From Gemmatimonadota bacterium (GTDB lineage: Bacteria > Gemmatimonadota > Gemmatimonadetes > Gemmatimonadales > GWC2-71-9), in contig JBGPDL010000004.1 in the NCBI GenBank assembly GCA_041482275.1, forward strand, positions 9,862 through 73,861: DNA of 64,000 nt, given 5' to 3'. The translations under genes were made by a program, and so were the position numbers. Positions within the stretch are counted from its first letter, which is position 1; each line of letters begins with the position of its first letter. The notes under the pieces were generated by a model that was not told where the DNA came from, searched no databases, and saw only the letters and a program-made list of their open reading frames with translations. Of the stretch, positions 1 to 64,000 are shown in pieces.

Positions 1-2547
1 CGACCGTAAACGGACGACCACGCAGCGCCGGCGGGATGGTGACCGTGTGCCGCCCGGACGCGTAGTTCAACGCCCCCTGGCCCAGCTGCTGTCCGGTGGA
101 ATCGAAATCGGTGACGCCGAAATCCGTGAAGTCGTCCCACTGCTCGCGCGGCATCGCCACGTCCACCACGGCCCGGGCGGCCCACTCCGGCACCCGGACG
201 CTCACGCTCTCGGCGGCTGCGCCGCGCCCCGCCACGGCCATCGTGCGCTCCGCCCCCACGAGCGATGGGCGCGCCCGACCGGCGGCAGTCTCCGAACCCG
301 TGTTCGTGGCTTCCAGGCGCGTCGCCGCCTCGCTCAAGGCCACTGGGGCGAGCCGCGCGCGTACGGTGACCACCGCTCCCGCGAGGGGCGGCGCGAACAC
401 GTCCAGCTCGTACACCCCCGGGACCAGATCCTCGGCCCGTACCAGGAACCGAGCGGTGCCGGGCTCGGCGTGACCGAGCGCGACCTCTTCCGCGTCGCGG
501 AACGGCTGGCCCCCCGGCTCGTACAATCGAGCGGTGGCTCCCTGTTGCACCGAATCCGGGAGCGTCACGCTCGCGTCCAAGGTTGCTCCGGCCTGCGCCA
601 CGCGCAGGAAGTAGCGCTGTACGCGCGCACGGCCGATGGCGCGCCGCTCGTCGAACAAGGGCCTGGCGCTCACGTCCAACGGCACGATGACCGTGTTCGC
701 GAGCGTGAACAGCGGGCCCGCGAGCGTGTCGCTCGGATTCCAGGCGCGCACGACGCCGATGTAGAGCCCCGGCGCTGTGAGCGCGCCCGCGGCGTACGTC
801 ACCGGAATGTCCGTTTCGCGCGGGCCCGCCTGTATGCTGGATGGCACCGAGAGCCAGGGCACGCTGCTCTTCAGGAGGAATTCCGCGGCCCGCAGCCCCG
901 CCGCGTGCCGGACGCGGAACGGCTGCAGCGTATCCGCCGGCCCGGCGAGCCCGGACGCCCGGAACGCCGCGGAGCCCCCGGCGGGTGTTCGCACCACATA
1001 TGCCGACCCCTGGTGGCCGGCGACCAGCCAGCGGTACGCGGTCTCGAGCCGGGGGAGACCCGCGCCGTCGTCGATCACCGTCTCGCCGCCGAACGGGATC
1101 GCTGAGACGCGCAGCGCCTGCATCACGTCCGCCGCACTCACCGCGCGGCCCGACTGCTGCATTGCCGAGAGAAGGCAGGCGGCAAGGCCGGCCGCGTGGG
1201 GCGCGGCCATGCTGGTGCCGCCCTTGATCTCATTCGCGGTATCCCAGCGCGGGACGGACGAGAAGGCGACTCCCGGGGCCACGAGATCCGGCTTGCCGAC
1301 CTCGCCCCCGCGCGAGCTCCACCACCCCATCACGTCGGCCTCAGGAGGCGTGCCGGCCTGGGGAGGCCGAGCGAACGCCCCGGGGTAGGAGGCGCCCACG
1401 GAGAGCGCGAGATCCGCCGAGCCGGGGAACCCCATCGTCGAGAGGCCGGGGCCGTCGTTCCCGGCGCTGATCGTGAATACGATGCCCGGATGCGCCGCGA
1501 GGAAGGCGTTGACGATCGAGTCGATGACGGCGTGTCCTTCGAACTCGTTGCCCACGCCGAAGCTCAGGTTGAGGACGAGCGGCATGTTGCGTTGCTCGGC
1601 GTAGCGGGCCGCGTAGAGCATCGCCCGCTGCATGCTGCCGCTCACCGAGATACCGCCGCGCGCTGCGTTGGCGATCTTCAGGCCGAGGAGTTGCGCCCCC
1701 GGCGCTACGCCGTCGAAGCCGGTCAGGTTGAACAGGCTGTGACCCGCCGCGATGCCGGCGACGTGGGTGCCGTGGCCGCCGTTGTCGAAGAAGAAATCGA
1801 GCGCCGGGACACCGCCCACGTCGGTGAAATTGGCCGCCAGCGTGATGGGCTTGCTGCCGAGGGCGATCGTCTCGCGGCCCTCGCGATAATCGTGCAGCGG
1901 CATTTCGTCCTCGAACGAGCCGTTCAGGTTGGAGTCGACGAACGCCGCCCAACCGTCGGTTGCCTTGACCACGATCACCGGAAAGACGTCGGTGTTGTTG
2001 CCGTCGCCGTTCAGGTCCGCCCCCGGCACTTTGCCGAGCGGCAGCTCGCGCAGCAGTCCCGCGTACCACGTTTCGGCGCGCGTCAGACGTCCGATGCGGC
2101 CGGCGCCCGCGAGCTGCTGCCCGCCCACGGACACCGTACCGTCTTCGGCCGGCGTGACGGGAGCGAGCGCGACCCGCCCCTCGCCCGAGAAGTCGCGCAG
2201 CTCGACGACCTTCGGCGCGCCGGTGCTGGTCGTGATCAGTCCGTCGATGCCGGGATCGACGCCGGTGTCCAGAATGGCGATCAGCACACCCCGGCCGTCG
2301 TACGTCGGGTGCCGGGTCCGGAACTCGTCCACGCCGGTACTCTTCAAGGGCATCAGCCCCGCCATCAGCGCGACCGCGGGCGGGAGGGCTGGCGCACGCC
2401 CCGGAGCCGCGACCGCGTCGGCCGGCGCGGCGCCGGTGGCCGGATTGGGTGAGGAGGGCTGACGCGGCGTCGGGGCGGTGTTCGGGTGCGGGCCGGCGCC
2501 GCAGGCAGTCCCCAGCATGAAGAGAGCGGCGCAAAGGCTGCGTGGCA

Positions 2548-2551
<4 letters not shown>
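1..2551 (-). CDS. S8 (subtilisin-family) serine peptidase, predicted lipoprotein; C-terminal end lies beyond the window start
   Basis: Absent from the ORF track because it runs off the left edge. My reverse-complement read from the ATG at 2551 gives MMPRSLCAALFMLGTAC (signal peptide plus lipobox). It then shows ILDTGVD, HGTHVAG and GTSMAAPH, the Asp/His/Ser triad motifs of subtilases. The frame stays open to position 1. The start overlaps the upstream stop as ATGA. Confidence 0.8.
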
Positions 2552-4116
<1,565 letters not shown>

Positions 4117-4119
4117 CGG

Positions 4120-4149
4120 CGGAGTGCGGAGTGCGGAGTGCGGAATGCG
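4120..4149. repeat. heptanucleotide tandem repeat (GCGGAGT)x3 + GCGGAAT + GCG filling an intergenic spacer
   Basis: Read directly: cgg cggagtg cggagtg cggagtg cggaatg cg, lying between the stop at 4150-4152 and the TTG start at 4116. Confidence 0.9.
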
Positions 4150-4566
4150 TCAGGCCGAGACATGATCCGCCGCCCATTCCTCGATGTACTTGATGAGCTC
4201 TGCCGTCGGCGTGCCGGGACCGAACAACCGGCCGATCCCCTGCTGGCGCAGCGCGTCGGTGTCTTCCGGCGGAATGATCCCGCCGCCCGTCACGAGTACG
4301 TCCTCGCGCCCGGCATCGACCAGGAGCCGCTTGACGCGCGGAAACAGCGTGAGGTGCGCGCCCGACAGGATGGACAATCCCACGACGTCGACGTCTTCCT
4401 GGATGGCCGCCTGGGCAATCATCTCGGGCGTCTGGTGCAGGCCGGTGTAAATGACCTCCATCCCGGCGTCGCGCAGCGCCGCCGCCACGACCTTCGCGCC
4501 GCGGTCGTGCCCGTCCAGCCCGGGCTTCGCCACGAGCACCCGGATGGGACGTTTGGGCCCGGGCAT
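4150..4566 (-). CDS. B12-binding small subunit (C-terminal domain) of a split acyl-CoA mutase
   Basis: 138 aa. [20 protein letters not shown] contains the DxHxxG cobalamin-binding motif, and SILSGAH...VTGGGIIP is typical of the mutase B12 domain. Confidence 0.9.
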
Positions 4567-5678
4567 CAGCGGCGGAACCGGAGCAGCGCCGCGAGACCGT
4601 CCACCGCGCGGCGGGCCTTGTCGTCGTACAGCACGTCGACTTGCGCCCGCTGACGCAGAGCTTCCTCCACCGCCTCGTCGAGCCGGGGATCGTCGTCGTT
4701 GCCGTCCGCCAGCAGGGTGCGGACCTGACCCTTGGCCAAGGCCTTCACCGTGGGCGCGATGCCGTTCACGGCCCAGCCGGTCGCGACGCCTTCCTTCACC
4801 GCCTCGGCGTGGGCTTGCTCCCAGGCTCGCTCACGTTGGTCGCGCAGCAGCAGCGCGGCATCCCGCACCTCGGCGGGGCTCGCCTGCTTGGGATTGAGCT
4901 TGACCACGCCCAGCAGCAGGTCGTGCAGGTAGGTATGGAGGTGCGGGACCAGCGCGGCGGCGTCCACACCGATCCCCGCCACTGCGAGCCCGGCGAGTGG
5001 ACGCTGGCTGTGTATCTGGTAGATGTGATCCGCCACGCGCGCGTAATGCCGGTGCTTTTCCTCCCGGATGCGCATGTGGTAGTTGTGCTCGCCGTAGCCA
5101 CCGCCCAGCATGGCGCCGCGTATCGCCTGGCGCTCGCCGTGGAACTTGCCTGCGCGCGTCGCAGTAGCGGTGAGGCCCGGCAGCTCCGTGACGTCGAAGG
5201 CGGTGACCTCGAAGAACCGCGCGCCCGTGCGATCGCACGCAGCCACGAGGATCGTCCCGAATTCCTGCTCCAGCGCCACCAGTTCGCGCACCAGCGGCGT
5301 GGGGTCGACCCGGAGCCGCGAGCGATGCACGTGCGGCAACGGCACTACGTTGAACAATCCCAGCGGCTGGCAGGCGAACACGGCGATGCCCCGGGACGGC
5401 GGCAGGCGCCCCGGCTCGTCGAAGTAGCGGCGCACCCGCTCGAGATCCGCCGCCACGCCGTCGCGCACCGCGCGCTCGAGGCCCTGGCGGTCGAGCGCCG
5501 CAAGCGCCTCGCGCACCCGGTTTTTCATCTTGATGAGATACTTGCCGCGGGTCTTGTCCCGCGGCTCGAGCTTCAGGTAGCAGGAGACCACGCGGTACGG
5601 CCCCGGCTCGACCGCGGCGAGCCGCCGCAGCACGTCGCGCACGGCGTCCACGGTGCCCGCGACAGGTAGCGCGGTCAT
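4566..5678 (-). CDS. eRF1/Pelota/Vms1-like (bacterial aeRF1-type) protein of unknown function
   Basis: 370 aa with three parts. N-terminal [14 protein letters not shown]; central [22 protein letters not shown] (a GxxQ / Gly-rich loop where eRF1 has GGQ); C-terminal [25 protein letters not shown], which resembles eRF1 domain 3. There is a 3-nt gap to the upstream mutase stop and a TGATG overlap with the downstream start. Confidence 0.6.
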
Positions 5679-5681
5679 GAT

Positions 5682-7247
5682 CTAGAAGAACACCGGTTCG
5701 CGGTATGCGCCGTATACCCGTTCGAGCGCGTGCCGGATCTCGTATAACGTGCAGTAGGCGCGGGCGCAGTCGAGCATCGGGCCGAGCACGTTGTGGTCGC
5801 CGAGCGCCGCTTGGTGCAGCGCCTCCAGACGCCCGGCGACGAGCGACACATCGCGCTCGCCGCGCACCCGTCCGAGCCGGCGCCGCTGCGCTTCCTCGGC
5901 GTCGCCCGAGACCTTGAGGATCTCGACCGGGTGGTCGTCCTCGCTCAGGAAGTCGTTGACACCGACCAGCACACGTTCTCCCCGCTCGACATCGCGCTGG
6001 AATTCCTCGGCCGAGCGCGCAATCTGCCGCTGGAACCAGCCGCTCTCGATCCCCTTCACCACCCCACCGATCGACTGAATCTCCGCGAACAGTGCCTCCG
6101 CCTCCCGCTCGAGCTGATCGGTGCGCGCCTCCACGTAGTACGATCCGCCCAGCGGGTCGGTGACCTCCGGGATGCCCGTTTCGTGTGCGATGATCTGCTG
6201 CGTGCGCAGCGCCAGGCGGACCGCCTCCTCGGTGGGGAGCGCGAGCGTTTCATCCAGGGAGTTTGTGTGGAGCGACTGTGTACCTCCCAGAACGGCGGCC
6301 AGCGCTTGGTAGGCCACCCGCACCACGTTGTTCATCGGCTGTTGCGCGGTGAGCGTGACGCCGGCCGTCTGCGAGTGGAAGCGCATCATCCAGGAACGCG
6401 GGCTCTTGGCACCGTGCCGCTCCCGCATGTGACGGGCCCAGATGCGGCGCGCCGCTCGCAGCTTGGCGATCTCCTCGAAGAAATCGTTGTGGATGTCCCA
6501 GAAGAACGAGAGGCGCGGCGCGAACGCGTCCACATCCAGTCCCCGCGCCACGCCTCGCTCCACGTACGTGAACCCGTTGGCCAGCGTGAACGCGAGCTCT
6601 TGCGCCGCGGTGGCTCCCGCTTCGCGGATGTGGTAACCCGAGATCGAGATCGTATTCCAGAGCGGGGCGTGCGTGGCGCACCACTCGAACATGTCCACGA
6701 TGATCTTCAACGCCGGCTCGACGGGATAGACCCAGGCGTGCTGGGCCATGTACTCCTTGAGGATGTCGTTCTGCACCGTCCCGCGGAGCTTGTCGCTCGC
6801 CACCCCTTGTCTCTCAGCTGCGGCCACGTAGAAGCAGAACAGGATGGCCGCGGGGCCGTTGATGGTCATGGAGGTCGACACCTGATCGAGCGGAATACCG
6901 CGGAACAAATCCTCCATGTCGGCGAGCGACGAGATCGCGACGCCGCATTTGCCTACCTCCCCTTCGGCACGGGGATGGTCGGAGTCGTAGCCCATCAGCG
7001 TCGGAAAATCGAACGCGACCGACAGGCCCGTCTGGCCGTGCTCGAGCAGGAACTTGTAGCGCCGGTTGGTGTCCTGGGCGCTGCCGAAGCCCGCGAACTG
7101 GCGCATGGTCCAGAGCCTGCCCCGGTACATTGTCGGGTGGATGCCGCGCGTGAACGGGTATGCCCCCGGCGCGCTCAACGCGCCGTCGGTGTCGAAGCCG
7201 GCGAGATCCGCCGCTGTGTAGACGACTTGCTTCTCGATTCCGCTCAT
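5682..7247 (-). CDS. acyl-CoA mutase large (catalytic, TIM-barrel) subunit, methylmalonyl-CoA mutase family
   Basis: Trimmed from ORF 5682..7376 to the internal MSGIEKQ start, which overlaps the meaB stop as ATGA. Colinear by eye with MutB: [85 protein letters not shown]. Confidence 0.9.
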
Positions 7248-8314
7248 CGCGCCGTCCCGGTCTTCATCTGATCGAGGATCTCCGCTGCCACATCGTAGGG
7301 GCTCCGGCGCCCGTCCGTCACGTCGTCCAGGCGCTGCGCCAGGAGCTCCTCGGCGTGGGTCGCCTCCATCACCCAACGCTGCACACTCCGTTCCAGCACG
7401 GCGCGGGTGCGCGCCGCGAGCCGCTGCCGCCGCCGCTCGGGCAGCTTCCCGGTGGTCTCAAGATAGGCGTAATGGTGGTCGAGGGCAGCGGCGAGCTCGT
7501 CCACGCCGACGCCCGTCGACGCAACCGTGGCGAGCACCGGAGGCTCCCATTGGTCGGACGGTCGGACCGCCGGACTGTCGGACCGTCCTGAACCACCGCC
7601 CTCCGACCGTCCGGCGATTCGACGGTCCGCGCGGTGGTGCGGCCCCACGTGCCGGAACGCGTTTCCCCGCCGGAGACCGAGCATGACTTCGACTTCTTGC
7701 CGCAGCCTGTCCCCCCCCGGACGGTCGCTCTTGTTGACGACGTACAGATCCGCGATCTCCATCACGCCGGCCTTCAAGGTTTGAATCCCGTCGCCCGACT
7801 CCGGTACGAGCACGAGCACCGTCGTCTCCGCGGTGCGCGCGATGTCGAGCTCGGTTTGCCCCACGCCTACGGTCTCCACCAGAATGCGCTCGAAGCCGAA
7901 CGCTTCCAGCAGATCCGTGACTTCCTCCGTGGTGGTGGCGAGCCCGCCGTGGGCGCCGCGCGTGGCCATGGAGCGGATGAAGACGTGCGGATCGAGGCTG
8001 ACCGATTCCATCCGGATCCGATCACCGAGCAGCGCGCCGCCGGTGAAGGGACTCGTGGGATCCACGGCCACCACGCCGACCGATCGTCCCTGGGCGCGGA
8101 ACCGCTGGATGAGGGCCTCCGTCAAGGTGCTCTTGCCGGCGCCGGGCGGGCCTGTGATCCCGATGCGCCTCGCCCCGCCGCGGCCGAGCAGCCCGTGCGC
8201 GTGCGACAGCACGCGCTCGAACCCGTCACGCTGGTTCTCGACCAGGGTGATGGCACGCGCCAGCGCCGCAGGCTCGCGCCGGGAGAACCCCTCGAGAATC
8301 CGTTCCACGCTCAT
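7244..8314 (-). CDS. meaB: MeaB/ArgK-type G3E GTPase (mutase chaperone)
   Basis: Trimmed from ORF 7244..8746 to [10 protein letters not shown]; the upstream 144 codons are Arg/Ser-rich shadow sequence. P-loop [13 protein letters not shown], then [10 protein letters not shown] and VVNKSD. Confidence 0.9.
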
Positions 8315-8342
8315 CCAAAGTAACCATGCGCGCGGTGGTGCA

Positions 8343-9542
8343 TCACACCGGCTCCGTCCCGCGCTCGAGCGACACCGCGCGCACCGGCCCCGGCCGTACC
8401 GCGACGCGCTCGACCCGCGTCGCGGTGGCGGCGAGGATGTCGAACTCGAGACCTTGCAGCGTGAAACGCTCGCCCGGCCGGGGAATGCGCCCCAGCGCCT
8501 GCACCAGCAGGCCGCCGACAGTTTGGACGCCGCGGGCCTCGAGCCGCACGCCCAGCAGCTCTTCGATCCGGCTGGCCGGGGCGCTCCCCTCGATCTCGGC
8601 GATCCGCGCGGGTGGCTCCAGGCTCGGGGGCTGGGCGGCCGGCTCGAAGATCTCCGACACCAAGTCGCGCAGCAGATCCTCGAGCGTGACGAGACCGGCG
8701 GTGCCGCCGAACTCGTCGAGCACCACGGCGAGGTGACTCCGGCCACGCTGCATCTCGAGCACGAGATCGGCGGCGCGGGTGGTTCCGGGCACCATCAGCG
8801 TCGGCCGCACCGGCACGGCCGCGTCCGGGGGCAGCCGCAGCAGGTCGAACGCGTGTGCCACGCCCACCACCTCGTCGAGCGATCCGCGGTGCACGGGATA
8901 GCGACTGTAGCGCGACTGCAGGCACACGTGTGCCGCCTCGGCTGCGGGCAGCCCCTCCGGGATCGCCACGATGGACGTGCGGGGCGTCATCAATTCCCGG
9001 ACGGGCCGGTCCGCGAACGCCAGCACGCCGGATACGACGGCCATCTCGTCGGCGGAGGCCAGCGCTTCCGTGTCGGCGCTCGTGAGCACCGCGGCCAGCG
9101 TGGTGCGCCGCGAGGGGTCGCGCCAGGGCACGAACGGCGCCAACACCCGGCCGAGCTTCTCGAGTCGTGGCGCCGCATGCGCCACGATCGGCTCCGCCCA
9201 GCGCCGGCCTACCACGCGGGGCACGAGGTACGCCACGCTCACGAGCAGGGGCACGCCCAGGGCGACGGTGAAGACGCCGAGCACCGTCGGCGTGGTGCGG
9301 GCCAGGAGCGCCGGAATGACGGCGGCCGCGCACACGGTGCCGATGGTGCTGAGCGCGTTCGCCGTGGCGAGCACCCGCCCGGGGTTCTCGAGCACGCCGG
9401 CCGCTCCGCCCGCGCCGCGCAGCTTGTACGACACCCAGCGCGTCAGCTCGAGCTGGCTCACGGCCGCGGCGGCGACGCCTGTCGCCGCGGCCGTCACCGC
9501 GAGCACCAGCCCAGAGGTGAGCAACACCACGGGCAGGATCAC
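8343..9542 (-). CDS. CNNM/CorC-HlyC family transporter (DUF21 membrane domain + CBS pair + CorC_HlyC)
   Basis: 399 aa. N-terminal TM helices, then VRELMTPRTSIVAI, HLAVVLDEFGGTAGLVTLEDLL and a C-terminal GERFTLQGLEFDIL. GTGA overlap with the upstream gene. Confidence 0.85.
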   Translation of the reverse strand: MILPVVLLTSGLVLAVTAAATGVAAAAVSQLELTRWVSYKLRGAGGAAGVLENPGRVLATANALSTIGTVCAAAVIPALLARTTPTVLGVFTVALGVPLLVSVAYLVPRVVGRRWAEPIVAHAAPRLEKLGRVLAPFVPWRDPSRRTTLAAVLTSADTEALASADEMAVVSGVLAFADRPVRELMTPRTSIVAIPEGLPAAEAAHVCLQSRYSRYPVHRGSLDEVVGVAHAFDLLRLPPDAAVPVRPTLMVPGTTRAADLVLEMQRGRSHLAVVLDEFGGTAGLVTLEDLLRDLVSEIFEPAAQPPSLEPPARIAEIEGSAPASRIEELLGVRLEARGVQTVGGLLVQALGRIPRPGERFTLQGLEFDILAATATRVERVAVRPGPVRAVSLERGTEPV

Positions 9543-10726
9543 GGCTGCCTCTGTACCACGACCCGCGTCACGCGGCGCCGGTCCACCCGGTCGACCACCA
9601 ACTGGTAGCCGTCCAGCGTCACCTCATCGCCCGCCCGCGGCACGCGGCCCAGCGCGGAGTACACCAGTCCGCCGACGGTCGATACCTCCGGGTGCTCGAA
9701 GGTGCGGCCCAGGGCAGCGGAGAGATCGTCGAGCGTGACCCGTCCGTCCACCCAGTAACGATCGCCGTCCTGGCGAATAGCGGGGGCCTCGCTCAAGTCG
9801 TGCTCGTCACGAATCTCCCCGACGATTTCCTCCAGGATGTCCTCGAGCGTGATGAGACCTGACGTCCCGCCGAATTCGTCCACGACGATCGCCAGATGGG
9901 ACGGGCCACGCTGGAAGTCGCGCAGCTGGCTGTCGAGCGTCTTGGTCTCGGGTACGTAGGTCGCGGGCCGTACCAGATCCTGCCAGCGCGCTCCCACCGC
10001 AGGCTCGCCCAGGCCCATCGCGAACGGGACGAAATCCTTCGCGAACACGATGCCCACGATGTTGTCCGACGTGCCGTCGTACACGGGGAGCCGCGTGTGC
10101 TCGCTCTGATGGAACGCCTCGACCACATCGTCGGCCGCCGCCGTCAGGTCGACGGCCACCATGTCGAGGCGCGGCGTCATGACCTCGTCCACCCGCGTGT
10201 CGGCCATCGTAAACACGCCGAGCAGCATGTCGCGCTGCGCCACGCCCAAGTCCGGCGCGAGCGGACGCGGCGTCGCGACCAGACCGTGGAGACCCCTATC
10301 GATCCAGCCGAGCAGCCAGAGCAGCGGGCCAAACGGGGCGAGCGTGCGCCGGGCGAGCGGGAGCGCGACCGCCGCCAGCTCCGGCGCGACGCGCGCCAGG
10401 CTGCGCGGCAGCGCGTCGCCGACGATGAAGAGAAAACCGCAGGCCACGGCCCACCGGGTCAGCGCTTCGGCCCACGGCCGGCGCCACCAGTCGACCGCAT
10501 CGCCAGCGGCGACGGCGCCAAGGATCAGCAGCGCCAGGCGGGCCACGTACAGCGCCCGGTGCAGCGGTACCCGCCCTCCTACCGTCGCCGGCGGTGCATC
10601 ACCGAGCGTGTGGAGCGCTTCGCCTACCGCGGCCTCCTCGCCCAGCGCCAGCAGGCCGGCCCAGAGTCCCGCGGCGCCCGCGACCAGCGCCTGCCCGAAC
10701 GTCAGCGCCACACCGGTCAGCGTCAC
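9539..10726 (-). CDS. CNNM/CorC-HlyC family transporter, second tandem paralogue
   Basis: ORF 9539..10774 trimmed to the GTG at 10726, which overlaps the ybeY stop as GTGA. VDEVMTPRLDMVAV, HLAIVVDEFGGTSGLITLEDILEEIVGEI, GDEVTLDGYQLVVD. Confidence 0.8.
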   Translation of the reverse strand: MTLTGVALTFGQALVAGAAGLWAGLLALGEEAAVGEALHTLGDAPPATVGGRVPLHRALYVARLALLILGAVAAGDAVDWWRRPWAEALTRWAVACGFLFIVGDALPRSLARVAPELAAVALPLARRTLAPFGPLLWLLGWIDRGLHGLVATPRPLAPDLGVAQRDMLLGVFTMADTRVDEVMTPRLDMVAVDLTAAADDVVEAFHQSEHTRLPVYDGTSDNIVGIVFAKDFVPFAMGLGEPAVGARWQDLVRPATYVPETKTLDSQLRDFQRGPSHLAIVVDEFGGTSGLITLEDILEEIVGEIRDEHDLSEAPAIRQDGDRYWVDGRVTLDDLSAALGRTFEHPEVSTVGGLVYSALGRVPRAGDEVTLDGYQLVVDRVDRRRVTRVVVQRQP

Positions 10727-11178
10727 CGGCCCGCACTCACGAGGCGGCGCACGTAGCGCTCCTGACGACGCCACATAGGGGAGCGCGCCCGGCCCGGTCC
10801 TTCAGGATGATCGTATCCCAACACGTGCAGGGTGCCGTGCACCGCGAGGCGAATCAGCTCCTCCTCCACCCCTCCCGATTCCCCCTCCCTCTGTCCTCCC
10901 GTCATCACCCAGCGCTCGGCCGCCATCGGGCAGATGTATACGTCGCCGAGCAGCGCGCCGTCGGGCTGCGGCAGCGCGAACGCCAGTACGTCGGTCAAGC
11001 TCCGGCGGCCGGTCACCCGGCGGTTCAGTCGGCGCATGGCCGGGACGTCGAGCAACGTCAGCTCGACGTGCGCGGCGCGCGCCCCTTCCCACGCCAGCAC
11101 GCGCTGCGCGGCCGCCGCGAGCCGCGCCCGCCCGTCACGCCTTGGCTGCGGGCTGCCACGTCGCCGTGATGCCGCCAC
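10723..11178 (-). CDS. ybeY: rRNA maturation endoribonuclease YbeY
   Basis: 151 aa with the zinc motif HGTLHVLGYDH. The start is uncertain: 11178 overlaps the upstream gene by 44 nt, and an in-frame GTG near 11100 is an alternative. Confidence 0.85.
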   Translation of the reverse strand: MAASRRRGSPQPRRDGRARLAAAAQRVLAWEGARAAHVELTLLDVPAMRRLNRRVTGRRSLTDVLAFALPQPDGALLGDVYICPMAAERWVMTGGQREGESGGVEEELIRLAVHGTLHVLGYDHPEGPGRARSPMWRRQERYVRRLVSAGR

Positions 11179-13312
11179 TGGACTCCGGGTAGTCGATGCG
11201 GTTGTGGTACATGCCGGTGATGATGCGCAGGAATTCCCGCTTGGCCTCGTCGACTTGGCGCAGTGTCATCGGCGCTTCGTCCAACTGGCCGGCGTTCAGC
11301 TTGTTGCGCACGATGTGGTTGACCACCTCTTCGATTTTCGTCGGCGTCAGATCCTCGAGGACGCGCAGCGCCGCCTCGACCGAGTCGGCGAGCATCGTGA
11401 TGGCGGTTTCCGCCGAGTGCGGCTTGGGACCGGGATAGACGTAGTCGCCCGGCTGTGGAGACCCGCCATCGCCGCTCTTCTTGGCGCGATCGAGGAAATA
11501 GGTGATCTCGGTGGTGCCATGGTGCTCGGGGATGAACGCCGCGACGGCATCGGGCAACCCGGCTTCGCGCGCCAGCGCCAGCCCGTCCGTGACGTGCGCC
11601 TTGATGATCAGCGCCGACTGGTACGCCTTGAGTCGGTCGTGGGGGTTGTTGCCACGCGTCTGGTTCTCCACGAAATACTGCGGGTTCTTGATCTTTCCGA
11701 TATCGTGGTAATAGCACCCGACCCGCCCCAGCAGACCGTCGGCGCCGATCCGGTTGCAGGCGGCCTCCACGAGATTCGCCATCGCGACTGAGTGCGCGTA
11801 GGTGCCCGGCGCTTCGAGCGACAGGCGCCGCAGCAGCGGCCGGCTGGGGTCGGACAGCTCGAGCAGCGTGAGGTCGGTGGTGAGCCCGGTGAGCGACTCC
11901 GCGACGGGCAGGAGGAAGAACGTGAGTCCCGCGGAAACGAGCCCGTTGGCCGCACCCCACACGCCCCGCAGGCCGATGTCGGCGGCGCTCCAGCTCGCGG
12001 CGAGCCCGAGCGCCAAGGCGCCGGCCAGGTACCCGAGGGCGATGATCAGCACCGGCACGTAGAAGTTGCTGCGGCTCCGCAACGCGCGAACGGTCAGGGC
12101 CGCGGTCACGCCGCCGATGAGGCAGAGGAACAGCGCCGGCAAGTCGTGGAACACGGGCTGCAGGCCGATGACGATGGCGAGGATCATGGCGGCGATCATC
12201 GAGACGCGGCCGTTGAAGAGCACGGTGAGCATCATCGCCACGAAGGGCAAGACGATGATTTCGGGATGGTGCGGCGCGAACCGCGCCACGGCCGCGGCCT
12301 GCAGCAGGACGAGCGCGAACAGGCCGCCGACCACCGCCACCTGCCGGCGCTCCTGATACGTTTCGCGTCGGTACAGCACCATCAGCACCCAGAAGATCGC
12401 GAGGACCAGCGAGTCGCGCAGCACCGGTCCGAACACACCCCCGACCGAGCGGCTGGTCGCGGCGCCGCGGCGTACCAGGTCACTGTGCAGCGCGACGAGC
12501 TTCTCGTGGGCTTCGTTGGTCACCACCTCGTGGGCCCCGACGATCCGATCGCCGGCGCGCACGATGTACTTGCTGGCATCGACACTGCGGCGCAGCTCGT
12601 CGCGCCGCCGCTCCGTCTCGAGCGTGTTCGGGACCAGGGTGGGCCGGAAGAAGTGTCCGGCGAGCCGGACGTACAGCTGATCGCCAACGCTCGAGCCCCG
12701 GTCCGGATGGATGGCGCGCGCGCGCGACAGATACTGCGCGTATGACAGCACCTGGTCGCGCGACTGCGACTGCTCCCCCGAGCGGCGGCGCACAATGAGC
12801 TCCGATGCCTGCTCCACCTGCAGTACGCCCGGCCCGGTAACGCCAAGCGTCAGAGTTCGGTCGAACAGCTCGCTCAGCGCCTTCTCGAGGCCGTGGCGCT
12901 TCCCGCCCTTGCCCAGGTACGCGGCCTCCGGCGCTCCCAGCGCGAACCCCTGCGCCTTCGCCGCCACCAGGATCGTCGCGGCACCGCCCTGGTCCGCGGC
13001 CGTCTCTACGCTCGCGAAGAACGCGTGCAGGGCGATCTTCGCGCTGTCGAGCGCCCGTTCCTGGTACTGATAAATCGGCTTGACGGTGGCGGCGAGCTCC
13101 TCCGCCTCGCGCGCCAGCTCCTGATCCGACTTGTTCACGGGAAACGTGAACGGCGCGATCACGTCGCGGTCCGCCACCGCACCGGGCGCGAGCAGCGGGG
13201 CGACATTGGTCGCGCTCGAGGGGAACACGACGTAATTGAGCAGCGCCAGGCCCACCACCCAGGCCCAGCGGCTGCCGTGATAGCGTAGCTGCTCGCGGGT
13301 CGGCAGCCTCAT
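11135..13312 (-). CDS. 7TM-receptor HD/HDIG phosphohydrolase (PgpH/YqfF-like)
   Basis: 725 aa with an N-terminal extracytoplasmic region, about 7 TM helices and a C-terminal CYYHDIGKIKNPQYF...IPEHHGTTEITYF. Sits in the usual phoH-ybeY neighbourhood. Confidence 0.85.
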   Translation of the reverse strand: MRLPTREQLRYHGSRWAWVVGLALLNYVVFPSSATNVAPLLAPGAVADRDVIAPFTFPVNKSDQELAREAEELAATVKPIYQYQERALDSAKIALHAFFASVETAADQGGAATILVAAKAQGFALGAPEAAYLGKGGKRHGLEKALSELFDRTLTLGVTGPGVLQVEQASELIVRRRSGEQSQSRDQVLSYAQYLSRARAIHPDRGSSVGDQLYVRLAGHFFRPTLVPNTLETERRRDELRRSVDASKYIVRAGDRIVGAHEVVTNEAHEKLVALHSDLVRRGAATSRSVGGVFGPVLRDSLVLAIFWVLMVLYRRETYQERRQVAVVGGLFALVLLQAAAVARFAPHHPEIIVLPFVAMMLTVLFNGRVSMIAAMILAIVIGLQPVFHDLPALFLCLIGGVTAALTVRALRSRSNFYVPVLIIALGYLAGALALGLAASWSAADIGLRGVWGAANGLVSAGLTFFLLPVAESLTGLTTDLTLLELSDPSRPLLRRLSLEAPGTYAHSVAMANLVEAACNRIGADGLLGRVGCYYHDIGKIKNPQYFVENQTRGNNPHDRLKAYQSALIIKAHVTDGLALAREAGLPDAVAAFIPEHHGTTEITYFLDRAKKSGDGGSPQPGDYVYPGPKPHSAETAITMLADSVEAALRVLEDLTPTKIEEVVNHIVRNKLNAGQLDEAPMTLRQVDEAKREFLRIITGMYHNRIDYPESSGGITATWQPAAKA

Positions 13313-13313
13313 G

Positions 13314-14270
13314 TCAGCCCTGCGCGTCCTCGGCGTACGCCCGGATGATGTCCCGTACCAGGCGGTGCCGTACGACGTCCATGTCCCCGAGGTAACAGAA
13401 ACGGATCCCTTCGATCCCGGGGAGGATCCGCTCCACCTGCAGCAGGCCCGAGTCTTCCCGATTCGCCAAATCGATCTGCGTTTTGTCTCCCGTGATCACC
13501 GCTCGCGAGTTCACGCCCAGTCGCGTCAGAAACATCTTCATCTGCATGCCGGTCGCGTTCTGCGCTTCATCGAGAATCACAAAGGCGTCGGACAGCGTGC
13601 GGCCCCGCATGTAGGCGAGCGGCGCGATCTCGATGGTGCGGCTGTCAATCGCCTTCTGCACCCGGTCCCGCGGCATCATGTCCTCGAGCGCGTCGTACAG
13701 CGGCCGCAAGTAGGGGTCGACCTTCTCGTGCAGGTCGCCGGGCAGGAAGCCCAGGTTCTCCCCCGCTTCCACCGCCGGGCGCGCCAGCACGATGCGCCGT
13801 ACGCGCTTGCGCGACAGCGCGTCCACCGCCGCCGCCACCGCCAAATAGGTCTTCCCCGTGCCGGCCGGGCCGATCCCGATCACGATATCGTGCTGCGCCA
13901 CCGCCTGAAGGTACTCGCGTTGCCCCGCGGTCTTCGGCTGGATCACGCGACGCAGCCCCGGGAGGATGATCCGATACTCCCCCTCGGCGGCAGCGCCGGC
14001 CGGTGCGCGCCCCTCGTCGCTCACGATCCGGTCCACATCGGCCACCTCGAGCGCCTCGCCCATGCGCGCCAGATCCACCAGGGCCTGGGCCACGGGTGCG
14101 GCGCGCTCGACCGCCGGGAGCGGGCCGTGCAGCATCAGCACGTCGCCGCGCAGCGACACCCGCACGCCCAGGCGCTTCGCGAGCTCCACCAGGTTGCCAT
14201 CGTTCACGCCGGCGAGGGCGAGCGGGTCTACCCCTTCGGTCGAGAGGCGGTGGGTCACATCGTCGCTCAT
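13314..14270 (-). CDS. phoH: PhoH-like ATPase
   Basis: 318 aa. Walker A GPAGTGKTYLAV, then FVILDEAQN and VITGDKTQIDL. Confidence 0.9.
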   Translation of the reverse strand: MSDDVTHRLSTEGVDPLALAGVNDGNLVELAKRLGVRVSLRGDVLMLHGPLPAVERAAPVAQALVDLARMGEALEVADVDRIVSDEGRAPAGAAAEGEYRIILPGLRRVIQPKTAGQREYLQAVAQHDIVIGIGPAGTGKTYLAVAAAVDALSRKRVRRIVLARPAVEAGENLGFLPGDLHEKVDPYLRPLYDALEDMMPRDRVQKAIDSRTIEIAPLAYMRGRTLSDAFVILDEAQNATGMQMKMFLTRLGVNSRAVITGDKTQIDLANREDSGLLQVERILPGIEGIRFCYLGDMDVVRHRLVRDIIRAYAEDAQG

Positions 14271-16057
14271 CGTTTGACCTCGATGTGGAGCGCGCTCAGG
14301 TCCGCCGGGCTGGCGGGCGCGGGGGCGCCCTCGAACAGGGCACGGGCGGCCGTGGTCTTGGGGAACGCGATGACGTCGCGCAGCGATCCGGCGCCCGCCA
14401 GCAGCATAACGACGCGGTCGAACCCGATGGCGAACCCGCCGTGCGGCGGCGCGCCGGCCTGGAGACCGCTCAGCAAGAATCCGAAGCGGGCTTCGGCTTC
14501 CTGGGGCGACATCCCGAGATGGCCGAACACGCGACGTTGCACGCCTGCATCGGTGATGCGGATGGAGCCCGAGCCGAGTTCGTTGCCGTTGTAGACGGCG
14601 TCATAGTGCAGCGCGCGGCAGCTCAAGGGATCGGTGTCGAGACGCGCCACGTCATCCGGATGGGGCGACGTGAACGGATGGTGCGCGAACACGGGTTTCC
14701 CCGTCACCGGGTCCGGCTCGAACAGCGGGAAATCCACCACCCAGCAGAACGCGTGGGCCGAGGTGGGCGACGACCCGAGCCGCCGGATCACCTCCTGCCG
14801 CACGCGGTCGAGTACCGGCGACGTCACACGGTCGGGCCCGACCGTCATCAAGGCGGCATCGCCGTCACCCACGCCGAGCGCGCCGAGCGCCTCCGCCGTG
14901 AAATGCTTGGCGACCGAGCCCGAAATCTGTCCGCCCTGGCGTTTGACCCACGCCAGGCCCGCCCCACCCAGCTGCTTCGCCGTGTCGGCGAGCTGGTCCA
15001 CGTCCTTGCGCGACAGCGCTCCGCCGCCCTGCACCGCGAGGCCGCGCACCCGCGCCCCATCGGTGAGCGCCGCCTGGAAGAACGGCACGCCCAGCGGCTT
15101 TACCTGTGCCGTCCAATCGGCGATCGGAAAGCCGTAGCGCAGATCGGGCTTGTCGGTCCCGTAGCGCTCCAGCGCGTCCCGCCACGCGATCCGCAGAAAC
15201 GGTCGCGCGACAGGCTGCCCCGCTTCCTCCCACAGCGCCGCCAGCACCGCTTCCACATACCCGAGCACGTCCTCCATCCCCACGAACGACGCCTCGAGGT
15301 CGATCTGCGTGAACTCGGGCTGACGATCGTTGCGCAGGTCTTCGTCGCGGAAGCAGCGCGCGATCTGGAAATAGCGATCGAACCCGGCCACCATCAGCAG
15401 CTGCTTGTAGAGCTGGGGCGACTGCGGCAGGGCGTAGAACTCCCCCGGGTGCACGCGCGACGGGACCAGGTAGTCCCGCGCGCCCTCGGGAGTCGGCTTG
15501 GTGAGCACCGGCGTCTCGATCTCGAGGAACCCCAACTCGGAGAGCGCCCGGCGCGCCCGCTGCGCCAACCGGTGACGCAGGATCAGGTTCGCCTGCATCT
15601 CCGGGCGCCGCAGATCCAGATGGCGATGCTTGAGGCGCAGCTCCTCGGCGGCGAGCTCCTCGCCCTTGCCCCGGGCGACGGGGATCGCGGGCGTCACCGC
15701 GGGCCCTACGACCGTGAGCTTCGTCGCCTGGACCTCGACCTCGCCCGTCGCGAGCTCCGGGTTCTTCATGGTCGGCGGACGAGCCGTCACCTCGCCCTCG
15801 ACTTCGACCACGGCCTCGCTCGTCAATCCGCCCGCCACCTGCCGCACCGCCTCCGGTGCCGCGGGCCCGATCGCCACCTGGACGATCCCCGCCCGGTCGC
15901 GCAGGTCGATGAACGCGATGCCGCCCAGGTCCCGGCGGCGATGCACCCACCCGCCCAGCCGCACCCGCTGCCCCACGTGCTGCGCGCGCAGCTCGCCGCA
16001 ACGATGCGTGCGCCGGGACGTGCTACTGACGTTCTCTATGAGACCTCCGCCTCGCAC
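14267..16057 (-). CDS. aspS: aspartyl-tRNA synthetase
   Basis: 596 aa. N-terminal OB fold (RLGGWVHRRRDLGGIAFIDLRDRAG), class II motifs FRDEDLRNDRQPEFTQIDLE and GGFAIGFDRVVMLL. Confidence 0.95.
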   Translation of the reverse strand: MRGGGLIENVSSTSRRTHRCGELRAQHVGQRVRLGGWVHRRRDLGGIAFIDLRDRAGIVQVAIGPAAPEAVRQVAGGLTSEAVVEVEGEVTARPPTMKNPELATGEVEVQATKLTVVGPAVTPAIPVARGKGEELAAEELRLKHRHLDLRRPEMQANLILRHRLAQRARRALSELGFLEIETPVLTKPTPEGARDYLVPSRVHPGEFYALPQSPQLYKQLLMVAGFDRYFQIARCFRDEDLRNDRQPEFTQIDLEASFVGMEDVLGYVEAVLAALWEEAGQPVARPFLRIAWRDALERYGTDKPDLRYGFPIADWTAQVKPLGVPFFQAALTDGARVRGLAVQGGGALSRKDVDQLADTAKQLGGAGLAWVKRQGGQISGSVAKHFTAEALGALGVGDGDAALMTVGPDRVTSPVLDRVRQEVIRRLGSSPTSAHAFCWVVDFPLFEPDPVTGKPVFAHHPFTSPHPDDVARLDTDPLSCRALHYDAVYNGNELGSGSIRITDAGVQRRVFGHLGMSPQEAEARFGFLLSGLQAGAPPHGGFAIGFDRVVMLLAGAGSLRDVIAFPKTTAARALFEGAPAPASPADLSALHIEVKR

Positions 16058-16491
16058 AGGGCGCGGTAGAATTCCTCAGGGGTGCGGGCGCCCAGCAGTT
16101 TGTCGCGCACCGGCTCGCGCCGTACCAGCCGGGAGATCCGGCTCAGGGCCTTCACGTGAGCTCCTGCGGCCGATTCCGGGCCGGCCAGGAGGAAAAACAG
16201 GCGCACCGGCTCGCCATCGATGGTTTCATAGGGCACCGGCGCGGGCGTCGTTCCCGCCACGACTACCAGGCTCGACAACGCCGGCGTCTTGCCGTGCGGC
16301 ACCGCCACGCCGTAGCCGATGCCCGTGGGAAACTGCTTCTCCCGCTCGAGAATAGCCCCCAGGACCTCGTCCGAGGGACTGCCGTTGCCCGCCACCACCA
16401 GACCCACCAACTCCCGGAGCACCCCTTCCTTGTCGGTGGCGTGGAGGGGGACCCGGATACGCGTGGGGGTCAACAGCTCGGACAGGCGCAC
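16036..16491 (-). CDS. ptsN: PTS EIIA-2 domain protein (PtsN / EIIA-Ntr-like)
   Basis: 151 aa with a GTG start. TGIGYGVAVPHGK contains the phospho-His site. Overlaps the aspS start by 22 nt. Confidence 0.8.
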   Translation of the reverse strand: MRLSELLTPTRIRVPLHATDKEGVLRELVGLVVAGNGSPSDEVLGAILEREKQFPTGIGYGVAVPHGKTPALSSLVVVAGTTPAPVPYETIDGEPVRLFFLLAGPESAAGAHVKALSRISRLVRREPVRDKLLGARTPEEFYRALCEAEVS

Positions 16492-16533
16492 GGTGGTCCA
16501 AGTGTCCTAAACGATTGAAGATAGTTAAGTTAA

Positions 16534-17637
16534 GTGCGACATGCAACGCATTTCCCGAGTGGCACTTACGGCGTGGACCTGCTGAGTCTCGCCCCCGAAG
16601 GCGCGCGCGCTGCGCTCGCCGAGTGGCTCGCCACGCGCGGCGAGCCACCGTACCGCGCGAAGCAGATCCTGCCCCGTCTGTGGCAGCGTCCGGTCGCGTC
16701 ATGGGACGACGCGACCGAGTTGCCGGCCGGGCTCCGGCGCGAGCTCGCTGGCGCATTCCCGCTGCGCCGCCCGGCCCTCAGGGCGCGCCAGGTGTCGCGC
16801 GACGGCACGGAGAAGTATTTGTGGGACCTGGGCGACGGCGAGGCGGTCGAGTCGGTGCTCATCCCTGAGGGGCGTCGACGCACATTGTGCATCTCGTCCC
16901 AGGTGGGGTGCGCGCTAGGCTGCGTGTTCTGCGCCACGGGGCGGATGGGATTTCGGCGTAACCTGTCGGCTGCGGAAATTGTCGGCCAGGTACGCGAGGT
17001 GATGCTGCTCGACGCCGCGCTGAAACCCACCAATGTGGTCTTCATGGGTATGGGCGAACCCCTGCTCAACTGGGAGGCGGTCGATACCGCGCTCACCATT
17101 CTCAACCATCGTGACGGATTGGGGATCGGGGCGCGTCACATCACCGTGTCGACCGTCGGCATCCTGCCCAGCCTCGCCAAGCTCGCCGAGCGGCCCGAGC
17201 AGTTCCGGCTGGCGCTCTCCCTGCACGCGCCAACGGCGGAGCTGCGGCGCGAGCTGATGCCGATCGAGCGGAAGTACGCGTTGCCGCAGGTGATCGCGGC
17301 GCTGAGCCGGTTTCGCCGGCGAGTAACGCTCGAGTACGTGCTGATCGGGGGGAAGAACGACGGTCTCGATCACGCCGACCGGCTGGCCGAGCTCGCCCGG
17401 CCGTTGGGCGCGCTCGTGAATCTGTTGCCGCTGCATCCCGGGGGGGCGCCGGATCTTTCGCCCAGCGCGCGGGCCCAGATGCTCGAATTCGAGCGGCGGC
17501 TCAAGCGCCACGGCGTGGAGGCGGTGCTGCGCCGCAGCCGCGGGCTCGACATCAGCGCGGCGTGCGGGCAGCTACGGGTGGAACTCGAGGCGCGTCGGCG
17601 CAAAGTCGGCGCCGAGCAGCACGCTCGCGTCGAGTAG
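16534..17637 (+). CDS. rlmN: 23S rRNA/tRNA adenine-C2 methyltransferase RlmN (radical SAM)
   Basis: 367 aa. YRAKQILPRLW, radical-SAM cluster GCALGCVFCATG, C-terminal AACGQL followed by an extension of about 25 aa. Start is the GTG at 16534 or a GTG near 16573. Confidence 0.9.
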   Translation: MRHATHFPSGTYGVDLLSLAPEGARAALAEWLATRGEPPYRAKQILPRLWQRPVASWDDATELPAGLRRELAGAFPLRRPALRARQVSRDGTEKYLWDLGDGEAVESVLIPEGRRRTLCISSQVGCALGCVFCATGRMGFRRNLSAAEIVGQVREVMLLDAALKPTNVVFMGMGEPLLNWEAVDTALTILNHRDGLGIGARHITVSTVGILPSLAKLAERPEQFRLALSLHAPTAELRRELMPIERKYALPQVIAALSRFRRRVTLEYVLIGGKNDGLDHADRLAELARPLGALVNLLPLHPGGAPDLSPSARAQMLEFERRLKRHGVEAVLRRSRGLDISAACGQLRVELEARRRKVGAEQHARVE

Positions 17638-17979
17638 GCGCGCGCTGTCGGGCTGGATCTCCACGCGACCGACGCCGAGCGCCGCGCGAACGCGCTTTCC
17701 CACCGCGCTGCCACCGCGCCGTACCAGGATGCGCGTGGAGTCGAGCGCGGCCGTCCCTTCCACCGCGTTGCCGAAGCTCACCACGTCGATGCCGGCGCGG
17801 CGAAGCACGCGGGTGCCGACCCTCGCGAGCCCCGGCTTCCCGCTTCCGTTCAACACCTCGACGGTGATACGCGCCCCCGCTTCTCCCGGGACGGGGAGGG
17901 TATCCCCGCCTGCCCGGTCGTTGCGACACGCGCCGAGCACCGCCGCGCCGACGATCAGTATCCGAGCAGGGAGTTCCAG
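17572..17979 (-). CDS. LytR_C domain protein, probable lipoprotein
   Basis: The ORF-track version (17572..17940, GTG) begins MLGAC. The frame stays open upstream to a TGA at 17992-17994 and reads ...LELPARILIVGAAVLGAC, which is a signal peptide plus lipobox with only CTG codons available as starts (17979 or 17958). LytR_C core: ITVEVLNGSGKPGLA...ILVRRG. Confidence 0.6.
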   Translation of the reverse strand: MELPARILIVGAAVLGACRNDRAGGDTLPVPGEAGARITVEVLNGSGKPGLARVGTRVLRRAGIDVVSFGNAVEGTAALDSTRILVRRGGSAVGKRVRAALGVGRVEIQPDSARLLDASVLLGADFAPTRLEFHP

Positions 17980-18452
17980 AAGTCCACCGTTTCACGGAGC
18001 AGCGGCCAGCGTCCTTCGATAACGCGCTCGATGCGGCGGGCGGCGACCTGCTTGAGCACAGCGTCCCGCTCGTCGGGGACGCGCGCCGCGAGCGAGCGCC
18101 GCAGCTCCTGATCGAACGGGCGCCCGGGCTCGAGATAATCCGCCAGATAGAGCATGCGGCCCACGGCGTCCCATCCCGCAAAGCCGAGGGAATGGTAGCG
18201 GACGCCGTCGAGGACGCCCCGATCTGCTTCGCCGTCATGGGCCGCCCGCTCGGCGGCCAGAGGGCCGTGTGCCAGCTCGTCCGCGGCGGGCGAGTCGCGC
18301 AGCGCGTCGTGCAGCCACGCCGCACGGAGCCAACGGGCCCGTTCGTCGTCGGGGGTCTGCATCCCCATTGCCCAGGCGGAGAGCAGCGCCGCCACGCGCT
18401 CGATGTGGGCACGGCGCTCGGGCGTCACGATGGCCCACGGAGGGAGCGCCAT
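17955..18452 (-). CDS. HD-domain hydrolase, YqeK-like
   Basis: 165 aa. H...HD pattern (RRAHIERVA...AAWLHDALRD), then YHSLGFAGWDAVGRMLYLADYLEPGR. TGATG overlap with the panC stop. Confidence 0.6.
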   Translation of the reverse strand: MALPPWAIVTPERRAHIERVAALLSAWAMGMQTPDDERARWLRAAWLHDALRDSPAADELAHGPLAAERAAHDGEADRGVLDGVRYHSLGFAGWDAVGRMLYLADYLEPGRPFDQELRRSLAARVPDERDAVLKQVAARRIERVIEGRWPLLRETVDFWNSLLGY

Positions 18453-19321
18453 CAGGTTCGCACCGCGGTGTCCGCCGCCACGCCTTCGCCCAGCACGACG
18501 TTGTCGATGAGGCGTGTGGTCCCCACCCGGGCCGCGACCACCACCACCGTGCGGGCGTCTGCGTGCGCCGCCGGCCGCAGCCGCTCATCCACCAGGGCGA
18601 GGTATTCGGGTGTCACGCCGGGCGCTCGCAGGACCTCCATGCCGCGCTGCTCGAGCGCCTTGGGATTAGCTTCCCCGCCGCGCCACGCCTGCTCCACGGC
18701 CCGGAGTGCACGCGAGAGGGCGAGCGCCGTGCGGCGGTCGTCGCCCTTGAGATATGCGTTGCGTGACGACAGGGCGAGGCCGTCGAGCTCGCGCACAGTA
18801 GGCGCGATGTCGATTTCGAGACCGCAGTCCAGGTCCGCCGCCATCTGCTGCACGAGGATCGCCTGCTGGAAGTCCTTCCGCCCGAACACGGCGATGTCGG
18901 GCTCGACGATGTGGAACAACTTTGCCACCACGGTGAGCACGCCGGCGAAGTGTCCCGGCCGGGCTGCTCCCTCGAGCGTCTCGCCCATGGGACCCGGGTG
19001 CACCCGCACGACCGGGTCGACGGGATACATCACCTGAGTCTGCGGAACGAACAGGCAGTCCACGCCCCGTTCCGCGGTGCGCACCCGGTCCCGCTCCAAG
19101 TCGCGGGGGTACGTGGCGAAGTCTTCCTTCGGCCCGAACTGGAGCGGGTTCACGAAGATGCTCAGCACGACCCGGTCGGCGCGCTGCTTCGCCCGCTCCA
19201 CGAGCCTGAGGTGTCCCTCGTGCAGGAAGCCCATCGTGGGGACGAAGCCGATGCGGCGGCCGCGGGCGCGCTCGGCGCGCGACCAGGCGCGCATGTCCTT
19301 CGGGCTCGCGAGCTCGTGCAT
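18452..19321 (-). CDS. panC: pantoate--beta-alanine ligase
   Basis: Trimmed from ORF 18452..19687 to MHELASPKDM. IGFVPTMGFLHEGHLRL and SIFVNPLQFGPKEDF are PanC signatures. Confidence 0.9.
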   Translation of the reverse strand: MHELASPKDMRAWSRAERARGRRIGFVPTMGFLHEGHLRLVERAKQRADRVVLSIFVNPLQFGPKEDFATYPRDLERDRVRTAERGVDCLFVPQTQVMYPVDPVVRVHPGPMGETLEGAARPGHFAGVLTVVAKLFHIVEPDIAVFGRKDFQQAILVQQMAADLDCGLEIDIAPTVRELDGLALSSRNAYLKGDDRRTALALSRALRAVEQAWRGGEANPKALEQRGMEVLRAPGVTPEYLALVDERLRPAAHADARTVVVVAARVGTTRLIDNVVLGEGVAADTAVRT

Positions 19322-19323
19322 CC

Positions 19324-20592
19324 CTACTCCAGCGGCAACACAACGCAATCGGTCAGGTACGGATCGTCGAACCGAGCCAGCTGCCCCGCCGCCTTGCCCG
19401 GCACGGGGAACAATCGGGCAGACAGCGGCTTGCGCAGCTTGGTGGCGAGCGCCGCGACATCCCCGATGAGCGCCGCCAGCCGCTCCACGGCAACGTCCCC
19501 GGGCAGCGGCACTACGTCGAGCCCGGTGCCGCAGACACTCGAATACAGCAGCAGCTCGCGCACGCTGTAGCGGCCTTCGCCCGCTCGCCGGGCGAGCACC
19601 GGATCCTCGAGCACCGGGAGCATCAGCCCCGAGTACCCGCAGGTCTTGAGCCGCACGGTCTTGAGCACGTCCGTGATCGCGGCGCATCCCGCCAGCGTCC
19701 CCGCGGCTCCGAACGGCACTCCCGTGAGGGTTTCGATGGCGGTTCCGATGCTCGCGTCCTTGCCCGGCGCCGGTGACATGTCGATCCCCAGGTATGCCCG
19801 CCGCTCCCGCCGCGCGATGCGCTCGCCCAGGCGCTCGAGGGGTGCGAGCCGCGACTCGAGAATATGCCGCAGCCGCGACCGGGCGTCCGCCAAGGTGTGC
19901 GGTCCGGTGAAGGCCTCGGTGAGGAGCGGCGGCGCCTCCGTCCCGATGGCGAACGCGTCCGGACCGCGGTGATGCGCCACGGGAAAGAAGGGCGTGCCAG
20001 CTGGAACGTTTGCGGCCGCCGCGAAGCTGAAATTGCCGAGCCCTCCTTCCGTGGCGCGCGCAATGGCGGCCATCGCCTCAGCAGCGACACGCGTCGCCTG
20101 GGGCACCACGCCCTGCTCGGGTGACGCCACCGTCACGGTGAAGCTCATGTTGCGCGTGGTGCGGGCGAGCTCCGCGGCCCAGGGCGCGAAGTCGGGATCG
20201 CTTCGATCGCCGGCGAATGCCGGGCCGATGCTCACGAGCATCTCCTCCGCGACAGCGACTCGATCCAACGCGCGCAACGCCTCCAGCGCGCCGGCGCGCG
20301 CGCCCGCCCCCAATCCGGCGACGAGCGGTTGCGTGGCGAGGCGAACGGTCTGCACCTCGTAACCGCCGTCTTGCAGCACGCGCTTGGATCGCTTGAGGAA
20401 CGCGAGCGCCGCCTCGACCGGACGCATGTCGGAGGGGCTGGAGAGCGTCGTGCCGGCCGTGATCGTGCGCACCCGGAAGCCGACACCGTCCGACCGCTCG
20501 TCTGGCGACTCGATCAGACCCCGCGGCATGAGCCGCCCCACCGCCGCCGCGGCGAGCAGCCCGACGGCCTCACGCCGCGACAGATCACTCAT
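19324..20592 (-). CDS. DUF711 / UPF0210 family protein
   Basis: 422 aa. FRVRTITAGTTL near the N-terminus, GNFSFAAAANVPAGTPFFP and SVCGTGLDVVPLPGD match my recollection of UPF0210 proteins. An alternative start is Met22 at 20529. Confidence 0.6.
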   Translation of the reverse strand: MSDLSRREAVGLLAAAAVGRLMPRGLIESPDERSDGVGFRVRTITAGTTLSSPSDMRPVEAALAFLKRSKRVLQDGGYEVQTVRLATQPLVAGLGAGARAGALEALRALDRVAVAEEMLVSIGPAFAGDRSDPDFAPWAAELARTTRNMSFTVTVASPEQGVVPQATRVAAEAMAAIARATEGGLGNFSFAAAANVPAGTPFFPVAHHRGPDAFAIGTEAPPLLTEAFTGPHTLADARSRLRHILESRLAPLERLGERIARRERRAYLGIDMSPAPGKDASIGTAIETLTGVPFGAAGTLAGCAAITDVLKTVRLKTCGYSGLMLPVLEDPVLARRAGEGRYSVRELLLYSSVCGTGLDVVPLPGDVAVERLAALIGDVAALATKLRKPLSARLFPVPGKAAGQLARFDDPYLTDCVVLPLE

Positions 20593-20595
20593 GGG

Positions 20596-21411
20596 TCACG
20601 TCGGGAACGAGTGCTCCGGGCCCGGATAGCGCCCCTCCCGCACCTCGGCCGCGTACAGCGCGACGGCGTCGCGCACGTCCTGGGCGAGCGCGGCGTAGCG
20701 CTTCACGAACTTCGCCGTGAACCGGTCGTTCAAGCCGAGCATGTCGGGCAGTACCAGCACCTGACCGTCGCACGCGGGTCCCGCCCCGATGCCGATCGTG
20801 GGGATCGTAAGCGACTTGGTGATGTGCGACGCAAGTGGCGCCGGGACAAGCTCCAGGACGATCGCGAACGCGCCCGCCGCCTGGAGCGCGGTCGCTTCCG
20901 CCTTCAAACGTTCAGCCGTCCGCTCGTCCCGCCCCTGCACCCGATAGCCGCCGAGCGCGTGCACGGATTGCGGGGTCAGTCCGAGGTGTCCCATCACGGG
21001 GATCCCGACGTCGACCAACGCCCGGACCGTGTCGACCACCGGTTGACCGCCTTCGAGCTTCACGGCGTGGCAGCCGGTCTCTTGCATCACCCGCCCGGCG
21101 TTGCGGATCGCGTCCTGGGGCGAGATCTGGTAAGTGAGGAACGGCATGTCGCATACCACCATCGCGCGCTGGGCGCCGCGGCGCACGATCTTCGTGTGGT
21201 AGATCATCTGTTCCAGCGTGGCGGAGAGCGTCGTGTCGGCGCCCGCCAGGACTTGATTCACCGAATCGCCGACGAGCAGCACATCCACGCCCGCGGCGTC
21301 GAGCAGGCCTGCGAACAGGGCGTCGTAACACGTGAGCACGACGATACGCTCGCCCCGCTCTTTCATCTTCAGGAGGTGGTGGACGGTAACGGCGCGGGGC
21401 TCGTCAGGCAC
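20596..21411 (-). CDS. panB: 3-methyl-2-oxobutanoate hydroxymethyltransferase
   Basis: 271 aa. LTCYDALFAGLLDAAGVDVLLVGDS, VKLEGG and MGHLGLTPQS. Confidence 0.95.
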   Translation of the reverse strand: MPDEPRAVTVHHLLKMKERGERIVVLTCYDALFAGLLDAAGVDVLLVGDSVNQVLAGADTTLSATLEQMIYHTKIVRRGAQRAMVVCDMPFLTYQISPQDAIRNAGRVMQETGCHAVKLEGGQPVVDTVRALVDVGIPVMGHLGLTPQSVHALGGYRVQGRDERTAERLKAEATALQAAGAFAIVLELVPAPLASHITKSLTIPTIGIGAGPACDGQVLVLPDMLGLNDRFTAKFVKRYAALAQDVRDAVALYAAEVREGRYPGPEHSFPT

Positions 21412-21865
21412 GGCCGGGGTCGCCGAGCGGGAGAGGGAGAGGGAGAGGGAGGCCGTCGAGCTCAGCGATTTCCCGCAGCCAGAAGTCGCGGTGCGGCAGC
21501 TCGGGATGCGGGATGGTCAGATCCGGCGCACGCACGACCCGGTCGCCGTAGCGGACGATGTCCAGGTCCAGCGTGCGCGGGCCCCAGCGGAGCGCCCCGC
21601 GGCGTTCGCGGCCGCGCTCCGCTTCCATGGTATGGAGACGGGCGAGCAGGTCGGCGGGTTCGAGCGTGGTCTCGAGCAGCACCATCTGGTTCAGGTACGC
21701 GCCCTGCGGCACGGGCCCGAGCGGGGCCGTCTCCTCCACGCGAGACGCGAGGACGACCCGGGCCCCGGGCAGGGACGCCAGACATTGCCGCGCGAACGCG
21801 AGATGCGCCGCGCGATCCCCCAGGTTCGACCCTAGCGCCACGTACACCCGCTCCCCTTGGGCCAC
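21404..21865 (-). CDS. folK: 2-amino-4-hydroxy-6-hydroxymethyldihydropterin pyrophosphokinase
   Basis: 153 aa. VYVALGSNLGD, RWGPRTLDLDIV, IPHPELPHRDF. The C-terminal tail LPLPLPLPLG is encoded by a hexamer repeat. Confidence 0.9.
   Translation of the reverse strand: MAQGERVYVALGSNLGDRAAHLAFARQCLASLPGARVVLASRVEETAPLGPVPQGAYLNQMVLLETTLEPADLLARLHTMEAERGRERRGALRWGPRTLDLDIVRYGDRVVRAPDLTIPHPELPHRDFWLREIAELDGLPLPLPLPLGDPGRA
21428..21451. repeat. hexanucleotide tandem repeat (GGGAGA)x3 + GGGAGG
   Basis: Read directly. It lies in the folK 3' tail (encodes LPLPLPLP) just upstream of the panB start at 21411. Confidence 0.85.
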
Positions 21866-21883
21866 GGGGGAATGGTAAACGGG

Positions 21884-23965
21884 CTACGCGACGCTGGCAA
21901 AGCCGCGGGTCAGCTCCCGCAGCATCGCCGCCACGTCCTCCAGCTCCCGGGTGGCGCGCTCAAGCTCGGTGAGTCCCCGCGCCGCTTCGTCGGCACGCGT
22001 CGCGACATCGTCCGCTTCCGCGCGGTTCTTGCCCGCGATCCTCGCCACCGCGTGAATGCGATCGCGCAGCCTCCCGAACGCCTGGTCCTGCTCTCCCGCG
22101 GCCGACGCGATTCGTTGGGCGTGCGACGTCGCCTCGGCGGTCGCCGCGACGATCGCATCGAGCGCCTGCAGCGCCCCCGAGGAGAGCTCTTCCACACCGC
22201 CGACGTTGACCTGCCCACGGCGCATTTGCTCGACCACTTCGCCCACCTGCCGGTGGATGTCTTGGACCAGCTCGCCCGCCTCCTGGGCCGCGCTGGCGCT
22301 CTGCTCTGCTAGGCGGCGTACCTCGTCGGCCACCACGGCGAAGCCCTTGCCGTGCTTCCCTGCCCGCGCCGCTTCGATCGTCGCGTTCAGCGCCAGCAGG
22401 TTGGTCATGTCGGCGAGCTCGCGAATGGACGCGATGAATCCGGTGATGCGCCGGCTCACCTGGCCGAGCTGCTGCACCTTGCTGGACGTTTCCCCCACGA
22501 AGGTCTTGAGCGCCACCAGGCGCCCGATTGCGTCCCGGATCTGGTGGCGGTTCTTGTTCGCCACGTCGCTCGCCATGCTCGACGCGTGCGCCGCCTCGGT
22601 GCCGTCTTCCGACACCCGCCGCGATACCTGGGCGAGGCTCTCCGTGGCCTCGAGACCCCCCGAGACCTCCCCCTCCTCCTCCGCCACGCCCCGGCGGATC
22701 GTCCCGGTCGACTGGGCGACCGCGCCGGCCGCTTGGCGCAACGCCTCGGCGGCGCGCGCCAGCGTCCCGAGCTGTTGCGTGAGCGTCTCCACCGTCTCGA
22801 CCAGCGGCTGCCGCAGCTCGGTGATGTGGATGGCAGTGGCGAGCTGGTTGGCAAAGGTGTTGATCGTGAGCACGTCCTTCCCGCGGTACACCTTGCGCTT
22901 GTGGTGCTCGAGCTCGAGGGTCCCGATCACGTGGTCGCCGAACTTGAGCGGCACGATCACGAGGCTCTGCACGGCGAGCGGCGCGTCGGCGATGCGCTTG
23001 TCGCGAGTCACGTCGTGGATCACGACCGGCTCGCCCACCGTGGTGACGTGCTCTCGCAGCGCGGCGGTGTCGGAGCTGGGTTCGCCTCGCTCGGCGCGGC
23101 CGATCTGCCCCCGGTACGCGAGCTTCAGCACGCCCTCCTGCTTCCGGTAGATGCGAAAATCCCCCCAGTCCACCAGGCGGTGGGCCAACCGCTCGATCCG
23201 CGCGAACGAATCCTCGAGACTGATGTTGCTCGTGATGACGGCTTCCATCGCGTGGATCTTGTTGAGCTCCTCGGCAGCGATCGCTTCCTCGAGCGTGTGC
23301 TTGAAGAGCAGGCCCAGCGCGCCGAGCGCGGCGCCCACGAATACCCATGCCAGGGGCGGCCAGTAGGCCACGGTGCCGATGACGATCGCCGTGGCGATCA
23401 CCGTCGCGCCGTAGCCGATGCACTCGTAGCGGAGGATAAGGAGGCGCTCGTCCTGCTCGAGCTTGCCGCGAATGATCAGGGCGAAGTAGAACAGCAGCCG
23501 GCTGATGACGAAGTACGCGAGGCAATAGAAGAACAGGGCCGGCACGATGTCCACGTGCAGGCCCGGCACCGTCACCTCCGACACGCGCAGCGTGGCGGCG
23601 TATACCCCGTAGGCGCCCACCAGCGCAATGACTTCGCGCCCCAGATTCACCAGGGCCGCGCGGAACATCTTCTTCTGCCACAGCCAGTCGGCGCCGAGCA
23701 CGCCCGTCGCCACCGCGAGCGTCGTGGCCGGTACGCCGACGACCAGGCTGCCCGCGAGCGCCACGAGCGCCGTCTGCGTGAGATAGGAATACTTGCTCAG
23801 GGGCACTTGCGCCCCCCGCAGCAGCACCGATGCGAGCAGCAACCCCAACATCTCGGGCAGCTGCCTCGTCCACCGCGGGTCCGCAATGAGTATCGCCGCC
23901 AGCACCACCGGGCCGCCGATGGCGAGGGCGCGGCTGTAGATCGCGACCAGGCGGTTCGCCGTCAT
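21884..23965 (-). CDS. methyl-accepting chemotaxis protein with a polytopic (about 8 TM) N-terminal domain and a cytoplasmic GAF domain
   Basis: 693 aa. About 8 hydrophobic helices in the first 230 aa. GAF-like segment [18 protein letters not shown]...[22 protein letters not shown] signalling hairpin [45 protein letters not shown] overlap with the trpA stop. Confidence 0.85.
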
Positions 23966-24756
23966 GGCTGTCGCACCGCGGCCGCCAGCTCGCGGACCAG
24001 CCGCTCCGCGGCGTCGGGCCCGCCCGCGCCCAGCGCCTCCACGACGGCGCTGCCGACCACGACGCCATCGGCGAGCGCCGCCGTGGCGCGCGCCTGCGCC
24101 GGCGTGCTGATGCCGAATCCCACCGCCACGGGGAGCGGGCTCGCGGCGCGCACCCGCGCGACATACGCCGCCAGATCGGGGGGCACCTGATCCCGTGCCC
24201 CCGTGACCCCCAGCCGGGAGATGAGATAGAGGAAGCCGCTGGCTCCGCGTACCGCTCGCGCCAAGCGATCGGCCGTCGTGGTGGGCGCGATGAGCCGGAT
24301 CAGCGCCAGCGGGCTCGCCGCGACCGTCGCCTCCACGTCGGGATCCGCGCCCACGGGAAAATCGGTGAGCAGCAGCCCCGAAACGCCCGCTGCCGCGGCG
24401 GCGCGCAGGAAGCGTTCCAGCCCGAATGCCATCACCGGATTCAGGTAGGTCATCACGATCACCGGGATGGGGAGCGCCGCCCGGTGAATCTGCTCGAGCA
24501 CCCGGTGCACCGTCATGCCGCGGTCCAGCGCCGTCTGCGTGGAGCGCTGAATGGTGGGGCCGTCGGCGAGGGGATCGGAGAACGGCACACCGACCTCGAC
24601 GAAATCCGCGCCGGCGGCGGCCACGAGGCGCAGCGTCTCGAGCGACTGCGCCGCCGTGGGAAACCCCGCTGTCAGGTACGGAATGAGGGCGGGCCGCCGC
24701 GCGCCGGCGTCGCCCCGCAGGGCCCGCCAGCGCGCGGCGATCGGATGATCAGACAA
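23962..24756 (-). CDS. trpA: tryptophan synthase alpha chain
   Basis: 264 aa. [18 protein letters not shown] and [13 protein letters not shown]. Confidence 0.95.
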
Positions 24757-26221
24757 AGTAGTCGCTGACGTTGACGCCGTACTTCGTGGGATCGGTCACC
24801 TTGACGATGGTGCGGGGATAGCTGCCCTGGGCATCCCGTTGGGCCAGGTCGGCGAGGAAGCCGGGGTGCTGCACGCCGCCGTCGGGCGTGGTCACGATGC
24901 GAACCACCGGCCGGTGCACGTGGGTGACGTCCGGGTTCGCGCTGTGGACGAGCGCCACCTCGTACGTGTCGAGGATGACGCATGTGCCCACGGGATAGAT
25001 GCCGATCAAGTTGATGAACGCCTTCACGACGATGTGGTCGTAGCCGCGCCGGGGGTTCTCCCACATTTCCTTCAGGACCTGGTCCGGCTGAATCGGGACC
25101 GTCTGGTACACGCGCCGGCTGGTGGCCGCGTCGAAGCCGTCCGCCACGGCCACGACCTTCGAGTAGATCGAGAGCTCGCGGGGCCGCAGCGACTTCGGAT
25201 ACCCGGTCAGGTCGGTCTTCATGTGGTGCTCATAGGCGACGATCATCCCGCGATAGGGGATCTCGCCGTACCCGCGCAGCCCGAACAGGGTCAGCACGCC
25301 GAGCCAGGGATGCGCCTGCATGATGCGCCATTCCTCGTCGCTGAGCCCGCCCTGCTTGTTCAGGACCTCGAGGGGCACGCGCGACTTGCCCACGTCGTGG
25401 AACAGCGCGGCGATGCCCAGATCGTACAGCTGCAGCTTGGTGAGCCCGAGCTTGCGACCGAGGGCGACCGAGAAGATGCAGACGTTCACGGAGTGCGTGA
25501 ACGTATACTCGTCGTAGTCGCGCAGCGTGGTGAGGCCCATCAGCGACGCCTCGTTGTTCAGCACCTGGTCCACGATCGCTTGCACGGCGCGCTTCACCTT
25601 CTTGACGTTGGCGGTCCGGCCCATACGGATGGAATTGATGACCTCCTTGGTCACCGCCACCGACCGGGCGTAGGTGCGCTTGGCCGCCTCCTTTTGCCGT
25701 TCCTCGTCCTCGGTCTCCTCGTCGGTCTCGAGCGGCGGCTCCACGCCGACGTGGGTCACGCCGCCGTCCGACAGCTTTTGACCCAACTCGAGCACCTTGT
25801 TGGGAGTCGCCTCCTTCGCGGCGTAGGCGAGGAGCAGCGATACGAACACCTGCAACTGCCGGCGGTCTACCCCCTCATCGATCCGCACGGCGCCGATCCC
25901 GCACTGGCGCAGCACGCCGAGGATGTGGGAGAACGAGGCGTAGTTGTCGAGGTCGAGCCGGAGCCGCGTGGAGTTGACGAAGATGAACTCGCCCTGCATG
26001 CGGACCTCGAGCTCCTTCTCGACGTCGAGCAGGTGTTTGGTGGTCTGGGCGAGATCGTCGAGCGCCTTTTGCACCTGGGCGTTCTCGAGCGGGTACAGCT
26101 TGACCGAGCGGAACGCCGTATACAGCACCACGAGGAAGTCGCGGCCCGCATGGCGCAGGAAGCCGTCTGTGGTCTGGACGGTCTCGGCGATCGACCCGCG
26201 AGGCGAGCCGCCGGCCGTCAC
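24749..26221 (-). CDS. HD-GYP domain phosphodiesterase with an N-terminal domain of about 220 aa of unknown function
   Basis: 490 aa with a GTG start in a GTGA overlap. HSVNVCIF...AALFHDVGK (HD) and YEHHMKTDLTGYP (GYP). Confidence 0.85.
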   Translation of the reverse strand: MTAGGSPRGSIAETVQTTDGFLRHAGRDFLVVLYTAFRSVKLYPLENAQVQKALDDLAQTTKHLLDVEKELEVRMQGEFIFVNSTRLRLDLDNYASFSHILGVLRQCGIGAVRIDEGVDRRQLQVFVSLLLAYAAKEATPNKVLELGQKLSDGGVTHVGVEPPLETDEETEDEERQKEAAKRTYARSVAVTKEVINSIRMGRTANVKKVKRAVQAIVDQVLNNEASLMGLTTLRDYDEYTFTHSVNVCIFSVALGRKLGLTKLQLYDLGIAALFHDVGKSRVPLEVLNKQGGLSDEEWRIMQAHPWLGVLTLFGLRGYGEIPYRGMIVAYEHHMKTDLTGYPKSLRPRELSIYSKVVAVADGFDAATSRRVYQTVPIQPDQVLKEMWENPRRGYDHIVVKAFINLIGIYPVGTCVILDTYEVALVHSANPDVTHVHRPVVRIVTTPDGGVQHPGFLADLAQRDAQGSYPRTIVKVTDPTKYGVNVSDYFV

Positions 26222-27894
26222 GGGCCCCCCTCGCGCAACGCCCGAGTGACCGCGTTGCGGACCAGCGGCTCTTTGTCCTGCGCCGCCCGCTCGAGCACGG
26301 CGCGCGCTTCCGACGTCCGGACCTTGCCGAGCGCCATCGCGGCGCAGGCCCGCGTCTCGGGATCCTCCTTCTTCCCGAGCAGGCCCTTTGCCACCAGCAT
26401 CTTCTCCAGCGTCGGGATGCCCTTCGCTCCCACGAGCGCGCCGAAGGCCTCGAAGAACACCATCTTTTCGGTGAGATCGGCGTTCCTGAGCTTCGAGCCA
26501 CCCACCATGGATTCCACGCGGGCCGCCGCGTTGCGATAGCCGCGTGCCGCGAGAAACCGCACCGCCGCGATCCGGACGTCGCGGTCCGCGTCATCGATGG
26601 CCTTCTCGAGCAGCCGCATGGCGGACGGGCTCGCAATGGCGGTCAGGGCCTCCACCACCGCGAGCTTGAGCCCGCGGTCCTCCGACGCGAGCAGCGGCTC
26701 CATTCCCTCCGGGGCTCCGGGGAGCTTCAGCCGGCCCGCGAGCTTCACCATTTCGAGCTGGGCGGTGGCATCGTCGCTGGCGAGCGTCTTCAGCACTTCC
26801 GCGGCGTTCGCCTGCGCCAGCCGCGCCGCCGCGCCCTGCACGAGATCCCGCACGTACGGGTCATGGAGCTTGGCGATCCACACCATCAACGTCGGGAGCG
26901 CCTCAGGTCGGAATTCCTGGAATAGCTCCGACAGGTCTTCCTCGGTGGGGTGGAGCGTGGATTCGTCGAGCGCCTGGAGCAGCTGCGACAGCGAGTCGCT
27001 CTGCGACAGCCGGGTGGGGAGGCCCTCCAAGGTTTGGCGATGCTCGGGAATCAGCTCGCGCGCCCGCTGCAGCACGGCGCGGGTCTCCCGCAGGATGAAG
27101 GCGACGGACCGGAAGTCGCCGGCGCCGAGCAGGTACGGGATGAAGTTCTCGACGATCGAGATGAGTTCGGCCCGCACCGTGCCGTAGGTCTGCAGCTCCA
27201 GCAGGTCGAACAACATCGCCAGCACGTTCCGGCGCAGGTCCTGCGAGTATTCCCGCTCGACGTCCTTCTTGAGGTAGTCGATTTCGGGGTCTTCGAGGAA
27301 GTACAGCGTCGTGTCGAAGTCCTCGATCGACACCAGCCCTTCGCGCTTGGGCGGCGCCTCGTCCTCTACCTGCTTCCGCACTTGCGTCGGCGCGGCGGAG
27401 GTGATGGTCTCGCCCGCTTCGATCGGCACCGCGTTCTCGGTGGCGAGCTCGCGGAAGGTGTAGTTGATCAGCTGGAAGTCCTGGGCCCAGAGGAGCGTCA
27501 GGAGATCGTCGGCCGCGTCGGCCTGCAGGCTGCGGGCCTGCTGCAACACGCCCAGGAAGCGCACGATCTCCGTTTCCTCGACGCCCGGCTTGAAGGCCAG
27601 CGAGCGGACGCCGTCCTTGTACAGCGTCCAGGCGATGCTCTCGTTGCGCTGGTCCTGGCTGTAGACGACGTTGTCTTCCCAGCGGAGGTCGATCTCGCCC
27701 ACGTCGAACACCAGGTCGTCGGTCGCCTGCCAGATCTGGCGGAATGCCGCCCGGATGTTGTCGACCGCGCGCTGGTAGACGGGATTGTTGGGGAGGTACA
27801 GCTGGGTTGCCCTGATGCCCTTGGAGAGGACCTGCATCAGCTCCTCGACCTGCTGCGGCGGCAGCGCCAGCTCCGGTACGGGCGCGTTGGTCAG
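26218..27894 (-). CDS. HEAT-repeat protein whose N-terminal domain is homologous to that of the adjacent HD-GYP protein
   Basis: The C-terminal 200 aa are HEAT/PBS-lyase-like repeats ([25 protein letters not shown]). The ORF-track start at 27984 lies 94 nt inside trpB and gives an Arg-rich shadow sequence. Realistic starts are the CTG at 27894 (CTGA overlap with the trpB stop) or the ATG at 27837. Confidence 0.65.
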
Positions 27895-29120
27895 AGGGTG
27901 GCTCCCGTCAGTTCGGCGACCATGGCGACGTCCTTGTCGCCACGGCCGCTCAGGTTGATCAGGACGATGTCGCCGGCCTGCCACTGCCCCGAGCGGGCCA
28001 ACACCCAGGCGACGGCGTGCGCGCTCTCGAGCGCCGGCAAGATGCCCTCGAGCCGGGACAGCGCCGCGAACGCTTCCAGGGCCTGCCGGTCGGTCACTGC
28101 CTCATACAATACGCGACCGGTGTCCTTCAGGTAAGCGTGTTCGGGCCCGACCCCCGGGTAATCGAGACCCGCCGAGACGCTGTGCGCCGGTTGCACCTGC
28201 CCGTCCGCGTCCTGCAGGAGGTAGCTCAAGCTGCCGTGGAAGACCCCGGGCCGCCCCCGCCCGAGCGACGCCGCGTGACGGCCGGTCTCGAGTCCCTCCC
28301 CGGCCGCTTCCACGCCGACGAGCCGCACGTCGCGGTCGTCCAGGAACGCCGTAAAGATCCCTATGGCGTTCGAGCCGCCACCCACGCACGCCACCACGGT
28401 GCCGGGCAACCGGCCCCAGCGCTCGAGCGCCTGGGCTCGCGCCTCGCGACCGATCACCGATTGAAAGTCCCGCACGATGCGCGGGAACGGGTCCGGCCCC
28501 ACCACGGACCCGATGATATAGTGCGTCGTCGTGACGTTGGTCACCCAGTCGCGCAGCGCTTCGTTGGTCGCGTCCTTCAGGGTCCGGGTGCCCGACGTCA
28601 CCGGCACGACGCGCGCGCCCATCAGCTCCATGCGGTACACGTTGAGCCGCTGGCGCCGCATGTCCTCCTCGCCCATGTACACGATGCACTCGAGTCCGAA
28701 GCGCGCGCACACCGTCGCCGTGGCCACCCCGTGCTGGCCGGCCCCCGTCTCGGCGATGATGCGCTGCTTGCCCATACGGCGCGCGAGCAGCACCTGGCCC
28801 AGCGTGTTGTTGATCTTGTGCGCACCGGTGTGGTTCAGGTCTTCGCGTTTCAGCGCCACGATCACGCCCGGTCCCACCTGGGCCGCGAGCCGCGGCGTCT
28901 CGGTGAGCGGCGTCGGCCGACCTACGTAGTCCTTGAGCAGCGCCTCCAGTTCGGCCCAGAAGCCCGCATCGTGCTTCGCCGCCTCGTGCACGCGGTCGAG
29001 CTCCTCCAGCGCCGCCATCAACGTCTCGGGAACGTAGCGACCGCCGTACGGTCCAAAGCGGCCCGGCACCCGCTCCTTCACTTCCGCATTGCGCATTCCG
29101 CGCTCCGCATGGTTGGTCAC
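27891..29120 (-). CDS. trpB: tryptophan synthase beta chain
   Basis: 409 aa. [13 protein letters not shown] and [11 protein letters not shown] (PLP lysine). GTGA overlap with trpC. Confidence 0.95.
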
Positions 29121-29914
29121 CGGCGTCTTTCTTGCCTCGGGACGCCCGTCAGCCCCCGAACCGCCGCCGCCGGCTCCGCCGTGCGGGCCAGCGACGTCCC
29201 CACCAGCACCAGGTCCGCTCCCGCGGCAGCCAACCGCTCCACGTCCGCGCGCGTCTCAATGCCGCTCTCGGCGATCGCGGGTACGCTCGCCGGCACCTCC
29301 GCCACGAGCCGCTCGGCGCGCTCCAGGTCCACCGTGAACGTCGCGAGGTCGCGGCTGTTCACCCCCACGGCGGTCGGGCCCACGCCGAGCGCGACCTCGA
29401 GCTCGGCCGCGGAGTGCACCTCTACCAGGATTCCCAATCCCTGCCCCACTGCCGCCGCGGCCAGCGCCCGCAACCGGTCCGGCGCGAGCGCCCGCACGAT
29501 GAGCAACACCCCGCTCGCTCCCGCGGCGCGCGCTTCGTACAGCTGCAGCTCGTCCAGAATGAAGTCCTTGCGCAGCACCGGCACCGTCACGGCGCGCGCG
29601 ACGTGCGCCAGGTCGTCGAGCGAACCGCCGAAATGCACCTCGTCGGTGAGCACGGAGATGGCCACCGCTCCGCCGCGGGCATAGGCCTGCGCGTGCGCCA
29701 CCGGATCCAAGTCCGCGCGGATCGTTCCGGCGGACGGCGAGCGGCGCTTGACCTCGGCGATGACGCCTACCGTGCGGCCGGTGAGGGCGGGCGCGAAGGC
29801 AGGCGGCTCGGGCGCCGCGGCGGCACGCCGCTCCAGATCCCGGGCCTGCGCCCGCAACCCGGCCACGCGGTCGCGGGTCGCGGTGAGAATGGCGTCCAGG
29901 CTGATGATCGGCAC
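29117..29914 (-). CDS. trpC: indole-3-glycerol phosphate synthase
   Basis: ORF 29117..29983 trimmed to the in-frame GTG at 29914 ([10 protein letters not shown]...), because the longer version would overlap the lexA start. [13 protein letters not shown] and LRKDFI motifs. Confidence 0.85.
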
Positions 29915-29916
29915 GC

Positions 29917-29944
29917 TTGCGTTCGGTCGATTTTCGGGTAAATT
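29917..29944 (+). promoter_or_regulatory. candidate sigma70-type promoter for lexA (TTGCGT-N16-TAAATT)
   Basis: Hexamers read at 29917-29922 and 29939-29944, 28 nt upstream of the GTG at 29973. GGGAGG Shine-Dalgarno at 29963-29968. This is the only AT-rich patch in the 58-bp divergent spacer. Confidence 0.35.
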
Positions 29945-29962
29945 ACGCTTCGGTTTCCGTTC
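29921..29962. promoter_or_regulatory. two imperfect GTTC-N7-GTTC-like direct repeats (candidate LexA boxes)
   Basis: GTTCggtcgatTTTC (29921-29935) and CTTCggtttccGTTC (29948-29962), overlapping the putative lexA promoter. Confidence 0.3.
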
Positions 29963-29972
29963 GGGAGGCAGC

Positions 29973-30581
29973 GTGCCGCTCACTCGCCGTCAGCGCGAGA
30001 TTCTCGACTTCATCTCCACCCAGATCTCCGGCCAGGGGTACGCCCCGAGCTTCGAGGAGATCGCGGAGCGCTTCTCGTTTCGCTCCCTCGCCACCGTCCA
30101 CGAGCATCTCACCAACCTCGAGCGCAAGGGCTACATCCATCGCGCGCACAACGAGAGTCGCGGCATCGAGATCGTGCCACCCCGCGGTCAGACGGGTGCC
30201 ACCGAGCTGCCGCTGCAAGGCCTGGTCGCCGCAGGCGAGCCGATCGAGGCCGTCGCCGGCCACGATACCCTCGCGGTGCCCGACGACCTGATCCCCCGGC
30301 GTGGCCGCAGCTACGTCCTCAAAGTGCGCGGTCAATCGATGATCGACGAGCACATCAAGGATGGAGACTTCATCGTGGTGCACGAGCGCAACCAGGCCGA
30401 CAACGGCCAGACGGTGGTCGCGTTGGTCCACGGCTCGAGCGCCACGGTCAAGCGGTTCTATCGTGAGCCCGGCGGCTGGATCCGGTTGGAGCCCGCGAAC
30501 GCGACGATGACGGCCCTTCGTGTCAACGAACGGGACGTGATGGTGCAAGGCGTCGTCGTGGGCGTCATCCGGAAGTACTAG
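29973..30581 (+). CDS. lexA: LexA repressor
   Basis: ORF 29748..30581 trimmed to the GTG at 29973, which has a good SD. LTRRQREILDFI...SFEEIA (wHTH), cleavage region VAAGEP, catalytic VRGQSMID and ATVKRF. Confidence 0.9.
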   Translation: MPLTRRQREILDFISTQISGQGYAPSFEEIAERFSFRSLATVHEHLTNLERKGYIHRAHNESRGIEIVPPRGQTGATELPLQGLVAAGEPIEAVAGHDTLAVPDDLIPRRGRSYVLKVRGQSMIDEHIKDGDFIVVHERNQADNGQTVVALVHGSSATVKRFYREPGGWIRLEPANATMTALRVNERDVMVQGVVVGVIRKY

Positions 30582-31617
30582 TCGCCCGGCGCAGGCGCTC
30601 CAGCGCCTCACGGGCGGCGCCGGCCTGCACGATTTCGCGCGCCCGCGCCACTCCGTCGCCGTACGTTGGCGCGAGTCCCGCCACATAGATCGCGGCGCCC
30701 GCGTTGAGGAGCAGCGCGGCGAGCCCGGCGCGGTCCTCGTGCCCGTCCCCGAGCAGGCGTTCGATGCGCGCCGCGTTGGCGGCCGGCTCGCCCCCGGCCA
30801 GTTCGCCCACATCGATGATCGCGAGTCCGTAGTCCGTCGCATCGAGCTCCCATGCCGTCACCGCCGCGCCCTTCACCTCCCACACGTCCGTGATGCCGCG
30901 CGGCGCGATCTCGTCCATGCCGACCCGGCCGTGCACCACCAGGGCATGCTCGACGCCGAGCCGCGCCAAGGCCGCCGCCATGAGGGGTGCGCGGTCCGAG
31001 TCGGCGACCCCCACGACCTGGCGCCGCACTCCGGCGGGGTTGGCGAGGGGGCCCAGCAGATTCATGACCGATGGCACAGCGAGCTCACGCCGCACCGGTG
31101 CCGCGTGCTTCATGGCGGGATGGAAATGGGGAGCGAACAGAAACGTGACGCAGGCCTCGCGCAGTACCCGGGCCGCATCCGCCGCGTCGACGCTGATGCG
31201 CACGCCCAAGGCCTCGAGCACGTCGGCCGAGCCGCACTTGGAGGTGAACGACCGGTTCCCGTGCTTCGCCACGGCGGCGCCCGCACCCGCGGCGACAAAA
31301 GCGGCGGCGGTCGAGATGTTGAACGTGGACACTGCTCCACCGCCGGTGCCGCAGGTGTCCACGAGGTGGGCGCCGTGCGCCTCCACGCGCACCATCGCGT
31401 CGCGCAGGGCCCGCGCCGCGCCGGCGATCTCCTCGGGAGTCTCCCCCTTGACCCGCAGCCCCACGAGCAGCGCCGCGATCTGTGCTGGAGTGGCGTCGCC
31501 GCGCATCACGGCACCAAACGCCTCGGTGGTCTGCCGCTCGCTGAGCGACCGGCGGTCGGCGAGGGCGGCGATCGCCTGCTGCAGGGGAGACGGCACGGGG
31601 TGGGATGACGCGGGCAC
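30565..31617 (-). CDS. trpD: anthranilate phosphoribosyltransferase
   Basis: 350 aa. VDTCGTGGGAVSTFNISTAAAFVAA and KHGNRSFTSKCGSADVLEALG. The 3' end overlaps the lexA 3' end by 17 nt. Confidence 0.95.
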   Translation of the reverse strand: MPASSHPVPSPLQQAIAALADRRSLSERQTTEAFGAVMRGDATPAQIAALLVGLRVKGETPEEIAGAARALRDAMVRVEAHGAHLVDTCGTGGGAVSTFNISTAAAFVAAGAGAAVAKHGNRSFTSKCGSADVLEALGVRISVDAADAARVLREACVTFLFAPHFHPAMKHAAPVRRELAVPSVMNLLGPLANPAGVRRQVVGVADSDRAPLMAAALARLGVEHALVVHGRVGMDEIAPRGITDVWEVKGAAVTAWELDATDYGLAIIDVGELAGGEPAANAARIERLLGDGHEDRAGLAALLLNAGAAIYVAGLAPTYGDGVARAREIVQAGAAREALERLRRATSTSG

Positions 31618-31642
31618 GGAGCAAGGGGGTTTTGGGCCTGCA

Positions 31643-31672
31643 AAGCTACTCCCAAAAATCGCCTTTTGTCAA
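31643..31672 (-). promoter_or_regulatory. candidate promoter for trpD (TTGACA-N18-TAGCTT on the minus strand)
   Basis: -35 at 31672-31667 and -10 at 31648-31643. This leaves only about 20 nt of leader before the GTG at 31617. Confidence 0.4.
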
Positions 31673-31729
31673 ATGCCACAACGGGTTGCGCAGCTTGATT
31701 GACCCCTCATTTCAACCTATCTTTCGCCC

Positions 31730-32515
31730 GTGACGAGCCGGCCCTACCTCGCCGTGGTGCAGTACGACGGGGCGGAGTTCGCGGGCTGGCAGCGACAGCT
31801 GAATGCGCGCACGGTGCAGGCGGAGTTCGAGGCGGTGCTGGAGCGCCTCATGGGCCGGCGCACCCCGGCCACCGGGGCAGGACGCACCGACACGGGTGTG
31901 CACGCCCTCGGTCAGGGTGTCGGATTCCTGGCGGATGGGCGCTGGACGGCGGACCCCGCCGAGGTGCAGCGGGCGCTCAACGCACTGCTGCCGCGTGACA
32001 TCTGGGTGGAGCGGGTGCATTCGATGCGCGCCGGGTTTGACGCCCGCAGGAGCGCGGTGGCGCGCCGCTACCGCTACGTGATCGGCACCGACGACGCGGC
32101 GCGCTCACCGTTCCGGCGGCCGTACGAATGGACGCTGGGCCGCCTGCTCGATGCCGAGCTGCTCGCGCGCGCGGCGGCGCTGCTGCCGGGGGAGCACGAC
32201 TTTCGCGGCCTTGCCGCGACCGGAGCGGGCTTCAAGAAGCCTCACTACCGCAGCCGCGTAGCGCTCGCCGAGTGGGCGCCGCGGACTGACGGAGCGGGGG
32301 TGACGTTCACGATCGAGGCCGACCGGTTCCTGCATCGCATGGTGCGCTTTCTCGTGGGCGCGATGGTGGACATCGCCCTGGGCCGGCGCCCCCTCGAGGA
32401 TCTCCCGCGCTTGCTCGCCGCGACCGACAACCACGCGGCCAGCCCTCCCGCGCCGCCGCAGGGACTCTATCTGCTGGCCGTGCGCTATCCCACTGACCTC
32501 TACGCCGAGGCCTGA
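31730..32515 (+). CDS. truA: tRNA pseudouridine(38-40) synthase
   Basis: 261 aa. QYDGAEFAGWQRQ and GAGRTDTGVHALGQ (catalytic Asp). Confidence 0.95.
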   Translation: MTSRPYLAVVQYDGAEFAGWQRQLNARTVQAEFEAVLERLMGRRTPATGAGRTDTGVHALGQGVGFLADGRWTADPAEVQRALNALLPRDIWVERVHSMRAGFDARRSAVARRYRYVIGTDDAARSPFRRPYEWTLGRLLDAELLARAAALLPGEHDFRGLAATGAGFKKPHYRSRVALAEWAPRTDGAGVTFTIEADRFLHRMVRFLVGAMVDIALGRRPLEDLPRLLAATDNHAASPPAPPQGLYLLAVRYPTDLYAEA

Positions 32516-32518
32516 ATC

Positions 32519-33187
32519 ATGAAGTTCTTCCTCGACACCGCAAGCTTGAAGGACATCAGCTGGGCGACGCAAGCCGGCCTGATCGACGGAATCACGACCA
32601 ATCCCTCGCTTCTCGCCAAACAGGCGGGTGATCTGGATCCGCGCGACGTGCTGAAGGAGATCTGCTCTCTGGTGGACGGTCCCGTCTCGGCGGAAGTCGT
32701 CGCCGTGGACGCCGAGGGTATGGTGCGCGAGGGCCACGAGCTCGCGAAGATCGCGGACAACATCGTCGTCAAGATCCCGATGCTCGAAGCCGGCATGGTG
32801 GCGGTACGCCGGCTGGCGGGCGAAGGCATCAAGACGAACGTGACTCTGTGCTTTTCGAGCATCCAGTGCCTGATCGCCGCCAAGGCCGGCGCGTCGTATG
32901 TGAGCCCGTTCATCGGCCGGCTCGACGACGTGGGCCAGGAAGGCATGGACGTGATCCGCGAGGCGCGGGTCATCTTTGACAACTATCACCTCGCGACCGA
33001 CATCCTCGCCGCGTCGATGCGCCATCCGCGCCACGTCGTCGAGGCGGCGATGATCGGCGCCGACGTGGCCACCCTGCCCCCCGATGTCCTGAAAAAGCTG
33101 CTGCAGCATCCGCTCACCGACCGCGGGCTCGAGCAGTTTCTCGCGGACTGGAAGAAGCTGGGCGCGCGGTCCAAGGCCGCGGTGTGA
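32519..33187 (+). CDS. tal: transaldolase (short type) / fructose-6-phosphate aldolase
   Basis: 222 aa. MKFFLDTASL, GITTNPSL, VVKIP (Schiff-base Lys), SPFIGRLDD. Confidence 0.9.
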   Translation: MKFFLDTASLKDISWATQAGLIDGITTNPSLLAKQAGDLDPRDVLKEICSLVDGPVSAEVVAVDAEGMVREGHELAKIADNIVVKIPMLEAGMVAVRRLAGEGIKTNVTLCFSSIQCLIAAKAGASYVSPFIGRLDDVGQEGMDVIREARVIFDNYHLATDILAASMRHPRHVVEAAMIGADVATLPPDVLKKLLQHPLTDRGLEQFLADWKKLGARSKAAV

Positions 33188-34617
33188 CGTACGCCTCGCC
33201 GCTCGGCCAGCGCTACGCTTCCCCGGCGATGCAGGCGCTCTGGGGAGAGCGGCGCCGCATCGGGTTGTGGCGCCGGCTCTGGCTGGCCCTGATGGAGGTC
33301 GAGCGCGAGCTGGGTCTCGAGATCCCGGAACGCGCCCTCGCGGAGCTCCGCGCACACCTGGATGATGCCGATCCGGAGCGCGCGGCCGAGCACGAGAAGC
33401 GGCTCCGGCACGAGGTGATGGCGCACATCCACCACCTCGGGGAGCAGGCGCCGGCGGCCCGTCCCTACATCCACCTCGGCGCCACCAGCGCCTACGTCAC
33501 CGACAACGCCGACCTCGTTCTCATGCGCGAGGGGTTGCAGCTGCTGCTCGGGCGCGTGGCCGCGGTCCTGGTGGCGTTTTCCAAACTCGCCCGCCGCTAC
33601 CGCGACGTAGCGTGCCTCGCGTACACCCACTTCCAACCCGCGCAACTCACCACCGTCGGCAAGCGGGTCACCCTCTGGATGCAGGAGCTGCTGCTCGACG
33701 CCGAGGAGCTGCTGCATCGTTTGGCGACCCTGCAATTCCGCGGCGTGAAGGGTACCACCGGGACGCAGGCGAGCTTCCTCGAGCTCTTCGACGGCGATGA
33801 CGACAAGGTCCGCGAGCTCGACGCCCGGGTAGCGCAGCGGATGGGGTTCGCGCGCGTCTTCCCGGTCACGGGCCAGACGTACACGCGCAAGCTCGACGCG
33901 CAGGTGCTCTCGGTTCTGGCGGGGGTGGCGCAGTCCGCGGCGAAGTTCGCGACCGACCTCCGCCTGCTGCAGCACGAGGGCGAACTGCTCGAGCCGTTCG
34001 AGAGCGATCAGGTAGGCTCGTCCGCGATGGCCTACAAGCGCAACCCGATGCGCGCCGAGCGGATGACCGGTCTGGCCCGCTTCGTGATCGAGCTCGAGGG
34101 CAACGGTTGGCATACAGCTGCGGAGCAGTGGCTCGAGCGGACGCTGGATGACAGCGCGAACCGCCGGCTGGTGCTCCCCGAGGCGTTTCTCGCGACCGAC
34201 GCGATTCTGGTGCTCGGCACCAACGTCGCGGCCGGGCTCGAGGTGCGCGAGGCCGTGATCGCGCGCCACGTCGCGGCGCAGCTGCCGTTCCTCGCGACCG
34301 AGCGCCTGCTGATGCGGGGAGTGAAGGCGGGCGGGGACCGTCAGCGCCTGCACGAGGTGATCCGCACGCACAGTCTGGCCGTGGCGCAAGCCGTCGCGGA
34401 GCACGGGACGGCGAACGACCTGCTCGAGCGGCTGGCCCGCGACCCGGCCTTCAAGACGCTCCGCGTCGCGGCTCCCGATGACGCGCTCGACCCCGCTGCC
34501 TACATCGGGCGCGCTCCACGGCAGGTGGACGACTTCCTGGAGCAGGTCGTCCCCGACGTGCTGCGCCGGATCGAGACGGTGGCGCCGGCCGCGGCCGCGG
34601 CCGAGGTGACCGTATGA
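33184..34617 (+). CDS. purB: adenylosuccinate lyase
   Basis: 477 aa. HLGATSAYVTDN, THFQPAQLTT, and the signature SSAMAYKRNPMRAE. Confidence 0.95.
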   Translation: MTYASPLGQRYASPAMQALWGERRRIGLWRRLWLALMEVERELGLEIPERALAELRAHLDDADPERAAEHEKRLRHEVMAHIHHLGEQAPAARPYIHLGATSAYVTDNADLVLMREGLQLLLGRVAAVLVAFSKLARRYRDVACLAYTHFQPAQLTTVGKRVTLWMQELLLDAEELLHRLATLQFRGVKGTTGTQASFLELFDGDDDKVRELDARVAQRMGFARVFPVTGQTYTRKLDAQVLSVLAGVAQSAAKFATDLRLLQHEGELLEPFESDQVGSSAMAYKRNPMRAERMTGLARFVIELEGNGWHTAAEQWLERTLDDSANRRLVLPEAFLATDAILVLGTNVAAGLEVREAVIARHVAAQLPFLATERLLMRGVKAGGDRQRLHEVIRTHSLAVAQAVAEHGTANDLLERLARDPAFKTLRVAAPDDALDPAAYIGRAPRQVDDFLEQVVPDVLRRIETVAPAAAAAEVTV

Positions 34618-35534
34618 CGGCCCCCCTGGTGACGAGCGCGTTGCCCCTGCCGCTCCTCCGCCGCGGCAAGGTCCGGGAGGTGTACGAGGTCGACGCCGAG
34701 ACGTTGCTGCTGGTCGCGAGCGACCGGGTGAGCGCGTTCGACGTGGTGCTGCGCGAGCCTGTCCCGCACAAGGGCGCCGTGTTGACCCAGCTCAGTGCGT
34801 TCTGGTTCGAGCGGCTCGCATCAGTGGTGTCGAGTCACTTTCTCACCGCGCACGCCGACGAGATCGTGGCGCGGGTCCCGGTGGTCGAGCCGTTCCACAA
34901 CGGCTTGGCAGGCCGCGCCATGCTGGTGCGGCGCACCACGCCCGTGCCGTTCGAGTGCGTCGTACGGGGATACATCACCGGCTCCGCCTGGGCCGAGTAC
35001 AAGCGGTCGGGTACGCTGGCGGGGGAGTCGCTCGCCCCGGGGCTCGTCGAGAGCGCTCGCCTCGAGCCGCCGATCTTCTCGCCCGCCACCAAGGCCGACG
35101 TGGGGCACGACGAGAACGTCACGTTCGCCCATGTCGCACGGGCGCTCGGTCGGCCGCTCGCCGGGCGGCTCAAGCAGGCCAGCCTGGGTCTGTACGAGGC
35201 GGGCCGCGCCTATGCGGCGCCGCGCGGCATCATCATCGCCGACACGAAGTTCGAGTTCGGCACCACGACCGACCGCCGTCTGCTCGTGATCGACGAGATA
35301 TTGACGCCCGATTCGTCGCGCTTCTGGCCGGCGGACCGCTACGCGCCGGGACGCAGCCAGCCGAGCTTCGACAAGCAGCCGCTGCGCGACTATCTGGCCG
35401 GGCTGCGGCAGCAGGGACAATGGGACGGCAACGCCCCACCGCCCCCGCTCCCACCCGAGGTCGTCCAGGCGACGAGCGAGCGGTACCTGGAAGCGTATCG
35501 TCGGATCACGGGCAAGCCCCTTGCCACCGCGTGA
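34614..35534 (+). CDS. purC: phosphoribosylaminoimidazole-succinocarboxamide synthase
   Basis: 306 aa. RGKVREVY, ASDRVSAFD, IIADTKFEFG. Confidence 0.95.
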   Translation: MTAPLVTSALPLPLLRRGKVREVYEVDAETLLLVASDRVSAFDVVLREPVPHKGAVLTQLSAFWFERLASVVSSHFLTAHADEIVARVPVVEPFHNGLAGRAMLVRRTTPVPFECVVRGYITGSAWAEYKRSGTLAGESLAPGLVESARLEPPIFSPATKADVGHDENVTFAHVARALGRPLAGRLKQASLGLYEAGRAYAAPRGIIIADTKFEFGTTTDRRLLVIDEILTPDSSRFWPADRYAPGRSQPSFDKQPLRDYLAGLRQQGQWDGNAPPPPLPPEVVQATSERYLEAYRRITGKPLATA

Positions 35535-36187
35535 TGCGCATCGCGCCCGAAGGCTGGCCGTTCATCCTGTTCGAGTGGGCCCTCACCGCCCTCGGCGCAT
35601 GGGGCGTGGGGGTGTGGGGTCGCTGGGTCTGGGCCGCGGAGGTTCCCTTGGTGCTGATCAGTGTGTGGTTGCTCGTGTTCTTTCGCGACCCGGTGCGGAC
35701 GGGCCCGCGGGGCGACCGCTACGTGATCGCGCCCGCGGACGGCAAGATCGTGGACATCCGCGTGGTGGCTGAGCCGATGTACCTCAAGACGGAGGCGACC
35801 CGCATCTCGATCTTCATGAGCGTGTTCGACGTGCACGTGAACCGCTATCCGGTGACGGGCACGGTGGAATTCACGCGCTACAACCCGGGGCGCTTTCTCC
35901 ATGCCGCGTCCGACAAGGCGAGCCTCGAGAACGAGCAGTCCTCGGTCGGGCTGCGCGGCGCGCGGGGGGCGGTGCTGGTGCGCCAGATCGCGGGCCTCAT
36001 CGCGCGCCGCATCGTCACGGACGCCGCGCCGGGTGATCGCGCGACGCAGGGGGCGCGCCTGGGGATGATCCGGTTCGGGTCGCGGGTGGACGTATTCCTG
36101 CCCGCCGCCGCCCATCCCGCCGTGCGGGTGGCCGTAGGCGACCGCGTCCGAGCCGGAGCGACGCTGCTCGCGGAGTACGCGCCGTGA
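35534..36187 (+). CDS. psd: phosphatidylserine decarboxylase proenzyme (short type)
   Basis: Trimmed from ORF 34955..36187 to the ATG at 35534 (TGATG overlap with purC). Two N-terminal TM helices, VHVNRYP, and the self-cleavage region MIRFGSRVD. Confidence 0.85.
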   Translation: MRIAPEGWPFILFEWALTALGAWGVGVWGRWVWAAEVPLVLISVWLLVFFRDPVRTGPRGDRYVIAPADGKIVDIRVVAEPMYLKTEATRISIFMSVFDVHVNRYPVTGTVEFTRYNPGRFLHAASDKASLENEQSSVGLRGARGAVLVRQIAGLIARRIVTDAAPGDRATQGARLGMIRFGSRVDVFLPAAAHPAVRVAVGDRVRAGATLLAEYAP

Positions 36188-37035
36188 GGCCGTTCCCGGG
36201 GCCCGGCATGCGGCGCGTCGTGATCGTCGTGCCGAGCCTGTTCACGCTCTTCAATCTCTTCTTCGGCATCTGGTCCATGGTGCTCGCCTCGCGCGGGGAG
36301 TTCTACCGCGCCGGCTGGTACATCTTCTTTGCCGGCGTGCTCGACGCGCTCGACGGCCGCGTGGCGCGGCTCTCCAAGACCGGCACGCGGTTCGGCGCGG
36401 AGCTCGACAGTCTGGTGGACGTGGTGAGCTTCGGGGTCGCCCCGGCGTTCCTGATCTATCAGCTCGAGTTCGCGAGCGCGGGCCAGGCCGAGTGGATCTT
36501 CTGCTACTTCTACGTCATGGCGGTGGCCATCCGCCTCGCCCGGTTCAACATCACGCAGGCGGGGCGCGCCAAGCGCCATTTCGTCGGCCTGCCGTCCCCC
36601 GCGGCCGGGATGACCCTCGCCACCTTCTACGCGTTCACCACGACGGATCTGTACCAGCAGGCATTCCGCTTCCTGCCGCGCCACCATCTGATGCAGCTGC
36701 TGATGATCCTGCTCAGCATCCTTATGGTGAGCAACGTGCGCTACGCGACGCTGCCGCGGGCCGGCATCCGCACCACGAAGGGGCTCTTGGGAGTCGCGAC
36801 CATTCTGTTTATCCTCGTCTTCGGAATCCTCGAGCACGACGCCTTCTTCTTCCCCCTGGGGATCACATACATGGCGTACGGCATTCTCCGCGCCACGCTG
36901 CTCGGGTACCTCACCGAGTCCGCAGACGACCGTGACACGGACATCGCGGGGCCGATCGTGATCGCCGACGGGCAGGAGCCCGAACAGACCTACACGCCGC
37001 CGCGCGGTACGGCGCCTCGTGGAGATCGGGAATGA
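36184..37035 (+). CDS. pssA: CDP-diacylglycerol--serine O-phosphatidyltransferase
   Basis: 283 aa. CDP-alcohol phosphatidyltransferase motif DALDGRVARLSKTGTRFGAELDSLVD, multiple TM helices. Confidence 0.85.
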   Translation: MRPFPGPGMRRVVIVVPSLFTLFNLFFGIWSMVLASRGEFYRAGWYIFFAGVLDALDGRVARLSKTGTRFGAELDSLVDVVSFGVAPAFLIYQLEFASAGQAEWIFCYFYVMAVAIRLARFNITQAGRAKRHFVGLPSPAAGMTLATFYAFTTTDLYQQAFRFLPRHHLMQLLMILLSILMVSNVRYATLPRAGIRTTKGLLGVATILFILVFGILEHDAFFFPLGITYMAYGILRATLLGYLTESADDRDTDIAGPIVIADGQEPEQTYTPPRGTAPRGDRE

Positions 37036-37295
37036 AAGCATTTCGGGTCGAGGTGCGTGTGATGCCGCGCGCCGCGCTGCTCGATCCGCAAGGCCAGGCC
37101 GTGGAGCATGCCCTGCAGGCCCTGGGTTTCGCGGACGTCGGCCGGGTCCGGATGGGAAAGCATCTCGTGCTCGAGCTCGAGGCCGCGTCGCGCGCTGAGG
37201 CGCTGGCCCGCGCGCGCGCCATGTGCGACCGCTTGCTGGCGAATCCCGTCACCGAGGATTACGACGTGGCCGTGGACGGAGAGGCGTCTCGATGA
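37032..37295 (+). CDS. purS: FGAM synthase subunit PurS
   Basis: 87 aa. VRVMPRAALLDPQGQAVEHALQALGF is typical PurS. Confidence 0.9.
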   Translation: MKAFRVEVRVMPRAALLDPQGQAVEHALQALGFADVGRVRMGKHLVLELEAASRAEALARARAMCDRLLANPVTEDYDVAVDGEASR

Positions 37296-38008
37296 AGCGC
37301 GTGGCGGTGATCGTGTTTCCCGGGTCCAACTGCGATGCGGATACGCTCGCGGCCGCCCGCGAGGCTGGCTCGGACGTTTACTTCGTGTGGCATCGCGACC
37401 CCGACCTGCGGCAGGCCGACGTGGTGATCCTGCCGGGTGGGTTCAGTTACGGTGACTACCTGCGCTCTGGCGCGATCGCGCGTTTCTCGAAGGTCATGGC
37501 GGCCGTCACCGCGCACGCCCGCGCCGGCGGTCCGGTACTCGGTATCTGCAACGGCTTCCAGATCCTGTGCGAGGCGGGGTTGCTCCCCGGCGGTCTCATG
37601 CGCAATGCGGGGCTGCGCTTTGTGTCCCGCCCTGTCCGGGTGCGGGTCGAGCAGACCGACACGCCCTTCACGTGCCTGTACGAGAAGGGCGAGGTGCTCG
37701 ACATCCCGATCGCGCACGGCGACGGCCGCTACGTAGTGGATGCCCGCACCGCCGCCGAGCTCGAGGCGACCGACCGCGTGGTATGGCGCTACGTGCGCGA
37801 CAACCCGAACGGCTCCATGAACGATATCGCCGGCGTTACGAGCGCCGGCCGCAACGTGGTCGGGATCATGCCGCATCCGGAGCGAGCCAATGCCCCGGCG
37901 TTGGGTGGCCAGGATGGTGCCCGTGTCTTTCACTCGATGGAGGCTCGACATGCGACGCAGCACGCTATGGATGTGCGCGCTGTTGACGATCGCCACCTCA
38001 GGGTGTAA
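37292..38008 (+). CDS. purQ: FGAM synthase glutaminase subunit PurQ
   Basis: Trimmed from ORF 37223..38008 to MKRVAVIVFPGSNCD (ATGA overlap with purS). GICNGFQIL (catalytic Cys) and MPHPER. A non-conserved tail of about 25 aa overlaps the next gene. Confidence 0.9.
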   Translation: MKRVAVIVFPGSNCDADTLAAAREAGSDVYFVWHRDPDLRQADVVILPGGFSYGDYLRSGAIARFSKVMAAVTAHARAGGPVLGICNGFQILCEAGLLPGGLMRNAGLRFVSRPVRVRVEQTDTPFTCLYEKGEVLDIPIAHGDGRYVVDARTAAELEATDRVVWRYVRDNPNGSMNDIAGVTSAGRNVVGIMPHPERANAPALGGQDGARVFHSMEARHATQHAMDVRAVDDRHLRV

Positions 38009-38480
38009 GCCGATCAACGAGCAGTGGACGAAGGTCAAAACGAAGTTCGCGGCGGCGCGCCATCGTTCCGTGCCGGGGCAACCGATGCAGCCCACCCCCG
38101 CCACGCCGAGCCCCGAGACCCCGGCCCCCACACCGGCTCCGGCTCAGCAGCCGCCGCCACGGCCCCCGTCCCGTCTTCTGCCCATGGAAGACGTGCCCTT
38201 CACATCCGCCGATACCGGCACGATTGCCCCGGGCATGGGTGAGAAGGACGTGTATGGATTGTGGGGCCCGCCCGCGGACGTGCGCCGCCAGGGCGAGTTC
38301 ACCTACCTCTTCTTCCCGAACGGGTGCGAGCACACCTGCGGCACCGCGGACGTCGTCATCCTCCAGCACGGCCAGGTCGTGGACGCCGTGCTGCGGTGGC
38401 CGGGACACGGCTACAGCGGCCAGTCGTCCTCGCCCATCGCCACACCGCCGCACGGCGTGAGACCACCTTCGACTCCCTGA
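37950..38480 (+). CDS. lipoprotein with Pro-rich linker and BamE/SmpA_OmlA-like C-terminal domain
   Basis: Trimmed from ORF 37890..38480 to [19 protein letters not shown] (lipobox). Linker [26 protein letters not shown], then [17 protein letters not shown]...[12 protein letters not shown]. The domain call is tentative. Confidence 0.55.
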
Positions 38481-38485
38481 GATCG

Positions 38486-38812
38486 ATGCCCGACAAACCG
38501 AGCAAGAACGAAGAGGAATACTTCGCGAGACGCGATGCCGAGCTGCTGCGGCAGCAGCGCACCAGCCTGCAGAAAGCCGCTGCGGAGGCGGAGCGCCGCT
38601 CCCATTACATGAAGTGCCCGAAGTGCGGCTACGACCTGATCACCGGGCAATGGCACGGCGTCCAGATCGACCAGTGCACGCACTGCCATGGGTTGTGGTT
38701 CGACGCGGGCGAGGCCGAGAGCGTGCTCGCCCATCCCGAGCCCAACGCCATCGGTCGCGCGTTCCGCGCGGTCTTGCGGGGCGTCTCCGGCGCGAAGGCG
38801 TCCGACGCGTGA
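38486..38812 (+). CDS. TFIIB-type zinc-ribbon protein (COG3809-like)
   Basis: Trimmed from ORF 38261..38812 to [21 protein letters not shown]...[17 protein letters not shown] is the two-CxxC zinc ribbon typical of this family. Confidence 0.7.
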
Positions 38813-41079
38813 CGCGGGCCGCCCCCACTCCGTTCCCGGGCGACCCCCCGATCACGCCACAACTGGTCCGCGACCACAATCTCAACGACGCAGAGTACAC
38901 GCGCATCACCGCGCTGCTCGCGAGAACGCCTACCTTCGCGGAGCTGGGCGTCTTCTCCGCGCTGTGGAGCGAGCACTGTTCCTACAAGCACTCGCGGCCG
39001 GTCCTGAACACGTTTCCCACCACCGGACCCCAGGTGGTCCAGGGGCCCGGAGAGAACGCAGGCGTGCTGCGGCTCCCCGACGGCTGGGCGGTGGCCTTCA
39101 AGATCGAATCGCACAATCACCCCTCGGCGGTCGAGCCTTACCAGGGGGCGGCCACGGGCGTCGGCGGCATCCTGCGCGATGTGTTCACGATGGGCGCTCG
39201 GCCCGTGGCGGTGTTGAACAGCCTGCGCTTCGGCCCGCTCGACCAGGCCCGCAACCGCTATCTCTGCGCCGGCGTCGTGAAGGGGGTCGGCGACTACGGT
39301 AACTGCGTCGGCGTCCCGACCCTCGGCGGCGAAGTCGATTTCGCGCCGAGCTACGCCGGCAATCCGCTGGTCAACGCGATGTGCGTCGGCCTCCTCAGGG
39401 AGAAGGATCTCATCACGGCCGCGGCGCACGGCGTCGGCAACGTGCTGCTGGTGGTGGGCTCGCGCACGGGCCGGGACGGCATCCACGGCGCCTCGTTCGC
39501 GTCCGAGGAGCTGACGCTCGAGAGCGAGCGGCGCCGGCCCCAGGTTCAGGTGGGCGATCCGTTCACGGAGAAGCTGCTGCTCGAGGCGAGCCTCGAATTG
39601 ATCGCCTCGGGTCACATCGTCGCGATCCAGGACATGGGGGCGGCCGGGCTCACCTCGTCCTCCGCCGAGATGGCGGCCAAGGGCGGCGTCGGCGTAGAAA
39701 TCGATCTCTCGCTCGTCCCCACGCGGGAGCCGGGGATGACCCCGTACGAGATCCTGCTGTCGGAATCGCAGGAGCGCATGCTGGTGGTGGCGAAGCGCGA
39801 GCGGGTCGCGGCGGTGCAGGCCATCGCCGCGAAGTGGGAGCTCGCCGCAACCCCGATCGGCCGCGTGACCGATGACGGCCGGTACCGCGCCACGTGGGGT
39901 GCGCAGGTCGTGGTCGACATCCCGGGCCGGCCGCTGATCGAGGATTGCCCCGTCTATCACCCGGAAGCGCGAGAGGACGAGGCGATCGCCCGCCTGCGAT
40001 CAGAGCGTCCTGCTTCCCGCTCGCCGCTCCACAACCCCGCCGACCTGCTGCTCACGCTGCTGGACCATCCGCCCATCGCGTCCAAGCGCTGGGTGTACGA
40101 GCAATACGACTCGACCGTCCAAGCCGGCACGGTGATCGGGCCGGGGGGCGACGCGGGCGTGCTGCGGGTGCGTGATGCCGGGTTCGGCATCGCGGTGACC
40201 ACGGACTGCAACTCACGCTACGTGCTGCTCGACCCGTACGAAGGAGGCAAGGCGGCGGTGGCCGAAGCGGCCCGCAACATCGCATGCAGCGGTGCGCGCC
40301 CGCTCGGCATCACCGACTGCTTGAACTTCGGAAGCCCTGAGCGGCCGGCGGTGTTTTATCAGTTCCGCGAAGCCTGCCGCGGCATTGCCGAGGCGTGCCG
40401 CGCTTTCGACATCCCGGTCACGGGTGGGAACGTCTCCTTCTACAACGAGAGTCCGGCGGGCGCCGTAGACCCCACTCCGGTCGTGGGGATGGTCGGCCTG
40501 TTGTCGCGCGTGGACCGCGCGGTGCCGAGCCACGCGCGCGCCGCGGGGGATGCGATCCTGATCCTAGGCGAGACCCGAGCTGAGCTGGGGGCGTCGCAGC
40601 TGTGGGAGGCCGTGTACGGGCTGGTCGGTGGCGTGCCGCCGCGCGTGGATCTCGCGGCCGAACGCCGGCTCGTCGACTACCTCGTGACGGCCGCCGAGCG
40701 CGGTCTGCTGCGCTCCGCGCACGACTGCTCGCAGGGCGGCCTCGCTGTGGCGCTCGCCGAAGTGGCGATGGGGGGCGCATACGAGGACACCGGATTCGGC
40801 CTCGAGGCCGATCTCGCGGCGTACGGCTCCACGCTCCCCTCGCTTGAGCTGTTGTTCAGCGAATCCCAGGCTCGCGCGATCGTTACGTGCCGCCCGGAAC
40901 GCGCGGCTGCGCTGACAGCGCTGGCGCAGGAGATCGGCGTCCCCGCGCAGCGGATCGGCACGGTAGGTGAGCGGGGCGGTGTGGTGCGGTGGCAGTTGCG
41001 CGACGCAACGGTAGCGCACCCCGTCGACCGGCTGCGTCAGGTATATTTCTCGAGCCTATCCCGGCGCATGGGAGATTGA
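38809..41079 (+). CDS. purL: FGAM synthase large subunit PurL
   Basis: Trimmed from ORF 38614..41079 to the GTG at 38809 (GTGA overlap). [39 protein letters not shown]. Confidence 0.95.
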
Positions 41080-41085
41080 GGACGG

Positions 41086-42486
41086 ATGTGCGGCATCATC
41101 GGCGTCACCGGTGTTTCCGACGCGGCCCGCGTCGCCTATCTCGGCCTCTACAGCCTGCAGCACCGGGGGCAGGAGTCGGCGGGCGTCGTTGCCGTCGACG
41201 GTGAGGGCGTGGCGCGGTCGCACCGGGGCATGGGTTTGGTCTCGGACATTTTCGACGAGAAGGTCCTGAGCGACCTGCCCGGCGACGTCGCCATCGGCCA
41301 CACGCGCTATTCCACGGCCGGCACGTCGGTGCTCGCCAACGCCCAACCGCTGCTCGCGCGTTACCGCGAGGGCCCCCTCGCCCTTGCACACAACGGCAAC
41401 CTCACGAACGCGGTGCAGCTCCGGTCCGACCTCGTGACCAAGGGATCCCTGTTCCAGAGCTCGTCGGACAGCGAAGTGCTGGTGCACTTGATCGCGCGCT
41501 CGGAGGCGCGTGAGCCCGAGGACCAGCTGCTCGACGCTCTCGAGCGGGTCGAGGGAGCGTATTCGCTGCTCATCACCATCGGCCGCACGCTGTACGCGAT
41601 CGTGGACCCGCGCGGCTTCCGGCCGCTGGTGCTGGGCCGGCTGGGACGTGGCTGGGTGGTCGCGTCCGAGACCTGCGCCCTCGACATCACCGGCGCCACG
41701 CCGGTGCGGGAGCTCGAGCCCGGCGACTTCGTCCGTATCCACGGCGAGGACGTCGACCAGCTGCCGCGGCTTCCCGCTCTGCCGCACCGCCGCTGCGTCT
41801 TCGAGCTCGTGTACTTCTCGCGCCCGGACAGCACCGTATTCCACCGCTCGGTGGACGGCGTGCGCCGGGCCCTGGGACGCGAGCTCGCTAGCGAGCATCC
41901 GGCCCCGGGCGCCGATTGCGTGTTCTCCGTTCCCGACTCATCGAACGCGATGGCGCTTGGCTTCTCCGAGCGGTCGGGGACCAAGCTCGAGCATGCGCTC
42001 ATCCGCAATCACTACGTCGGCCGGACGTTCATTCACCCCGCGCAGGCCGGCCGCATGGCGAAGGTCAAGATCAAGTTCAACCCCGTGCGGGAAGTGCTGC
42101 AGGGAAAGAAGGTCGTGGTGGTAGACGACTCGATCGTGCGCGGCACCACGAGCCGGGCGCTGGTGCAGCTGATCCGCCAGGCGGGCGCCGCCGAGGTCCA
42201 TTTCCGCGTCGCCTCCCCGCCCATCACCGGACCGTGCTATTACGGGATCGACACGCCGAGCAGAAACGAACTGATCGCCTCGAGCAACGACGTCGAGCAG
42301 ATCCGTGAGCACCTGGGCGTAGACTCGCTTGGCTATCTCTCGCTCGACGGGATGCTGCGCGCCGCGGGCGGCGACCCGGCCGAATTCTGTCACGCCTGTT
42401 TTTCGGGCGCCTATCCCACCGACATCCCCGAAGACCTCGACCGGGCCCGCAACGCGGCGCCGCTCCTCGCCGCCATCCCGAGCTGA
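41086..42486 (+). CDS. purF: amidophosphoribosyltransferase
   Basis: 466 aa. N-terminal MCGIIGV (Ntn Cys) and the PRPP loop VVVVDDSIVRGTT. Confidence 0.95.
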   Translation: MCGIIGVTGVSDAARVAYLGLYSLQHRGQESAGVVAVDGEGVARSHRGMGLVSDIFDEKVLSDLPGDVAIGHTRYSTAGTSVLANAQPLLARYREGPLALAHNGNLTNAVQLRSDLVTKGSLFQSSSDSEVLVHLIARSEAREPEDQLLDALERVEGAYSLLITIGRTLYAIVDPRGFRPLVLGRLGRGWVVASETCALDITGATPVRELEPGDFVRIHGEDVDQLPRLPALPHRRCVFELVYFSRPDSTVFHRSVDGVRRALGRELASEHPAPGADCVFSVPDSSNAMALGFSERSGTKLEHALIRNHYVGRTFIHPAQAGRMAKVKIKFNPVREVLQGKKVVVVDDSIVRGTTSRALVQLIRQAGAAEVHFRVASPPITGPCYYGIDTPSRNELIASSNDVEQIREHLGVDSLGYLSLDGMLRAAGGDPAEFCHACFSGAYPTDIPEDLDRARNAAPLLAAIPS

Positions 42487-42492
42487 CCCGCC

Positions 42493-45158
<2,666 letters not shown>

Positions 45159-45162
<4 letters not shown>

Positions 45163-45821
45163 CCCTTGGACAGCGCCGCACCGATCAACAGCGCGACCAC
45201 GAACGCGATGGTCGCGGCGGTGTACGCCGTGCCCTTGCTGGTCTTGTGCGTCACCGCGACTCCGACCGATGTGAGGAACAGCCCGTATACCGTGAACGGA
45301 TTGATGCCGCGTAGCAACGCCAGCACGAACCCCTTCGCGTCCGGTACGAGCAGGTCGAGCCCCAGAGCGGGCTGCAGGTCCACCGTGCCCGCAATGGAGC
45401 CCGTACCGCGCATCATGAGTACGATCACCCCCACGATCTGGAGCAGCGTGTAGGTGATCGAGGCGTACGTGGTGACGCTGAGCAGCGTCCCATACTTCGC
45501 TTCGCCTCCCAGGACCGACACGCCCACCCACAGGATCAGCGCGTTGACGAGCAGGAACAGCCCGTAGATGATGGGCGCGACCGCGATCCCGATGGGCGCG
45601 AACTTCATCCCGGCCTCGGCCTGTTCGGGGGTCATGTTGGGCGTCTGGGCGAACTGGGCCGCGAGAGCGACCTTCACGTACGGCAACTGCAGCACGCCGA
45701 TCGCCACGGTGATGACCGCGAGGGTGAGGAACGGCGCCAGGAACCGCGGTTTCTCCCGTACGCGCTGGAACACGGCGGTGGGCTCGAGCAGCACGTTGAC
45801 GAGATCCAGGACCGCGTCCAT
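45159..45821 (-). CDS. Yip1-domain integral membrane protein
   Basis: ORF 45159..45839 (TTG); the ATG at 45821 (MDAVLDLVNVLLEP) is preferred. Five hydrophobic helices and a layout typical of bacterial Yip1 proteins. Confidence 0.6.
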
Positions 45822-45877
45822 ACACGTCTCTGGGGGCAAGGGGTGGTTGAGGGCGATGATTGTAACGTCGAAACCGC

Positions 45878-45919
45878 AAACGGGAAACGTGTCCCGTTTC
45901 CGGTCTCACGTTTCCCGTT
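45878..45919 (-). terminator. nested/alternative hairpins downstream of ssrA (probable terminator)
   Basis: AAACGGGA (45878-45885) pairs with TCCCGTTT (45892-45899). A 13-nt perfect inverted repeat joins AACGGGAAACGTG (45879-45891) and CACGTTTCCCGTT (45907-45919). On the sense strand it is followed by TTTGCGGTTT. Confidence 0.5.
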
Positions 45920-45924
45920 CTCGA

Positions 45925-46281
45925 TGGAGGCGCGGGGAATCGAACCCCGGTCCGAGAATGACTCCGATACCGCCACTACGTGCGTAGGCGAAGCTTGAGC
46001 GGTCTCACCACCAGGGCGCCTCGCCGGCCCCGGCAGCAACCAGCCCTTACCAGCTCTTACGCGACCCGTTCGGGCACCGGATCACGCCAGCCCGATTTTG
46101 CGATACGTGAGCGCCGCCTCAGGCGGGCTGCCACTCACGCAGGTGCGTGAAGCCGAAGCTTACGCAGCCAGTGCCAGGTTTGAATTGGCAGTTATGAATT
46201 GTGCCAGTGGTTTAGCCAGGTAACTGACAACCTGGGCACGCAGCGACATCCTCGCCAAACCCGTCGAAGCCTGTCGCCCCC
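45925..46281 (-). ncRNA. ssrA: tmRNA (SsrA), one-piece, tag peptide ANSNLALAA
   Basis: The minus strand reads 5' GGGGGCGACAGGCTTCGACGGG ... GGTTCGATTCCCCGCGCCTCCA 3'. The acceptor stem has a G3:U pair and the T-arm is GGTTCGATTCC. The tag frame GCC AAT TCA AAC CTG GCA CTG GCT GCG TAA lies at 46189-46160. CCA is not encoded. Confidence 0.95.
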
Positions 46282-46289
46282 GTGAAGCT

Positions 46290-46318
46290 AACCTAGTCCC
46301 AAGCTCGGGCTTTTTCAA
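46290..46318 (-). promoter_or_regulatory. candidate ssrA promoter (TTGAAA-N17-TAGGTT)
   Basis: -35 at 46318-46313 and -10 at 46295-46290, 8 nt before the tmRNA 5' G at 46281. Confidence 0.5.
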
Positions 46319-46368
46319 CTCCAACGTGCCCGCTGGCCGATTCGGCGCCACGAGCTACAATTTGCTGC

Positions 46369-47319
46369 GTGGACAGCAACGGATCGGTGCGGAGCTCTCC
46401 GTACGTGCGGCTGGCGGCGTATTACATCCTGCTCGGGCTCGCTGTGTGGCTGCTGGCCTCTCTCTTCCCCGCGATCCCGCAGCTGCTCGAGCGCTTCCGT
46501 GACATGTCCGCGCTCGGCATCGTGACCGCGCGCCGCGGCCGCGATCTCGAGCAGGTCGTGGGGCCGGCCGCCCAGACTCTGTCACAGGCCGAATGGGCGC
46601 TCGTCACGGTGCTGTCCATGCTCACCGCACTGGCCCTCGTGCTCCCGGTCGCCCGGGTCTACATGCTCACGAAGCGGCGGACCGGCTACGATCAGTCGGT
46701 CGTGCAGACCGTGATCATGCTCCCCATGACCGTGGCGGGAACGGTCATCCTCGTGCAGAACAGCCTCGCGCTGGCGTTCACGCTCGCGGCGATCGTCGCG
46801 GCCGTCCGCTTCCGCAATACGCTCAAGGACACGAAAGACGCGGTGTACATCTTCCTCGCGCTTGCGGTCGGCGTCGCCGCGGGCGTGTTCGCGCCGGCGG
46901 TCGCGGCCGTGATGTCCGTCATTTTCAATGTCGTCGTACTGAGCCTGTGGCAATTCAACGTGGGGAACATCTACGCCGACAGGCTCGGCACGGCTCGAGC
47001 CGACCGGTTGCAACCCCACATCGAGACCGACGGCAGTGAAAAAAAGAAACGCTTCAACGGCGCGCTACTCATTGAAGCGGCGCGCCTCGAGCCCGCGCAG
47101 GGTGTCGTGGAGACACTGCTCGAGCGGCACGTCAAACGCTGGAAGCTCGCGGGCGTCGTCGCGTCGGTTCACGGCACTTGGACCCTCGAGTACCTGGTGC
47201 GTATCAAGGACGACGCCTCGGGGGCGAGACTGGCCGAGGACTTGAAGAGTCAGGGGGTGGCGGATATCCTGGCCGCCGAGTTCCGGTCGCTGCGCGGCAT
47301 CCGGTCCAAACAGGAGTAA
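46369..47319 (+). CDS. DUF4956/MgtC-like membrane protein with a soluble ACT-like C-terminal domain
   Basis: 316 aa with a GTG start. Four to five TM helices, VRFRNTLKDTKDAVYIFLALAVGVAAG resembling the MgtC/DUF4956 core, and a soluble tail of about 110 aa. Family call is from memory only. Confidence 0.5.
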   Translation: MDSNGSVRSSPYVRLAAYYILLGLAVWLLASLFPAIPQLLERFRDMSALGIVTARRGRDLEQVVGPAAQTLSQAEWALVTVLSMLTALALVLPVARVYMLTKRRTGYDQSVVQTVIMLPMTVAGTVILVQNSLALAFTLAAIVAAVRFRNTLKDTKDAVYIFLALAVGVAAGVFAPAVAAVMSVIFNVVVLSLWQFNVGNIYADRLGTARADRLQPHIETDGSEKKKRFNGALLIEAARLEPAQGVVETLLERHVKRWKLAGVVASVHGTWTLEYLVRIKDDASGARLAEDLKSQGVADILAAEFRSLRGIRSKQE

Positions 47320-47341
47320 CACGTCCCGCGCGGTGGCGGGG

Positions 47342-48886
47342 TCAACCGAACAACCGTGCCAGGTCTCCTCGTGCTCTCTCCACCCGGTTCCGACCCGCCT
47401 GTTTCGCCGCGTACAAGGCCGCGTCGGCCGCGCTTGGCAGATTGGCCAGTTCGGCCACCGTGTCGGGGTACCCGGCGACACCGCACGACACGCTAAGCGC
47501 GTACGCGTCCCCACTCCACCGCCAGATCGTGGACTCGACCGTGGCGCGGATGCGCTCCGCAATCTCGATCCCCGATTCGGTCGGCGTGTGCGGCATCCAG
47601 ACGGCGAACTCCTCACCGCCAATCCGCGCGACGAGGTCCTTGTCACGCACCGCGCCCTCGAGAATCCGAGCCACATGCCGCAGGGCCGCGTCGCCCGCGG
47701 CGTGCCCCAGGGAGTCGTTGAGCTTCTTGAAATGGTCCAGGTCGGCGTAGATCAAGGCTGCGACCGGGGGCGCCTTACTGCCGTGCTGCCCCAGCGCGCG
47801 CTCGAACTCCCGTCGGTTACGCAAGCCGGTGAGCGGATCGCGCACCGCCCGTTGCTCCGCCTCGTGCAGCGCCCGGGCTGCGGCGAGGCGCGAGCCCAAC
47901 TCGGCCACGAGCCGCTGCAGCTGGTCGCCGGCCGGTGTTCCCGCGGCGAGCGGCAGCCCCATCACCACCAGCGCACCGATCGCGAAATGCCCGTCGAGCA
48001 GGGGGTATGCGGTGCCGGCGCGATCCTGTCGCCGGCGGTCGGGGAGGGCGCTCCCGAACACGTCCTCGGCTCCCTGCGACGCCACAGGCACGCGGGATGT
48101 GATGGCCCGCTGTGCCGGCGCGTCCGAGCTGAGGGTGAGCCACTCGAGCCGGCTGTCGGCGGCCGTCGAGACGGCGACGACGCGCGCTTCTCCCGCACCG
48201 GAGCCCACGCCCTGCAGCACGATCGCAGCGCCGCGCTGGGTGATCTGCTGGGCCAGCGCCGCGCCCGCCTTGGCGATCCCCTCGAGCGTCTGTGCCCCGC
48301 CCGTGATCGCGGCGAGCTGCTTCGAGACCAGCTGAGTCGGCTGCTCGGCCGCCTCGCGCCACCGCGCCAGCCGCATGCCCGCCACCAAGCGCCGCAGCTC
48401 GTCCGCGACGCGCTCCACCACCGGCGGCGTGACATCCGCTTGTGGCAGCAGCAGCCCGGCGCCGAAGGGGAAGTCGCCAACGGCCACGTAGCTCCCGGCG
48501 GCCTCCCGCGCCACGTGCGCGCGTCCGTCCACGGACGCGAGCTGGACCAGCGCCGCCCCCCGCTCCCGGGCCGCCCGACCCGGCGGCGGCTCGCCCACGA
48601 CCTCGAACTCGGTTTCGTCCAGCCCGACGACCCACCCGGCCTGCGCGCCGTGCGCCCGACGCAGCAGGTCCAGCATGTGCTGGAAGTCCGAGGGTCGGGT
48701 GGGCGGCGCGTCGGCCAGCCACACACGCACCAGCGGGCCCAGCGCCAGGCCGATGGCGGCGGCGAAGCCGCCCAGGGCGGCGACCAGCGCCCACACGTCC
48801 GCCGCCATGACGCCACGCACGACGGCGGCGAGACCGAGCACCGCAAAACCGCGCCCGACCCACACCCCTGCCGGGGGAAGCTTCAC
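47342..48886 (-). CDS. membrane-anchored diguanylate cyclase (2 TM + tandem GAF-like sensor + GGDEF)
   Basis: Trimmed from ORF 47342..49471 to the GTG at 48886 (GTGA overlap with the larB stop). DPLTGLRNRREF and the active-site RIGGEEFAV. I did not verify an RxxD I-site. Confidence 0.85.
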   Translation of the reverse strand: MKLPPAGVWVGRGFAVLGLAAVVRGVMAADVWALVAALGGFAAAIGLALGPLVRVWLADAPPTRPSDFQHMLDLLRRAHGAQAGWVVGLDETEFEVVGEPPPGRAARERGAALVQLASVDGRAHVAREAAGSYVAVGDFPFGAGLLLPQADVTPPVVERVADELRRLVAGMRLARWREAAEQPTQLVSKQLAAITGGAQTLEGIAKAGAALAQQITQRGAAIVLQGVGSGAGEARVVAVSTAADSRLEWLTLSSDAPAQRAITSRVPVASQGAEDVFGSALPDRRRQDRAGTAYPLLDGHFAIGALVVMGLPLAAGTPAGDQLQRLVAELGSRLAAARALHEAEQRAVRDPLTGLRNRREFERALGQHGSKAPPVAALIYADLDHFKKLNDSLGHAAGDAALRHVARILEGAVRDKDLVARIGGEEFAVWMPHTPTESGIEIAERIRATVESTIWRWSGDAYALSVSCGVAGYPDTVAELANLPSAADAALYAAKQAGRNRVERARGDLARLFG

Positions 48887-49569
48887 GAGTGATTGATGCG
48901 GCTCGCGGCGGCCGCCGCGCCGAATCCGTTGTCGATGTTGACCACCGTCACGCCCGATGCGCACGAGTTCAGCATGCCGAGCAGCGCGGCGATCCCGCCG
49001 AATGCGGCGCCGTACCCCACGCTCGTCGGGACCGCGATCACGGGGACCGCCACGAGCCCGCCCACCACGCTGGGCAGCGCCCCCTCCATGCCTGCCACCA
49101 CGACGACCACCGCCGCGCTGCGCAGCACGTCCGTCTGCGTGAGAATGCGGTGGATGCCCGCGACACCGACGTCGGTCAGTCGCGCGACGCGGTTCCGGAA
49201 CGCTCGCGCGGTCACCGCCGCCTCTTCGGCAACCGGAAGATCGCTTGTCCCCGCGGTGACGATGAGAATGGTTCCCCGCCCCGTCGGCTCGGGCTCCGGG
49301 ACGCCCGGCAGGTACACCGTGCGCCCCAACTCGTTGATCTCCGCCCGCGCGAAGCGCGCCGCGAGCGCCGCGCGGTGGGCGGGCTCGCCGCGCGTCGCGA
49401 GAAAGCCGCCCGCCGCCGCCTCGAGCCGCTCGGCGATCCCCACCACCTGTTCGGGCGTCTTGCCCTGACACAGAATCACCTCCTGGTGCCCCTGCGTCGC
49501 AGGCCGGAGGTGATCGATGGAGGCGAACGGCAGGCGCTCGATGAAGCGCCCCAGATCCTCAAGGTTCAC
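48883..49569 (-). CDS. larB: LarB-type AIR-carboxylase-family protein (nickel-pincer cofactor biosynthesis)
   Basis: 228 aa. ILIVTAGTSDLPVAEEA and VVVVVAGMEGALPSVVGGLV...VIAVPTSVGYG match the PurE-like LarB pattern. Confidence 0.75.
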   Translation of the reverse strand: MNLEDLGRFIERLPFASIDHLRPATQGHQEVILCQGKTPEQVVGIAERLEAAAGGFLATRGEPAHRAALAARFARAEINELGRTVYLPGVPEPEPTGRGTILIVTAGTSDLPVAEEAAVTARAFRNRVARLTDVGVAGIHRILTQTDVLRSAAVVVVVAGMEGALPSVVGGLVAVPVIAVPTSVGYGAAFGGIAALLGMLNSCASGVTVVNIDNGFGAAAAASRINHS

Positions 49570-50555
49570 GCCGCCTGCTCCACGCCGCTCCCGGCTAGAT
49601 AGGCCGTGAAAATCGCTTCGGCCTGCCGCATCGACTCGATCTTGAACAGCCGCTCGCGCAAGCTCGCGGCACCCGGCACGCCTTTCGTATACCAGCCGAA
49701 GTGCTTGCGGAACTCGAGCGCCGTCTTACGGGTGTCGCCCTGCAGCTGGAGCGCGAGTCGCGCGTGCTCGAGCGCGGTGGCGAACCGCTCCTCGGGACTG
49801 GGATCGGCCCGCTTCGCCCGCCCCGCGATCAAGTCCCGCGCCTGCGTGAAGATCCAGGGATTGCCGAACGCGCCCCGGGCGATCATGGCGCCCGCGCAGT
49901 TCGTGTGCGCCCGCATGGCGACCACGTCCTCGGCGGTGGCGATGTCGCCGTTCCCGATCACCGGGATGTCGAGCGCCTCGACCACGCGCGCGATCTCGTC
50001 CCAGTTCGCCTTCCCCGAGAACATCTGGGTCCGCGTACGTGCGTGCAGCGTGAGCGCCCGCGCCCCCGCCTCGCGGCAGCGCAGCGCGATCGTGATGGGG
50101 TCGCGTTGCGCGTCGTCCCAGCCGCTCCGGATCTTCACCGTCACGGGGAGGTGCGTCGCACTCTGCACCGCACCGATGATCCGCTGCACCAGACCCAGAT
50201 CCTTCAGGCAGCCCGACCCACCGTTGTTCTTGACGACCTTCTTGACCGGGCAGCCGAAGTTGATGTCGATGAAGTCCGGTGTGTACGCCGCGGTGACCAT
50301 CTCCGCCGCCCGGGCCATCACTCGGGCGTCCGCGCCATACAGCTGAATCCCGATGGGACGCTCGCCCGGCTCGAACCGCATGTCGGCGAACAGGTGCTCG
50401 AGGCCACGCGCCACGCCGACAGCGGAAATGAACTCGGACACCACCACGTCGGCACCGTGACGGCGGGAGAGCAGCCGGAACGGCGACTCCGACACCCCCG
50501 ACATGGGGGCGAGGAAGAGGGGAAAGTCGTGCTCCAGGGGATACGGGAAGTGCAT
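49566..50555 (-). CDS. dusB: tRNA-dihydrouridine synthase
   Basis: ORF 49566..50630; the ATG at 50555 (MHFPYPLEHDFPLFLAPMSGVS) is preferred. INFGCP, and the catalytic Cys region NNGGSGCLKD. Confidence 0.85.
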   Translation of the reverse strand: MHFPYPLEHDFPLFLAPMSGVSESPFRLLSRRHGADVVVSEFISAVGVARGLEHLFADMRFEPGERPIGIQLYGADARVMARAAEMVTAAYTPDFIDINFGCPVKKVVKNNGGSGCLKDLGLVQRIIGAVQSATHLPVTVKIRSGWDDAQRDPITIALRCREAGARALTLHARTRTQMFSGKANWDEIARVVEALDIPVIGNGDIATAEDVVAMRAHTNCAGAMIARGAFGNPWIFTQARDLIAGRAKRADPSPEERFATALEHARLALQLQGDTRKTALEFRKHFGWYTKGVPGAASLRERLFKIESMRQAEAIFTAYLAGSGVEQAA

Positions 50556-50635
50556 GGAAGAGAACGTAATGACGCGTTGCGCGAGGAGCAACCAGTCATT
50601 ACGTTTCGCCGCCGTTCCGACCGGAGCCACTACTC

Positions 50636-51088
50636 GTGCGCTTGCGTGAATTCTTCGCCGACGACGCGATCAACCTGCAGCTTGAGAGCACCACCAAGGA
50701 CGACGTCTTGAAGGAGCTCGTCGGCCTGCTCAAGCTCGACGACAAGGCGGAGCAGATCCTCGTCAAGATGTTGAAGCGACGCGAAACCCTGGGCTCGACG
50801 GGGATCGGCCAGAACATCGCGATCCCGCACTGTCGCGCCCTCGCGGTCAATCGGTTGCGGGTCGCGTTCGGCCGCAAGCTCGAGGGCATCGACTTCAATG
50901 CCATCGACGGCAAGCCGGTCCACTACTTCTTCCTGATCGTCGCCCCGCCGCTCGAGGTGTCCAACCAGTATCTGCCGGTGCTCGGCAAGATCGCGCAGTT
51001 TGCGAAAGAGCCCGACGTGCCGGCGAAGCTCGCGATGATCTCCACCCCGCCGGAGTTCCTGAAGCTCCTGGAAGACAAGAACATCTGA
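50636..51088 (+). CDS. PTS EIIA-2 domain protein, second PtsN-like paralogue
   Basis: 150 aa with a GTG start. TGIGQNIAIPHCR contains the phospho-His site. Confidence 0.8.
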   Translation: MRLREFFADDAINLQLESTTKDDVLKELVGLLKLDDKAEQILVKMLKRRETLGSTGIGQNIAIPHCRALAVNRLRVAFGRKLEGIDFNAIDGKPVHYFFLIVAPPLEVSNQYLPVLGKIAQFAKEPDVPAKLAMISTPPEFLKLLEDKNI

Positions 51089-51092
51089 CGCG

Positions 51093-52646
51093 TCATTCCC
51101 ACTCGATGGTCGCCGGCGGCTTGGAGCTCACGTCGTAGACCACCCGATTTACTCCCTTCACTTCGTTGATGATGCGGCTCGAGATGTGCCCCAGCACGGC
51201 GTGGGGAAACGGAAACCAATCGGCCGTCATCCCGTCGCGGCTCGTGACGGCCCGCAGCGCAACGACGTGATCGTATGTCCGGCTGTCCCCCATCACCCCG
51301 ACCGATCTGATCGGGAGCAGTACGGCGAACGCCTGCCAGATCTGGTCGTACAGGCCGGCCGCGTGAATCTCCTCGATGTACACCGCGTCCACTCGGCGCA
51401 GCAGGTCAAGCCGCTCTTCCGTGACGGGGCCCAGCACGCGGATCGCGAGGCCCGGCCCCGGGAATGGATGCCGACCCACGATCTCGTCCGGCAGCCCGAG
51501 CTCATGCCCGACCTGGCGCACTTCGTCCTTGAATAGCTCGCGCAGCGGCTCGATCAGCTTCCAGGGCAAGTCCGGGCGCAGGCCACCGACGTTGTGATGG
51601 GTCTTGATCGTGACCGACGGGCCGCCCCGCGGCGACGCCGATTCGATTACGTCGGGGTAGAGGGTGCCCTGCACCAGGAAGCCGACGTCGCCGTTCACGT
51701 GCCGCGCGGCAGCTTCGAACGCATCGATGAACGTGTGCCCGATGCGGCGCCGCTTCTCCTCGGGATCCTCGATCCCCGCGAGCGCCGACAGGAACTGCGC
51801 CGTCGCGTCGACCACGCGCAGGTCCATCCCCAGGTGCGCCCGGAAGGTCCGCACCACCTGCTCCCGCTCGTCCAGCCGCAGCAGTCCGTGATCCACGAAA
51901 ATGCAGGTGAGCCGCTCCCCGATAGCCCGATGCACCAGCGCGGCTGCCACGGCCGAATCCACGCCGCCCGAGAGGCCGCAGATCGCGCGCCGGGCGGGAC
52001 CGACGAGCGTACGAACGCGCTCCACCTCATGGTCGATGAAGTGGCCCGGCGTCCAGTCCGGCGTGCAGCCGCAGATCGCGAACAGGAAATTGTGGAGGAT
52101 TTCTCCGCCCCGCGGCGTGTGGGCGACTTCCGGGTGGAACAGCACGCCGAACAGCGGCCGGGCGTCATGTTGAAACGCCGCCACCGGCGCGTTGGCGCTT
52201 GACGCCGTGACGCGGAAATGCGGGGGCGGCCGGTCGATCCGGTCGCCGTGACTCGCCCAGACGGTGATGCATCCCTGGGGCTCGAACCCGGCGAACAGAC
52301 CGCTCGCCTCCCGGATGGTGACCTCGGCTCGTCCGTACTCGCGCTCCGGCGACGGCTTCACGTCGCCGCCGGCCAGATGCGCCACGAGCTGCATCCCGTA
52401 GCAGATGGCGAGCACGGGCACGCCGAGCTCGAGCAGCTTGGGATCGGCGGTGGGCGCCCCCGGGTCGAACACCGAGTTCGGCCCGCCGGACAGGATCACG
52501 CCCGCCGGCGCGAACGCCTTGATGAACGCCAGGTCGGTGCCGCGCGCAGCGGGATGGATCTCGCAATACACGTGCGCTTCGCGCACTCGGCGTGCGATCA
52601 GCTGCGTGAACTGCGATCCGTAATCGAGAATCAGGACGCGGTTCAC
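51093..52646 (-). CDS. guaA: GMP synthase (glutamine-hydrolysing)
   Basis: 517 aa. GATase ICYGMQL, the PP-loop SGGVDSAV, and a C-terminal IEWE. Confidence 0.95.
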
Positions 52647-53929
52647 GTGCTTCCCGTCGCTCCCGCTCCGCCCGCTCCCCCTCGGTACCAGGTGGTGGGC
52701 TCGAGCACTTCCCCCCGCAACAGGTCGTCGAGCGTCTCGCGCTGCCGCGCCACGTAATAGCGGTCCCCTTCCACCAGTACCTCGGGTGGCCGCGGTCGCT
52801 GGTTGTAGGTGGAGCTCATCACAAAGCCGTATGCCCCGGTGCCCAGCACTGCCAGATACTCGCCCGCCGCGATCGGCGGCAGCTTGCGGTCGAGTGCGAG
52901 AAAATCCCCCGACTCGCAGATCGGGCCGACCACGTTCACGAGCTCCTCGGGCCGGCCGCCGTCCTGGAGGGGCACGATCTCATGGTGGGCATTGTAATGG
53001 CTCGGCCGCACGAAGTCCGTCATCCCCGCGTCCACCACCACGAATTCCTTACCCCCGGCGTGCTTGCGGTAGAGCACCTTGGTGAGGAGCACACCTGCGT
53101 TTGCCACCAGGTAGCGTCCGGGCTCGCACACCAGCGCCAGCCCCGCCTGTCGGATCGGCGGCGCCACCGCCGCGGCGAACGCCTGCGGGCTGGGCGCCTT
53201 CTCGTTGTAATAGCGCACGCCCAGACCGCCGCCCACGTCCAGCGCTTCGATCGTGCCCAGCCCCGAGGCGCGGAGCGCGGTGACCAGCTCCAGCAACTTG
53301 ACGGTGCCGCGATGGTACGGCTCCACATCGGTGATTTGAGACCCGAGGTGCATCGCGAGCCCGCGCAGCGTGAGCAGCGGCTCGGCCACGAGCCGCTGCG
53401 CCACGCTCACCACCTCATCGTAGGGGACGCCGAACTTGGCGGTCTTCTCGCCGGTCTTCGTGTAGGGGTGGGTCTCGGTCGCGACGTCGGGGTTGACGCG
53501 GATGCCGAGGCTGGCGGACTTCTTGAGCTTCCGAGCGGTGGCGCTCACCGCTTCCAGCTCGGCGGGTGACTCGACGTTCAGGAATCCCACGCCGATCCTG
53601 ATCGCCTCTTCGAGTTCGCCCGCCGTCTTGCCGACCCCCGAAAAGACGATGGACGCAGCGTCGAATCCCGCCGCCAGCGCGCGCCGCAACTCCCCCACGG
53701 ACACGATGTCGGCGCCCGCCCCCAGGGCCTTCAGCACCTTGAGCACACCGACGTTGCCGTTGGCCTTTACCGAGTAGCAGATGCGGTGGGGCACGTCGCG
53801 GAGGGCGTCGTGCAGGGCGTGGTACTGCGCCCGAATCAGGTTGGCGCTGTAGACGTAGGTGGGCGTGCCGACGCGCTCCGCGATGGCGCGGAGGAGTGCC
53901 GGGTCGAACCCTAGTACGCCTGCGCCCAC
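52643..53929 (-). CDS. lysA: diaminopimelate decarboxylase
   Basis: ORF 52643..54595 trimmed to the in-frame GTG at 53929; the remaining upstream part overlaps proS as shadow sequence. [15 protein letters not shown] (PLP Lys), GPICESGD. The start is uncertain and overlaps the proS stop by 19 nt. Confidence 0.85.
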
Positions 53930-55404
53930 ACCGCCTCCGCGACGCTGGGCTTGCCGCACCACATGCACGTCTTCGGCGGCTCGGGCGAGCGGAATTCGGG
54001 ATCGGGCAGCACGCGCACGGTCGCCGCGGTCTCCTGTTTGATCTCGGCCTCGCACGCGCCGGAGCCGCAGAAACCGCCGTAGGCGAACCCGCCGGTACCC
54101 TTCATGAACTCGATGAACCGCTGTTTCGTGACCCCCCGGATCGAGTGGGTTTCGCGCCGATCCTTTGCCGACTGGAACAGGCCAGCCTGGATCTCGGCCA
54201 ACGCAGCGGTCACGGCGGCCCGGATCCCCTCCAGCCCGGCGGGGGCTTTCCCCCCGGTGCGGCGGGCGGCCATCACCTGGCCCGCGGCCACGTCGCGCGG
54301 CCCGATCTCGAGACGCAGCGGCACACCCTTCGCCTCCCACTCGAAGTACTTGGCTCCGGGCTTCAGGCTGTCCCGCGCGTCGAGCTCCACGCGGATACCC
54401 GCCTGCGTCAGCTCCGCCTTCAGCTTCTCGCCGACACTCAGCACCTGACTCTTCTCTTCGTCCGACTTCCAGATGGGCACGATTACCGCCTGGACCGGCG
54501 CGAGCTTGGGCGGGCAAACCAGCCCGTTGTCGTCCGAATGCGTCATCACCAGCCCGCCGATCATGCGGGTGGAGACGCCCCACGACGTATTCCACACGTA
54601 CTCAAGCCCGCCCGCCGCGGTCTGATACTGCACGTTGAACGCCTTGGCGAAGTTCTGCCCGAGATTGTGCGACGTGCCCGCCTGCAGCGCCTTGTTGTCC
54701 TGCATCAGCGCTTCCACCGCGTAGGTGCACAGCGCGCCGGCGAACTTCTCGCTCTCGGTCTTCCGGCCGGTGATCACCGGCATCGCCATCCACTCTTCCT
54801 GGAACGTGCGGTACACGCCGAGCATCTGGCGCGCCTCGGCCTCCGCCTCCGCCTCGCTGGCGTGTGCCGTATGTCCTTCCTGCCACAGAAACTCCGTCGT
54901 GCGCAGGAACAGCCGGGTGCGCAGCTCCCAGCGGACGATGTTGCACCACTGATTCATGAGCAGCGGCAGGTCGCGATAGCTGTGGATCCACTTGGCGAAC
55001 ATCGCGTAGATGATCGTCTCGGAGGTCGGCCGCACCACGAGCGGCTCCTCGAGCGCCGACTCGGGGTCCGGCATCAGCGCCTGGGGGCCCGTCTTGCCCG
55101 TCGCCATGAGGCGGGTGTGCGTCACCAACGCCACTTCCTTCGCGAATCCCTCCACGTGCTCCGCCTCCTTCGCGAGGAAGCTCATGGGGATGAACAGCGG
55201 GAAGTAGGCGTTCTGGTGGCCGGTGGCCTTGAACATGGCGTCCAGGGCGCCCTGCATCAGCTCCCACAACCGGTAGCCGTGCGGCCGGATCACCATGCAA
55301 CCGCGCACCGGCGAGTAGTCCGCCAGCTCCGCCTGCATGACGACGTCGTTGTACCACTCGCCGAAATCTTTGGCGCGTGGGGTGATCTTTTGCGCTTGCG
55401 CCAT
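53911..55404 (-). CDS. proS: prolyl-tRNA synthetase, archaeal/eukaryote-like type
   Basis: 497 aa. No insertion editing domain. RPTSETI and FLRTTEFLWQEGHTAH, a C-terminal Zn-binding-like domain with CGSGACE...CMWCGKP, ending in Tyr. Confidence 0.9.
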   Translation of the reverse strand: MAQAQKITPRAKDFGEWYNDVVMQAELADYSPVRGCMVIRPHGYRLWELMQGALDAMFKATGHQNAYFPLFIPMSFLAKEAEHVEGFAKEVALVTHTRLMATGKTGPQALMPDPESALEEPLVVRPTSETIIYAMFAKWIHSYRDLPLLMNQWCNIVRWELRTRLFLRTTEFLWQEGHTAHASEAEAEAEARQMLGVYRTFQEEWMAMPVITGRKTESEKFAGALCTYAVEALMQDNKALQAGTSHNLGQNFAKAFNVQYQTAAGGLEYVWNTSWGVSTRMIGGLVMTHSDDNGLVCPPKLAPVQAVIVPIWKSDEEKSQVLSVGEKLKAELTQAGIRVELDARDSLKPGAKYFEWEAKGVPLRLEIGPRDVAAGQVMAARRTGGKAPAGLEGIRAAVTAALAEIQAGLFQSAKDRRETHSIRGVTKQRFIEFMKGTGGFAYGGFCGSGACEAEIKQETAATVRVLPDPEFRSPEPPKTCMWCGKPSVAEAVWAQAY

Positions 55405-56690
55405 TACCGAAAGAATCCGTTCACGAGCCTCGCCATGGGCACCTTCTCCTCCGTGCCCGCTCTCAGGTCCCGCACCACCGCCACCTGTGCCTGCCGTTCC
55501 TCCGGCCCTACGATCACCGCCCGTGCGGCTCCCCGCGCCGCGGCCAGCTCGAGCTGCTTGCGAATCGCGGCGTGGCGGAGGCCGTACTCGACGGCCACGC
55601 CCCGGTCGCGCAGTTCGTGCGCGAGGTTCAGGACGGAGGCAACGTCCTCACCGCTCACCGCAACCAAGAAAGCGTCCAGCTGAGCCGGCGCCTCGAGAGA
55701 GCCTTTCCGCTCGCGCAATAACTCTCCGAGGACGACGTCTCCCATCCCCACGCCCAGCGCGGGCAGGTCCACGCCGCCGAGCGCTTTGAGCAAGCCGTCG
55801 TAGCGGCCGCCGCCGCACACGGCGCGCAGCGTCTTGCCCGTGTCGAACAGCTCGAACACGATCCCGGTGTAGTAGGCCAGCCCCCGCACGATACTCAGGT
55901 CAATCTCCACGAAGTCTCCAAGCCCCATGGCGGTTAGCGCATTGTGCGCCTCGGACAGGGCATCGCCCGCACGATCTCCTGCCTTGACCATCGCGACAGC
56001 TTGCTTGAGCGCGGGCATTCCCCGCAGGGCGGCGATCTTGAACACCCCATCGATCGCCGGGACGCTGCATCCCGCCTTCTCGAGCTGTTCTGCGAGTGCC
56101 TTCCGAGGGACCCGTTCGCTCTTGTCGATTGCCGCGTAGGCTGCAGGAAGCTGTGTCTCTGACAGGCCGTGCCCGAGGAGCAACGCGCGCAACACGCGTC
56201 GATCCGACATGCGAAGCTGGACGTCCTTGGGCCCGAAGCCGAACGCACGCATGATGTCGATCACCGCGGCGATGAGCTCGGCGTCCGCCAGCGGGCTCGC
56301 CTCCCCGATGATGTCCATGTTCAGCTGAAAGTGCTCCCGCAGCCGCCCCCGCTGCTGCCGCTCGTAGCGGAACAGCTGGGGGATCGAGAACCAGCGGATC
56401 GGCTTCTTCAGCGCCTGCGCGCGCGCGCCCACCATGCGGGCGAGCGTCGGCGTCATCTCGGGCCGCAACGCCACCTCACGGTCGCCCTTGTCCCGGAAGC
56501 TGTACAGCTGCTGCACGATCTCGGCGCCGCTCTTGTGGGTGTACAGGTCCAGCGGTTCGAGCGGCGGGCCGTCGTACTCCTGGAACCCATAGCGGCGCGC
56601 GATCTCGCGCCAGGTGGCGAAGATGGAGTTGCGGAGAGCCAGTTCTTCAGGAAAAAAGTCGCGAAAGCCAGGTAGGGCTTGTCCTTGCAT
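55404..56690 (-). CDS. hisS: histidyl-tRNA synthetase
   Basis: 428 aa. GFRDFFPEE, FRYERQQRGRLREHFQ, CGGGRYDGL, plus a C-terminal anticodon-binding domain. TAATG overlap with proS. Confidence 0.9.
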   Translation of the reverse strand: MQGQALPGFRDFFPEELALRNSIFATWREIARRYGFQEYDGPPLEPLDLYTHKSGAEIVQQLYSFRDKGDREVALRPEMTPTLARMVGARAQALKKPIRWFSIPQLFRYERQQRGRLREHFQLNMDIIGEASPLADAELIAAVIDIMRAFGFGPKDVQLRMSDRRVLRALLLGHGLSETQLPAAYAAIDKSERVPRKALAEQLEKAGCSVPAIDGVFKIAALRGMPALKQAVAMVKAGDRAGDALSEAHNALTAMGLGDFVEIDLSIVRGLAYYTGIVFELFDTGKTLRAVCGGGRYDGLLKALGGVDLPALGVGMGDVVLGELLRERKGSLEAPAQLDAFLVAVSGEDVASVLNLAHELRDRGVAVEYGLRHAAIRKQLELAAARGAARAVIVGPEERQAQVAVVRDLRAGTEEKVPMARLVNGFFR

Positions 56691-56699
56691 CGCAACAAT

Positions 56700-57926
56700 T
56701 TAGCCGATCGGCGCAAACCCCGGCAAGCGGGCGAGCGCGTCGCCGACGGTGTGGAACGATCCCGTCACGATCGCCGTCGCGGCATCCTCTTGGACGCGTT
56801 CCAACGCTCGCTCGAAATCCGGCTCGAAGTCGTGCGGGACCGAAAGCCCCCCGAGCTCCCGCTCGAGCCGGGCGAGGTCCCAGCGGCGCCGCTCCGGCGC
56901 GGTGTCGGGCACCGTGAACGTGAACGCGTCGACCTCGTCCTTCAGGCACTCGATCATGCCGAGGTAGTCCTTGTCGCCCAGCACCCCGACCAGGGCGCGC
57001 CGGGGATGCGCCGGATCGGCCTCGCGCAGCGTGTCGGCCAGGACGCGGGCGCCGTCGGGGTTGTGCGCCACGTCGAAGATCCAGCGGCCGCGGACGTCGA
57101 AGCGCCCGGCGACGTACGCACGGGCGAAGCTGTGCGGCCATTCGTCGGCGGCCGGGCCAAAGGCAGCCGGCAACGCATTCAGCGTCGCGAGCGCGACCCA
57201 GGCGTTGCCGTGCTGGTGCCGGCCCGGTAACCCGAGCGGCCGCGTGGGAGCGCGGGTCGTGTCCACGAGGGTGATGGGATGCGCCCCGCGCCGCGCCGCC
57301 TCGGCCGCCAGGGTCTGGCGCACCGCCGGGTCGCGCTCGCCCGTGACGAACGGCACGCCGGGTTTCGCGATCCCGGCCTTCTCGCGGGCGATGGAGGCGA
57401 GGTCCGATCCCAGGTAGTCCGTGTGCTCCCGGGCGATCTTGGTCACCGCCGCGACCAGCGGCGTGACGACGTTGGTGGAGTCGAGCCGCCCCCCGAGTCC
57501 CACCTCCACCACTGCAACGTCCACCCCCCGCGCGGCGAGATCGGCGAATGCAATGGCGGTCGTGGCCTCGAAAAAGGTCGCGTCCAGCCGCTCCACATGC
57601 GGCTTCAAGAACGTCGCCCATTCCACGAAGGCCTCTTCCGAGATCGGCACCCCGTCCACCACCACGCGCTCCCGCACCGAGACCAGGTGGGGCGACGTGT
57701 ACACGCCCACCCGCAGCCCGCGCGCCCGCAGCGCCGCCGCGGTGAAGGCGCAGGTGGAGCCCTTGCCGTTGGTGCCGCCAATGTGGATGGAGGGAAAGTG
57801 CCGCTCGGGATGCCCCAGCACGTCCAAGAGCCCCTCGGTCGGCCCGAGGCTCCACTTGATGCGGCTCCCTTGTCGCGCGAAGAGAAAGCGGCAGGCGTCC
57901 TCGAAGGACAGCCCGGTCCTGGTCAG
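56700..57926 (-). CDS. folC: bifunctional folylpolyglutamate synthase / dihydrofolate synthase
   Basis: The ORF-track version (TTG at 57827) begins only 16 aa before the P-loop HIGGTNGKGST. The frame is open upstream and encodes LTRTGLSFEDACRFLFARQGSRIKWSLGPTEGLL, which aligns by eye with the conserved FolC N-terminus. The only candidate starts there are CTG at 57926 (CTGA overlap with the accD stop) or CTG at 57911. Confidence 0.8.
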   Translation of the reverse strand: MTRTGLSFEDACRFLFARQGSRIKWSLGPTEGLLDVLGHPERHFPSIHIGGTNGKGSTCAFTAAALRARGLRVGVYTSPHLVSVRERVVVDGVPISEEAFVEWATFLKPHVERLDATFFEATTAIAFADLAARGVDVAVVEVGLGGRLDSTNVVTPLVAAVTKIAREHTDYLGSDLASIAREKAGIAKPGVPFVTGERDPAVRQTLAAEAARRGAHPITLVDTTRAPTRPLGLPGRHQHGNAWVALATLNALPAAFGPAADEWPHSFARAYVAGRFDVRGRWIFDVAHNPDGARVLADTLREADPAHPRRALVGVLGDKDYLGMIECLKDEVDAFTFTVPDTAPERRRWDLARLERELGGLSVPHDFEPDFERALERVQEDAATAIVTGSFHTVGDALARLPGFAPIG

Positions 57927-58789
57927 TCGGCGGCCTCCGCCGGCTGCCGGCCGGCCATGTGGCGCAGCAGCTGGGCGGCGGTGTCCCGCAGCTCGCTCCG
58001 CGGCACGACGGCGTCGAGCATCCCGTGCTCCACCAGAAACTCCGCGGTCTGGAAGCCCTCGGGCAGGTCCTGCCCGATCGTCTGCTTGATCACGCGCGGC
58101 CCGGCGAAGCCGATCACCGCCCCCGGCTCCGCCAGGATCACGTCACCCTGCATGGCGTAAGAGGCCGACACGCCCCCGGTCGTCGGGTTCGTGAGGATCG
58201 AGATGAACGGGACCCGCGCCGCCCGCAGCCGGGCAATCTCGACCGACGTCTTGGCCATCTGCATGAGCGACAGGACCCCCTCCTGCATGCGCGCCCCGCC
58301 CGACGCCGATACGATCACCAGGGGAATCCGTCGCTCGGCCGACCGCCGCGTCAGCCGGGCGAGCTTCTCGCCCACCACCGAGCCCATGGAGCCGCCCATG
58401 AAGTTGAAGTCCATCACAGCGAGATCGAGCGGCATGCCGTCCAGCCGGCCGTAGCCGGTGCGCACCGCCTCGAGCGGTCCCGCCTTCTGGATCGCCACCT
58501 CGAGGCGCTGCAGGTAGTTCTCGAAGTGGAGCGGATCGGTCGACTTGAGCTTCGCGTCCAGCTCGTGCCACGAGCCTTCATCCACGAGCAGATCGATGTA
58601 TTCCTGGGCCGAGATGCGGCGATGGTGCCCGCAATTGGGACAAACGTTGAGCGCGCGGACGAACCGGTCCTTGATGTCGATATGGCCGCACTCGTCGCAT
58701 TTCTCCCAGGCGTCGGCTGGAATTTCCAGCTTCACCCGTTCCGACGTACGCGGCTTGCGCTCTTTTTTGAACCAGGCCATTCGCGCCAT
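57923..58789 (-). CDS. accD: acetyl-CoA carboxylase carboxyltransferase beta subunit
   Basis: 288 aa. N-terminal zinc ribbon CDECGH...CPNCGHH and FMGGSMGSVVGEK. Confidence 0.95.
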   Translation of the reverse strand: MARMAWFKKERKPRTSERVKLEIPADAWEKCDECGHIDIKDRFVRALNVCPNCGHHRRISAQEYIDLLVDEGSWHELDAKLKSTDPLHFENYLQRLEVAIQKAGPLEAVRTGYGRLDGMPLDLAVMDFNFMGGSMGSVVGEKLARLTRRSAERRIPLVIVSASGGARMQEGVLSLMQMAKTSVEIARLRAARVPFISILTNPTTGGVSASYAMQGDVILAEPGAVIGFAGPRVIKQTIGQDLPEGFQTAEFLVEHGMLDAVVPRSELRDTAAQLLRHMAGRQPAEAAD

Positions 58790-58861
58790 AGTGGGGAACT
58801 TGAAGGCGACAATTTGGGAGGGCCCCTCCCCCCGCGCCAGCCCCGGCAGCGTAAGGTATTG

Positions 58862-60109
58862 TCATAGTTCAGCATAGCCGGACTGGCGGGCCTCCCAGGC
58901 GACCCGGAGCGAGATGCCCACGGACAGGAAGCAGGCCAGGAGGAACGAGCCGCCGTACGAGAAGAACGGCAGCGGGATGCCGGTGATGGGCAGCAAGTTC
59001 ACCGTCATCCCGACATTCTCGATGATGTGGGTGAACAGCATGCCGGTCACCCCGAACACGCACAGGCAGGAATACGGGTCCGTGGCGCGTCGGGCGATGC
59101 GGAGCAGGATGAGAATCAGGGCCGCGAACAAGGCCAACGCCGCGAGCACCCCGAGAAACCCGAGCTCCTCTCCCACCACCGAAAAGATGAAATCGGTGAA
59201 TTGCGCCGGCAGGAACGCGAGCCGCTTCTGCGGGCCATGCATGAATCCCTGCCCGAGGAATCCCCCGGACCCGATGGCGATCTTCGACTGGATGACGTGC
59301 CATCCGGTGGCGCGGGGATCTTCCTGCGGGTTCAGGAACGCGAGCAGGCGGTTCTGCTGATAGGGCGCGAGGCGCTGCCAGAACGGGACGGCGATGACGC
59401 CCATGATGAGGTTCGCGAGCATCACCGCCAAGCCTTCCCACACGTACGGCCGCCACCATACCAGCAGGGCTACCAGGACCACGATCCACGCGCCCCAGGC
59501 GACGGTCGAGAACGCGAGAATCAGGCCGATCACCGGGGAGCCGAGCAGCAGCAGGAGTGACGGCTTCGTGCCCGCCCAGTAGAGCATGGCGAACAGGATG
59601 GCGATGAACACCATGGCGCTTCCGAGATCGGGCTGCTTGGCCACGAGCAGCGTCGGGAGGCCGGCGATCACGCAGGGCGGCAACAACTCGCGCAGCGTGG
59701 CGGGGGCCTCGCGCCGCTCGGCGAGCCAGCGCGCCAGCATGAGAACGACGGTGAGCTTGGCGAGCTCCGCCGGCTGACCCAGCCGCAGCCCGCCGATGGC
59801 GATCCACGAGCGCTCGCTCGCCGCCGTCCCGCCGCCGGTACCGGCGAGCAGCGTGAACACGAGCACCAGGACACCGATCGCGTAAGCGTACGGGGTGGCC
59901 CACTCCAGCAGGCGGGGCGACGTGCGGAACATCAGCACCGCGGCGACCGCGCCGACGCCGAGCCAGATCAGCTGCTTCTGCCAGATCGTGGTGACGAAGG
60001 TCGGGACGTCGGTCTGCCCGGCGGAGTACAGCGTCGCGAGCCCGTAGGCTGCGAGGGCCAGGACGACCGCGCCGAGCGGTCTATCGAGTTCGCGGAGCGG
60101 GGGTCGCAT
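58862..60109 (-). CDS. rodA: SEDS-family peptidoglycan polymerase RodA
   Basis: 415 aa with about 10 TM helices, QPAELAKL and TDFIFSVVGEELGF. Lies directly downstream of mrdA. Confidence 0.9.
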   Translation of the reverse strand: MRPPLRELDRPLGAVVLALAAYGLATLYSAGQTDVPTFVTTIWQKQLIWLGVGAVAAVLMFRTSPRLLEWATPYAYAIGVLVLVFTLLAGTGGGTAASERSWIAIGGLRLGQPAELAKLTVVLMLARWLAERREAPATLRELLPPCVIAGLPTLLVAKQPDLGSAMVFIAILFAMLYWAGTKPSLLLLLGSPVIGLILAFSTVAWGAWIVVLVALLVWWRPYVWEGLAVMLANLIMGVIAVPFWQRLAPYQQNRLLAFLNPQEDPRATGWHVIQSKIAIGSGGFLGQGFMHGPQKRLAFLPAQFTDFIFSVVGEELGFLGVLAALALFAALILILLRIARRATDPYSCLCVFGVTGMLFTHIIENVGMTVNLLPITGIPLPFFSYGGSFLLACFLSVGISLRVAWEARQSGYAEL

Positions 60110-62012
60110 GGCCCGTGTCGGGTGGCACCGCGGTCTCCGGCGGCGTCGCGGCTGTGTCCGGTAGCGCGAGGGTCGTGTCGTCGCCCGGGGCCCCGGGGAG
60201 CACCTGGATCGGGTGCGGTGCCGTGTCGGTCGGGAGCACGATGCGGATGCGGGACGCCGTCGTGGTGTCGACGCCCAGGTAGTGCCCGATCACACGGGTG
60301 ACGAGCGGGGCCACGTAGGGGCCCTCTCGCGCGAACTCCACGATGGCACCTACCACAATCTCAGGTTTCTCGGCGGGCGCGAACCCGATGAACCAGCCGT
60401 GCGCCGGGCCGTGCGGGTTCTGGGCGGTGCCGGTCTTCCCCGCGATCGCGATACTGCCGCCGAAGCGGGCCGCGCCGCGCGCAGTGCCACGCTCCACTAC
60501 GCTGATCATCGCCTGGCGCAGCCCGGCGAGCTGGTCGGGCGCGAGGCCGAGACTCGCCGTCGGTCCCGCAGCGGGGCGGACGAGGTAGGGCGATCGAGCC
60601 TTGCCGTCGCTCGCGAGCATCTGGTAGAACCGGACCATGTTGACGAGCGTCTGGGCGTTCTCGCCCTGACCAATGGCGAGGTTGAGCGTGACCGCGGACG
60701 TCCAGCGCCGCGGTCCGTAGACGCGGTCGTAATAGTCGGTCCCACTCGGGAACTCGGAGGTGATCTCCCCAGGGAGGTCCACGCCGGTGCGCGCATGGAA
60801 CCCCAGCTCCCCCGCGTCCTCGAGCATCGAGGTGAGACCGAGCTTCAAGCCGAGTTGATAGAAGTAGACGTCGCAGCTCTGGGCAATGGCGTCCACGAGT
60901 GCCAGGTCGCCGTGTCCCCCGGCGGACCAGCAACGGAAGAAGCGGTTGCCGTATTGCATCCCGCCGCGGCAGGGGATGGGCATCCGGGACCGAAGCGTTA
61001 CGATGCCGCGCTTCAGCGCCATGGCGGCGATGGCGAGCTTCCAGGTGGAGCCGGGCGGGTAGCGGGCCTGAATGGCGCGATCGAACAGCGGATGTGCTTG
61101 GCTTTCGCTCAAGCGCCGCCAGTAGTCCGGGTCCACGCCGCCCACGAAAGCGTTGGGATCGAAGCCGGGCGCGCTGTAGAGGGCGAGGATCTCGCCGCTG
61201 TTGGGGTTCATCGCGAGCACCGCGCCCCGCTGCCCCGCCGGGAAGATCTGCGCGATATAGCGCTGCAGCTCGAGATCGACGGTGGTGTGGAGGGCCCGGC
61301 CGGGCACCGGCTGCAGCCGGGACGCGGGACCCGCCTCGCGGACCACGTGCCCCAGCGCGCTCACTTCCACGAACCGCACACCGTCCGCGCCCCGCAGCGA
61401 GTCGTCGTACTGGCGCTCGAGGCCGTCCTTCCCCAGCAGGCCGCCCAGCCGGACCGAGGCGAAGCGCCGCTGCGTCCGCTCGGCCTCGGTCAGCTCCCCG
61501 ACGTACCCCACGAGGTGAGACAGCAGCGAGCTATCGGGGTAATGCCGCTTCGGCTCCGCCTGAATGAGCAACCCCGGGAAAATGAGGCGCCGCTCCTCGA
61601 GCGCGGACACGACCTCGAACGTCGCGCTCGGAAGCACCGTCACCGGGAGGTATGGGACCCGGCGGTAGCGCACCAGGATGCGCTCGATGGCGAGGCTGTC
61701 CAGCTTCACGATCGGCGCGAGACGACGCAGTCTGGCCCGCAACGAATCCTGGTCGGCCGCGGGGAGGAGCGATACGGTATACCCGGTCACATTCTCCGCC
61801 AGGATCCTGCCGTTGCGGTCGGTGATGAGACCGCGCGGCGCCGGGAGTGGAATGGGGCGGAGCCGGTTCGTCTCGGATTGCAGCTGGTACTTCGAGTGTT
61901 CGAGGATCTGGGTGCGGAAGAACACGATCACGAGCGCCGCCACGGTGCACCACACGAAGCCGCGCGTGACGCGCAGCCGCCGCTCGAGCAGGTGCGGGTG
62001 GAACGCACTCAC
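60081..62012 (-). CDS. mrdA: penicillin-binding protein 2 (elongasome transpeptidase)
   Basis: 643 aa. N-terminal TM helix, STWK (active Ser), SCD (an SxN-like position) and KTGTA. Confidence 0.9.
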   Translation of the reverse strand: MSAFHPHLLERRLRVTRGFVWCTVAALVIVFFRTQILEHSKYQLQSETNRLRPIPLPAPRGLITDRNGRILAENVTGYTVSLLPAADQDSLRARLRRLAPIVKLDSLAIERILVRYRRVPYLPVTVLPSATFEVVSALEERRLIFPGLLIQAEPKRHYPDSSLLSHLVGYVGELTEAERTQRRFASVRLGGLLGKDGLERQYDDSLRGADGVRFVEVSALGHVVREAGPASRLQPVPGRALHTTVDLELQRYIAQIFPAGQRGAVLAMNPNSGEILALYSAPGFDPNAFVGGVDPDYWRRLSESQAHPLFDRAIQARYPPGSTWKLAIAAMALKRGIVTLRSRMPIPCRGGMQYGNRFFRCWSAGGHGDLALVDAIAQSCDVYFYQLGLKLGLTSMLEDAGELGFHARTGVDLPGEITSEFPSGTDYYDRVYGPRRWTSAVTLNLAIGQGENAQTLVNMVRFYQMLASDGKARSPYLVRPAAGPTASLGLAPDQLAGLRQAMISVVERGTARGAARFGGSIAIAGKTGTAQNPHGPAHGWFIGFAPAEKPEIVVGAIVEFAREGPYVAPLVTRVIGHYLGVDTTTASRIRIVLPTDTAPHPIQVLPGAPGDDTTLALPDTAATPPETAVPPDTGHATPAPRTR

Positions 62013-62506
62013 GCGTCACCCATGCGGATCGCGAGGTGGCGCCCGAAGAGCCAGAGCACGACCACACCCGCCACGGCGGTCGTCAGGCTCTGGATCGGCG
62101 ACCACACGAGCAGCTCCCAGCCCAGCATCCCGCCCTTGAGCTTTCCGGACGCGAGGGCCACAGCGACGTTGCGGCACCAGGTCCCGGCAAAGAAGAGACA
62201 GCCGTTCACGAACAGGTTCTCCGCGAAGAAGACCGCCTTGCTCCAGGAGGAGAGATACCCCACGAGGGTGTGGGCGAGCGCACCGGCTCCGAATGACGCC
62301 GGCGTCAAGGCATCCCGCACCAGGCCCACCACAAAGCCCGCCGCCGCACTCGGCCCGGGGCGGGCGCGGATCGTGTAGATCAACAACGCGAGCAGCAGGA
62401 AATCGGGTGCGACGCGATCCCCTCCCAGCCACCCCCGGGCGGAGAACTGCAGCACCACGAGCACGGCAAGGATCACGTAGAACCGGTACTTGTCGCTCCG
62501 CCTCAT
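62009..62506 (-). CDS. mreD: rod shape-determining protein MreD
   Basis: 165 aa, polytopic membrane protein positioned between mreC and mrdA. Confidence 0.8.
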   Translation of the reverse strand: MRRSDKYRFYVILAVLVVLQFSARGWLGGDRVAPDFLLLALLIYTIRARPGPSAAAGFVVGLVRDALTPASFGAGALAHTLVGYLSSWSKAVFFAENLFVNGCLFFAGTWCRNVAVALASGKLKGGMLGWELLVWSPIQSLTTAVAGVVVLWLFGRHLAIRMGDA

Positions 62507-63354
62507 GGCGTCTCGGCGCTCGATTCGAACACCGACCGCAGGTCCCCCCGCACGGGCGCCGCGGTGAGGATCATGACGTGGGTCACGGCGGCCGGGTGCA
62601 CGGCGGGGCGCACCAGATATGTCCGTTCCCAGCCTTCCGCCTCTGCCGCGACGCCCACCACGGTGCCGATCGGAATGCCGCGCGGCAGGACCCCGCCCAG
62701 CCCCGACGTGAGAATCTGCGTGCCGTTGGACACAAGCTGCCGGTAGGCGACGCCCTCGAGCTGCAGCAACCAGACGCGCGGGCCCTCACTCCCGCGCGGC
62801 GCGACGATCCCGTACACGCTCCCGTCCGCGGCCATGGCGCTGGCCCGAAACTCGGGGTGCGCCCACGTCACCACGACGCTGGTGTGCGCATCCACCGTGC
62901 TCACGATGCCCACCAGCCCCTCGGGACTCACGACGGCGGACAGCGGCTTCACCCCCTGCTTCTTGCCGGCGGAAACGATGAACGTGAGGGGGCTCGTCGG
63001 CTCCGACGCCCGCAGCACTTCGGCGGGGACGTAGCCGCTACCGAGGCGCGTCCCCAGCCCGAGCAGCCCGCGGAGGCGGACGTTCTCGCCGCGCAGCTCC
63101 GGCAGGAACGTGGCGGCGAGCGCCGCCGAGTCGCGCTCTGCCACCACCGCGTCGTAGCGGGCCAGCGAAGCGGCCAAGAGCCCGATTTGCTGCTGCAGGG
63201 TCAACAGAGGAGCGAGGACTGTCTGGCGCAGGCCCCGCGCGAGCGGATCGCGGATCCGCTCGGGAAGGCTCATGGCGGCAACGGAGAGCAGGACGCAGCC
63301 GAGGAAGGCGAGGGTGTCGCCCCGCGAGGCGTAGCGGTCTGCTCCGAGCGCCAT
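62503..63354 (-). CDS. mreC: rod shape-determining protein MreC
   Basis: 283 aa. N-terminal TM helix plus coiled-coil (ENVRLRGLL), then beta-rich domains VVSPEGLVGIV and GGVLPRGIPIGTV. Confidence 0.85.
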   Translation of the reverse strand: MALGADRYASRGDTLAFLGCVLLSVAAMSLPERIRDPLARGLRQTVLAPLLTLQQQIGLLAASLARYDAVVAERDSAALAATFLPELRGENVRLRGLLGLGTRLGSGYVPAEVLRASEPTSPLTFIVSAGKKQGVKPLSAVVSPEGLVGIVSTVDAHTSVVVTWAHPEFRASAMAADGSVYGIVAPRGSEGPRVWLLQLEGVAYRQLVSNGTQILTSGLGGVLPRGIPIGTVVGVAAEAEGWERTYLVRPAVHPAAVTHVMILTAAPVRGDLRSVFESSAETP

Positions 63355-63357
63355 CGC

Positions 63358-64000
63358 CTAGGTGGTCAGGACGTTGCGGTATTTCTCCGGATCGTCGAGG
63401 ATCCGTCCCGTCCCCCGCACGACGCAGGTCATCGGGTCCTCGTCGAGGTGGATCGGCAGGCCCGTCTCCTGCTGCAGCAGCACATCGAGGCCGCGGATCA
63501 GCGCGCCCCCGCCGGTCATGACGATCCCCCGATCCACGATGTCCGACGCGAGCTCGGGTGGCGTGATCTCGAGCGCCCGCCGCACCGCGTCCACGATCTG
63601 TTGGATCGGCTCCTGCACCGCTTCCCGGATCTCGCTCGAATGCACCCGGACGATCTTGGGAATGCCCGAAACGAGGTCGCGGCCTTTGACCTCCATCTCG
63701 CGCTCTTCCCCCACGGGCGCGGCGGAGCCGATCTGGATCTTGATCTGCTCGGCGGTCGGCTCACCGATGAGGAGGTTGTAGTTCTTGCGCATGAACTGCA
63801 CGATGGCCTGGTCCAGCTCGTCGCCGCCCGTCCGGATCGAGGTGTCGGAGACGATCCCCGACAGCGCGATCACGGCGATCTCGGTGGTGCCCCCGCCGAT
63901 GTCGATCACCATGTTCCCCGTCGGCGTCTCGACCGGGAGCCCCACGCCGATGGCGGCGGCCATCGGCTCGGCCACCATGTAGACCTCTTTCGCGCCGGCC
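63358..64000 (-). CDS. mreB: actin-like MreB; N-terminal part lies beyond the window end
   Basis: EPMAAAIGVGLP, DIGGGTTEIAVI and GIVMTGGGALIRGLD. The frame continues open to position 64000. Confidence 0.95.
   Translation of the reverse strand, partial: AGAKEVYMVAEPMAAAIGVGLPVETPTGNMVIDIGGGTTEIAVIALSGIVSDTSIRTGGDELDQAIVQFMRKNYNLLIGEPTAEQIKIQIGSAAPVGEEREMEVKGRDLVSGIPKIVRVHSSEIREAVQEPIQQIVDAVRRALEITPPELASDIVDRGIVMTGGGALIRGLDVLLQQETGLPIHLDEDPMTCVVRGTGRILDDPEKYRNVLTT

Follow-up and report, generated by a model that had tools for sequence, protein, structure and literature searches.

What is a gene for a release-factor-like protein doing between the two subunit genes of a split B12-dependent acyl-CoA mutase? 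The question arose from a window of 64 kb (the whole stretch of Gemmatimonadota DNA that was analyzed, 64,000 nucleotides), in which the original prediction had placed a 370-aa, eRF1/Pelota-like open reading frame (ORF) between the mutase genes, with a 3-nt gap on one side and a TGATG overlap at 4566 on the other. The ORF list and the sequence bore out this arrangement. The gene order is MeaB, mutase large subunit, baeRF gene, B12 subunit and carboxyltransferase, and the features are as follows.

7244..8314, minus strand: MeaB G-protein chaperone (E 2e-86; TIGR00750, 321 bits against a cut-off of 240.75)
5682..7247, minus strand: acyl-CoA mutase large (substrate-binding) subunit, 521 aa (MM_CoA_mutase, E 1e-219)
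4566..5678, minus strand: 370-aa predicted three-domain protein of baeRF-1 family 10, Balon-like (ATG start; from the ORF list)
4150..4566, minus strand: B12-binding small subunit, 138 aa, with a DGHDRG (DxHxxG) motif (PF02310, E 3e-26; TIGR00640, E 6e-52)
2548..4116, minus strand: acyl-CoA carboxylase carboxyltransferase subunit, the next operon gene (PF01039, E 2.5e-127; position conserved in relatives)
1..2551, minus strand: subtilase (S8 peptidase), truncated by the window start (PF00082, E 1.5e-33)

The TAG stop codon of the mutase large subunit occupies 5684-5682 and is followed, after the 3-nt gap (atc), by the baeRF ATG at 5678; the baeRF TGA stop and the ATG of the B12 subunit share one base at 4566, and the MeaB stop overlaps the mutase start in an ATGA at 7247-7244. 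Spacings of this kind recurred among relatives, the baeRF and B12 genes overlapping (-1 or -4 nt) in 76 of the 81 loci and the mutase-to-baeRF spacing lying between -4 and +5 nt in 64 of the 75. No Shine-Dalgarno-like sequence was visible before the B12-subunit start, and Rfam detected neither a cobalamin riboswitch nor any further regulatory RNA in the vicinity of the operon, its only match being a tmRNA gene far away in the window. The junctions of the baeRF gene look like translational coupling with its neighbors. The original prediction had called the three genes almost certainly co-translated, a wording to be corrected; what the arrangement implies is co-transcription and translational coupling.

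The ORF is a real gene and not a chance reading frame, because it has plentiful close homologs (1970 homologous proteins at E ≤ 0.001), a low dN/dS against its orthologs (0.09-0.19 for close pairs) and recurring junction spacing. Purifying selection extends over the whole protein, which is therefore in use, for whatever reason it lies where it does. A second baeRF copy was absent from the 64-kb window.

The protein matched Pfam PF18854 (baeRF_family10), a family defined computationally (Burroughs and Aravind 2019, PMC6514570), at 44.8 bits against a gathering threshold of 27.1 (E 2e-11, residues 128-275), and overlapping, weaker matches to baeRF families 3, 12 and 5 lay below their own thresholds. 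A single-sequence search of PDB sequences gave nothing useful, and it took the family profile to reach Balon and aRF1: Msmeg1130 Balon (8v9j) matched over nearly the full length at E 9e-18, Rv2629 at 2e-10, aRF1 at 2.5e-8, and Pelota and eRF1 at 1e-6 to 1e-4. With the AlphaFold model (pLDDT 86.9, pTM 0.78), the best Foldseek match in the PDB was ribosome-bound Balon (8v9j_z, E 1.2e-21, TM 0.66/0.68), and Balon 8rd8 was found at TM 0.60. Matches to Balon, aRF1, eRF1 and Pelota were all full length with a probability of 1.00, and Balon ranked ahead of the other three, for which E ran from 1e-17 to 1e-7 and global TM from 0.2 to 0.5, below the values for Balon. On profile and model evidence we assign the protein to the aeRF1 superfamily as a three-domain member of baeRF-1 family 10 and a distant homolog of Balon. 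The guess at the eRF1 superfamily thus stood up to the Pfam threshold and the profile matches, as it did to the structural comparison that had been suggested for it. The closest characterized relative, the ribosome hibernation factor Balon (Helena-Bueno et al. 2024, PMC10901736), had gone unnamed.

The aeRF1-superfamily layout is present in full, with an N domain, an RNase-H-like middle domain and a Pelota/L7Ae-like C domain in that order.

5289..5678, minus strand: N-terminal domain, about residues 1-130, pI 10.4 (secondary structure and alignment with the Balon N domain; boundary approximate)
5517..5591, minus strand: residues 30-54, where conservation in the clade peaks (mean column conservation 0.97 in 81 orthologs)
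4854..5288, minus strand: middle domain (RNase-H-like, release-factor core), about residues 131-275 (Pfam match 128-275; boundary approximate)
5079..5168, minus strand: flexible loop at the position of the GGQ loop, residues 171-200 (pLDDT < 65), followed by an Arg-rich helix, RIREEKHRH
4566..4853, minus strand: C-terminal domain, about residues 276-370, with the stop codon (alignment to domain 3 of aRF1 and to the C domain of Balon)

The segments to which the original prediction had pointed are a 14-aa N-terminal string at residues 28-41, GKFHGERQ (177-184) and MLGGGYGEH (190-198) in the center, and a 25-aa string at 301-325. The last had been likened to eRF1/Pelota domain 3, and it did align with aRF1 domain 3 in the profile comparison.

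Conservation and positive charge were strongest in two places, an N-domain loop and the helix after the flexible loop. The N domain, which aligned with its counterparts in Msmeg1130 and P. urativorans Balon, has an invariant EPRD...RGKY loop, and residues 30-54 lie opposite a P. urativorans loop (...KTHREHPANDQ...) that has an HP dipeptide. In our reading, this dipeptide is probably the decoding-center HP motif described for Balon (PMC10901736). The profile alignment set ...THREHPAND... opposite ...LEPRDKTR..., where P39 is conserved and there is no His; with an E of 0.003 this alignment is weak and leaves the register at the site uncertain. Msmeg1130 carries ADPTQN there.

Neither GGQ nor NIKS occurs in the 370-aa translation. 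A low-confidence loop of 24 residues is a candidate, by its position, for a counterpart of the lasso loop or bL27 trap of Balon, and it holds the conserved residues R175, F179, H180, G181, G196 and E197; these six, together with R203, R205 and R210, were at least 97% conserved in the 81 orthologs. Within the loop, G181-E-R-Q184 forms a G-x-x-Q, and Q184 is replaced or deleted in several orthologs and in some long-form ones (GDHDG). A weak profile alignment of the middle domain instead set the GGQ of aRF1 opposite G193-G194-Y195, with an aromatic residue at the Gln position. The two readings, one based on the motif (Q184) and the other on the weak alignment (Y195), disagree; the central loop had been rightly located at the GGQ position, but which residue corresponds to the Gln is ambiguous. 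Relative to the long-form orthologs, the flexible loop carries an insert of 9-13 aa. The C domain of distant members contains a CxxC...CxxC Zn-ribbon-like insert, of which long-form orthologs keep two Cys and the 370-aa protein none. Because the C-domain insert has been lost and a loop insert gained, the protein is a derived form.

Balon, known from structures of P. urativorans (8rd8, 8rdv, 8rdw), M. smegmatis Msmeg1130 (8v9j, 8v9l) and M. tuberculosis Rv2629 (8v9k), binds the ribosomal A site with EF-Tu during stress. It has no GGQ or NIKS; the HP motif of its N domain contacts A1492/A1913, and its middle domain has a lasso loop around A2602 and a bL27 trap (PMC10901736). The 370-aa protein has in common with it the three-domain aeRF1-like architecture, the lack of GGQ and NIKS and, where the GGQ loop would be, a loop that is long and flexible. 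It differs in that the His of the HP motif is missing at the aligned site (a weak alignment) and the C-domain insert is missing, and its identity is only ~20% to Msmeg1130 and ~12% to P. urativorans Balon. Against the NCBIfam Balon equivalogs it scored 42.4 bits for the Rv2629 family (cut-off 320) and 36.5 for MSMEG_1130 (cut-off 480), with no match to AOC03_06830, the family of P. urativorans Balon; being far below the equivalog cut-offs, it is a Balon homolog and not an equivalog. Stand-alone family-10 proteins that we tested scored 49-79 bits against the Balon models, compared with 36-42 for the window protein.

Other families gave more distant likenesses. The three-domain arrangement and the mostly conserved loop Gln of PF18854 are common to the window protein, while the CxxC...CxxC of distant PF18854 members corresponds to a Zn-ribbon insert that is degenerate or missing in the mutase-linked clade. 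Superfamily and domain order are those of aRF1/eRF1 and Pelota/Dom34; aRF1/eRF1, however, have both GGQ and NIKS, and TIGR03676 (aRF1_eRF1) did not match at E ≤ 1, nor did the NCBIfam model for acVLRF1. A bacterial host would terminate translation with RF1/RF2. Pfam and NCBIfam searches gave no homology to MeaB or adenosyltransferase. A role in a defense system was dropped as a candidate when PADLOC gave no match.

The large subunit of the host mutase had its best match among PDB sequences in HcmA (4r3u, 551 bits). It has Phe at the position of Tyr89 of methylmalonyl-CoA mutase (MCM), in TMRQFAGF, and Gln at that of Arg207, in EYMAQHAW, a pair common to IcmA and HcmA that we take to be an isobutyryl-CoA-mutase-type signature. 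The split IcmA/IcmB and HcmA/HcmB systems with MeaB-type chaperones have a similar build, with a large subunit of ~520 aa, a B12 subunit of ~138 aa and MeaB adjacent. The window mutase differs from HcmA at the Asp117 position, where it has Ala (GLSVAFD) and HcmA has Asp (GISTDFD), and its operon differs from Icm/Hcm systems by the aeRF1-like gene between the subunit genes. The residue pair makes the host mutase likely to be isobutyryl-CoA-mutase-like and corrects the probable chemistry of the operon, as the pair is not that of methylmalonyl-CoA mutase.

A genome scan for relatives returned only loci at 65-91% identity, nearly all labelled Gemmatimonadota, and the contexts of more distant family members were taken from single look-ups. 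Every related Gemmatimonadota locus that was recovered, to identities as low as ~48%, kept the order from MeaB to carboxyltransferase, and the baeRF gene lay between the mutase subunit genes in all 81 loci and in the long-form orthologs (~48-50% identity). This position and the coupling-type junctions persisted from 91% to ~48% identity, although the upstream flanks of the operon differ. All mutase-linked baeRF genes formed one monophyletic Gemmatimonadota clade, and therefore a single insertion event explains the linkage. Stress/ribosome-repair or unrelated neighborhoods surround the genes of the sister clade (Gemmatimonadales in every case where a name is given) and of distant family-10 members; family-10 relatives outside the mutase clade adjoin RtcB/Archease/HPF, BON/Usp, ClpB/DnaK/DnaJ, or unrelated genes. 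Several of these contexts resemble the stress-response operons in which Balon genes are typically found, with RaiA/HPF, Hsp20, RtcB, OsmY and DnaK/J (PMC10901736), sharing HPF, RtcB, Usp, BON/OsmY-like and DnaK/DnaJ genes with Balon contexts; the 370-aa gene and all its orthologs sit instead in the MeaB-mutase-carboxyltransferase operon. Burroughs and Aravind report HPF-linked contexts for baeRF-1 and do not mention a mutase context (PMC6514570). No independent baeRF-mutase association was found in the other lineages examined, and the literature searched held no report of a baeRF/Balon-mutase link. The original prediction had asked whether homologs in other genomes adjoin mutase/MeaB genes. 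Orthologs do, within this one clade, and the linkage is the inheritance of one lineage. We also looked for co-occurrence of stand-alone and mutase-embedded family-10 copies in one genome, by locus-tag prefixes and sample ids, and found no match. In one orthologous operon a HAD hydrolase gene lies between the baeRF gene and the B12 subunit, so the intergenic position tolerates insertions.

The explanation that we favor, with a probability of roughly 0.55, is that a Balon-type ribosomal A-site factor was captured into an isobutyryl-CoA-mutase-like catabolic operon. We infer from homology that the protein would occupy the ribosomal A site: its basic N domain would contact the decoding center through the invariant EPRD...RGKY loop, the middle domain, with its long flexible loop and the Arg-rich helix that follows, would reach large-subunit rRNA close to the peptidyl-transferase center, and the partner of the C domain would be a translational GTPase (for Balon, EF-Tu). 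Stop codons would go unread and peptides, most likely, unreleased, so that the protein would silence or protect ribosomes. In the ancestor of one Gemmatimonadota clade, a paralog would have been inserted between the genes for the large and small mutase subunits and kept since. Embedded in a coupled chain of MeaB, large subunit, baeRF gene, B12 subunit and carboxyltransferase, the factor would presumably be made whenever, and in proportion as, this branched-chain acyl-CoA/peptide catabolic operon is expressed, plausibly under nutrient limitation, when ribosomes need idling. Several observations count against such a capture. The position between the subunit genes is kept more than is usual for an unrelated passenger; and the protein is a derived form with lower Balon-model scores, missing the HP-motif His at the aligned site.

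The same persistence of position, with coupling-type junctions and differing upstream flanks, would suit an aeRF1-like fold co-opted to serve the mutase by bridging its subunits, gating assembly or helping with cofactor loading or repair that depends on MeaB, and no longer acting on ribosomes. A co-opted fold of this kind was one of two roles offered in the original prediction, the other being a coupling of translation quality control to the pathway. The separation of the clade from the stress-context family-10 clade, the loss of the C-domain insert and a divergence from the Balon models greater than that of any other family-10 protein tested all agree with co-option. To our knowledge, however, characterized split and fused mutases need no such partner, and none of the results speaks for action on the mutase. 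The linkage has a single, inherited origin, a HAD hydrolase can occupy the same gap, and the protein keeps the full set of three ribosome-factor domains; its most constrained residues match, in the alignments, the loop of the Balon decoding-center motif, in a domain of pI 10.4, and the helix proposed to bind LSU rRNA (PMC6514570). We regard a mutase accessory as improbable. The single origin and the HAD gene in the same gap would fit a passenger that landed between the subunit genes by chance, with an expression pattern of no adaptive meaning. It would be kept only since its removal disrupts coupling to the B12 subunit: given the stop/start overlap in 76 of 81 loci and no visible Shine-Dalgarno-like sequence, any deletion must recreate that coupling. 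Purifying selection over the whole protein and a position held over deep divergence, while other operon borders changed, make such an accident doubtful.

Another candidate is an active rescue factor, Vms1-like, which would enter stalled ribosomes and hydrolyze peptidyl-tRNA through the Gln of its G-x-x-Q (HGERQ, Q184) in place of passive hibernation. The HGERQ motif resembles ...HGRGGQ... of eRF1, and F179-H180-G181 was at least 98% and Q184 91% conserved in the 81 orthologs. Burroughs and Aravind noted a well-conserved Gln in baeRF-1 family 10 and flagged it as a possible peptidyl hydrolase; they also associated variable loop length with inactive families (PMC6514570), and in this clade the loop varies by 9-13 residues. 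Moreover, Q184 is not invariant, the di-glycine before it is missing, and the only aRF1 profile alignment to cover the loop, a weak one, puts Y195 at the Gln position. The tmRNA gene in the window means that a standard rescue system exists, and we consider active rescue unlikely here. Of similarly low probability is a specialized paralog in which the mutase-embedded clade links B12-dependent branched-chain acyl-CoA catabolism to translation, by sensing or binding the mutase-MeaB complex or by throttling ribosomes with pathway flux; were this true, the fixed, coupled position between the mutase subunits would be functional and not historical.

Balon-type factors were recognized only in 2024 and reported mainly in stress-response operons, and in this case a derived Balon-like member has become fixed in a metabolic operon throughout an abundant group of soil bacteria. 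A functional placement would mean either that ribosome silencing is hard-wired to a specific catabolic program or that the aeRF1 fold serves a purpose other than translation. A purely historical one would still show that family-10 baeRF has separate paralogous clades within sequences that are named Gemmatimonadales wherever they are named. The mutase-linked clade also offers a well-defined set for testing ribosome binding and loop-Gln catalysis in family 10.

Beyond the carboxyltransferase, the loci of relatives contain a subtilase gene, as at the start of the window, followed by AtuA, AtuA_ferredoxin and enoyl-CoA hydratase.

We compared the ORF list with the junction sequence around the split B12 mutase genes and found that a 370-aa open reading frame does lie between them, as the original prediction had stated; every motif string quoted there was found in its translation (hereafter the window protein). 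The operon reads as follows, in order of transcription.

7244-8314, minus strand, MeaB (Pfam and NCBIfam; start checked)
5682-7247, minus strand, mutase large subunit (Pfam and NCBIfam)
4566-5678, minus strand, window protein, a baeRF_family10 ORF of 370 aa with an ATG start (ORF list)
4150-4566, minus strand, B12-binding subunit, 138 aa (Pfam and NCBIfam)
2548-4116, minus strand, carboxyltransferase (Pfam and NCBIfam)
downstream of the carboxyltransferase and extending past the window edge, subtilase

The MeaB stop and the large-subunit start overlap in ATGA. The large-subunit stop, TAG at 5684-5682, is followed by 3 bases and then by the window-protein ATG at 5678, and at the 3' end of this gene, in TGATG, the stop and the B12-subunit start have one base in common. 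No cobalamin riboswitch was found with Rfam, and the window holds a single baeRF copy.

The window protein passed the gathering threshold of Pfam baeRF_family10 (44.8 bits versus 27.1), gave weaker matches to other baeRF families, and matched two NCBIfam Balon families, Rv2629 and MSMEG_1130, below threshold. A single-sequence search of PDB sequences returned no match. A family profile of 41 sequences matched Mycobacterium smegmatis Balon (8v9j) over nearly the whole length (E 9e-18), along with Rv2629 (E 2e-10), aRF1 (E 2.5e-8), Pelota, many eRF1 entries and the N domain of P. urativorans Balon. The AlphaFold model built from the 41-sequence alignment was confident (pLDDT 86.9, pTM 0.78), with low confidence in residues 1-7 and the loop at ~171-194. 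Foldseek against the PDB placed ribosome-bound Msmeg1130 Balon first (E 1.2e-21, TM 0.66/0.68), followed by aRF1, P. urativorans Balon (TM 0.60), Rv2629, eRF1, Pelota and Dom34. The predicted eRF1-superfamily fold was thus correct by both sequence (Pfam, NCBIfam, profile) and structural (AlphaFold, Foldseek) comparison. Among characterised proteins, its nearest relatives are the Balon hibernation factors, which were described in 2024 (PMC10901736).

We scanned species-representative genomes and recovered 80 loci whose baeRF proteins are 65-91% identical to the window protein; their titles place all but 2 in Gemmatimonadota (Gemmatimonadales, Gemmatimonadetes or Gemmatimonadaceae), and those 2 have labels that give no information. 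When one further locus was included, the order MeaB, large subunit, baeRF gene, B12 subunit, carboxyltransferase was present at 81 of 81 loci, as far as contigs extend. Longer orthologues, ~48-50% identical to the window protein by direct comparison, occupy the same place in the mutase operon despite different genes upstream of it. Spacing was tight: -4 nt from MeaB to the mutase in 58/63 loci, -4 to +5 nt from the mutase to the baeRF gene in 64/75, and -1 or -4 nt from the baeRF gene to the B12 subunit in 76/81. Close pairs of the baeRF gene had dN/dS values of 0.09-0.19, and the median of all pairwise values was 0.17; MeaB was comparable (0.16), whereas the mutase subunits had roughly half that ratio (0.08-0.09). 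All these ratios are approximate, because dS was close to saturation. In one long-form operon (L083), a HAD-family hydrolase gene (8305-8985) separates the baeRF gene from that of the B12 subunit, and MeaB was called as two ORFs of 235 and 109 aa, which may reflect a frameshift or assembly error.

The linkage held within one Gemmatimonadota clade but not in the family-10 proteins examined outside it. In a neighbour-joining tree, all mutase-linked proteins, short and long, formed one clade, and the stand-alone proteins P0379 and P0455 grouped in another; the association is therefore explained by a single insertion that was then inherited vertically. P0379, from Gemmatimonadales and 43% identical to the window protein, neighbours PPDK, Archease, RtcB and HPF (S30AE) genes, a ribosome/RNA-repair setting resembling those reported for Balon; Archease, RtcB and the S30AE (HPF)-CSD gene lie within ~7 kb of it (locus L095/L096). 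P0455 adjoins BON and Usp genes, P0142 a two-component system, and P0240 (30% identical; its MAG carries the label Deltaproteobacteria) is flanked by ClpB on one side and DnaK-DnaJ on the other; three more distant members had unrelated neighbours.

Among 81 short-form orthologues, residues 30-54 were the most conserved stretch (mean 0.97), in an N domain with a pI of 10.4 in the window protein. In the profile alignment they lie opposite a P. urativorans Balon loop whose HP dipeptide we take to be the Balon HP motif, which contacts the decoding centre (PMC10901736). The motif's His is not conserved at the aligned site in the short-form orthologues; a Pro is. In the middle domain, R175, F179, H180, G181, G196, E197, R203, I204, R205, E207 and R210 were at least 97% conserved in the same set. 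The basic helix after the loop has been interpreted, for baeRF-1 families in general, as touching LSU rRNA (Burroughs and Aravind, PMC6514570). The short-form loop, GKFHGxRQ, an insert of 9-13 aa and then GG[YF]GEH, is longer than that of the long form. Q184, 91% conserved, makes a G-x-x-Q pattern with G181, and family 10 has been noted for a conserved Gln and possible hydrolase activity (Burroughs and Aravind, PMC6514570). Catalysis by the window protein is possible but not favoured, because Q184 is substituted or deleted in some orthologues and the sole profile alignment to aRF1 covering the loop, a weak one, sets GGQ opposite G193-G194-Y195; we consider an active G-x-x-Q peptidyl-tRNA hydrolase an unlikely reading. 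At a C-domain site (alignment columns ~385-425, window residues ~326-333), distant family-10 members (P0240, P0255, P0264, P0267) carry a CxxC...CxxC Zn ribbon, long-form Gemmatimonadota orthologues retain two Cys, and the window's clade has lost the insert, a stepwise decay.

Our preferred reading, with a probability of roughly 55%, is that the window protein is a Balon-type A-site factor and that capture of its gene into this catabolic operon brought co-expression and translational coupling with it. The original prediction was partly borne out: its fold assignment stands; co-option to act on the mutase, one of the possibilities it raised, we consider unlikely. The strict position between subunit genes, which persists even in deeply diverged orthologues, the separate paralogous clade, Balon-model scores below those of the stand-alone family-10 proteins tested and the missing C-domain insert speak for such an accessory, but the linkage has a single origin, all three domains are kept, and conservation is concentrated where the protein aligns with the Balon decoding-centre-motif loop and the proposed LSU-rRNA helix. 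It is similarly improbable that the protein is a pure passenger, held in place by translational coupling to the B12 subunit. The window protein belongs to a known family, of which it is a derived member, and its operon context is new and specific to one lineage; the finding would matter far more were a functional link with the mutase demonstrated.

That context appears new in the literature searched, since the Balon paper gives stress-operon neighbours with no mention of mutases or Gemmatimonadota (PMC10901736), HPF linkage is reported for baeRF-1 families with mutases and B12 unmentioned (Burroughs and Aravind, PMC6514570), a 2025 preprint on hibernation-factor evolution mentions neither, and our search found no paper joining 'baeRF' with methylmalonyl-CoA mutase. 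The protein family itself was already catalogued.

The large subunit, named methylmalonyl-CoA mutase N-terminal domain by NCBIfam, has Phe in place of MCM Tyr89 (TMRQFAGF) and Gln in place of MCM Arg207 (EYMAQHAW), a pair that marks isobutyryl-CoA-mutase-type enzymes. As HcmA was also its best PDB sequence match, the subunit is probably of that type and not a methylmalonyl-CoA mutase. Asp117 of HcmA is replaced by Ala in this subunit. In relatives the operon continues with carboxyltransferase, subtilase, AtuA, AtuA_ferredoxin and enoyl-CoA hydratase genes, which suggests a role in branched-chain acyl-CoA and peptide catabolism.

Co-directional PhoH, 7TM-HD, YbeY and two CorC/CNNM genes (8343-14270, minus strand) form a string whose end is 28 nt from MeaB, on its upstream side; among them, YbeY is a nuclease for rRNA maturation and ribosome quality control. 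The adjacency may be coincidental, as it was seen in L001 and was absent from the long-form operons L082-L084. A full-length tmRNA gene (45922-46281, minus strand; Rfam RF00023, 130.8 bits) indicates that standard rescue by trans-translation is available to the organism. Separate contigs of MAG SMAG_U11848 (L025 and L026, the latter stopping short of the carboxyltransferase) each carry a mutase-baeRF operon copy at ~75% identity to the window protein, and P0108 and P0119, with the locus-tag prefix VGQ25 in common, provide a further case; two copies in one MAG could be a duplication or a strain-mixed bin.
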